Positions 1-32,000 of a stretch of DNA of 32,000 bases are shown here, piece by piece. The notes below the pieces were generated by a model. It did no database searches. It worked only from the letters and a program-made list of their open reading frames with translations, and was not told where the DNA came from. The position numbers and the translations under genes were made by a program. Source of the stretch: an uncultured archaeon (GTDB lineage: Archaea; Asgardarchaeota; Thorarchaeia; Thorarchaeales; Thorarchaeaceae); NCBI GenBank assembly GCA_964648855.1, contig CAZYLT010000010.1, positions 30,001 through 62,000 on the forward strand. The letters run 5' to 3'. Numbering within the stretch: position 1 is the first letter of the stretch; every line of letters begins with the position of its first letter.

Positions 1-548
1 AGCATGATTAGCATCTGCCCTATTGGTCCAGCTCCAATGATCGCAACTGTGTCCCCGAGTTCTATGTCCGCCTCTTCTATTCCATGAACTACGCAGGCAA
101 GAGGCTCTGTTAATGCTGCTTTTTCAAATGGGAGAGAATCAGGTATCTGATGAGTATTCCATCTAACAACCGCTTCGGGAACCCGGATGTATTCCGCAAA
201 TGCTCCATTTACTAGGGTATTCTTAAGTTGTTTACAGAGGTTAGGATTATTCCTCTTACAGAAAAAGCAATTTCCACAAGGCGCGGAGTTGGTTGCAACA
301 ACTCTCATCCCTGGTTCAAATTGCTCTACGCCCTCTCCAATTTCCTCAATAGTACCAGCATACTCATGACCAAACAAAGCTGGGAGCTTTCTCAGGAGCA
401 GGGGGTGTCCTCTCTTGTAAGTCTTAACATCCGTTCCACAGGTCAATGCTTTTCCGATACGAATGAGCAGTTCGCCTCTCCCAATTTCAGGAACGTCTGT
501 TTCTTCATATCGTACATCTCCTATATCGTAGTACATCGCAGCTTTCAT
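1..548 (-). CDS. Zn-dependent medium-chain dehydrogenase (sorbitol/threonine dehydrogenase-like), 3' end runs off the window
   Basis: Not in the ORF track; translated manually: MKAAMYYDIGDVRYEE...LTCGTDVK...LFGHEYAG...CGNCFFCKRNNPNLC...TEPLACVVHG...IIGAGPIG. Shows catalytic Zn C/GHE, four structural Zn Cys and Rossmann GxGxxG. Alternative in-frame ATG at 560. Confidence 0.93.
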   Translation of the reverse strand, partial: MKAAMYYDIGDVRYEETDVPEIGRGELLIRIGKALTCGTDVKTYKRGHPLLLRKLPALFGHEYAGTIEEIGEGVEQFEPGMRVVATNSAPCGNCFFCKRNNPNLCKQLKNTLVNGAFAEYIRVPEAVVRWNTHQIPDSLPFEKAALTEPLACVVHGIEEADIELGDTVAIIGAGPIGQMLIM

Positions 549-672
549 GCGCCGACCCATGGCATTCACACATAGCGAGAACGACAGTTCTGGTTTAAAT
601 GACTTGCTGGAAATCCGTATCAACCAAAATGCTTATGCTCTAATGAGAATCGCCTCATTCAGGGACCTCCGT

Positions 673-1125
673 ATGAATCTCAAGTCGAAATATCCAGAAA
701 AGATGGAGTATATTGCGAGTACTGAGTGGGATGGAATGACTGGAGGAACAGCCAGACTCAAAGATAGTGAATTAATCTTCGATACTCCAGAGGTTTACGG
801 TGGTAGAGGTCAAGGCTTGTGTCCTTATAGATTGTTCATTGCAGGTATCTTGGGCTGTATCAACAATACATTTCTTGATATCCAGCGAATGTCAAATCTA
901 GACCTCATCTCTTTCAAGCTTCACGGGAGGCTGCTGGTCCAATTCGATGGCTCAGGCTATTCCGTTTCCAAATTTGAAATCACCGGAGAAGTAGTGGTTG
1001 CTGAGGATGAGGTTTACCTCGGTGAGCGTTGCATTGAACAAGCAAAGAAATATTGTCCACTCACACGTTCAACAAAGGACTGTATACCTATCGAATACAG
1101 TATCTCAGTTCGAGAAATGAAATAA
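673..1125 (+). CDS. OsmC/Ohr family protein
   Basis: DTPEVYGGRGQGLCP..LF..ILGC and AKKYCPLTRS (the two family Cys). Start moved from 547 to ATG 673 because 547 overlaps the start of the divergent dehydrogenase. Confidence 0.85.
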   Translation: MNLKSKYPEKMEYIASTEWDGMTGGTARLKDSELIFDTPEVYGGRGQGLCPYRLFIAGILGCINNTFLDIQRMSNLDLISFKLHGRLLVQFDGSGYSVSKFEITGEVVVAEDEVYLGERCIEQAKKYCPLTRSTKDCIPIEYSISVREMK

Positions 1126-1147
1126 ACTCCTCATCTCTATTTTCAGT

Positions 1148-1636
1148 TCATTCCATGGCTTCCATTAGTTCTGAGATATGGCTCACGTACTTCTGAATAT
1201 TATCCCAATATCCGCCCTGGAAGTATACCGCATCACAATCAGAACAATACCAGAACACGTCATAGTGTTCGTAGGTCTGTTCATGCACGAATTCTCGGAT
1301 TTTGCTCTTTTCCTCCATAGATATCCTGACAAGCTCCCCATTACATTTCGAACATCTTGCCTCATCCGGATCCACTTCGGGCGAGATTCCGAATTCATGG
1401 AACACCCTCGCAATTCTATAATCCACTGGGCCTCTCACCAGCATACTCTGAACTCCTTCTTTCAATGCCCTCTCATTGAGGTTGGCATCCGAGGTGAGAA
1501 TGATTCGGTTCTCAGATGCTGCTATCTCTATGATTCTATCGTCTTCAAGATCTGTTTCGTAAATTGCATCGACACCTACAAGCCTTAACCAGAGTGCGAG
1601 TCTGCCAAGCATTGCATCGATGATGAAGCGGCTCAT
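1148..1636 (-). CDS. Mut7-C RNase (PIN-like, DUF82) domain protein with Zn ribbon
   Basis: RFIIDAMLGRLALWLRLVGVD, RIILTSD, RCSKCNG, WYCSDCDAVYFQG. ATG 1636 preferred; GTG 1648 possible. Confidence 0.9.
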   Translation of the reverse strand: MSRFIIDAMLGRLALWLRLVGVDAIYETDLEDDRIIEIAASENRIILTSDANLNERALKEGVQSMLVRGPVDYRIARVFHEFGISPEVDPDEARCSKCNGELVRISMEEKSKIREFVHEQTYEHYDVFWYCSDCDAVYFQGGYWDNIQKYVSHISELMEAME

Positions 1637-1644
1637 GACGAATC

Positions 1645-2502
1645 TCACCCGCTTTTTCTTATTCGTTCAGCTGCCTCATGTAACTCATCAATGACCGAAA
1701 GAGGCACCGTGACATCTCCTATTTGGCCGTGGGAGGGTTCCCCATGTGCGTCACTTCCACCAGTAACTATCAAATCCAGGCCTTTTGTGGCGGTCCTTAC
1801 ATCTTCGCTTGTGCCTTCCATATTAAGGTGACCATAGTCATATTCTATTTCAACCCCCTCGAGTCCGATTTCCGATAGTTCAATGAGGAGTTCTCTGAGA
1901 TCCGTATTTGGAATAGTAAGCGGATGAGCGAGTACTGGTACAGCTCCCTCCATTCTCAAGAGTAGTATTGCCCTCTTCGTATCCATCCTCTCTTTCATCA
2001 CATACGCGGGTTTTCCCGCTCCCAATATCTTGCTAAATGCCTCCTCTACCGAATCTACCACCCCCTTCTCAACGAGAAGTCTGGCGATATGGGGCCTCCC
2101 CGGGCTCGACGCATTTCCAACGGCATCTTGAACCTCGGCGTGATTTATGTCGTAACCAAGGTGCTGCAGCTTATCGATTATTTTTGGAATCCTTCTCTGC
2201 CTTGCTGTTGCAAGGTTATGTAATTCCCTAAGGAGTTTCACGGGTTTCTCTGGAATATAATACCCTAATACATGAGCCTCGCGGCCGTCTGTTTCAGTGC
2301 TAATCTCCACACCAGGAACTCGCTTCAACGAGTTTGATGCTTCCGCGGTCATGAATTCGCTGAGGCCGTCAAGAGTATCGTGATCAGTCAAAGCGATAGC
2401 CGCTAATGCAATCTTCTCAGCGCTTCTGACGATCTCAGTTGGGCTTTGAACTCCGTCTGAATAACTCGAATGCAGATGCAAATCTGCCCTATCTCTCAGC
2501 AT
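1645..2502 (-). CDS. PHP-domain phosphoesterase (TrpH/YciV-like)
   Basis: DLHLHSSYSDG, ALTDHDT, GVEIS, HVLGY, GRPHIA, VLAHP, TGGSDAHG. Start ATG 2502 or GTG 2514. Confidence 0.93.
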   Translation of the reverse strand: MLRDRADLHLHSSYSDGVQSPTEIVRSAEKIALAAIALTDHDTLDGLSEFMTAEASNSLKRVPGVEISTETDGREAHVLGYYIPEKPVKLLRELHNLATARQRRIPKIIDKLQHLGYDINHAEVQDAVGNASSPGRPHIARLLVEKGVVDSVEEAFSKILGAGKPAYVMKERMDTKRAILLLRMEGAVPVLAHPLTIPNTDLRELLIELSEIGLEGVEIEYDYGHLNMEGTSEDVRTATKGLDLIVTGGSDAHGEPSHGQIGDVTVPLSVIDELHEAAERIRKSG

Positions 2503-2917
2503 TCCTTGCCTCACTCACTAATGTTTCTACTAGTCGTTTTACAACTGCGCAGATTGAATCGATCTCGGGTTGTGATATTGTTGAGCCAGAGGGGCACTCA
2601 TCGTCCACAACACATTTGTCCAAAGCCATATCATAGACAATTGGGTAATGTCTACAGCCTTCGGGTCTGTGATGATAGATCGTACAGCTTGCGGATTTGA
2701 CATCATAGAAGTAACAACAACCATCAATATTTCGAAGCTCTGCAAATCCGTCCTCTGCAATTCTTATGAAATCATCAGGATCATATCCCAATCTCCTAAT
2801 CCGGTTAACATCCGCCATTGTCAAAGTCATCTCTGTGTTTATGCAACAAAGCCTGACCCTGTCACATGACTTATCATGATTGCATCGAAAAGGGCTCAGA
2901 TTGTCAAACCTCCACAT
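2489..2917 (-). CDS. YkgJ/UPF0153 cysteine-cluster (putative Zn or Fe-S) protein
   Basis: C..CC.NTEMTLT, GCCYFYD, CTIYHHRPEGCRHYP, CVVDDECP. Confidence 0.85.
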   Translation of the reverse strand: MWRFDNLSPFRCNHDKSCDRVRLCCINTEMTLTMADVNRIRRLGYDPDDFIRIAEDGFAELRNIDGCCYFYDVKSASCTIYHHRPEGCRHYPIVYDMALDKCVVDDECPSGSTISQPEIDSICAVVKRLVETLVSEARNAER

Positions 2918-3047
2918 ATTCTAGCAGAATGCATTCCCCCTTTGATTTCACAAACTACGGTCAGATTGCGGTTTATCGGTCATCACGCTGATGAGGCGTA
3001 TTTTCCCTTCTACTGCTGTCATCATCCCGTGCTGAGAGTCATAGGCC

Positions 3048-3293
3048 CTATTCTAGGGTACCCCTTCTTAGTCTTCTTGCTGGAGAGAGTTTATGCAAGT
3101 TGTCGAGGTCTTTCTGATTGCGGGACAAACTGCTGCTGTCATAAGATGTCAACTGTCGTCCTGTTATTTTCGTGAAGAGCCTATTCCTGAGAAAATCAAC
3201 TTGGGCCTTCAGATTCGATTTCTCAGTCATAGCTCCTGTCGCTGTTGTTCTATTTATGCCAAATAATTCTAGGAATCGATTGATGATGTCCAT
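3048..3293 (-). CDS. small hypothetical protein (81 aa)
   Basis: ATG-started ORF filling an otherwise empty ~530-nt gap, same strand as the downstream genes; no recognisable motif. Confidence 0.45.
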   Translation of the reverse strand: MDIINRFLELFGINRTTATGAMTEKSNLKAQVDFLRNRLFTKITGRQLTSYDSSSLSRNQKDLDNLHKLSPARRLRRGTLE

Positions 3294-3450
3294 ATCTATG
3301 GCCCAACTGGACCTTGTTTATTGCCAACAAAAGGTTTTGCAATGGTGCTATAGTTGCTGTATTAGAACTAACAAAGGAATCATCTAGCCAAATCGCTATA
3401 AAGCGGAGAGAGCTCTTCCTCTTTGAACAAGTATTGGTGTTGACCCCAGA

Positions 3451-5265
3451 ATGCGTATCTCTGTTATTGACCGTGACCGATGCAGACCAACCGACTGCAA
3501 TCATGAATGCAGACGATTCTGCCCCAGAGTTAGAACTGGGGATGAAACAGTCATATTTCCAGATGGACCAGACAAACCTCCAATTATCGTGGAGGAGCTC
3601 TGTTCTGGTGCAGGGATGTGTGTAAAGAAATGTCCTTTCCACGTCATAACCGTTGTGAATCTGCCTGAGAAACTGGAAACTGACGGTACGCACCGTTTTG
3701 GTGTTAACGGCTTCGAGCTATTCAGGATGCCCATTCCCAAGGAAGGAAAAGTCTTAGGTCTAATCGGACCAAACGGCGTTGGAAAGACAACTGCAATCCA
3801 AATACTAGCCGGCGAGTTAAAGCCAAATCTCGGACGAATTGATGCCCCTCCCGATTGGGATGAGATCATCCACCAGTACAGAGGCTCCGAGCTTCAGCCC
3901 TTTTTCGAAAGAATCAGGTCAAATGAAATCACTCCAATCCACAAACCTCAGACCATAACCGACCTTCCTAAAATGAAGTCGATTGCAGACCAACCAATCC
4001 ATGAATTGCTTGAGAATGCTGACTCGTCCGGACGATTGACCGAGCTTAAAACAAGCATGAACCTGACAGATATCTGGGAGCGTCCCATCAAGGTTCTAAG
4101 TGGTGGGGAATTACAGAGAGTTGCCATTACTGCAGCAATTGTACGAGACGGAGACGTGTACTTTTTTGATGAACCGACCGCATATCTTGATGTGCGAGAA
4201 CGGCTTCGTGTCGGCAGAGCTATCAGAGAACTCTCAGACATGGGCAAAACAGTAGTCGTGGTCGAACACGACCTCTCTATCCTAGATTATGTTTCAGATT
4301 TAATCTGCATGTTCTATGGTGATCCAGGTGTATACGGAATCGTTTCGCATCCACATGGAACAAGGGTTGGCATCAACATATTCCTCGATGGATATATTCC
4401 AGACGAAAATATGCGCTTCCGCGACACATCCATTTCTTTCAAGGGCATGACTGCGCAAGATGATACGTTTGCTGGAGCACGAACTTTGCTTGAATATGAA
4501 GATATGAAGAAGGAGTTTGAAGACTTCGAACTAGAAGTTCAAGGTGGCAGCGTGAAGAAAGGCCAGATTGTAGGGATCTTGGGGCCGAATGGTATAGGGA
4601 AGACAACTTTTGTTAAGATGCTTGCAGGTATATTAGAGCCAGATGCAGGGGAAATTCCCACTCAAACCGCTGCAGGGTTTGAACTAAAGGTAAGTTATAA
4701 GCCTCAATATATCGAACAGGACTACTCCGGCACCGTCAGGATGTATTTGCGTGAGGCTGGTGGTAACACAGTAGACACTGCGGATTTCAAAACATCAGTT
4801 ATTCGCAAACTTGGCTTGGAACACCTGATTGACCATGGTGTTACGGATTTGAGTGGTGGAGAATTGCAGCGAGCAGCTATTGCAGCATGCCTCGCAAGGG
4901 ACGCAGACATTTATCTTCTTGACGAGCCTTCAGCTTTCTTGGATATCGAACAGAGACTAGCCGTTTCACGTGCTATTCGCAAACTTGTCCAAGACAAATT
5001 GAGAACTGCATTTGTTGTAGAACACTCAATCCTCATGGCTGACTATCTCAGCGATAGTATGGTTGTGTTTGATGGAATTCCCGGAAAGAAAGGGAGAGCA
5101 TCTCAGGTCCTTACCCTGAGGAAGGGCATGAATGCATTTTTGTCCCAGATGGGTGTCACATTCAGGAGAGACCCTCAGACTGGACGCCCCCGGGTCAACA
5201 AAGAGGGGTCTCAACTGGATCAACAACAAAAGGCAGCCAACGAATACTACTACGTAGGGAAATAG
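3451..5265 (+). CDS. rli: ribosome recycling ATPase ABCE1/RLI1
   Basis: N-terminal Fe-S domain (CRPTDCNHECRRFCP...LCSGAGMCVKKCPF), two NBDs (GPNGVGKTT, GPNGIGKTT; LSGGELQR twice), C-terminal TFRRDPQTGRPRVNK. Confidence 0.98.
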   Translation: MRISVIDRDRCRPTDCNHECRRFCPRVRTGDETVIFPDGPDKPPIIVEELCSGAGMCVKKCPFHVITVVNLPEKLETDGTHRFGVNGFELFRMPIPKEGKVLGLIGPNGVGKTTAIQILAGELKPNLGRIDAPPDWDEIIHQYRGSELQPFFERIRSNEITPIHKPQTITDLPKMKSIADQPIHELLENADSSGRLTELKTSMNLTDIWERPIKVLSGGELQRVAITAAIVRDGDVYFFDEPTAYLDVRERLRVGRAIRELSDMGKTVVVVEHDLSILDYVSDLICMFYGDPGVYGIVSHPHGTRVGINIFLDGYIPDENMRFRDTSISFKGMTAQDDTFAGARTLLEYEDMKKEFEDFELEVQGGSVKKGQIVGILGPNGIGKTTFVKMLAGILEPDAGEIPTQTAAGFELKVSYKPQYIEQDYSGTVRMYLREAGGNTVDTADFKTSVIRKLGLEHLIDHGVTDLSGGELQRAAIAACLARDADIYLLDEPSAFLDIEQRLAVSRAIRKLVQDKLRTAFVVEHSILMADYLSDSMVVFDGIPGKKGRASQVLTLRKGMNAFLSQMGVTFRRDPQTGRPRVNKEGSQLDQQQKAANEYYYVGK

Positions 5266-5276
5266 GGTAGAAATCT

Positions 5277-6104
5277 CTAGAGACCGCGCATCCAGTATTT
5301 TTTGCCTTTGTTGTCTCTGTCTTCGTCCATCTCGTGCAGAATCTTGACAGCTTCATTCCCACACTTGATAACGTCTTTTTCGCCCTTCACTTCAAATTCG
5401 TTTCTCACACGATTAGCATAGACTGCACATACAGCTCCAGTCCTGAATCCGTAGATGTTGCCAAGGGTAAAGAGTGTAGCAGCCTCCATTTCGAAATTCG
5501 CAACGTTTGCTTTAGTCAAGTTCTCAATGAGTTGCTCACTGAAACTCTGAGTATACCCGCCAAAACCGGGACGTGACTGCCCTAGGTAGAATGAATCCGT
5601 GGATGCAGATATGCCAAGATGATACGTGGTACCCAATGACTCCGCCGCTTCAATCAGGGCTAGTATGAATTCGTACGATGGAGTTGCTGGATATTCCAGT
5701 CTGACATATTGCTTGCTTGTCCCCTCTAATCGAACTGCTCCTGTAGAGATGATCAAGTCACCTATTTCGATGTCTGGTTTGAGTGTGGCTGTAGATCCAA
5801 CTCTGAGAAAATTGCGAGCACCCACATTGGCAAGTTCTTCAATCACGATTGCTGTTCCTGGTCCTCCAATCCCTGTCGAACATGCGGAGATTGGAGCATT
5901 CTTGTATTTGCCAGTATGAGTGACGAATTGTCTATGTCTTGCAACTTCTGAGAATGAGTCCCATTGCGAACTTATCTTCTCAACCCGTCCTGGGTCGCCG
6001 GGAACAATGACTGTCGAAGCCACATCTCCCTCTTTGACCTCAAGGTGGTATTGCTCTCTTTCCTGATTGACTGGTCTATCTGCAGATACTCTCTTTTCAG
6101 GCAT
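5277..6104 (-). CDS. udp: uridine phosphorylase
   Basis: QYHL, PGDPGRV, STGIGGP, RVGST, AVRLEGTS, DSFYLGQSR, NFEMEAA. Start ATG 6104 or 6125. Confidence 0.9.
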   Translation of the reverse strand: MPEKRVSADRPVNQEREQYHLEVKEGDVASTVIVPGDPGRVEKISSQWDSFSEVARHRQFVTHTGKYKNAPISACSTGIGGPGTAIVIEELANVGARNFLRVGSTATLKPDIEIGDLIISTGAVRLEGTSKQYVRLEYPATPSYEFILALIEAAESLGTTYHLGISASTDSFYLGQSRPGFGGYTQSFSEQLIENLTKANVANFEMEAATLFTLGNIYGFRTGAVCAVYANRVRNEFEVKGEKDVIKCGNEAVKILHEMDEDRDNKGKKYWMRGL

Positions 6105-6229
6105 TTCTCTCACTAAATGTCCCATTGTAGTACTGCAATTTGTGGTTTTTGTATCAAAATTGGAGTCTGTTTCTACTGTCTAATAATTCATAAGGAGCTT
6201 AAGCAGATGCTCTCTGTAGGTAAGATAAC

Positions 6230-7123
6230 ATGACGGACGTTCTGGATGAAATGGAGCAGCTAAATCTTGGCAAACGGGTTCGACTACACAGGTTGATGTA
6301 TGAACATGGACCGGGGAATGGGCATCTTCTCATTCTTCCAGTTGACCAAGGAATGGAACATGGTCCGGTGGACTTCTTTCCTAATCCTGTTTCTGAGGAC
6401 CCAGACTTTCAATTTAGTCTGGCAAAGGAAGGTGGATTTTCTGGAATAGCACTCCACTTGGGCCTGGCTGAGAAATATGCGAAGAAGTACGCGGGAAGTG
6501 TCCCCATTGTTTTGAAGATAAATGGCAAAACAAAAATTCCTCCTGATGATAATGCCTTGTCGCCGATGACAGGCTCGGTTGAAGATGCTGTGAGAATTGG
6601 TGCTGATGCTATTGGATATACATTGTACGTTGGGAGCCCCAATCAGATTGCAGACTTCACACAATTTAGACAGGTGAAGAAAGATGCTGAGAGATATGGC
6701 ATGCCAATTATCGTGTGGTCTTATCCCAGAGGCTCAGCGATAGCCAAGAAGGGCGGCCGTAACTCACTCTATGCAGTCGATTATGCAGCTAGAGTCGCAA
6801 ATGAGTTAGGGGCGGACGTTGTCAAGCTAAATGTCCCTGAAGATGACGCGGAAACCCGAGGTGGTCAACCTGCTCCTTACGATAGTTTGCAGCTAAATTA
6901 CGAAGAACGTGTTAGGAAGGTCATCAAATCAGCAGGACGTACAAAGGTGCTCTTCTCCGGCGGAAGCAAGATTAGTGATGAGGACCTATTGCATCGCGCG
7001 AGAGTCTGTCTTGAGCAGGGCGCTACAGGTTTGATATTCGGTCGTAATGTATGGCAAAGAGAGTGGGAAGATGCGCTTGATATTACGAATAGATTGAAAC
7101 AACTAATGCTGGAGATTAAATAA
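6230..7123 (+). CDS. fba: class I (DhnA-type) fructose-bisphosphate aldolase
   Basis: LPVDQGMEHGP, VLKING, WSYPRG, ELGADVVKL (Schiff-base Lys), FSGGSK, GLIFGRNVWQR. Confidence 0.9.
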   Translation: MTDVLDEMEQLNLGKRVRLHRLMYEHGPGNGHLLILPVDQGMEHGPVDFFPNPVSEDPDFQFSLAKEGGFSGIALHLGLAEKYAKKYAGSVPIVLKINGKTKIPPDDNALSPMTGSVEDAVRIGADAIGYTLYVGSPNQIADFTQFRQVKKDAERYGMPIIVWSYPRGSAIAKKGGRNSLYAVDYAARVANELGADVVKLNVPEDDAETRGGQPAPYDSLQLNYEERVRKVIKSAGRTKVLFSGGSKISDEDLLHRARVCLEQGATGLIFGRNVWQREWEDALDITNRLKQLMLEIK

Positions 7124-7294
7124 AACCACGTTGAAAGAATGCCGACACTATTATATAGCTGTATAATATCCCTGCCAACTTAGGGGCCTCTGACATCTTC
7201 AGGAGCCGAAACTTCTATTAGCTTCCTCCGGTGTCCGCGCTTGTAAGAGAGCGAGAAGAGGCTCTCAACGGAAAAGGATTGGAGCAATTATAAA

Positions 7295-8446
7295 ATGGTT
7301 GAAACTACAATCAGCGTTATCAAGGCAGACATTGGTTCTCTAGCTGGACATGTTATTGTTCCCGATTTCATTTTGGAATTCGCTCGAAAGGAAATGAAAG
7401 AAGCAGCCAAGAAGAAAATCGTTAATGATTTTTATGTCACTCACGCTGGTGACGATCTTGAATTAATCATGACCCACTTCAAGGGTGAAGATAACGAAGA
7501 GATTCATGAGCTTGCATGGGACACATTCATGAAATGTGCAGATTTGGGACGAGAGCATAAGATCTATGCCGCAGGGCAAGACCTGCTCTCAGATACTTTC
7601 AGCGGAAATGTCAAGGGCATGGGCCCTGGATCTGCTGAAATGACTATTACTGAGAGGAAGTCGGAGCCTATTGCCGTTTTCATGGCTGACAAGACAGACC
7701 CCGGCGCTTTCAATTTTCCACTGTTTAAGATGTTTGCAGACCCATTCAACACAGCAGGCCTAGTAATCGACCCGAATCTTCACGAGGGATTCACATTCAT
7801 CATCCAAGATATCAAGAAGGAGATTCCCTGTTACATTGAAATGAAGTGTCCCAAAGAGATGTATGACGTGATGGCGCTGTTGGGAAGTACCAGCAGATAC
7901 ACCATTAAGAAAGTCTACAGAAACGACGGCCTAGTATGTGGAGCGGTAAGCACCGATAAATTACACATGGTAGCCGGAAAATATGTTGGCAAAGACGATC
8001 CTGTAGCCATAATACGTGCCCACTCCGGGCTTCCTGCCATGGGCGAAGTCCTAGAAGCATTCACACTCCCACATCTCGTGGCTGGTTGGATGAGAGGCTC
8101 TCATGTTGGTCCTTTGATGCCTGTTGCAATCAAAGACTCACGTTGCACACGCTTTGATGGTCCGCCAAGAGTTCTTGGTCTTGGTTTCCAGGTTTGCAAT
8201 GGGGACCTAGTCGGACCTGTTGACTTGTTTGAGGATGTCGCTTTTGATATCACGCGGCAGCGTGCTATGGAGATAGCTGATTATCTTAGACGCATTGGGC
8301 CTTTCGAACCAGGGCACAGACTTGAAGAAACATCAATGGAGTATACTACTCTTCCACGTGTCTTGGACAAATGCGCCACTAGATTCTCGGAAGAAGAAAT
8401 AGTTCCAGAAGATAAGAGCAACGATACATCTGGTTCAGCCGAATAG
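7295..8446 (+). CDS. fbp: bifunctional fructose-1,6-bisphosphate aldolase/phosphatase (class V FBPase)
   Basis: SVIKADIGS..GH, GDD, YAAGQDLL.D.FSGN.KG.GPG, GKYVGKDDP, GWMRGSH, RFDGPP, GPFEP, MEYTT. Confidence 0.98.
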   Translation: MVETTISVIKADIGSLAGHVIVPDFILEFARKEMKEAAKKKIVNDFYVTHAGDDLELIMTHFKGEDNEEIHELAWDTFMKCADLGREHKIYAAGQDLLSDTFSGNVKGMGPGSAEMTITERKSEPIAVFMADKTDPGAFNFPLFKMFADPFNTAGLVIDPNLHEGFTFIIQDIKKEIPCYIEMKCPKEMYDVMALLGSTSRYTIKKVYRNDGLVCGAVSTDKLHMVAGKYVGKDDPVAIIRAHSGLPAMGEVLEAFTLPHLVAGWMRGSHVGPLMPVAIKDSRCTRFDGPPRVLGLGFQVCNGDLVGPVDLFEDVAFDITRQRAMEIADYLRRIGPFEPGHRLEETSMEYTTLPRVLDKCATRFSEEEIVPEDKSNDTSGSAE

Positions 8447-8460
8447 AAATCGTAGAAGAA

Positions 8461-8483
8461 AGGTGGGACATTTTTGTCCCCCC
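8461..8483. terminator. hairpin between convergent fbp and parvulin genes
   Basis: AGG-T-GGGACA-tttt-TGTCCC-C-CCT, 14 nt after the fbp stop. Confidence 0.5.
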
Positions 8484-8520
8484 TCCTTACGTATTCTAAT
8501 GAAGGCCGTTAGATGGCACT

Positions 8521-8805
8521 CTAACCGGTTCTCTTTATGACATGATACCCAAACTTTGTCTTTACGGGTTCATGAGTCATTTGTCCTACATTCATATCGT
8601 AGACTGATTTCTCAAATTCCTTGACCATCTGACCACGTCCAAACCAACCTAGGTCCCCACCCTTTTTTCTAGACGGGCACTCACTATGTTGTTTTGCCAT
8701 GGTTTCGAATTTTTCGCCCTCTTGTATTTTCTTGATGATATCAAGTGCTTTGCTGTGTTTGTTGACTAGTATGTGACTAGCTCGAACTTTTCCACCTTTT
8801 CCCAA
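8521..8805 (-). CDS. single-domain parvulin peptidyl-prolyl isomerase
   Basis: VRASHILV, HSECPS..KGGDLGWF.RGQMVKEFE, PVKTKFGYHVI. TTG 8805 follows an AGGTGA RBS (track start is GTG 8814). Confidence 0.95.
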   Translation of the reverse strand: MGKGGKVRASHILVNKHSKALDIIKKIQEGEKFETMAKQHSECPSRKKGGDLGWFGRGQMVKEFEKSVYDMNVGQMTHEPVKTKFGYHVIKRTG

Positions 8806-8942
8806 AATTTTCACCTAACTTGGTCACAAATCAATTGGTTTTATCTTTGGTGAAAGCTGAAATGCCATGTCTGACTTTTTGCTGCTAAGTGGAAGGCTTT
8901 ATTGTCATTGTACACCTATTGGATGTAGACTGAGGCATAGAA

Positions 8943-9986
8943 ATGAAAGCGGTATTGTTTCACCAACACGGTGGACCCGAAGTACTGAAATACAGTGAAA
9001 TGGAAGATCCAAGACTTCAACCCTCTTCTGTCATAATTGATGTACAAGCAGTAGCGCTGAATCATCTGGACCTCTTTGTAAGAAACGGAATTCCGGGAAT
9101 CAAACTAGAAATGCCTCATATTCTAGGAAGTGACATCTCAGGAATTGTCAAAGAAACCGGCGAACAAGTGCCATCCTCTATAGAAGAAGGCCAACGAGTC
9201 ATAGTTGACCCGGGTTTATCGTGTGGAACTTGTCATGCTTGTATCAGAGGAGAGGAATCACTATGCCCCGACTTTCAGATTATCGGAGAACATGTTAGGG
9301 GTGGATATGCTGAGCTGTTTGAGATTCATCATGAGAATATAATCCCTATTCCTGATTCTTCGAATTTGACTTTCGCAGAAGCTGCCGCGGTGCCATTAAC
9401 GTTCATGACTGCATGGCGATTGATGATGACCAAAGCTAGAGTGAAACCGGGTCAAAAGGTGCTCATTATTGGAATTGGAGGTGGTGTAGCGCTTGCAGCC
9501 TTGCAGATTGCCAAACTCGCAGGGGCAACTGTCTTCGTGACCAGTTCATCCGATGCAAAACTGAAGAAGGCTGAAGGAATGGGTGCCGATTATGGAATAA
9601 ACTACATTGATCAACCGGACTTCCATAAGCAGATATATGCCAAGACCAATTCAAGCGGAGTGGATGTAGTTTTTGACTCTGTGGGCGAAGCGACTTGGCA
9701 AAAGAGCCTTCGTAGCCTGAGAAAGGGTGGTCGTCTGGTCACTTGTGGAGCGACCTCGGGTCCAAACGCAGTCACGAATATTAACCTCGTATTTTGGAAT
9801 CAATTGGAGATTCTGGGCAGCACGATGGCTAGCCGTTCTGAATTACGCGATGTACTCGAACTGGTTTGGGCCGGTAACCTAAAACCGGTCCTCGACCAAA
9901 CGCTACCGCTGTCAATGGCTGCTAAAGCTCATGAAATCCTAGAAAACGGCGAACAGTTTGGAAAAATTGTTCTTGAAACACCATAA
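8943..9986 (+). CDS. NAD(P)-dependent MDR oxidoreductase (quinone reductase / ADH-like)
   Basis: HGGPEVL, ALNHLD, PHILGSD.SG, structural Zn CGTCHAC..LC, GIGGGV, GGRLVTCGATSG, QFGKIVL. Confidence 0.93.
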   Translation: MKAVLFHQHGGPEVLKYSEMEDPRLQPSSVIIDVQAVALNHLDLFVRNGIPGIKLEMPHILGSDISGIVKETGEQVPSSIEEGQRVIVDPGLSCGTCHACIRGEESLCPDFQIIGEHVRGGYAELFEIHHENIIPIPDSSNLTFAEAAAVPLTFMTAWRLMMTKARVKPGQKVLIIGIGGGVALAALQIAKLAGATVFVTSSSDAKLKKAEGMGADYGINYIDQPDFHKQIYAKTNSSGVDVVFDSVGEATWQKSLRSLRKGGRLVTCGATSGPNAVTNINLVFWNQLEILGSTMASRSELRDVLELVWAGNLKPVLDQTLPLSMAAKAHEILENGEQFGKIVLETP

Positions 9987-10075
9987 ATGTGACCTAGTAC
10001 CTAGTATTACCCCAGTACCCACAACAATCAGACACCGTTTAATTATACATTGCCCCCTTCACAAATTTGGTCTAC

Positions 10076-10306
10076 ATGAAAGTCGTAACGATATGCATGC
10101 CTGAATCATATGTCGAAGGTGTTGACAAGTTGATTAATGAGGGCATGTATCCCAATCGATCAGAAGTCATTCGAATTGCTATTCGAGACCTCCTCGTAGA
10201 TGAGCTTTGGGGACAGAATACTAGAACAAGCACAGCGCCATTAGTGGCACAGTTGGACAAATTGTCTCCTCTTGAAGCCCCATCTAATATACGTCCTGTG
10301 AAGTAG
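10076..10306 (+). CDS. ribbon-helix-helix (CopG/Arc/MetJ) transcription regulator, CdrS/aCcr1-like
   Basis: MKVVTICMPESYVEGVDKLINEGMYPNRSEVIRIAIRDLL shows the beta-strand plus YPNRSE.IR.AIRDLL signature. TATA-like TTTAATTATA at 10038-10047. Confidence 0.9.
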   Translation: MKVVTICMPESYVEGVDKLINEGMYPNRSEVIRIAIRDLLVDELWGQNTRTSTAPLVAQLDKLSPLEAPSNIRPVK

Positions 10307-10438
10307 ATTCTCAAGTGAGTACAACTGAAGTACATTTTTGTGCAAGCAATTCCAACTCTATAATTGTTGAAGAAGATCCATGATTGACAATACAATTTGG
10401 ACTGCCCCTCAATTGGACATAAATGGAGTAACACCGCG

Positions 10439-11771
<1,333 letters not shown>

Positions 11772-11825
11772 CCTCTTCCACATGATTTTTCAGCTAACGC
11801 CTCTGCATCAACTCGGAGAAAAATC

Positions 11826-12710
11826 ATGAAGGTATCGCTTCAGTGCGCTCATTGTCTGCTCGAACGAGCAATAAAACAAACCAAGTTAGCATCAGATGAT
11901 CCGGAGCTTCAGATGCAGGTGACATCTGAAATGCTCAAGATGTTGGGCGAGAATTTTGGCCCCGATTCAGTTCCCAGTCATATCGGGACTGATAGGGATC
12001 TTCTTGTGCAGAAGATGACTGGCAAAGACCCCTATGCAGAACTGAAGCAACTATCCAACAAGATGGCATTAAGCATCTTGCCCGAGTTACAGCGAATTGT
12101 CGATGACGAAGGAGATTCAAGAAGTAAGTTCAGAAAAGCTGCATTGATTGCTGCAGCAGCCAATTCCATTGAATTCGATGTATCTGGTCGTGATTTCAGC
12201 CTTGATGAGCTAAAAGAAATCGTTCACAATGTAGAAGAGGACCTTGCAGTCGACGAGGTAGGGGAATTCTATGAGTACTGTAAGAATGCAGATACTGCAT
12301 TATATCTGATGGATAATGCAGGAGAGATCGTCTTGGACATGATTCTGATTAAAGAGATGAAACGTCTGGGCACAGAAGTATTTGCAGTGGTTAAGGGAGG
12401 TCCCATTTTGAACGATGCAACAAGAGAGGATGCTGAAGCAGTAGGTCTCTCAGACTATGCTGACGCAGTAATCGATACTGGTGCACCCGCAATTGGTGTG
12501 AATCGTGAACGTAATTCAGAACCATTTTTGAAGAAGCTCGAGAATGCAGAATTAATCATCGCGAAGGGAATGGGCAATTTCGAAAGCATGACCGAGTTTG
12601 AACCAAAGGCTCCCACTGTTCATATAATGAGAACGAAATGTGCTCCAGTTGCAGGGCATGTGGGTTGTGATGAGAACAAGAATGTTGTCATGATTCGGAA
12701 ACCATCTTGA
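11826..12710 (+). CDS. ARMT1-like / DUF89 damage-control phosphatase
   Basis: C..C, DPYAELK, ANSIEF, DNAGEIVLD, PILNDAT, AKGMGNFES, TKC.PVA. Confidence 0.93.
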   Translation: MKVSLQCAHCLLERAIKQTKLASDDPELQMQVTSEMLKMLGENFGPDSVPSHIGTDRDLLVQKMTGKDPYAELKQLSNKMALSILPELQRIVDDEGDSRSKFRKAALIAAAANSIEFDVSGRDFSLDELKEIVHNVEEDLAVDEVGEFYEYCKNADTALYLMDNAGEIVLDMILIKEMKRLGTEVFAVVKGGPILNDATREDAEAVGLSDYADAVIDTGAPAIGVNRERNSEPFLKKLENAELIIAKGMGNFESMTEFEPKAPTVHIMRTKCAPVAGHVGCDENKNVVMIRKPS

Positions 12711-12724
12711 TAGCTAGGACAGGA

Positions 12725-13555
12725 TTAAGCCATGGATTCAGAATAGGGCCTGAGTATATCGGTAAATGGTTCAGATTCTGAGTACACTATTTTCAGGTCG
12801 GGAAATTCCAAACTAAGATGATGTCTGAGGCGTTTCATACCAGGGTTTTCTGTTACAAATGGGAGAATCTCAAAGAGATTTAGTCGGCTTTCATGTGCCA
12901 ATCTTCTGATATTCGGTTTCACCTCGCCCGTGAGAACGGTATCAGCACCCTCGTGCTTTGCCCTATAGATGTCCTGTTTTCCAAAATGGTTTCCGGCTAC
13001 TATAACCAATCGATTTACGTCAGCATCCAGGTCTCCTGTGAACTGCACATTGCTAACATCTAATTCTGATGCAACATAGTTGGCAAATCCTGAATGATTT
13101 GTTTCTTCAGGCGGAGCACATACTGAACCAGCACGAACAACATCCATTTTTGCCCCCTGAGATAAGAAATCACGGATACTTTTCAAACCCAGTTTTTGTA
13201 TTAAAGCATCACTAAGACCGTCCTGTGCCCCAACAAATGAACTACTCATTGCATACACCGAGATATAATTCTTGGAAAGAAGTCTCACTTTCACCAAGTC
13301 AGTCCCGCTAAGAGACGAGATTGGTTCAGCAAAAAGAGGTCTATAGCATATAATGAGATTCGCCTTATCTTGACTAGCCATTGCTGCGATTCTTGATGAA
13401 GGATATGTTGCGATAAGAACTCTGTTTATTGTCGTCTTGGATTGATCAATTCTGGTTTGCGGTCCTACCTGAATACCCCGCAATTCGCCCTCCAGAGCAT
13501 GATCCAAAGGAGCAATCCTCTCCAAGTATTGAATGATATCGGCAAGATTAGTCAA
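12725..13555 (-). CDS. Nif3/YbgI (DUF34)-like protein with degenerate metal site
   Basis: N-terminal LERIAP...GIQVG, ANLII.YRPLF, ISVYA, TGEVK, TENPGM match the Nif3 layout, but the His ligands are absent. Confidence 0.8.
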   Translation of the reverse strand: MTNLADIIQYLERIAPLDHALEGELRGIQVGPQTRIDQSKTTINRVLIATYPSSRIAAMASQDKANLIICYRPLFAEPISSLSGTDLVKVRLLSKNYISVYAMSSSFVGAQDGLSDALIQKLGLKSIRDFLSQGAKMDVVRAGSVCAPPEETNHSGFANYVASELDVSNVQFTGDLDADVNRLVIVAGNHFGKQDIYRAKHEGADTVLTGEVKPNIRRLAHESRLNLFEILPFVTENPGMKRLRHHLSLEFPDLKIVYSESEPFTDILRPYSESMA

Positions 13556-13710
13556 TTAGTTTGCACCATCCCACAATCACCAAATCAAACACTGACCCCT
13601 GGTTTGAATTAGTATATTGTCTACATTTGGGTTGCCAATTGGTTCACTAAAGGCTTGCTGTCTTTGTAAGCTTGGAATCTAAGTCTACACCTCTGAATGG
13701 AAACGAAGCA

Positions 13711-16122
13711 TTAGCTTCGTTTCTTCCAGAATACCACTATGATTGCCACAAGGGTCACAATGCCAATGCCTGCAACTGCAAAAGGTAGTATATCCGGTGT
13801 TACTGCCCCTGCTGTGACTTCCGTGATGTATTCTCCCATCACATAGTTATTACCAAATTTGTCTGTCACAGTTATAGTGTAGCTGACATTAGTCCCTGCC
13901 GGATATGGCCCTACTGTTGCGGCATAGCTGCTTCCTAGATTCTCCATGTCTAGGGTTTGCTCTGCATCTCCATCGCTATACGCCAATTTGACGGTGGAAA
14001 TTCTTGCAGAACCTCCGCGATTCATTAAGAGCTCTAGGGTTAGCTCATAGCCCTCGGTAACCGCTTCTGTGCTTTCCGTGATGTTTTCTATAAGTCCTCC
14101 GAATTCCATAAGAATTGGTCGAATATCTGCCGTATCATTAAGGTCCCTAATATTGAGCATTGTATAGGTATACCCGAAGGCTGATGTCTGTGCGGTCATG
14201 TCTGTGGTTTCTATTGTTCCAGCGCTAGCAGAAATAGGATAGCTTCCTTGGTCGTATTCATATGACTCGGTCACAAAGGGTGTGCAGTTGACCTCAATCT
14301 CGTATCCGTGTCTGTTTTCCAGCTGAATACTAACACTGGTTTCTGCGTTTGGATTCAAGGGGCCAATTGAGCCTGGAAGGGTGATGTCAATACCGAGGAT
14401 AAAATCAGACACAGCATTTTCAGCGAGTTTTATTGCTCTTGATGGATTCCAATCAGCGAACGCATCTTTTGCCTTCTCCAAATAGCTTCTAGCCAAAGAA
14501 ACTGCATCATCGCCGCTCTCCAGTGCAGATATGGTGGCTTCGGCCGCCTGAACTGTGCTGTTTGCTTCGTCCCATAGTGCGAGGAACTTGTCAACCCATA
14601 TGCCTTCTCCTAAAATCAAGTTATTGACCTTATCAAGAACAACAACTCTTCTTCCTAAGATTGCGTCTATAAGTTCATCATTACTTATTTTGCCATCCTC
14701 TCTTGTTGGGTTCTCAACGAATAGCACGTTCATGACCGTCGCAACTTTTCTCGCAGCGTGACCATCATTGGCACCGTAAAACGGCATGAAGTATGCTTTC
14801 TCTCCTAAACCGTGCAAGAAGCCACTATTGTCCACCTCGAAAGCGTCATAGCCATATTCTTCCATATTCTCCCAAACAGGAACATAGGTCTGTGATATTG
14901 TGGGGTGGCAGAAACTTGCGATTCCTCCCTGTGCGTGTATGCTATCTACCGCCACCTGCGTGTCAGTAGTGTATATCTGCTCGGTCAAAGGAAATCCAAG
15001 AGTGTGGGGTAGTGCCGAAAGCTCGGCTCCAACTACCATGCGCACATCCAGTCCGTACTCCCTTTCCATCGCCCTCATGTCAAGACCGCCGTATATCCCG
15101 TTTTTCGCCGCATTCTCATAGGAATGGTCTGTCATGACGCTGTAATCCAAACTATTGTCAAGCATTGCTAATAGCATGTCTAGGGGGCTGTCCTGTCCAT
15201 CGCTTCTTGTCGTATGGTCGTGGATCTGTCCTATGAAAGGTTCATAATCCTCTAATTCAGCAGGACTGAGATTAGGCCCATTTCCTATTTTGATTACCGC
15301 TCGGTCAGGAAGGTCAACAGTACGTTGTTCTCCTTGCATCAACCAATCTATTATGTTCAGAGACAGTTCAAAATGATCCATCCCATCCACGAGCCAACCC
15401 CCTTCAGTATAATACTGCATGAAGGGCGCTGGAGAACCGACAGCAACAACTCTTCCTGTGCCCGTATCATGAATCGCAAGCATGTCTTCGTCCTTGATTG
15501 ACCCCAGGCTTGTCGCTGGGCTAGTTACATCCATTGAACACCCATAGAGCAGGTCATTACTTGACGTGAACGAATCAACATTTGTAGTAATGAAGTGGTC
15601 TTCAATCTCTCCCTCACTTCTTAGAGCTCTTCCTAAGATGTGATTCTCGTTGAATGAAATTCCGTAGTCCTCTGAAATTAGATTCATGTAATCTGCTGTA
15701 TAGTTGCTGACTGTTTCTCGATGGTCTACGCCCACTAATAGGAGCCCACCTCCGTTGTCAACGAAATCCTGTATTGCAGTCACTTCTGCGGATGTGAGTT
15801 CAATCTGGGGGAAGAACAAACATAGGATGTCATATCCGGATAGTATTCCGCTATCAAGAGTTTGGTCAAAGTTATTTGATACATTGTATCCATGTTCCTT
15901 GAGAATCCATCCAAATATCGATGCATTCCCTGGTGTCCACATGTCAGATCCACGGTCTGTATGAAACTCGTCCACAAGCACTTTTCCCGCTACTATTTCA
16001 TCCGCCAAATCCAATGGGGTTGATTGGGGTGTATATCCTTGAATCCCCTCTGTCGGAACAAAGGGCATGATTACCATACTCAACAATAGAATCAATGAAG
16101 CAGATTTAATAATCTTAGACAT
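13711..16122 (-). CDS. membrane-anchored surface protein: GATase/GIFT-like domain + PHP metallo-phosphoesterase + beta-rich domains
   Basis: Signal peptide MSKIIKSASLILLLSMVIMPFV; VLVDEFH, YDILCLFFP, FVDNGGGLLLVG, GRVVAVG, NIIDWL; PHP motifs HDHTTRSDG, TDH, HP, ANDGH; C-terminal TM helix followed by WKKRS. Confidence 0.85.
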   Translation of the reverse strand: MSKIIKSASLILLLSMVIMPFVPTEGIQGYTPQSTPLDLADEIVAGKVLVDEFHTDRGSDMWTPGNASIFGWILKEHGYNVSNNFDQTLDSGILSGYDILCLFFPQIELTSAEVTAIQDFVDNGGGLLLVGVDHRETVSNYTADYMNLISEDYGISFNENHILGRALRSEGEIEDHFITTNVDSFTSSNDLLYGCSMDVTSPATSLGSIKDEDMLAIHDTGTGRVVAVGSPAPFMQYYTEGGWLVDGMDHFELSLNIIDWLMQGEQRTVDLPDRAVIKIGNGPNLSPAELEDYEPFIGQIHDHTTRSDGQDSPLDMLLAMLDNSLDYSVMTDHSYENAAKNGIYGGLDMRAMEREYGLDVRMVVGAELSALPHTLGFPLTEQIYTTDTQVAVDSIHAQGGIASFCHPTISQTYVPVWENMEEYGYDAFEVDNSGFLHGLGEKAYFMPFYGANDGHAARKVATVMNVLFVENPTREDGKISNDELIDAILGRRVVVLDKVNNLILGEGIWVDKFLALWDEANSTVQAAEATISALESGDDAVSLARSYLEKAKDAFADWNPSRAIKLAENAVSDFILGIDITLPGSIGPLNPNAETSVSIQLENRHGYEIEVNCTPFVTESYEYDQGSYPISASAGTIETTDMTAQTSAFGYTYTMLNIRDLNDTADIRPILMEFGGLIENITESTEAVTEGYELTLELLMNRGGSARISTVKLAYSDGDAEQTLDMENLGSSYAATVGPYPAGTNVSYTITVTDKFGNNYVMGEYITEVTAGAVTPDILPFAVAGIGIVTLVAIIVVFWKKRS

Positions 16123-16260
16123 TTTGAAGCCTGCCCATTTTTTACTACAAAAATCTCCTTGATAAGCTATTCCCAATGGTATAAATACACGTTAGAGTAA
16201 ATGATAGGTGAACCATATTTGCTGCTCTCGAAAGAAAGCAGGTCTATTTTTCGCTTCGAA

Positions 16261-16482
16261 TCATTCATCAATTACTTCAAGCTCAGGTTCAGTTTCCTTT
16301 GCTTTGCTCTCAGCGCTGGGTGCCTCGGGAACTTTTCTCTCTGCCTTTACCTTTCTCAAGTTCCAGTACTTGGACTTGAGAGCGCGAGTCCTTCTCATAT
16401 GGCGATAATCAATAACGCTAGGATTTTGTCTGTTTCTTAAAATCGCTCTCTTACGTTCAAAATCTTTCATCTTATTGGCCAT
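16261..16482 (-). CDS. small protein with basic N-half and acidic tail (weak eL39-like pattern)
   Basis: ATG 16482 after AGAGAAGTG; TATA-like TTATAAAA upstream on the - strand; MANKMKDFERKRAILRNRQN...KYWNLRKVK. Confidence 0.7.
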   Translation of the reverse strand: MANKMKDFERKRAILRNRQNPSVIDYRHMRRTRALKSKYWNLRKVKAERKVPEAPSAESKAKETEPELEVIDE

Positions 16483-16614
16483 ATGGTTCACTTCTCTCTA
16501 CGTTTCGTCCAATCGGGTTTCATTTTATAACTGTGTCGCCGAGGACTAAGATAAGGAAAGGCTTTTTCCTATAGAATGTACTTGGTGATTTGTCATAGCA
16601 GTTGTAGTTGAGGT

Positions 16615-17142
16615 GTGCCATTGTCGAAGGAAGCCAGGAACGAAATAGTAAGTGTTAGAGTCCGAATTCCACGCGATGTGTTAGAGAGGATTGACCTCGC
16701 TGCTGGACCGAATGGGCGTCAACGATTCATCTTGGAGTCTCTTCTCTGGCGACTTGACAAAGAGATTCCTCCGGTTGTTCTTGACCTGCTTGATGATGTT
16801 GATGAACTCAAATTGCGCGTGAAACACTTGGAAGAGGCACGTGGAACAAGTATCTACAGACAAGACCTCACTGAAGAAGTCCGAAAAGAGGTCTGCAGAG
16901 ATGACTTAGACCGCCAGATTCTCGCCTACTTTCTCCAACATAAGGGTGCAACAACCCCTGAGTTGGCGGAAGAGCTCTTGGATGATGAGAGTAAGAGACG
17001 TACTATTCATGACAGGATATCCAAGCTAAATGAAAATGCAGAAGAGATTCTCGGGACTGAAATCCTAGAATTCGAGCGGGGAGAAAGAGCAGGTAAACGT
17101 GGTGCTTGGTGGATCAGCAACATCAGCGCCTTGGTGGACTAA
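16615..17142 (+). CDS. putative DNA-binding protein: RHH + coiled coil + winged helix
   Basis: VSVRVRIPRDVLERID (RHH), LLDDVDELKLRVKHLE (coil), DDLDRQILAYFLQHKGATTPELAEEL..RRTIHDRISKL..GAWWI (wHTH). Confidence 0.8.
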   Translation: MPLSKEARNEIVSVRVRIPRDVLERIDLAAGPNGRQRFILESLLWRLDKEIPPVVLDLLDDVDELKLRVKHLEEARGTSIYRQDLTEEVRKEVCRDDLDRQILAYFLQHKGATTPELAEELLDDESKRRTIHDRISKLNENAEEILGTEILEFERGERAGKRGAWWISNISALVD

Positions 17143-17178
17143 CCAAATTCTTTAAAGACAAATCAACTTGCAAGAGGT

Positions 17179-17286
17179 GGGGTCGTAGTCTAGCCTGGAT
17201 AACTCGAGAAGGCTTCCTTCTCCAGTTCGTTAGGCACAAGCCTCCGGAGCTTGGCATCCCCGGTTCAAATCCGGGCGATCCCGCCA
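17179..17286 (+). tRNA. tRNA-Arg(CCG) with 30-nt BHB intron in the D-loop (17202-17231, position 21/22); encoded CCA
   Basis: Acceptor GGGGTCG/CGATCCC+G+CCA; D-stem GTCT/AGGC; anticodon arm CAAGC-CTCCGGA-GCTTG; T arm CCCGG-TTCAAAT-CCGGG; TTTAAA at 17151-17156. Confidence 0.95.
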
Positions 17287-17353
17287 CTTTCCAATTTTCT
17301 GTGCCATTTATAAGATGCCGTACGACATAGAAATTCGATTGAGACTGCCTATT

Positions 17354-17566
17354 ATGAGGACAAGCAAACCAAGATCGGCTCGATTGGAAGGGGTTTTGAT
17401 CCGCTTCACCAAGTATCTTAATGGTCCCTTGGGTGGGATTGTGATGGATAACTTGGAAGAGGGGGAAAGCTTCGTCTTGCAGACCGTTGATCATCTATTG
17501 AGGATAAGCAAGAGGAACTGCAAAGCCGTTGTTGAGCCAATTGAAAGTCCCTTGGTTCCACAATAG
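17354..17566 (+). CDS. small hypothetical protein (70 aa) between the two tRNA-Arg genes
   Basis: TATA-like TTTATAAG at 17306-17313, ATG 17354, protein-like composition, T-rich tract after the stop. Confidence 0.55.
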   Translation: MRTSKPRSARLEGVLIRFTKYLNGPLGGIVMDNLEEGESFVLQTVDHLLRISKRNCKAVVEPIESPLVPQ

Positions 17567-17650
17567 ACTGCCATCAATGTGCCGGGTTTTTCACTGTTTT
17601 TCTAGGACCGAAGCGAAGAGTCTATAAGTTTCTTCAAATCTGCTTCTTTG

Positions 17651-17760
17651 GGGCGCGTAGTCTAGTATGGACTCCTCGTAGTTTCTACTGCGGGAGGTGC
17701 GTATAAGGCACTGGCTTGCGGAGCCAGGTATCCCAGGTTCAAATCCTGGCGCGCCCGCCA
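17651..17760 (+). tRNA. tRNA-Arg(GCG) with 32-nt BHB intron in the D-loop (17671-17702, position 19/20); encoded CCA
   Basis: Acceptor GGGCGCG/CGCGCCC+G+CCA; D-stem GTCT/AGGC; anticodon arm CTGGC-TTGCGGA-GCCAG; T arm CCAGG-TTCAAAT-CCTGG; TATAAG at 17623-17628. Confidence 0.95.
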
Positions 17761-17858
17761 TTAGTCATTCCAGTGTTTTTTCAAATTCCTTCCCTCGGCG
17801 AGAAGCTTAAATGTGTGAAAATATCGGCCCCTGTTGAGTTAGCAACTTCTTTGATTCA

Positions 17859-19019
17859 ATGCCGAGAAAAGCAACTCAAGAGATATCAATAATGCAATTC
17901 ACGCCTCAACGCCTCGAGAAATTAAACCGCTTCATGAAGCACGAAGAAGTAGATGCAATCATAGTCACTCGAAGCCAAGATGTACAATATCTCACAGGCT
18001 TTCAAAGCCCACGGCATGATGTTCCCGTTGGCTGCCTGATTCCTGTAGATGAATCGCCAAGGCTTTTGGTGTCCGAGTCACAACAGGAATTAGTTGCACA
18101 AGAGAACCTCTTATCGAGACTGGTCAGCTATGAGGATAGTAGCGAGAAGACGTGGCATCCCCTTTATAATCAATCCTTCTGGAAAAATGTGATTGACTTG
18201 ATTGCTGAGCATTCATTATCCGACGCCATGATTGGTCTTCAGCATGAATGGATCACAGTCAAGGAATTCGATTTGCTGAAATATATGCTCCCGAAGGCGG
18301 GATTCAAGGATTTCTCCAATGTACTATGGAGAATGCGTGAAGTGAAGGATTCCATCGAGATTGATGCAATCATTCAAGCCGTTAGAATTGCGGAGATTGG
18401 TCTGAGAACAGCACTCGAAGTGGTGGCGGCTGGGAAGACGGAGTCTGACACATCTGTTGAAATTGAAGCGGCTATGCGTAGTGCAGGAGGCCAATTGAGG
18501 GGAATTAGAGCAGCTGTTCTGTCTGGTCTGAGAGCTCCTTATAGATTTGCACAGCCCACTTCTGCTCGAATTGACAAAGATTCGCCAGTAATCGTTGATA
18601 TAACTGTGAGTCATGCGGGATATTTCGCTGAAGTTGCAAGGACCTTGCATACCTCACGCCCAACAAACGAACAGAAAGACATGATAAAGAAGAATCATGC
18701 AATCTGTAACTTGCTTGAGGAAAAAATGCAGCCTAATGTCAAGATTTCCGATTTGATGGAGAAGGTTAGCGACAAAATCAGTCTTGAGAGAATAGACTAC
18801 CGGCTGGTTGGATTTGTTGGTAACTCCATTGGGCTAGATTTACGTGAGCCCCCACTATTGGACTCATCAAATCCATCTTCACTTCGGGAGGGTATGATCT
18901 TTTCTGTCCATCCCACATTCTATGATGAAAAATCAGGAAGTGTCAAAACTGCAGACGTATTCCGCATCACTGAGGATGGCTGCGAAAATCTCTCAAGCCT
19001 GTCTCGTGAAACCATGTGA
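17859..19019 (+). CDS. M24 (aminopeptidase P / creatinase fold) protein lacking the dinuclear metal ligands
   Basis: Creatinase_N-like DVQYLTGF; R.VKD..EI; GKTE; VDITVSHAGYFAEVART; GNSIGLDLREPP; LREGMIFSVHPTFY; KTADVFRITEDG. Confidence 0.9.
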   Translation: MPRKATQEISIMQFTPQRLEKLNRFMKHEEVDAIIVTRSQDVQYLTGFQSPRHDVPVGCLIPVDESPRLLVSESQQELVAQENLLSRLVSYEDSSEKTWHPLYNQSFWKNVIDLIAEHSLSDAMIGLQHEWITVKEFDLLKYMLPKAGFKDFSNVLWRMREVKDSIEIDAIIQAVRIAEIGLRTALEVVAAGKTESDTSVEIEAAMRSAGGQLRGIRAAVLSGLRAPYRFAQPTSARIDKDSPVIVDITVSHAGYFAEVARTLHTSRPTNEQKDMIKKNHAICNLLEEKMQPNVKISDLMEKVSDKISLERIDYRLVGFVGNSIGLDLREPPLLDSSNPSSLREGMIFSVHPTFYDEKSGSVKTADVFRITEDGCENLSSLSRETM

Positions 19020-19544
19020 CTATATCGCGTTTCTCCACCGACGCAGTTTTTGAAAGACCTCGGTCATCACTTCTGCGCGAAGCGCCTGCTTTTCAACTTC
19101 ATCTCTTGAGAGTTCCCTCACTTGTGCTGCTGGTGCTCCCGAATTAAGAGACCGAGGTGGAATGACTACATTTGAAGGGATTATACTGCCACTAGTTATC
19201 ATTACTCCCTCGCCAAGAGTTGCTCCATCAAAAATCACACAACCTTCGCCAATCTTGACAGTATCTCCTACATATACACCATGGAGAACAGATGCGGTGC
19301 CGATTACTGTTTTGCTACCAATAATAGCTGGATTCTCTTCATGATGGGCGTGGATTACAACGCTGTCCTGAATACAAGTTGATTGTCCGATTCTGACGGA
19401 TGCTTGGTCCCCTCTGATGACTGCACCGGGCCAAACACAGGATTTTGCTTCAATCTCGACATTTCCAACAATTGTTGCCTGCGGGCTAATGAAGGCCTCC
19501 GGGTCAATAGTCGGATTATGATCACCAAATGGAAGAATAGGCAT
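19020..19544 (-). CDS. gamma-carbonic anhydrase-like hexapeptide-repeat protein
   Basis: P.IDPEAFISPQATIVGNV, WPGAVIRGD, IQDSVVIH, VLHG, SGAPA. Confidence 0.9.
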   Translation of the reverse strand: MPILPFGDHNPTIDPEAFISPQATIVGNVEIEAKSCVWPGAVIRGDQASVRIGQSTCIQDSVVIHAHHEENPAIIGSKTVIGTASVLHGVYVGDTVKIGEGCVIFDGATLGEGVMITSGSIIPSNVVIPPRSLNSGAPAAQVRELSRDEVEKQALRAEVMTEVFQKLRRWRNAI

Positions 19545-19555
19545 TATTTCTTACC

Positions 19556-19921
19556 TCAGCGGAGCTGTTCAATAACATTTTCGTAGTATTCAGCAGGTCT
19601 TAGACCGATAATCCTGTCAGTAGTCTTTTTCTCTCCGGTTCTTGGATTCTCTTCCTCAATCTCAGCAGGCTTGCCATCCTTATATACGAGGACACAAGGG
19701 ATTGCAACAATGTTGTTGGCAGCTGCAAATGACCTATACTCTTGGGTATTTATCTTCACAAATGAAATGTCATCATTGTCTGCGTGTTTATTTTCGAGTT
19801 CTTCAAGAATCGGGCCGAGTGCCAAACAGGGTCCACACCATGGGGCCCAGGCATCAACAAACAGGATTTTCGTTTCTGTAATCCTCTTTTCTATTTCTTC
19901 TGGACTAAAATCGCTTACCAC
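19556..19921 (-). CDS. trxA: thioredoxin
   Basis: VDAWAPWCGPC, cis-Pro loop AIPC. Confidence 0.92.
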   Translation of the reverse strand: MVSDFSPEEIEKRITETKILFVDAWAPWCGPCLALGPILEELENKHADNDDISFVKINTQEYRSFAAANNIVAIPCVLVYKDGKPAEIEEENPRTGEKKTTDRIIGLRPAEYYENVIEQLR

Positions 19922-19999
19922 TACTCTTCACTCCATGACGTATTAACAAATGAGCTGACCTATTCAATATTCCTACTATGAAACTAAAATAAAAACGAA

Positions 20000-20036
20000 T
20001 ACTCCGATTCAGGTATGTTGGTCTGAATCCGGAGTG
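20000..20036 (-). terminator. stem-loop + U-tract terminator after the upstream thioredoxin
   Basis: ACTCCG-ATTCAG...CTGAAT-C-CGGAGT stem; on the - strand followed by TTCGTTTTTATTTT. Confidence 0.6.
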
Positions 20037-20048
20037 TATGCTCGACAT

Positions 20049-20411
20049 CTATGCCGGTGCTTCTGCCAGCAAATTCTCTGCGACCTGTTCATAGACTTCA
20101 GGAGGCATTACTCCGACCAACTTGTCGGTCTTGTTGCCCTGTCCATCATCAAAGACAACTTTCTTGCCCTCTGCATATACAAGCACGCTTGGAACACCAG
20201 TTATTTGATTCTGAGCGCTGAATGTTCGATTCTGATCCACGTCAATCTTTACTACTTTGAGCCCCTTTTCGTTGTATTTGTCATGAAGCTCTTCAAGAAT
20301 TGGTGTCAATGCCTTGCACGGCCCGCACCATACGGCGTGGCAATCTACAAACACTACTTTGTTCTCGGATACAATATTGTCCAACTTATCGGAGTTGATT
20401 TCTTCAACCAT
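20049..20411 (-). CDS. trxA: thioredoxin
   Basis: VDCHAVWCGPC, KIDVDQN, TGVPS. Start reassigned to ATG 20411 (MVEEINSDK) after a GGGAG RBS. Confidence 0.93.
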   Translation of the reverse strand: MVEEINSDKLDNIVSENKVVFVDCHAVWCGPCKALTPILEELHDKYNEKGLKVVKIDVDQNRTFSAQNQITGVPSVLVYAEGKKVVFDDGQGNKTDKLVGVMPPEVYEQVAENLLAEAPA

Positions 20412-20428
20412 TATGTAATCTCCCTTAT

Positions 20429-20455
20429 CGGTTGTGATAATTTCATTCACAACCG
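20429..20455. promoter_or_regulatory. perfect 9-bp inverted repeat (candidate operator) in the thioredoxin promoter
   Basis: CGGTTGTGA-N9-TCACAACCG between a - strand TTTTAA box (20456-20461) and the RBS. Confidence 0.55.
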
Positions 20456-20469
20456 TTAAAAGGCTTTTG

Positions 20470-21654
20470 CTAGCTCGGTGCTTCTTTCTTCGGCAGGGAA
20501 AAATGAAATTGTGATCCCACTCCAACTTTACTCGTTGCCCAAATCTTCCCGTTGTGTTCATCAACAATTCGCTTGGAGATTGCCAAACCCAAACCAGTGC
20601 TCTTTTCTCCCCCTGTCGCCTTTACAGATGTTTTTGTGAATGGCTTGAACAAGCTTGCAATTTCTTTCTGGGGAATTCCTTGTCCCTCATCTACGACCTC
20701 AACAATCACCTCATCTTCCTCGTATATGATTCTCACCAATACTTGGGACCGAGGGTAGGAGTACTTGATTGCGTTACTCACGAGATTCTGAATAACCTGA
20801 CGTATCTTGTCTTTGTCAATCCTGATTTTTTCTTGTTTTCCATCCTCCTCCACTTCTATCTGAATTGACTTCTTTTCAGCGATTGGCTTCAGCATAGTCA
20901 AGACTTCTTCAACCAACGTCGATAAGCTGGTCACCTCCTTCTCCAATTGCACTCTTCCAGACTCAATGGCCGAGAGATCAAGAGCTTCCTCCACGAGATT
21001 CCTCATATAATCAGTATAGTTTTCAATCTGTGCGAGGAATTCAACTTCAGTTTCATCAAGTCTTTCGCTTGCAGATGTTCGCACATATTCACTTGCCATT
21101 TGGATGGCCCCCAGAGGGTTTCGAAGGTCATGAGCAAGCATTCCAAGAAACTGGTTCTTCAAATCAACGAGCCGTTCAAGTTCTTGATTCTTCTTTGCAA
21201 TCTTTCGCTGCATTGTAGATAATTCATTATTCAAGCGCATCAGTTCATTGTGGATTCCATGGATGCGTTTACTTCCCGACTGACTCGTTCTCGCCGCCTC
21301 TTTCAATGCCCTTCTGAACGTGTTGATTTGTTCATTGTCAATTTCTATGAGTATGTTGTAGTAGGTATGCAAATCCTCAATGCTAGAGGCAGCGATTATC
21401 AATATCTTGTCTTCCACCAAGATTCCTGAAAACAAGAAAGTATGAATATGCTCCTCATAGCTAATATTCATCTCCCAATTATATGCTGTTTTTTCTTTAG
21501 CAATTTTCGAGATGAAAAGGTCTACCTTCTGCTCACTACCAGAATCTACGATATTTTTGAGATTGTTACCCACTTTCAGACCGCTCATGCCGCGCGCAGC
21601 ATCAACCAATCCTATAATCTCTCCATCGGGTGTACAGAGAATGCTAAATGCCAT
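20470..21654 (-). CDS. cytoplasmic sensor histidine kinase (PAS-like + coiled coil + HisKA + HATPase)
   Basis: H-box LAHDLRNPL; N-box QNLVSNAIKYS; G1 DEGQGI; F-box LFKPF; G2 STGLGLAI. No TM segment; AAGGAG RBS. Confidence 0.96.
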   Translation of the reverse strand: MAFSILCTPDGEIIGLVDAARGMSGLKVGNNLKNIVDSGSEQKVDLFISKIAKEKTAYNWEMNISYEEHIHTFLFSGILVEDKILIIAASSIEDLHTYYNILIEIDNEQINTFRRALKEAARTSQSGSKRIHGIHNELMRLNNELSTMQRKIAKKNQELERLVDLKNQFLGMLAHDLRNPLGAIQMASEYVRTSASERLDETEVEFLAQIENYTDYMRNLVEEALDLSAIESGRVQLEKEVTSLSTLVEEVLTMLKPIAEKKSIQIEVEEDGKQEKIRIDKDKIRQVIQNLVSNAIKYSYPRSQVLVRIIYEEDEVIVEVVDEGQGIPQKEIASLFKPFTKTSVKATGGEKSTGLGLAISKRIVDEHNGKIWATSKVGVGSQFHFSLPKKEAPS

Positions 21655-21681
21655 GGATTTCTGCTCCTTGTGCGCCTAGTT

Positions 21682-22740
21682 TTACCTGATTATTTCTTCT
21701 GCCATTTCAACGGCCTTCTCTGCAGTTTCCGCAGTGCCATCAGCACGTACTCTTCTCCAGAGGTCAGGATCAATGAAAAACGGATTTCCACCAACAATTA
21801 TCTTCAAGCCATTTAACTCAGAGTCCTTCCTTACTGCTTCTATCAGGTCCCTCACACTTGGGATATTGGTTGTAATGGTTGCTGAGATTGCAAGAATGTC
21901 TGCATTTCGTTCCTTCAGTGTTTCAATGATACTGGATGTTGGAGTGTTAGCTCCCATATAGTACGAATTCCATCCACTCATTTCAAAAAGGTCTGCAACC
22001 ATCCGAACGCCAATTTCGTGAAGCTCGCCGGCAATACAAGTGGCTACGATGGTTTTTGACGATTTTCCTGTGTTCATGACTTGAGGGTACAACTGTGACA
22101 TGATTAGTTGTGTGGCCGCAGTGCAATAATGCTCTTCAGCGACAATGATTTTATTTGTCTGCCACAGGCGGCCAATCTCATGCAGGACCGGCTCAAACAC
22201 CTTAAGGTAGATGTCTTTAATGCTTATACCTTCCTCCACTGCATCAAGAATCATTTTGCTTGCAATCTGCCTGTCTCCCTGAAGAAGCGTATTGAGATAC
22301 TGGGTAGCCAAGACAGACATTGAAGGGTCATCTCCCATAAACGACGGGATGTCCTCCGATGCAGAATCCAAAACGCGAATGCCCTCTTCGATGAATGAAT
22401 GCAACTTCTGTTCTTTATCTAGCGGAAGAGTTTCACCTAGCGCCATCTCGGAACATTGTAGGGCTATTTTGACATTCTCTATAGCTATACCTATGCTTGA
22501 CATAAATGCCCTTACCCACTTCATATACGATTGGAACAGCGTCATGCTGTCCATTTCCATGGCAGAGAGAAGATAAGAGATGTGATACTCGATATCTTCC
22601 TTGCAAATCTCCCAGTCTCTCTCATTCATCTTTTCTTCCAATTCGGGTTGTTTCTCGAGCTGGCATTCAAATACCCTATCTACTAAGTCTATCATGTTAT
22701 CTTGTTTCATTATCGAAATTGGCTTGATTCTCGATGTCAT
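21682..22740 (-). CDS. globin (phycobiliprotein-like) + CarH-type cobalamin-binding domain protein (photoglobin/photocobilin-like)
   Basis: N-terminal CKEDIEYHISYL..A...F.SY..W; B12 cap IGRLWQTNKIIVAEEH (Wx9EH); Rossmann GELHEIG, MGANTP, ISAT, IVGG. ATG 22740 lies 8 nt after GAGGT. Confidence 0.88.
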   Translation of the reverse strand: MTSRIKPISIMKQDNMIDLVDRVFECQLEKQPELEEKMNERDWEICKEDIEYHISYLLSAMEMDSMTLFQSYMKWVRAFMSSIGIAIENVKIALQCSEMALGETLPLDKEQKLHSFIEEGIRVLDSASEDIPSFMGDDPSMSVLATQYLNTLLQGDRQIASKMILDAVEEGISIKDIYLKVFEPVLHEIGRLWQTNKIIVAEEHYCTAATQLIMSQLYPQVMNTGKSSKTIVATCIAGELHEIGVRMVADLFEMSGWNSYYMGANTPTSSIIETLKERNADILAISATITTNIPSVRDLIEAVRKDSELNGLKIIVGGNPFFIDPDLWRRVRADGTAETAEKAVEMAEEIIR

Positions 22741-22881
22741 GTCCAAGTACCTCTGATGAAATGTGGTTTTCAGTGTATCTGTTCAATTCATTTGATGGAT
22801 TTATGTAAAATTCTTACTAGATAAATTGACGGTGAGTGCCAAAATTTGATAAGCTAAGCTCTCAGGTTCAATACGCTTGTC

Positions 22882-25518
22882 TTGGTGATATCGGTGCCTG
22901 TCCTTCATTGCCCTAAATGCGGATCTAAACTCGACATTTTCAAAGGTGGTCCGATATGGACGGTTCGCTGCAGGGCGTGTAGCAGAGAGATATCAGTTGA
23001 CGGGCGCAAGAATGACCTTTTCGATGCGTATGACGCCTATGTCAAGGCTCTAAATGATGGTACATTACTTGCAACTAGTGGAACGGTAGCCAAAAAGAGT
23101 CGAAAGCCCTCCAAGAAACCTAGGATAAGGTCCTCGGGCGACCGGGTACAATCAGAGGATCAAATCGAGAAAAGGGTAGAGGATGGTGGATTAACTCTCG
23201 AAGATTTACCTGAATCTCTCCAAGACCTTCTGAGAACAGGTCGGGACTATCTAGTATCCTATCGGTTTATGGAGGAAACTGATGCAGTCTATGGCACTGC
23301 AGTGGAAGACATGAAGATATCACAGAGATTGAAAGAGTTGCTCAAGGAGAAGGGGATCCATCGCTTGTATCGCTTTCAAGAGCGGGCGTTCAAAAAAATA
23401 GGTGATGGACTTAACGTTGTAATTTCAGCTCCAACCGCTCAGGGCAAAACTGAGGCTTTTGTTCTTCCAATAATCAAACAAATCCTTCTCTCGATTCAAG
23501 AGGCCATGTTCAACCCTGGTGTTCGTGCACTATTGATGTACCCCACCAAGGCCTTGGCTAGAGACCAATATGATAAGATAAAGGAGATGTGTGAAGCCTC
23601 AGGGCTATCTGCTGCAATATTTGATGGAGATGTTTCTCAACACGATAGACGGAAGATTTACGAACGCCCCCCAGACATTCTGTTGACAAATCCAGATATC
23701 TTGCATTATCACTTGGGATGGGATCGTTCTCGCCTAGTTCCACTACTAAGGACAGTCAAATATGTGGTTCTTGATGAGATTCATCTCTACACCGGTTCTA
23801 TGGGGTCAAACATATACTATATTCTGAAGCGTCTCCAAATACAGTGTGGTACATTTCAAAAAATAGGTGCATCTGCTACCATTTCAAACCCCAAGGAATT
23901 TGGTGACCTCATCTTTGATTCCGAAGTAGAACTCATCGAATCAGAGAGTGCAAAACGCGGCCCTATCCATTTCATGATGTATTATCCAGGGGACAGAAGT
24001 AAGTATTCCATGATTGTAGATCTTGTCCAAATGCTTTACCAATCCGATTTTCAGACTCTCGTATTTGGAAATACTCATTCTGAGGCAGAAGTACTCAATA
24101 TGCTGCTTCGAGATACTGGCGTGAACTCGATGGTTCATCGGGCAGGCCTCTCTAAGAAATATCGAAACAAGGTTGAAGAGCAGTTCAGACAAGGCGAACT
24201 CAAGGTACTTGTTTCAACCCCCACCCTTGAACTTGGTATCGACATTGGGGATTTGGATTGTGTAGTGAGCATAATTGTATCAATAACTCGCCTTACGCAA
24301 AGGATTGGGCGTGCGGGACGCAAGGGGCAGGAAAGCGTAGCAATTCTTGCCTTACGAGACAATGACCCAATCTCCTCTTTCTATAGAAGCAAACCAGAGA
24401 AATTCTTCACAGATATTGATGCAGCTTATATGGAACCCGACAATGAGGTTGTGGCTCGGTATCAATTAATCGCTGCTGCAATGAGTGGAAAGATGACTAC
24501 GGAAATGTTTCCCAAACAAGAGAAAGTGCTGCAAAGCCTAGTCGATGAAGGCGTCCTACGAGTCACTGATCGAGGGAAGGTGCAAGTTGCAGATTATGAA
24601 ACCGCTCGGAAGCAATGGAGAAGCTATAGTATCAGGGGCATTGGTGATACAGTTGAAATTCGCCTCAAGCGTAAGAAGCTAGGTGAACGCTCTATGCCCA
24701 TGGCCGCCCAAGAGCTTCATCCCGGAGCCATTTATCTTCATGGTGGCTCAAACTACCTGTGTGTTGATTTCAAGTATCGAGAAGGGCTTGGCAAGGCTGA
24801 TGTAGTGTCTCTTGCCGATCGAAGTGCATATACTAAACCACTCTACTCAACAATGCCAAAAATCATAGAGATACATGAGGAACGGACCGTACTGGGAGCA
24901 AAACTATCCTATTGCACTCTAGAGATGACCCAGACCGTTGACGGATATGTGAAGAAAGAAACACGTTCGGGGAGAATACTGAGTCATCATAATCTTGGCG
25001 AACCAATTGTATACAAATACAGGACCCGTGGTTTTGTATTTAGAGCGCCTGAGCCGAGTAAGTTGATAAACGAGTATCTTGAAGGCAAGATGAAGCACAC
25101 ACATGGTCGTGAGCTAACCCCAATCGAGCTCTATGGAGGAGCTTTTCACGCTTTGGAGCATGTGATTATCGAATCGAGCGACATGCTTACTGGTGGAGGA
25201 ACCCGTGAGATTGGAGGCGTTTCCATGGGTGACTCTGGAATCATCTTTGTATATGATGGAAGTCCCGGCGGAAATGGTGCATCCAAGCTACTCTTTGGTA
25301 GATTCGAAGAGGCTCTTGAACGGGCAAAGACAATCCTTGAAAAATGTGAATGCAAGAAGATTGATGGCTGTCCCCTTTGTACATATTCATATCAATGTGG
25401 AAATAATAATTCACCTCTCTTCAGATATGGTGCCTTGGAGAGTGTAGACCTTCTGTTGAAGAGTGCTGAAACAAAGGCTGATCTTGAGAACTACCAAGGA
25501 TATCAGCCATTGGTGTGA
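22882..25518 (+). CDS. SF2 DEAD/DEAH helicase with C-terminal DUF1998 Zn domain (Hrq1/MrfA/SftH-like) and N-terminal Zn ribbon
   Basis: LYRFQ, APTAQGKT, YPTKALARDQ, DEIH, SAT, TLELGIDIG, QRIGRAGR, YDG.PGGNG, CEC..DGCPLC...QC. Confidence 0.95.
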   Translation: MVISVPVLHCPKCGSKLDIFKGGPIWTVRCRACSREISVDGRKNDLFDAYDAYVKALNDGTLLATSGTVAKKSRKPSKKPRIRSSGDRVQSEDQIEKRVEDGGLTLEDLPESLQDLLRTGRDYLVSYRFMEETDAVYGTAVEDMKISQRLKELLKEKGIHRLYRFQERAFKKIGDGLNVVISAPTAQGKTEAFVLPIIKQILLSIQEAMFNPGVRALLMYPTKALARDQYDKIKEMCEASGLSAAIFDGDVSQHDRRKIYERPPDILLTNPDILHYHLGWDRSRLVPLLRTVKYVVLDEIHLYTGSMGSNIYYILKRLQIQCGTFQKIGASATISNPKEFGDLIFDSEVELIESESAKRGPIHFMMYYPGDRSKYSMIVDLVQMLYQSDFQTLVFGNTHSEAEVLNMLLRDTGVNSMVHRAGLSKKYRNKVEEQFRQGELKVLVSTPTLELGIDIGDLDCVVSIIVSITRLTQRIGRAGRKGQESVAILALRDNDPISSFYRSKPEKFFTDIDAAYMEPDNEVVARYQLIAAAMSGKMTTEMFPKQEKVLQSLVDEGVLRVTDRGKVQVADYETARKQWRSYSIRGIGDTVEIRLKRKKLGERSMPMAAQELHPGAIYLHGGSNYLCVDFKYREGLGKADVVSLADRSAYTKPLYSTMPKIIEIHEERTVLGAKLSYCTLEMTQTVDGYVKKETRSGRILSHHNLGEPIVYKYRTRGFVFRAPEPSKLINEYLEGKMKHTHGRELTPIELYGGAFHALEHVIIESSDMLTGGGTREIGGVSMGDSGIIFVYDGSPGGNGASKLLFGRFEEALERAKTILEKCECKKIDGCPLCTYSYQCGNNNSPLFRYGALESVDLLLKSAETKADLENYQGYQPLV

Positions 25519-25538
25519 TAGATGGAGGATGCTGGAAA

Positions 25539-27473
25539 ATGCAGTATATGATTGAACGCGGACATGATGGGCCTGCCAGAGTAGGTAATCTTAGTATTGG
25601 AGCAACCAAGTTAGAGCTACCCGCACTTATGGGTACCACAATGATTCCTGATGCTGACTGTGAATATTATGTTCCTAATCGAGATTCACCATCCAGCAAT
25701 AGACTCAGTATCATGGCTCCAACGTTTGTTTCACTCTCAGACATCAGTGATTTTGACTTGCCAAGCACAACCGAACCGATTTTATCCCCTGTTTCTCCTG
25801 CGATACCTAATTTGGGCAAGGAAGCGAGCAGGATTGTTCTAGATGAGCAAATTAACAGAATCAGGGATTTGAAAGATGAAGCGACTTCAAGTAACTGGAT
25901 TCTTCGAATACCAAGTTCTCTGCATCCTCATGAGCTAAAGGAAGGGACATTCAAGTTCCAAAGGTTGGGCATTAGGACTGTTTCCTTCTTGTTCGATGGA
26001 AATCTTGGACCCACCTCTCTCGACAATCTACGACTTAGAAGTCTGATTCCAAGAAATTGGGCTGTTGTTGCACTTGGGTGCGTCAAACCCGACATGATTC
26101 CTATTTTGTACTATTTCGGATTCGATATCTTTGACATTGGCTATGCGGAGCATGCCGCATCCCGAAATATCCGGCTTTGGTCAAACCATGAAGAAGACCT
26201 GTCCAAAGATGGTCATCCCATTGACTGCAGATGTCAATATTGTACAGATGCGAATCTCATGAGCGGGGAGCTTCCTAGCATGGCAGCACTTCTTAACCAC
26301 AATGTGAGCACATACATAACCCGTTTATCGGAGGCGGTTCATTTTCATTCAATGGGACAGTTGCGATGGCTTGTTGAGAGCAATACACATAGTCGTCCTG
26401 CATTAGCAGCTCTTCTGCGACGAGCTGATAATCAAACCTACGACTTCATCGAGGAGTTCACACCAACCATTGGGGATGAACCCCAACCTCTTATTGGACC
26501 CGAATCCTACAATGCTCCTGCAATAAGACGCTACAGAGAACGGCTTTCGGAGCGATACACCCCTCCTGAGGACCGGGAAGTCGTACTTCTCCTTCCTTGC
26601 TCGGCCAGAAAGCCATATTCCGATTCTCGGTCCCACCGTCGATTTGGCAGGTCGGTTGAACGTGCCCTAGGCTCAAAGCGAAGGAACGTGGCTGAAGTTA
26701 TTGTATCTTCACCAATTGGCATTGTCCCACGGGCATTGGAGAGAATGTACCCCGTGAAGAACTACGACATACCTGTTACTGGTAGCTGGGATGCTGAAGA
26801 GATTGAGATTGCAGCCTCTGCACTGACGACACATTTGGCGAAGTTTCCTAAATCTGCCACGGTTGTCGCTCATGTTTCTGGGGGCTACCAAGAGGTTGTG
26901 CAAGCTGCAGAGGGTGACATCAGTCAGAGCCTTATCTACACAATCGAGGATGGTTCTGCAACAAAGAAATCTTCTTTGGAGTCACTTGAAGAGGCTCTCC
27001 TCGACCTCTCTGATATTCATGAACTTAGCGGTGGCGTTCCTACGCTGCTTGAAGATACCGTGTATGCCACACTTGACTTCCAATTTGGGGCAGGAGCAGG
27101 CAAACTAGTAACGGCTGGAAATGCAAGTTACCGTGGGAAAGTATACGGAAATATCGTTTGTGAGGTTGATGATGTTCAGATGTGTACTTTCGTAAGCGAA
27201 ATTGGAACTGCATCCTTGACCCTTGAGGGTGGAGAGCGCCTCCTACCGCTGGAGAGATATCAGGTTCATTTTGATGGCGAGAAATTGAGAGGTGGCTCAT
27301 TATTTGCCGTGGGCATCACTGAGGCTGATTCGATTATTCGTCCAGGGGATGAGGTTCTCATCATTGGGCGTGACGGAGATTTGATTGCAGTTGGAAAAAG
27401 TGAGATGTCAGGAACCGAGATGCGTGACTTTGACAATGGAATGGCTGTCAATATCAGACATAGCAGGAGCTGA
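25539..27473 (+). CDS. arcS: archaeosine synthase alpha subunit (TGT paralog with PUA domain)
   Basis: HDGPARVG, C.C.YC..HN Zn site, LLPCSARKPYSDSRSH signature, YDIPVTGSWD, C-terminal PUA domain (FAVGI..AD..IRPGDEV). Confidence 0.93.
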   Translation: MQYMIERGHDGPARVGNLSIGATKLELPALMGTTMIPDADCEYYVPNRDSPSSNRLSIMAPTFVSLSDISDFDLPSTTEPILSPVSPAIPNLGKEASRIVLDEQINRIRDLKDEATSSNWILRIPSSLHPHELKEGTFKFQRLGIRTVSFLFDGNLGPTSLDNLRLRSLIPRNWAVVALGCVKPDMIPILYYFGFDIFDIGYAEHAASRNIRLWSNHEEDLSKDGHPIDCRCQYCTDANLMSGELPSMAALLNHNVSTYITRLSEAVHFHSMGQLRWLVESNTHSRPALAALLRRADNQTYDFIEEFTPTIGDEPQPLIGPESYNAPAIRRYRERLSERYTPPEDREVVLLLPCSARKPYSDSRSHRRFGRSVERALGSKRRNVAEVIVSSPIGIVPRALERMYPVKNYDIPVTGSWDAEEIEIAASALTTHLAKFPKSATVVAHVSGGYQEVVQAAEGDISQSLIYTIEDGSATKKSSLESLEEALLDLSDIHELSGGVPTLLEDTVYATLDFQFGAGAGKLVTAGNASYRGKVYGNIVCEVDDVQMCTFVSEIGTASLTLEGGERLLPLERYQVHFDGEKLRGGSLFAVGITEADSIIRPGDEVLIIGRDGDLIAVGKSEMSGTEMRDFDNGMAVNIRHSRS

Positions 27474-27478
27474 CAATC

Positions 27479-28564
27479 ATGAATGAGCAATTACTGAGGA
27501 TAGTTCAGGACGAAATTATGAAATCACGCGGGTCTTCAATCCGACGGAGAAGAAGCGGTGATCTCAGTGCGGCGTCGTCAGCTTGGGTTACGACAGCTAA
27601 TCTCAAAGACGAATTAGGAAAGGCAATATCTGTTGTTCTGAATACTATAGGATGCTCGCATGCCCGTGGAGATGCGGGTGGCTGCACTATGTGTAGCTAC
27701 TTGCTTGATGGTACCGCCAGAAATCCAACTCCTGAGCAACTCATCTCCCAGTTTGAGGGTGCAGTATCCAAGCTCGATGGCGAATCTGCACCGTTGTCAG
27801 TGAAGATATACACAAGTGGAAGCTTCCTCGACCCAGAAGAAATCCCTTCAAATGCGCGAAAGCATATTCTCGACAAGATTGCATTAGATGATAGAATTGT
27901 ACAAGTTGTCCTTGAATCGCGCCCTGAATATGTCTTAGATGACACGATGTCACAAATCAGGAGTATTCTTGGAGAGCGCGACATAGAGATTGGGATCGGT
28001 CTGGAAAGCAGCAGCGATGCCATTCGCAATCTGTGTATCAATAAGGGCTTCTCATTGAGGGATTTTCAGAGAGCAAAAGCCATCGCTAATGAACACGAAA
28101 TAGGGGTTCGGTCCTATGTCTTGGTCAAGCCCCCCTTTCTGACAGAACGCGACAGCATAATTGATGCTGTCAAGACCATCACCGATGTGATTGAGATGGG
28201 AGTTACCACAGTGTCTGTGAATCCTGTCAACGTGCAGAAGTATACTCTTGTTGAGTATCTGTGGCGAAATCGAGAGTATAGGCCTCCCTGGTTATGGAGT
28301 GTTGTTGAGATACTAAAGAGGGCTTACGACGAATCAGAAGGTGCGGTTCCAATCATTTGTGACCCCGTTGCCAATGGAAAAGAACGCGGAACACATAACT
28401 GCGGAAAATGTGATGCAGAATTTACCCGAGCTATCAGGGATTTCTCATTACATCAGAATACTGACGTATTTACGCAACTAGACTGCGATTGCAAAGAGAA
28501 CTGGGAGCACATCCTAAGACATGAAGACGCATCCAATCTAGTCCACGCAACGCGAATGAAGTAG
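27479..28564 (+). CDS. archaeosine biosynthesis radical SAM enzyme RaSEA
   Basis: GCSHARGDAGGCTMCSY, KIYTSGSFLD, ESRPEYV, GLES, VKPPFLTE, YRPPWLWS, RG.HNCGKCD; adjacent to arcS. Confidence 0.93.
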   Translation: MNEQLLRIVQDEIMKSRGSSIRRRRSGDLSAASSAWVTTANLKDELGKAISVVLNTIGCSHARGDAGGCTMCSYLLDGTARNPTPEQLISQFEGAVSKLDGESAPLSVKIYTSGSFLDPEEIPSNARKHILDKIALDDRIVQVVLESRPEYVLDDTMSQIRSILGERDIEIGIGLESSSDAIRNLCINKGFSLRDFQRAKAIANEHEIGVRSYVLVKPPFLTERDSIIDAVKTITDVIEMGVTTVSVNPVNVQKYTLVEYLWRNREYRPPWLWSVVEILKRAYDESEGAVPIICDPVANGKERGTHNCGKCDAEFTRAIRDFSLHQNTDVFTQLDCDCKENWEHILRHEDASNLVHATRMK

Positions 28565-28633
28565 AAACCTGAAAAGGCTTATAGCATTTCAAATGGCGAA
28601 TATAGTATTCGAATAAGTTGAGGTCTGTTAAAA

Positions 28634-28987
28634 ATGTCGTACATTACACGAGTATCAGTTTGGTTCAGTAGTGAAGGCGCAAGTCCTTCGACAGTAATAA
28701 CGAAATTGCTGGATATGGGCTTCTCACCTATCCGTGGCGCCTATGACTTCGCATATGAGCATGAGTCGAATGGGGACATGTCGGAGTCGGAGATTACCAA
28801 TGCTATTCTTGAGATTGCCAATGCAATCCACGAAACATTGGCAGGCTTCAACGTCATGTATACTTTGGATACGCATTCCAAAGATGAAGCAGGAGATATC
28901 CTGCCGCTTGAAGACATCGACGCTGAACTCGAGCAGACACGAAAGGAGCTCGAGGAACTTGAGGCAGAAGAAATCGATTTGGATTAG
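28634..28987 (+). CDS. small archaeal hypothetical protein with acidic coiled-coil tail
   Basis: WFSSEGASPS.V..KL..MGF.PIRGAYDF pattern, recalled from small euryarchaeal hypothetical proteins; clean ORF with a downstream hairpin. Confidence 0.8.
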   Translation: MSYITRVSVWFSSEGASPSTVITKLLDMGFSPIRGAYDFAYEHESNGDMSESEITNAILEIANAIHETLAGFNVMYTLDTHSKDEAGDILPLEDIDAELEQTRKELEELEAEEIDLD

Positions 28988-28995
28988 TAGAAGGG

Positions 28996-29022
28996 CGAGG
29001 GGTGAGTAACACTCACTCCTTG
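28996..29022 (+). terminator. 12-bp hairpin followed by a pyrimidine tract
   Basis: CGAGGGGTGAGT-aac-ACTCACTCCTTG then TTTCTC, 8 nt after the stop codon. Confidence 0.6.
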
Positions 29023-29170
29023 TTTCTCATTCATTATCTGCATTTAGTCACCATTTTTCGCTGTCTAGTCGTCCCTCGTTGCTTCCGAGTGCTATCTTTT
29101 TATGACCTCCGCAGTACCAAGTATTAGAAGACTCAGCATACAGAAAGGGGTCTCCCGGAAGAGGGGCATC

Positions 29171-30448
29171 ATGCTAGACAAAATACTCACTGAAAACTTC
29201 AGAAGACTCGTTGAATATACTATAAAGGATATTCACAATGAGCAGGATCGAAGGGATGAGGAGGAATTTGCTAAGGATGAACTGAGAATAAAAGAGGATC
29301 TTTTGGACTCGGTTGAAACCTATCCCTCAGACATTGTATTAGATGATGACTTCATTGTGGCTGCAGTGGATGGGTCGGGATCGGATAACTTGGTCACTTT
29401 GGACGATATCCGTGTGCATATCATCAGCACCTCAACTAGTGTTCTCTATACAAATACGCAAAAAGGCAGTCCTTTCGATCCCATAGATAGCAAGCGTATT
29501 GAAAATCAACTTGGTGAGCAACCTAACCTTGATTTGCACTGGCACTCGGGAGTCAGAGGAGATGCCAAAAAAAAGCTGTCCGAGTCACTTGCTAACATCT
29601 ACCCACAAAAAGACATTCCTGAACTGATTCTTCCGTTCTTTATGGACTTTAAGCCAGATGAGATTGAATCACTACAGGATATTGGCAAATCATCGAGATA
29701 TTCTCCCTACGTTTCTGAACTGAAGGGCATGAGTTCCTTGATAACACGCGCACAGATACTCACCAATCCCATCGTACATGAGGAATTGCGAACTGTTTCT
29801 GAGTATGCTGCGGCACGTCGCGTGCTGAATAGTGAAATAGGTCCCAAGTATCTCTTACTCGATGGTGCCATGTCCGTCTTCATGCATTTCGTGCGTCAAT
29901 ACCCCTCTATGCCCAGTGGATTCATGCTGAGAGAGCTGTCTAAGCTGGCAAGAGAAAACGGAGTAGTCCTTTGTGCTGTTAGTAAGAACCATACCATCCC
30001 ATTTGCTCACAGAATAGCGGGGATGGCTAAGGAGAAATTTGGTGATACTGCAAAATGGTTTTGTCAACTACCTTGTAGCGAGGATCCTGGAGGTGGGTTG
30101 CATATCTACGAAGACCGAACATATATTCCACCCAAACTGGCTGTGCCATATCTCTACAGCTTCTCCGGTGATAATCGGCCTTCACGTATCGACTTTGACA
30201 GAATCTGGTGGCTGGAGAATATTTTTGTTGAAGGAAATCCCAAAGCCACTCGAGAGAATGAGAAGCTCATATTCCGTGACCTTGAATTTATGTCACGGGA
30301 TGCTCGATGGTACGGGTATCCGGTCCCCTTAGCACTTGCGCATCAATCATGCAAGCTTGGATACGAGGACCTTCGAATCGCACGCGAGATTACAGGTGAT
30401 ATTCTGAAGCAGACGACGGAGCCTCTGCGTACTGATTTCAACCTTTAG
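29171..30448 (+). CDS. nurA: NurA-family 5'-3' nuclease
   Basis: VAAVDGSG, YLLLDGAM, AVSK, GYPVPLALAH. Start reassigned to ATG 29171 after GAGGGG. Confidence 0.9.
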   Translation: MLDKILTENFRRLVEYTIKDIHNEQDRRDEEEFAKDELRIKEDLLDSVETYPSDIVLDDDFIVAAVDGSGSDNLVTLDDIRVHIISTSTSVLYTNTQKGSPFDPIDSKRIENQLGEQPNLDLHWHSGVRGDAKKKLSESLANIYPQKDIPELILPFFMDFKPDEIESLQDIGKSSRYSPYVSELKGMSSLITRAQILTNPIVHEELRTVSEYAAARRVLNSEIGPKYLLLDGAMSVFMHFVRQYPSMPSGFMLRELSKLARENGVVLCAVSKNHTIPFAHRIAGMAKEKFGDTAKWFCQLPCSEDPGGGLHIYEDRTYIPPKLAVPYLYSFSGDNRPSRIDFDRIWWLENIFVEGNPKATRENEKLIFRDLEFMSRDARWYGYPVPLALAHQSCKLGYEDLRIAREITGDILKQTTEPLRTDFNL

Positions 30449-30464
30449 GAGAGTATAGGGAAAA

Positions 30465-32000
30465 ATGACAATACAAAAAGACAATCTCGGAGAACACTAC
30501 GGGAAGCTAGGTATTGGTAACCAGACCAATCTTGGAATTATGGGCAAAAACCGTGATATTAGCGTGGGAGAGATATTTCTAGTCTATTCTACAAGAGATG
30601 ATCAGGAAAGAGTGTTCTTCTTTCGAGTTCTCGGGCTTGAGAATTACTTGAGACAGGTGGATGACTTAGCACGAGTTGCAGGCACACTCATGGTAGAAGG
30701 CGATTCGTATCTTTCAGGAATTGAGAGAAATATGCTTCTCTCTGTAGAGGGAAAGATGCTTGGGTATGCTGAAGAAACAAAAGATGGATGGAAATTCCGG
30801 GCGCCGCGAAGGTTGCCCGATCATCTGGCTGATGTTTACCGACCAGTCCCTGGTACATCTGACAAGGTGGTTAGAGAGATGCTTGAGAGCCAAACGGGCG
30901 GCCACATGTATGTTGGAAATCTCCAAGTGGGAGAAGAAACACTCGATGTTCCTGCAAAAATTCCATCAAAATTCCTTCCAATGCATTTGGGAATCTTTGG
31001 GTCTACAGGTGCCGGCAAGAGCAACTTGATGATGGTTCTAATCAAATCTATAATTGACAATAACCTTCAGGTGAAACGAACCGGACAGGGTCAGACAATA
31101 TCTGCATTCTGCATTGACCCGCATGATGAGTTTGCTCAAGGTGTTGACGATTATGGGATCCAGCATATTGTAGAAGAGATGAGCCCAAGTACTCGTTCAG
31201 AGGTATTGGGAGATTTCTATTACTTAACAACCCATGCAGGCGCCACAATGAGGGAGATTAAAAGATATGCCCGACAAATTCGTATCTTATGGAGTGAGAT
31301 TAAGCCGCGTGATTTGTATTCTATAATGGACTTCACATCCCAAATGTATTCTTTTATTGATGCTCAGTATGCTCAACACCGCGAGAATTGGATTAGTGAA
31401 ATCTTACAGATGGATGAAGATCCTCATGGCCATCCTAAAGGGACGCTTCGAGCTGTTCAGCGACGTCTGAGTTTTGTTCAGAGGTCACCGATATTTATCG
31501 AGTCAGGCCAATCAATTCTCGGTGAGATATTCAAAGCCATGGAAACTGGTCGCATTCTTGTTGTCAATACCAGCCTTATGAGTGACATGGAGCAATTCCT
31601 TCTCACGACAATAGTGACTCGTACATTATCTGATATGCGGCGTGCGTTGAAGAGCAGCGGTAATCTTGGTGACTTTGATACTCAAGGAAAAAGCAGACTA
31701 CCATATCCGTTCTTCAAAGGAATCAAATCTGCAGCGAGGTCTTTCTACGGGAAGGATGGCAGTTCTGACAAGTCAAGCGTACGCGACCCCCGAAAGCTTC
31801 CAGTTATTCTCGTGACTGTAGAAGAGGCCCCCTCTATCTTGAATCCCGAATTAATGCGAGGTCGTTCCGTATTCAAGGATATCTCAAGGCAGGGTAGAAA
31901 GTTCAACATCGGCCTACTTGTTGTGAGCCAACAGGTCAGTGTCTTAGATAATGTCATCCTCTCCCAAATGAATACTGAAATAAACCTCCGGCTTGGAAAC
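30465..32000 (+). CDS. herA: HerA/FtsK-family ATPase (HAS barrel + P-loop), 3' end runs off the window
   Basis: Not in the ORF track; manual translation MTIQKDNLGEHYGK... Walker A HLGIFGSTGAGKSN (GSTGAGKS at 30999-31022), IDPHDEF, Walker B LVTVEEAP, RQGRKFNIGLLVVSQ, all in frame. Confidence 0.93.
   Translation, partial: MTIQKDNLGEHYGKLGIGNQTNLGIMGKNRDISVGEIFLVYSTRDDQERVFFFRVLGLENYLRQVDDLARVAGTLMVEGDSYLSGIERNMLLSVEGKMLGYAEETKDGWKFRAPRRLPDHLADVYRPVPGTSDKVVREMLESQTGGHMYVGNLQVGEETLDVPAKIPSKFLPMHLGIFGSTGAGKSNLMMVLIKSIIDNNLQVKRTGQGQTISAFCIDPHDEFAQGVDDYGIQHIVEEMSPSTRSEVLGDFYYLTTHAGATMREIKRYARQIRILWSEIKPRDLYSIMDFTSQMYSFIDAQYAQHRENWISEILQMDEDPHGHPKGTLRAVQRRLSFVQRSPIFIESGQSILGEIFKAMETGRILVVNTSLMSDMEQFLLTTIVTRTLSDMRRALKSSGNLGDFDTQGKSRLPYPFFKGIKSAARSFYGKDGSSDKSSVRDPRKLPVILVTVEEAPSILNPELMRGRSVFKDISRQGRKFNIGLLVVSQQVSVLDNVILSQMNTEINLRLGN

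Follow-up and report, generated by a model that had tools for sequence, protein, structure and literature searches.

A probable protein-spliced intron at D-loop site 21/22 of a single-copy tRNA-Arg(CCG) gene in a Thorarchaeote

Positions 17179-17286 on the forward strand of the window (the whole 32,000-nt stretch of DNA that was analysed) hold a tRNA-Arg(CCG) gene together with 30 extra nucleotides, 17202-17231, which lie at D-loop site 21/22 and are flanked by D-loop bases A21 and A22. The host genome, which we denote G000, is a Thorarchaeota (Asgard) metagenome-assembled genome (MAG) of 3.11 Mb in 62 contigs with an estimated completeness of 94.6%, and the nearest named relatives of an M24-family gene adjoining the tRNA genes all come from Candidatus Thorarchaeota MAGs. 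Outside the insert, the gene comprises an acceptor stem (GGGGTCG/CGATCCC) followed by U8 and A9, a D-stem (GTCT/AGGC), an anticodon arm (CAAGC-CTCCGGA-GCTTG, with the anticodon CCG at 17244-17246), a 5-nt variable loop, a T-arm (CCCGG-TTCAAAT-CCGGG) and an encoded G73 and CCA, the latter at 17284-17286. This copy is the sole tRNA-Arg(CCG) gene of the 94.6%-complete assembly, in which CGG accounts for 10% of the Arg codons in 717 long open reading frames (ORFs). Opposite the tRNA gene, on the reverse strand, lies an overlapping 123-aa ORF (17123-17494) that is probably spurious, since a genome of the same genus shows poor conservation directly 3' of the tRNA. Features of the locus and of related loci elsewhere in the genome are collected in Table 1.

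Table 1 Features of the interrupted tRNA-Arg(CCG) gene, its neighbour and related loci (plain positions refer to the window, prefixed positions to the host genome)
Feature	Position	Strand	Evidence or remark
TATA-like box TTTAAAG, putative archaeal promoter	17151..17157	+	centre ~25 nt upstream of tRNA 5' end; putative function
5' exon: acceptor 5' strand, U8 A9, D-stem GUCU, D-loop AGCCUGGAUA, positions 1-21	17179..17201	+	100% identity to G001 ortholog
BHB outer helix, 5' strand GCC; partner GGC 17233-17235	17193..17195	+	motif scan
BHB central 4-bp helix, exon strand UGGA; partner UUCG 17226-17229; two G-U pairs	17196..17199	+	motif scan
Bulge 1 UAA; predicted 5' cut after 17201	17200..17202	+	published BHB cut rule; junction matches ortholog
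Predicted BHB intron, 30 nt, site 21/22	17202..17231	+	exact 30-nt gap in same-genus ortholog; strict BHB; deletion gives tRNA-Arg(CCG)
Inner helix CU/AG and 7-bp hairpin GAGAAGG-CUU-CCUUCUC, intron	17203..17225	+	motif scan, folding
BHB central helix, intron strand UUCG	17226..17229	+	motif scan
Bulge 2 UUA; predicted 3' cut after 17231	17230..17232	+	motif scan, ortholog
3' exon: D-stem AGGC, anticodon arm, variable loop, T-arm, acceptor 3' strand, G73, CCA	17232..17286	+	93% identity to G001 ortholog
BHB outer helix, 3' strand GGC; part of D-stem once spliced	17233..17235	+	motif scan
tRNA-Arg(GCG), 32-nt D-loop intron 17671-17702 at 19/20, unrelated to 21/22 intron	17651..17760	+	470 bp downstream of CCG gene; ARAGORN, motif scan
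tRNA-Arg(UCG) with 19/20 intron	G000:C4:18987-19096	-	exons near-identical to GCG gene, intron homologous
EndA alpha	G000:C6:63923-64177	-
EndA beta-like	G000:C4:31164-31424

Run in default mode, ARAGORN reported zero tRNAs across the whole window; in intron mode it placed the ends of the unspliced CCG gene correctly and mislabelled it tRNA-SeC(tca), and the Rfam tRNA model gave a partial match of 18 bits. When 17202-17231 was deleted in silico, the remaining 78 nt formed a normal cloverleaf that ARAGORN called tRNA-Arg(CCG). An initial sequence-only reading of this DNA had assigned the gene this identity and had warned that standard annotation could miss it; the identity was confirmed by the call on the spliced sequence, and the warning held for both ARAGORN and the Rfam tRNA model.

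Next, we leveraged a second genome of the same GTDB genus (G001, identical to Ca. Thorarchaeota TEKIR_14, SDNP01000003.1), in which tRNA-Arg(CCG), tRNA-Arg(GCG) and the M24 gene stand in the same arrangement, with flanks that are 82-84% identical. The CCG gene of this genome is 78 nt long, lacks exactly 17202-17231 and is recognized as a full-length Rfam tRNA at 51.6 bits. A BLAST alignment between the two genomes stops at 17202 and restarts at 17232, and the TEKIR_14 sequence across the junction, GCCTGGATA directly followed by AGGCAC, is the same as the predicted splice product. The 42 nt upstream of the gene, including the TTTAAAG box, are identical between the two genomes, and pair 28:42 of the anticodon stem shows a compensatory double change (A-U in G000 vs. 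C-G in G001).

To locate possible splicing motifs, we scanned the cut pairs of the whole precursor exhaustively, defining a strict hBHBh' motif (a bulge-helix-bulge, or BHB, with flanking helices) as four pairs in the central helix together with 2 bp or more in each flanking helix. Exactly one strict solution was found, with cuts after 17201 and 17231, and its flanking helices measure 3 bp on the outer side (GCC/GGC) and 2 bp on the inner side (CU/AG). Sequence alone leaves the junction uncertain by a single base (A17202 = A17232); the register shifted by one base yields the same product and forms no BHB, so that the register cutting between 17201 and 17202 is alone in doing so. With the intron shuffled over 20,000 trials, the exact boundary carried a strict motif in 1.4% of dinucleotide and 0.8% of mononucleotide shuffles, and when the unshuffled intron was moved to each of the remaining positions in the mature tRNA, a strict BHB was seen at the observed site only. 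The sequence-only reading had proposed a 30-nt intron at 21/22, had drawn this same BHB and had derived from its cut sites a mature D-loop, AGCCUGGAUA; the site and length agree with the same-genus ortholog that lacks precisely these bases, the drawn anatomy is the unique solution of the scan, and the D-loop is that of the intronless ortholog.

The predicted minimum free energy (MFE) fold of the precursor lacks the BHB conformer, and the best BHB-constrained fold lies 6.9 kcal/mol above it. This gap falls inside the range that we calculate for canonical 37/38 introns of the same genome (0.6-10 kcal/mol), and the MFE fold is thus no argument against the motif. The BHB-constrained fold leaves the acceptor, anticodon and T arms intact, while the 3' strand of the D-stem is taken up by the outer helix of the BHB, so that the D-stem can form only after splicing. 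Because the 21/22 intron is known from a single sequence, its BHB carries no covariation support.

Surveying the wider family, we found the intronless gene matched in 83 of 86 genomes, mostly as contiguous 1-78 alignments. Almost every intronless ortholog read retains GGAUAAGGC, in a D-loop whose A20 the sequence-only reading had named as an Arg identity base, a putative role. When we searched by pattern for inserts of 20-50 nt at 21/22 in any CGN-type tRNA-Arg gene, G000 alone matched; the absence of such an insert from the other 85 family genomes indicates that the intronless state is ancestral and that the 21/22 intron arose within the genus. Gain on the G000 branch is the simplest account, as it takes one event vs. 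two for a gain in the genus ancestor followed by a loss in TEKIR_14. Read most simply, the sequences would place a recent gain of the intron within the genus, on the host species' own branch.

The CCG gene is not the only tRNA-Arg gene of this genome with an interrupted D-loop. The BHB of the neighbouring GCG gene consists of an outer helix UA/UA, a central helix GUAU/GUGC, bulges GGA and GUA, and an inner helix CUCC/GGAG, and its 19/20 intron is common to G001. An Rfam tRNA match at 17695-17757 (35 bits) proved to be a mis-registered version of the same GCG gene, in which intron bases serve as a false acceptor strand. The tRNA-Arg(UCG) gene, which ARAGORN labels Arg(acg) in intron mode, resembles the GCG gene closely enough to suggest that a gene already carrying the intron was duplicated or gene-converted and that its anticodon then changed.

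Introns at 19/20 in CGN-type tRNA-Arg genes recur across the family (11 of 86 genomes, from 7 of 16 genera), and their bodies are dissimilar from one another; all four central pairs are kept in 13 of 17 genes. Read by eye and with no formal count, exon D-loop bases 16/17 appear to co-vary with the intron strand with which they pair. Many of the 19/20 introns, as well as the 21/22 intron, start with A-C-U. In one family genome (G012, C26:212300-213100), adjoining CCG and GCG genes are identical apart from the anticodon, including a 32-nt 19/20 intron, while its sisters G095 and G096 carry the intron in the GCG gene only. From these sequences, the intron in G012 looks to have spread between neighbouring genes by gene conversion. 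The 19/20 introns and gene conversion nevertheless leave the 21/22 intron unexplained.

We also took a census of tRNA introns in G000 by combining deletions with ARAGORN, a noisy approach that resolved single and some double introns and not all genes. Intron length was 30-33 nt in 16 of the 20 introns listed, regardless of tRNA position. D-loop inserts of ~30 nt each were also seen in tRNA-Ala(GGC) (G000:C11:10941-11048, forward strand) and in tRNA-Val(CAC) (C11:35454-35560, reverse strand), the latter called SeC by ARAGORN intron mode; the boundaries of these two inserts may be off, as their BHBs, as drawn, lack an outer helix. The canonical introns of tRNA-Leu(UAA) and of a tRNA-Met (G000:C4:19216-19334 and C4:24703-24836) have in common an exact 11-nt motif, AATGGGGTCAT, and GGGGTCAT is present also in the tRNA-Gly(GCC) intron of G000.

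The genome encodes two paralogues of the splicing endonuclease EndA as well as an RtcB ligase. EndA alpha (187 aa), whose best match among solved structures is the Aeropyrum pernix alpha subunit (3P1Z_B, E 3e-49), keeps the Tyr/His/Lys triad, with K42 lining up with the K44 residue in the Crenarchaea-specific loop (CSL). The second paralogue (211 aa) has the full fold with Val in place of the catalytic His, as would be expected of a structural beta subunit. This combination of an (alpha-beta)2-type pair and a specific loop with a conserved lysine would, judged from sequence, place the enzyme in the broad-specificity class. In A. pernix, EndA cleaves a BHB intron out of a D-loop and a K44A substitution abolishes cleavage, and grafting the CSL onto the Archaeoglobus fulgidus enzyme confers cleavage of a D-loop intron (PMC3241643). 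An (alpha-beta)2 EndA with an L1 loop has been described in Asgard archaea, a Thorarchaeote among them, and broad-specificity EndA can cleave relaxed motifs (PMC5829648). The beta-like EndA additionally has a highly acidic N-terminal extension of ~35 residues, and a 425-aa ORF follows its gene directly, with overlapping stop and start codons.

Collectively, these findings make it very probable that this Thorarchaeote has here a functional tRNA-Arg(CCG) gene, present in a single copy, with a 30-nt protein-spliced BHB intron at D-loop site 21/22; cleavage, ligation and refolding in vivo are what we infer from the splicing motif, the intronless ortholog and the enzymes encoded. The acceptor, anticodon and T arms would fold in the primary transcript while an alternative helix replaces the D-stem, with G15-C17 pairing with G23-C25 and U17a-A20 pairing with the intron bases UUCG. 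Two 3-nt bulges on opposite strands would then expose the scissile bonds to a heterotetrameric (alpha-beta)2 EndA whose catalytic subunit carries the CSL/L1 lysine, and this enzyme would cut after the second nucleotide of each bulge, between 17201 and 17202 and between 17231 and 17232. RtcB would ligate the exons, the intron probably being circularised too, and the D-stem GUCU/AGGC would form after ligation to give a normal 78-nt tRNA with its encoded CCA and the junction CCUGGAUA followed by AGGCAC.

Alternatively, the insertion might have inactivated the gene, leaving a young pseudogene and CGG codons that are read by tRNA-Arg(UCG). The insertion is recent enough that decay might not show yet, the UCG isoacceptor is present in the genome, and the CCG gene need not be essential, since CGG could in principle be read by that tRNA through wobble. 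We consider this very unlikely, however, because an inactivating insertion would have had to bring a perfect strict BHB in the right register, with a chance of 0.8-1.4%, and because exons, promoter-like box and CCA alike are intact and the one difference in the anticodon stem is compensatory. Neither decay of exons or structure nor a redundant intact CCG copy was found in the 94.6%-complete assembly. Reliance on the UCG gene would moreover not relieve the cell of the need for D-loop splicing, as that gene likewise requires it, and the cell must therefore process such introns anyway.

Another way to depart from a functional gene spliced at 17201 and 17231 is to accept the intron and move its ends, with cuts at a relaxed motif that produce a different mature D-loop. 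ARAGORN also calls tRNA-Arg(CCG) after deletion of precursor positions 22..54, 24..52 or 17..49, and a broad-specificity EndA is able to cut relaxed motifs (PMC5829648), but the four central pairs together with both flanking helices are found at 23..53 only, and the 23..53 product alone matches the same-genus ortholog in its D-loop, whose form is seen again in the other family orthologs read that lack the intron. We thus regard alternative cut sites as highly improbable. Scarcely credible, finally, are the readings in which the mature RNA retains the 30 nt and so has an enlarged D-loop or in which the insert is an artefact of assembly; the sequence does come from a MAG, and nothing specific speaks in their favour. 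With a D-loop of 40 nt, both the D-stem's 3' strand and the G18/G19 region would be tied up, a perfect splicing motif in the register that restores the ortholog sequence is not what faulty assembly would yield, and BHB inserts occupy the same loop in 16 further tRNA-Arg genes from 11 of 86 family assemblies (G000 included).

Taking the 21/22 insert as a spliced intron, we also searched for where it came from. Using blastn-short against the whole of G000, we found no copy of the intron beyond 13-nt chance matches, and a comparison with 19 other introns of the genome likewise returned nothing beyond such matches; a near copy elsewhere among the genome's tRNA genes, the mark of a transposed intron, was thus not seen. 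Exact-pattern scans did not find the intron core in the metagenome or viral contigs scanned, and a junction-spanning pattern had no match in metagenome contigs and matched G000 only among the 86 family genomes. A Pfam scan of the 6 ORFs between 13.7 and 21.7 kb revealed no integrase or mobile-element domain, with one of the six (16615-17142) matching no family at all. Gene conversion from the GCG neighbour, or a 'sliding' of its 19/20 intron, was considered and rejected, because only the first four bases (ACTC) are common to the two introns and the sites lie 2 nt apart.

Intron gains in Asgard archaea have been reported as frequent, mostly terminal and BHB-compatible, with an unknown route (10.64898/2026.10.13.758758), and the missing donor copy and the lack of a mobile-element domain at this locus are in line with the conclusion of that preprint. 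As a speculative proposal, to which we attach a low probability, new BHB introns in Thorarchaeaceae could land preferentially in the D-loop of CGN-type tRNA-Arg and arrive without a DNA donor, possibly through a reversal of EndA/RtcB on the pre-tRNA and subsequent copying back into DNA. The proposal draws on the unrelated 19/20 introns in 7 of 16 genera together with a further independent intron at 21/22; if it were true, the G000/TEKIR_14 pair would be a before/after snapshot of such an arrival.

What sets this locus apart is a 21/22 site that is unique in the family, a clean before/after pair within one genus, and two independently interrupted tRNA-Arg genes that adjoin each other. For genome annotation, the consequence is that the tRNA-Arg genes for CCG, GCG and UCG would all seem absent from this genome unless D-loop introns are modelled, as ARAGORN and the Rfam model fail on all three. 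For evolution, pairs of genes with and without an intron in one genus provide raw material on how protein-spliced introns arrive, a question left open by the preprint (10.64898/2026.10.13.758758). Knowledge of how such introns are removed is unchanged by the 21/22 case.

BHB introns in the D-loop are already documented in Aeropyrum, Thermoproteales and Asgard archaea, and the 21/22 intron is a clean recent example and no new kind. The sequence-only reading had described D-loop introns as best known from Thermoproteales-type crenarchaea, where non-canonical sites (20/21, 22/23 and others) are indeed on record as carrying BHB introns acquired after speciation (Sugahara 2008 and Fujishima 2010, reviewed in PMC4090602), but the host here is an Asgard archaeon, a group in which D-arm introns are now reported to be common and often overlooked by annotation (10.64898/2026.10.13.758758). 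Transposed introns of Thermoproteales occur as near-identical copies across tRNA genes (PMC4090602), whereas the 21/22 intron has no similar copy in its own genome, in the other family genomes or in the public contigs scanned. The pre-tRNA-Thr2(UGU) of A. pernix offers a canonical D-loop BHB intron and an (alpha-beta)2 EndA with a CSL lysine, as here, in a crenarchaeal hyperthermophile and a different tRNA as opposed to an Asgard sediment MAG; splicing was demonstrated biochemically and in cells for A. pernix (PMC3241643), while for the Thorarchaeote we infer it. Closer at hand, the 19/20 introns of Thorarchaeaceae share with the 21/22 intron the same loop, the tRNA family, a length of 30-34 nt and support by a BHB, and differ from it in a site 2 nt upstream, in sequence and in the exon bases that enter the central helix. 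The Asgard D-arm introns (10.64898/2026.10.13.758758; curated Atabeyarchaeia/Freyarchaeia genomes, PMC11291895) likewise pair an Asgard host with a short D-arm insert that is revealed by a compact relative, and they resemble the present case in a canonical BHB boundary, gain on a terminal branch, no detectable donor copy, an (alpha-beta)2 EndA and a tendency to be missed by standard finders (here ARAGORN and Rfam). The preprint, by contrast, focuses on Jordiarchaeia and Atabeyarchaeia, its main text does not contain 'Thor' and it does not mention the tRNA-Arg(CCG) 21/22 site, while the intron described here belongs to a Thorarchaeote whose intron load is moderate.

Follow-up and report, generated by a model that had tools for sequence, protein, structure and literature searches.

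Introduction

Bulge-helix-bulge (BHB) introns in the D-loop are known from Crenarchaeota, as in tRNA-Thr(UGU) of A. pernix (PMC3241643, PMC4307357), and, at position 20b/21, from tRNA-Glu of M. kandleri (PMC5829648), with positions 20/21 and 22/23 described elsewhere (PMC4090602). The EndA endonuclease of A. pernix needs no further factor to cut out a BHB intron of the D-loop, and in vitro such introns are cut more slowly than those at 37/38 (PMC3241643). Transposition of introns among tRNA genes has been described for the Thermoproteales (Fujishima 2010, as cited in PMC4090602 and PMC4033280). In Asgard archaea, whose EndA is an (alpha-beta)2 enzyme with an L1 loop (PMC5829648), D-arm introns are reported to be frequent, often missed by annotators, and gained repeatedly at the same positions (10.64898/2026.10.13.758758; PMC11291895). 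Both of the latter accounts, Valentin-Alvarado 2024 (PMC11291895) and the preprint of Goswami et al. (10.64898/2026.10.13.758758), focus on Atabeyarchaeia and Jordi/Freyarchaeia, whereas our study concerns the Thorarchaeia, of which the main text of the preprint makes no mention. Copying of tRNA introns between genes is reported by Goswami et al. to be rare in their focal families (1.5% at 80% identity), and the route by which introns arrive was left open there.

Here, we describe a tRNA-Arg(GCG) gene from the genome of an uncultured member of the Thorarchaeaceae (G000), located in a window of 32,000 nt, by which we mean the whole stretch of DNA analysed. Its intron resembles those of A. pernix and M. 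kandleri in being a short hairpin with a 3-4-3 BHB, in a host with an (alpha-beta)2 EndA carrying a specificity loop, but differs from both in lying exactly at 19/20, a position that we did not find named in the literature outside Marck and Grosjean 2003, the Sugahara catalogues, SPLITSdb and the preprint supplements. We consider it likely that this is a functional tRNA-Arg(GCG) whose BHB intron occupies a recurrent site, was copied from an Arg(UCG) gene and is near-neutral cargo. More tentatively, and with slightly less than even confidence, we propose that 19/20 is an uncatalogued, lineage-wide hotspot in Thorarchaeia, with introns spreading by gene conversion between isoacceptors that can overwrite nearly the whole gene while the anticodon is kept. 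If true, the hotspot and conversion reading would provide a concrete route of intron arrival of the kind left open by the 2026 Asgard-wide study.

A 32-nt intron at position 19/20 of tRNA-Arg(GCG)

Read directly from the sequence, the tRNA-Arg(GCG) gene occupies positions 17651-17760 (+) of the window and encodes its own CCA. The 5' exon (17651..17670, +) runs from nucleotide 1 to G19, including 17a, and has the same sequence as the 5' exons of Arg(UCG) genes; the intron (17671..17702, +) comprises a hairpin at 17672-17696 followed by the 3' strand of the BHB central helix at 17697-17700; and the 3' exon (17703..17760, +) begins with A20 and carries the anticodon GCG (17718-17720), the T-arm, discriminator G73 and the CCA. 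Excision of 17671-17702 yields a canonical tRNA of 78 nt with G18-G19, A20, G73 and CCA, in agreement with intron-free homologues. A TATA-like box about 25 nt upstream (17623..17628, +) is a candidate promoter, and a run of six T residues downstream (17776..17781, +) a possible archaeal terminator.

An initial sequence-only reading of this locus had placed a 32-nt D-loop intron at 19/20, immediately before A20, and comparison with two relatives bears this out. In an intron-free Arg(UCG) gene of a related genome (G015), the alignment gap coincides exactly with the 32-nt insert, which fixes the intron boundary independently of the BHB motif. Within Arg(GCG) itself the junction is ambiguous by one base, as cuts at 19/20 and 20/20a give an identical mature tRNA, but the intron of the orthologue in a genome of the same genus (G001) begins with U, so the junction must be 19/20. 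The two orthologous introns are 91% identical, and the exons are conserved in G001 as well.

Standard annotation does not recover the gene intact. ARAGORN missed it when run without the intron option and misplaced it with that option, and at the gathering threshold Rfam matched only the 3' part of the tRNA (RF00005), with no match to any other RNA family in the window. Since ARAGORN misreads such genes, tRNA sets of Thorarchaeia are probably under-annotated. A pattern scan of metagenomes gave no match. The intron, at 32 nt, does not have the length for a C/D guide RNA. From sequence comparison, the insert is a real but ordinary splice-out intron of Thorarchaeota; a single such intron is routine, and serves mainly as one case bearing on annotation gaps and on the arrival of tRNA introns in archaea.

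A covarying BHB and a competing fold

The BHB was found as that reading had described it, and its helix covaries. The central helix joins GUAU on the exon strand (G15-U17a, 17665..17668, +) to GUGC in the intron (17697-700), with four of four pairs formed, two of them G-U. It is flanked by 3-nt bulges, GGA and GUA, by a long intron stem (h', 10 listed pairs) and by an exon-side helix (h) of two contiguous pairs, A14-U20a and U13-A21, and in either bulge the predicted cut follows the second base. For comparison, we gathered 79 Arg introns at 19/20 from 60 genome labels, with junctions set by exon sequence and not by the motif, and drew from them a set of 33 introns less than 70% identical to each other. 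Among these 33, the intron strand covaries with the exon strand, with a mean of 3.58 of four central pairs formed, compared with 2.98 +/- 0.09 when introns were reassigned among hosts (0 of 10,000 reassignments reached the observed value). Perfect central helices occurred in 22 of the 33, but in only 0-1 when the register was slid by one to three bases. Covariation confined to the BHB register indicates more than chance pairing at 19/20.

The BHB is nevertheless not the minimum-energy structure predicted for the Arg(GCG) precursor. ViennaRNA placed a shifted register 8.3 kcal/mol below the BHB-constrained fold, gave the central-helix pairs a probability of approximately zero, and predicted a minimum-energy fold in which both cut sites are hidden inside the shifted helix. 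In a local construct, the penalty for forming the BHB had a median of 2.6 kcal/mol over the 79 introns and was 7.9 in Arg(GCG); the Arg(UCG) precursor of G001 (1.7 kcal/mol) lacks the competing register. Burial of both cut sites is what would be expected if the insert were retained, making the locus a pseudogene or a tRNA with an extended D-arm. We judge this to be highly improbable, and reject the pseudogene reading in particular, because the gene is the sole GCG/ACG anticodon arm found in G000 (94.6% complete), because exons and intron alike are conserved in G001, and because the covariation is tied to the BHB register; the Arg(UCG) paralogue of the same genome, moreover, shares the competing fold (6.9 kcal/mol). 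CGU and CGC together make up 22% of Arg codons in long open reading frames (ORFs) of G000 and, with no other GCG/ACG decoder found, this suggests that the intron is spliced, perhaps slowly.

The host genome encodes the machinery for such a reaction, a broad-specificity EndA and a ligase. Of its two EndA-family genes, the one on contig C6 matches the alpha subunit of A. pernix best (E 3e-49), in an alignment spanning the specificity loop and the catalytic Tyr/His/Lys motifs, and is by this measure a crenarchaeal-type enzyme with specificity loop. The genome further encodes RtcB and an ArgRS in which the N-terminal domain is present. We propose that the precursor D-arm folds into the BHB, that an (alpha-beta)2 endonuclease would then cleave each bulge after its second base, and that RtcB would ligate the exons to give the 78-nt tRNA with A20.

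A recurrent insertion site, whatever the base at position 20

Three expectations about position 19/20 had been voiced in the sequence-only reading: that it might be rare, that the D-loop might be an insertion hotspot, and that selection might act to mask the region around A20. The first does not hold. When this genome and its relatives were surveyed for D-loop BHBs, as that reading had suggested, 19/20 introns proved common in the lineage: Arg(NCG) genes carry an insert directly after G19 in 19 of 86 family genomes and 11 of 16 genera, pattern-search counts that are lower bounds and come from related genomes that are not independent. With Arg(CCU/UCU) included, all five Arg isoacceptors are represented, and we reject rarity on these grounds. 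The site is also used in a second Asgard family and in metagenome-assembled genomes (MAGs) labelled Woesearchaeota, Nanoarchaeota, Helarchaeota and Methanosarcinales. In the MAG labelled Methanosarcinales, a BHB intron of 38 nt lies at 19/20 of an Arg(UCU) gene (L127, 1050, -); this is unexpected for the group, and the MAG may be misbinned. Two further Arg genes with a 19/20 intron (L040 and L042) have 3' ends without a normal T-arm and are possibly truncated copies from integration.

The hotspot, by contrast, is supported by sequence comparison. An isotype-blind search of the family, counted by eye, found 41 Arg D-arm introns at 19/20 against one at 21/22, and none 5' of G18. Other isotypes had sites of their own in that search (Pro at 21/22, Phe at 20/21, Val at 21/22 or 23/24). 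In the Atabeya/Freya table, which gives offsets only, Arg D-loop introns follow 22 exon bases, like that of the CCG neighbour of our gene, and the entries examined include no Arg intron after 20 exon bases. Beyond Arg, introns at 19/20 occur in tRNA-Ile(GAU) of 16 genomes and in CAU tRNAs of three (L210, L235, L236, L266, L270 and L348-L361), all with U20 and 16 of the 19 with a perfect central helix. What Arg, Ile and CAU hosts have in common is U13-A14 opposite U20a-A21, which gives the outer helix, and we propose that 19/20 is a recurrent Thorarchaeia site wherever these bases can pair, whatever the base at position 20. Val genes, with a similar outer helix of 2 bp, had no 19/20 intron beside 128 intron-free D-loops, so the structure is permissive and not sufficient, and does not by itself explain where introns are placed.

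The same survey bears on the idea that selection keeps the intron to mask A20 or the D-loop region, for example by blocking the charging of precursors or by regulating arginine decoding. In bacteria, plants and mammals the chief Arg determinant is A20 (PMC9976931). No tRNA of the family hosts 19/20 introns more often than Arg, and four of the five Arg genes of G000 have D-loop introns, three of them at 19/20; a strong competing fold predicted for the Arg(GCG) precursor and the slower cutting of D-loop introns in vitro (PMC3241643) also count in favour of the idea. Masking of A20 would, however, predict restriction to A20 tRNAs, and the 19 U20 hosts share the site. Furthermore, 73 of the 86 family genomes contain intron-free Arg(NCG) D-loops, 178 in all, the intron of the neighbouring CCG gene differs between two genomes of the same genus, and the review that names A20 includes no archaeal Arg determinant tested by experiment (PMC9976931). 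Any D-loop intron would presumably disturb the tRNA core, so A20 would not be needed for a block. On account of the U20 hosts, the many intron-free Arg D-loops and the variable neighbour, we reject masking of A20 and consider selection of this kind very unlikely.

Probable copying from an unlinked Arg(UCG) gene

The Arg(GCG) gene sits in a conserved locus of the order CCG-ORF-GCG-peptidase. Its upstream neighbour, tRNA-Arg(CCG) (17179..17286, +), carries a 30-nt BHB intron at 21/22 (17202-17231) that is absent in G001. Between the two tRNA genes lies an ORF of 83 aa (17315..17566, +) that is found family-wide, with 37-63% identity in other genera, and marks the locus as ancestral; a family-conserved ORF of 175 aa (16615-17142, +) flanks Arg(CCG) on its other side, and an M24 peptidase/creatinase-fold protein (17859-19019, +) lies downstream of Arg(GCG). 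Neither the 83-aa nor the 175-aa ORF had a Pfam match. That two nearby Arg isoacceptors had gained different introns, as noted in the sequence-only reading, stands in so far as the introns are at different sites and unrelated: at 62%, their identity falls within the range of shuffled sequences (mean 52%, maximum 75%). That reading overlooked, however, the closest relative of the insert, which lies elsewhere in the genome.

This relative is the homologous 32-nt 19/20 intron of tRNA-Arg(UCG) (contig C4 of G000, 18987-19096, -; L045), a gene unlinked to Arg(GCG) and the probable donor. The two introns of G000 are 84% identical, compared with a shuffle maximum of 75%. Outside the anticodon arm, Arg(GCG) differs from the closest UCG genes by one base and from every GCG gene of other genera by at least nine, and in the tree it falls inside a set of 26 UCG, three GCG and two CCG genes (SH-aLRT 99). 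The flanks of Arg(GCG) are unlike those of the UCG gene. From these comparisons, the intron most likely arrived by copying from Arg(UCG). We propose that UCG-type sequence, with its intron, overwrote the GCG gene by gene conversion or remolding before G000 and G001 split, that the genus ancestor's unlinked Arg(UCG) gene was the source, and that the intron was probably near-neutral cargo, retained only because it could be spliced. The anticodon stem of Arg(GCG) differs by 2 bp from that of the UCG gene, so a single clean copy is insufficient, and either a mosaic event or changes at two more pairs would be needed. A search by blastn-short for a donor elsewhere in G000 found none, though this search is weak and missed the 84% identical UCG copy too.

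Alternatively, intron and tRNA body could be shared by GCG and UCG through old common descent, with the GCG genes of other genera later homogenized by the adjacent CCG gene and no recent copying involved. The CCG and GCG genes of most relatives are indeed near-identical and interleaved in the tree, the anticodon arm of Arg(GCG) agrees with GCG genes of Promethearchaeota MAGs, and an AU test over 67 columns did not reject its grouping with the remaining GCG and CCG genes (p 0.19). Set against this, GCG and UCG of G000 have introns as similar to each other as the UCG introns are between the G000 and G001 orthologues (78%), and introns this short would not be expected to stay so similar over family-level distances, given that 19/20 introns compared between genomes have a median identity of ~53-55%, which is the chance level. 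We therefore regard common descent as improbable and favour copying from Arg(UCG).

Sharing of this kind is not confined to G000. Pairs of Arg isoacceptors with shared 19/20 introns were found within single genomes at 100% identity in L048 (G012), 97% in L051 (G014), 84% in L046 and L057 (G095) and 74% in L037 (G051). Overall, eight of 69 Thorarchaeia Arg introns at 19/20 have a same-genome partner of another anticodon with at least 80% identity, compared with the 1.5% at 80% of Goswami et al., although the two measures are not identical. As described for the Thermoproteales (Fujishima 2010), related introns are thus present in more than one tRNA gene of a genome, but here the introns shared by isoacceptors occupy one and the same position, their flanks are nearly identical and the tRNA body comes along with them, a combination that fits gene conversion and not transposition to new sites. 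The GCG/UCG pair and the similar pairs of three other genomes (G012, G014 and G095) may serve as testable cases of spread from isoacceptor to isoacceptor.

Other tRNA genes of the genome

Among the remaining Arg genes of G000, which has 19/20 introns in GCG, UCG and CCU and a 21/22 intron in CCG, Arg(UCU) has an anticodon-loop intron. The 30-nt 19/20 intron of Arg(CCU) (contig C4, 32799-32906, +; L209) is unrelated to that of Arg(GCG) and conserved in G001; a GGG run would permit 20/20a there, whereas the family alignment points to 19/20. The second of the EndA-family genes lies ~1.3 kb away from Arg(CCU). By our reading of gene listings, roughly two thirds of the ~44 tRNA genes of G000 contain introns, and several on contigs C2, C4, C11 and C19 have at least two, among them tRNA-Trp with a precursor of 228 nt (C4, 138847-139074). 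In tRNA-Glu(CUC) (C4, 65885-65994, -), an apparent intron of ~32 nt interrupts the D-stem near 10/11, which is an unusual site.

Follow-up and report, generated by a model that had tools for sequence, protein, structure and literature searches.

The window, meaning the whole stretch of 32,000 nucleotides that was analysed, comes from the genome of a Thorarchaeon, in agreement with the archaeal host given in the preliminary description. It contains two adjacent genes on the minus strand (Table 1). One encodes a photoglobin-B12 sensor and its reading frame is intact. The other starts 27 nt downstream and encodes a histidine kinase. The expected link of such a sensor to a signalling output is supported by this adjoining gene.

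Table 1. Positions of genes, domains and motifs in the window
Feature	Positions	Strand	Remarks
Housekeeping block: RLI ATPase, class I aldolase, FBP aldolase/phosphatase, triosephosphate isomerase, damage-control phosphatase	3451-12710
Two tandem thioredoxins and hexapeptide-repeat (gamma carbonic anhydrase-like) gene	19020-20411		conserved core synteny
Accessory two-gene cassette	20477..22834		between divergent helicase and thioredoxin genes
Soluble partner histidine kinase: PAS, two helices, HisKA (His175), HATPase	20470..21654	-	394 aa; Pfam, structure search
Family-specific helix NNELxxxQRxxxxKN, kinase aa 133-163	21166..21258	-	candidate docking site; profiles, docking inferred
Weaker repeat of partner helix	21295-21372	-
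PAS-fold N-terminal domain of kinase, aa 1-92	21379..21654	-	top structural matches all PAS, best Z 11.9
AAGGAG ribosome-binding site of partner kinase	21664-21669	-
Photoglobin-B12 sensor gene: globin, four-helix cap, Rossmann B12 domain, without output domain	21682..22740	-	352 aa; ATG 22740, stop 21682
Rossmann B12-binding domain with lower-ligand His241	21685..22065	-	Pfam, motifs
GxxxP motif of sensor	21940-21954	-	read from sequence
GxxH lower-ligand motif of sensor	22009-22029	-	read from sequence
Four-helix cap (B12-binding_2)	22078..22326	-	Pfam, conservation
Cap motif E203H204	22129-22134	-	read from sequence
Cap motif G190xxW193	22162-22173	-	read from sequence
Phycobiliprotein-type globin domain, aa 12-126	22363..22707	-	VIA-align Z and weak SasPcob sequence match
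W75, invariant, corresponding to SasPcob Trp296	22516..22518	-	pairwise alignment, conservation
C46-K-E-D49 pocket motif (D49 corresponding to SasPcob Asp270, C46 to Thr)	22594..22605	-	pairwise alignment, conservation
GAGGT putative ribosome-binding site, 8 nt upstream of sensor ATG	22749..22753	-	from sequence
DEAD/MrfA-type helicase, DUF5591-PUA protein (archaeosine-synthase-like), conserved 361-aa ORF	22882-28564

Distribution and ancestry of the cassette

Full-length sensor copies were found in 3 of 86 genomes of the host's family and in 18 of 400 genomes of the phylum. The family carriers are the host (G000) and two further genomes (G025 and G026), all with the gene at the same site, and the sensor and kinase pair is syntenic in another genus. 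The gap between the helicase and thioredoxin genes measures approximately 150-200 bp in most family genomes, versus approximately 2.5 kb in the three carriers. Furthermore, a genome of the same genus (G075) has an empty site, where the DNA upstream of the thioredoxins is retained without the cassette. One contig of metagenome run X4 skips positions 20476-22894 with near-identical flanks, the short one comprising only 30 letters. The empty sites and this contig indicate that the sensor-kinase cassette is accessory.

Two other views of the locus were rejected. The GC and GC3 values of the cassette match those of its neighbours, which argues against a recent foreign insertion. The tandem thioredoxins were not accepted as a part of the module, because they belong to the core gene set, being present in 80 of 86 family genomes, and the DNA upstream of them persists where the cassette is missing. 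The helicase-thioredoxin gap (20412-22881) is an insertion hot spot, in which other family genomes hold unrelated, mostly membrane-protein-like genes.

The three carriers are not sisters on the helicase tree. On the unrooted sensor gene tree, the Asgard label needs 4-5 changes, no bootstrap tree contained a single Asgard clade, and the nearest relatives of the Thorarchaeal sensors were other Asgard sequences (clade support 99/97). The patchy carriers and the repeated label changes fit recurrent lateral transfer and loss. Of the acquisition from bacteria proposed earlier, lateral transfer is therefore consistent with the distribution, but the direction was not borne out by an unrooted tree with Asgard nearest relatives; transfer from bacteria to archaea is plausible.

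Domain architecture and known relatives of the sensor

The Pfam search of the sensor placed B12-binding_2 at aa 145-217 (E 4.5e-15) and B12-binding at aa 230-344 (E 3.8e-24), with no match in the first 140 residues. In the AlphaFold model (monomer, pLDDT 90.9), residues 3-125 matched allophycocyanin 8or7_A with Z 15.1 and an rmsd of 2.6 Å over 122 aligned residues, and the globin matched 8imk_G with Z 14.9 (both by VIA-align). The N-terminal helical part is thus predicted to adopt the globin fold that had been suspected. It pairs with allophycocyanin residues 33-159, so the N-terminal assembly helices are missing, and the model has the six-helix phycocyanin-like globin without N-terminal helix pair that is typical of photoglobins. 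The best structural matches of the model were the photocobilins 8j2w and 8j2y (Z 26.5, rmsd 1.8-2.0 Å, approximately 208 aa, in the B12 module); the methyltransferase corrinoid protein 3ezx scored below them with Z 23.4.

The B12 module contains W193-x9-E203H204, with a spacer of exactly nine residues, and G238-E-L-H241-E-I-G. Together with G190-W193 (GxxW), E203H204 (EH), G238-H241 (GxxH) and G263-P267 (GxxxP), the published and experimentally validated light signature of B12 domains is complete.

At E<=0.001, 3,140 homologues of the sensor were collected, the best ones with 43-51% identity. W193, E203, H204, H241 and W75 were invariant in an alignment of 110 homologues and D49 was kept in 109, which indicates that these motifs did not arise by chance. 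The best-conserved stretch was aa 186-219 of the cap (mean column identity 0.90). Position 46 was Cys in 48, Ser in 50 and Tyr in 11 of the 110 homologues. Position 48, where CxRD has Arg, is Glu in the sensor and mostly Gln in the homologues, with Arg in 11 of 110.

These data bear on three motifs named in the preliminary description. The CarH-type AdoB12 signature in the C-terminal part was confirmed. The GELHEIG motif is present, but its Glu does not mark a class, as position 239 is Asp in 68 and Glu in 42 of the 110 homologues. Of the phycobiliprotein helix C-x-R-D, Cys46 and Asp49 are kept, but the Arg is absent and the Cys varies among homologues; the sensor reads CKED instead of the CxRD covalent attachment motif of phycobiliproteins, BBAG-1 and BBAG-3. 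In planctomycete homologues, Asp49 is lost and the genomes are without the partner module, and they are possibly a separate subfamily. Split forms were seen in a methanogen and in Desulfobacterales, where the B12 module, the globin and the helix-bearing kinase are encoded in this order by separate genes.

The sensor has the photoglobin residues, namely Asp49, a hydrophobic residue at position 80 (M80) and one of Cys, Ser or Thr at position 46 (C46), and its globin is fused to B12-binding_2 and B12-binding with a signalling gene adjacent. It is almost certainly a member of the photoglobin family, and the proposed kinship to photoglobins and photocobilins was upheld. The photoglobin type model WP_077839650.1 has the same domain order and Cys46 and Asp49 at identical positions; it differs at position 80, which is Met in the sensor, not Leu. 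The photoglobin paper (Schneider et al., PMC8717448), a computational study, describes this architecture, archaeal members, the residues C46, D49 and L80, and links to two-component genes. The host is archaeal, as claimed, but with archaeal members and the Cys46/Asp49 pattern already described there, the surprise attached to a mainly bacterial family is small. This paper mentions Asgard archaea zero times; in the passages covered, it lists the S-helix among transmitters and does not describe the partner motif presented below. Among the papers retrieved, none was an experimental study of the globin-first form.

The photocobilins SasPcob and AbDPcob (Zhang et al. 2024, PMC10979010; 8J2W, 8J2X, 8J2Y) share with the sensor the B12 module, W-EH and ExH, and also the stand-alone form, which in the sensor would act in trans; stand-alone photocobilins control an enzyme in this way. 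The biliverdin pocket residues Asp270 and Trp296 of SasPcob correspond to D49 and W75, and a Thr corresponds to C46, according to a weak pairwise sequence alignment (chain numbering offset +5) and to conservation. In contrast, the globin is N-terminal in the sensor and C-terminal in photocobilins, the identity is only approximately 25%, Cys replaces the Thr of SasPcob at the distal site, the partner is a histidine kinase, and no biliverdin source was found in the host; the sensor is known here from sequence and model.

CarH and CtMerR (5C8D, 8JBS) share the adenosyl pocket signature, and relatives of the sensor lie beside carotenoid genes. Unlike them, the sensor has no DNA-binding domain, its N-terminal part being a globin (NF052513, 58 bits vs cut-off 400), and has Gln in place of CarH His132. 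Phycobiliproteins and BBAGs (PMC10151467) share the globin fold and the Cys-x-x-Asp chromophore helix; the sensor differs from them by the missing assembly helices, by CxED in place of CxRD, and by a context without haem oxygenase or bilin reductase.

Partner kinase and its family-specific helix

The PAS region of the kinase was missed by Pfam and was seen in a single-sequence model, which has pLDDT 48-79 there and is usable for the PAS part only. Genes downstream of the sensor homologues encode varied outputs, with a PAS domain present or missing, preceded by a common helix, NNELxxxQRxLxxKN, for which Pfam had no match. A helix profile from 13 bacterial partners gave the partner kinase 38 bits, and the next best of 9,874 ORFs 7.3 bits.

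The association was followed in 240 unseen genomes from the phylum of Desulfomonile. Full-length sensors occurred in seven and the partner module in seven, with both in six genomes and adjacent in 6/6; the lone sensor without partner runs off its contig. The Fisher p value of 2e-10 for this overlap is overstated, as related genomes do not count as independent. The partner kinase was present on a different contig from the sensor in two Desulfomonile-type genomes. Among Asgard genomes without the sensor, the partner profile gave one weak, PAS-only match; its 11 strong Asgard matches are training-set members and were left out of the supporting evidence. When the kinase N-terminus served as the query of a word-index search, only 2 proteins were returned, which reflects the sensitivity limit of the search and not rarity. 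Several Asgard sensor copies are without any partner gene, so outputs other than the partner helix are possible. Two Asgard genomes have as partner a protein of approximately 120 aa with the conserved helix and a Cys-rich C-terminal domain and no kinase.

A structural precedent is given by AppA-PpsR and AerR-CrtJ (PMC9144470; 7TE2, 4HH3). AppA and AerR likewise consist of cap and Rossmann domain without their own output (Z 21.9 and 21.4), and in AppA-PpsR, as in the model of AerR-CrtJ, the fourth cap helix faces a long helix after the N-terminal PAS domain, to which AppA binds. The target there is a transcription factor, whereas it would be a kinase here, and the helix sequence differs. The tracking of the sensor by the helix, the conserved cap stretch and this precedent together make docking a reasoned inference, with the NNELxxxQR helix as the candidate site at which the sensor would dock. 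When the sensor was modelled in complex with kinase residues 1-170 in two copies, the prediction scored 0.11 (mark 0.32) and was taken neither for nor against docking. The sensor probably controls the adjacent histidine kinase. The host genome encodes 11 receiver domains elsewhere, and no receiver gene was found near the cassette.

Light, corrinoid status and bilin as possible inputs

The clade nearest to the Thorarchaeal proteins on the sensor tree includes three copies from another Asgard family, which are without kinase and lie among genes for phytoene synthase, desaturases, prenyltransferase, photolyase, fasciclin and a rhodopsin-like protein. In a third Asgard family, a sensor copy lies beside crtB/crtI, at most 3 kb from crtB. 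These sister copies support a role in light response. Genome G361 (contig C257) has a second photoglobin-B12 copy (locus 3503-10504) between two HMG-CoA-synthase-like ORFs, next to crtB, crtI and a possible carotene hydroxylase gene. Four genomes of one Asgard genus (G180:C17, G181:C38, G185:C50 and G183:C113) contain a kinase-less photoglobin-B12 gene, with neither partner nor DNA-binding domain, within carotenoid clusters; in two of them, a photolyase gene and a rhodopsin-like gene of only 203-212 aa are also present.

The host genome has a carotenoid cluster of crtI, crtB, crtD and a lycopene-elongase-like gene (G000:C1:235763-240900) on a different contig from the cassette, which suggests C50 carotenoids. 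It also encodes two cobalamin adenosyltransferases, PduO and CobA; the CobA gene lies approximately 8 kb from the carotenoid cluster. crtB was present in all three sensor carriers, and also in 18 of 86 family genomes and 10 of 16 genera. As it is common at the genus level, this co-occurrence is weak evidence and was dropped as support. Rhodopsin profiles gave no match in G000, where the rhodopsin controls also gave no signal, and heliorhodopsin gave no match in G000 with the profiles used. A heliorhodopsin gene was seen in the cassette-free G075 (C14:26926-27678).

On balance, we favour the reading that the protein is an AdoCbl photoreceptor of the stand-alone photoglobin type, which would control the adjacent kinase by protein contact. 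Sequence and model place His241 below the corrin and the adenosyl pocket of Trp193, Glu203 and His204 above it, with the globin packed on. By analogy with CarH and photocobilins, the sensor would load AdoCbl made by PduO and CobA, and green light would split the Co-C bond and move the Glu-His cap helix. As Gln194 occupies the site of CarH His132, the light state is more likely to have water as a ligand, as in SasPcob, than to be of the bis-His kind. The cap helix may then dock on the NNELxxxQR helix before the kinase core and switch His175 autophosphorylation with either sign, as suggested by the co-occurrence and by AppA and AerR. In the weakest step, phosphate would pass to an unlinked receiver protein, with photo-oxidative protection, for example by the host carotenoid genes, as the presumed output.

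It is rather unlikely that the protein instead works independently of light as a corrinoid-status or redox sensor, which would read Ado-, methyl- or aquo-cobamide and signal to the same kinase. The W-EH signature foretold a light response in every protein assayed in published work, and the sister copies have carotenoid, photolyase and rhodopsin genes as neighbours. The source metagenome runs, which are from a microbial mat in one study, also fit a role of light. Other data on habitat point the other way: Thorarchaeia are enriched in deep anoxic mat layers according to a preprint, and homologues are common in dark-habitat anaerobes such as Desulfomonile and a methanogen. Furthermore, photolyase profiles gave no match in G000, G025 or G026, the host genome uses corrinoid methyltransferases, and the output of AbDPcob is already altered by AdoCbl binding alone (PMC10979010).

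It is clearly unlikely that the protein is a genuine dual-chromophore sensor of red and green light, in which Cys46 holds a bilin covalently. In favour of this reading, all three Thorarchaeal copies retain Cys46, the position of bilin attachment in phycobiliproteins, conservation extends to Asp49 and Trp75, and the related BBAG globins self-assemble with bilins. However, Cys occurs in fewer than half of the aligned homologues (48/110) and in 5 of 20 Asgard rows, Phe or Tyr replaces it in the Asgard copies from carotenoid clusters, and the Arg of CxRD is missing. In SasPcob, biliverdin is bound non-covalently, flipped by ~180 degrees and without thioether, with contacts to Asp270 and to Trp296, which touches both its D ring and the corrin (PMC10979010). 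The covalent attachment through the retained Cys that had been suggested was thus not supported.

Biliverdin formation requires oxygen. Profile searches for haem oxygenase, IsdG-like ABM and HemS found none in G000, G025 and G026, and only a weak PNPOx-like gene appeared in the bilin-related searches of the carriers; an ABM gene lies directly upstream of the sensor in the closest non-Asgard relative. As the host genome is 94.6% complete, the absence of haem oxygenase, ABM, HemS, photolyase, rhodopsin and heliorhodopsin is not proven. The earlier claim of a dual chromophore was not supported for this organism, and a second pigment in the sensor is doubtful. The conserved globin pocket makes bilin binding in vitro likely, and judging from its residues the pocket can probably bind a bilin non-covalently. 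In this organism, it is likely empty or filled with scavenged pigment alone, and occupancy in vivo would need scavenging or another route. The sensor probably works like a photocobilin without an assured bilin. It would be more speculative still, and is improbable, that the helix is a dedicated docking module, new to the literature, with which globin-first photoglobins of bacteria and Asgard archaea switch kinases and other outputs in trans, and that a mat-scavenged bilin linked to Cys46 gives an anaerobic Asgard archaeon red/green two-component control.

It is very improbable that the protein carries the corrinoid of a methyltransferase or is a decaying relic with no role in sensing: the top NCBIfam matches are corrinoid proteins, all far under cut-off (TIGR02370, 72 bits vs 215), and the cassette is dispensable, but the sensor has W-x9-EH, which the host's real methyltransferase corrinoid protein lacks, no methyltransferase adjoins it, the two reading frames are undisrupted and keep their catalytic motifs, and another genus has the pair in synteny.

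As a protein, the sensor is what would be expected from a large family that has already been described. Three points are new: the sensor gene and that of a PAS-helix-histidine kinase make up an accessory cassette in three family genomes; the partner helix, unmatched in Pfam, tracks the sensor gene; and sister copies in other Asgard genomes are found within clusters of carotenoid, photolyase and rhodopsin genes. Asgard archaea are known to sense light via rhodopsins; if the favoured reading is true, the coupling of a B12 photoreceptor to a histidine kinase would give them a second way to do so. The photoglobin family stands to gain more, as the conserved partner helix offers a precise, testable interface for stand-alone sensors.
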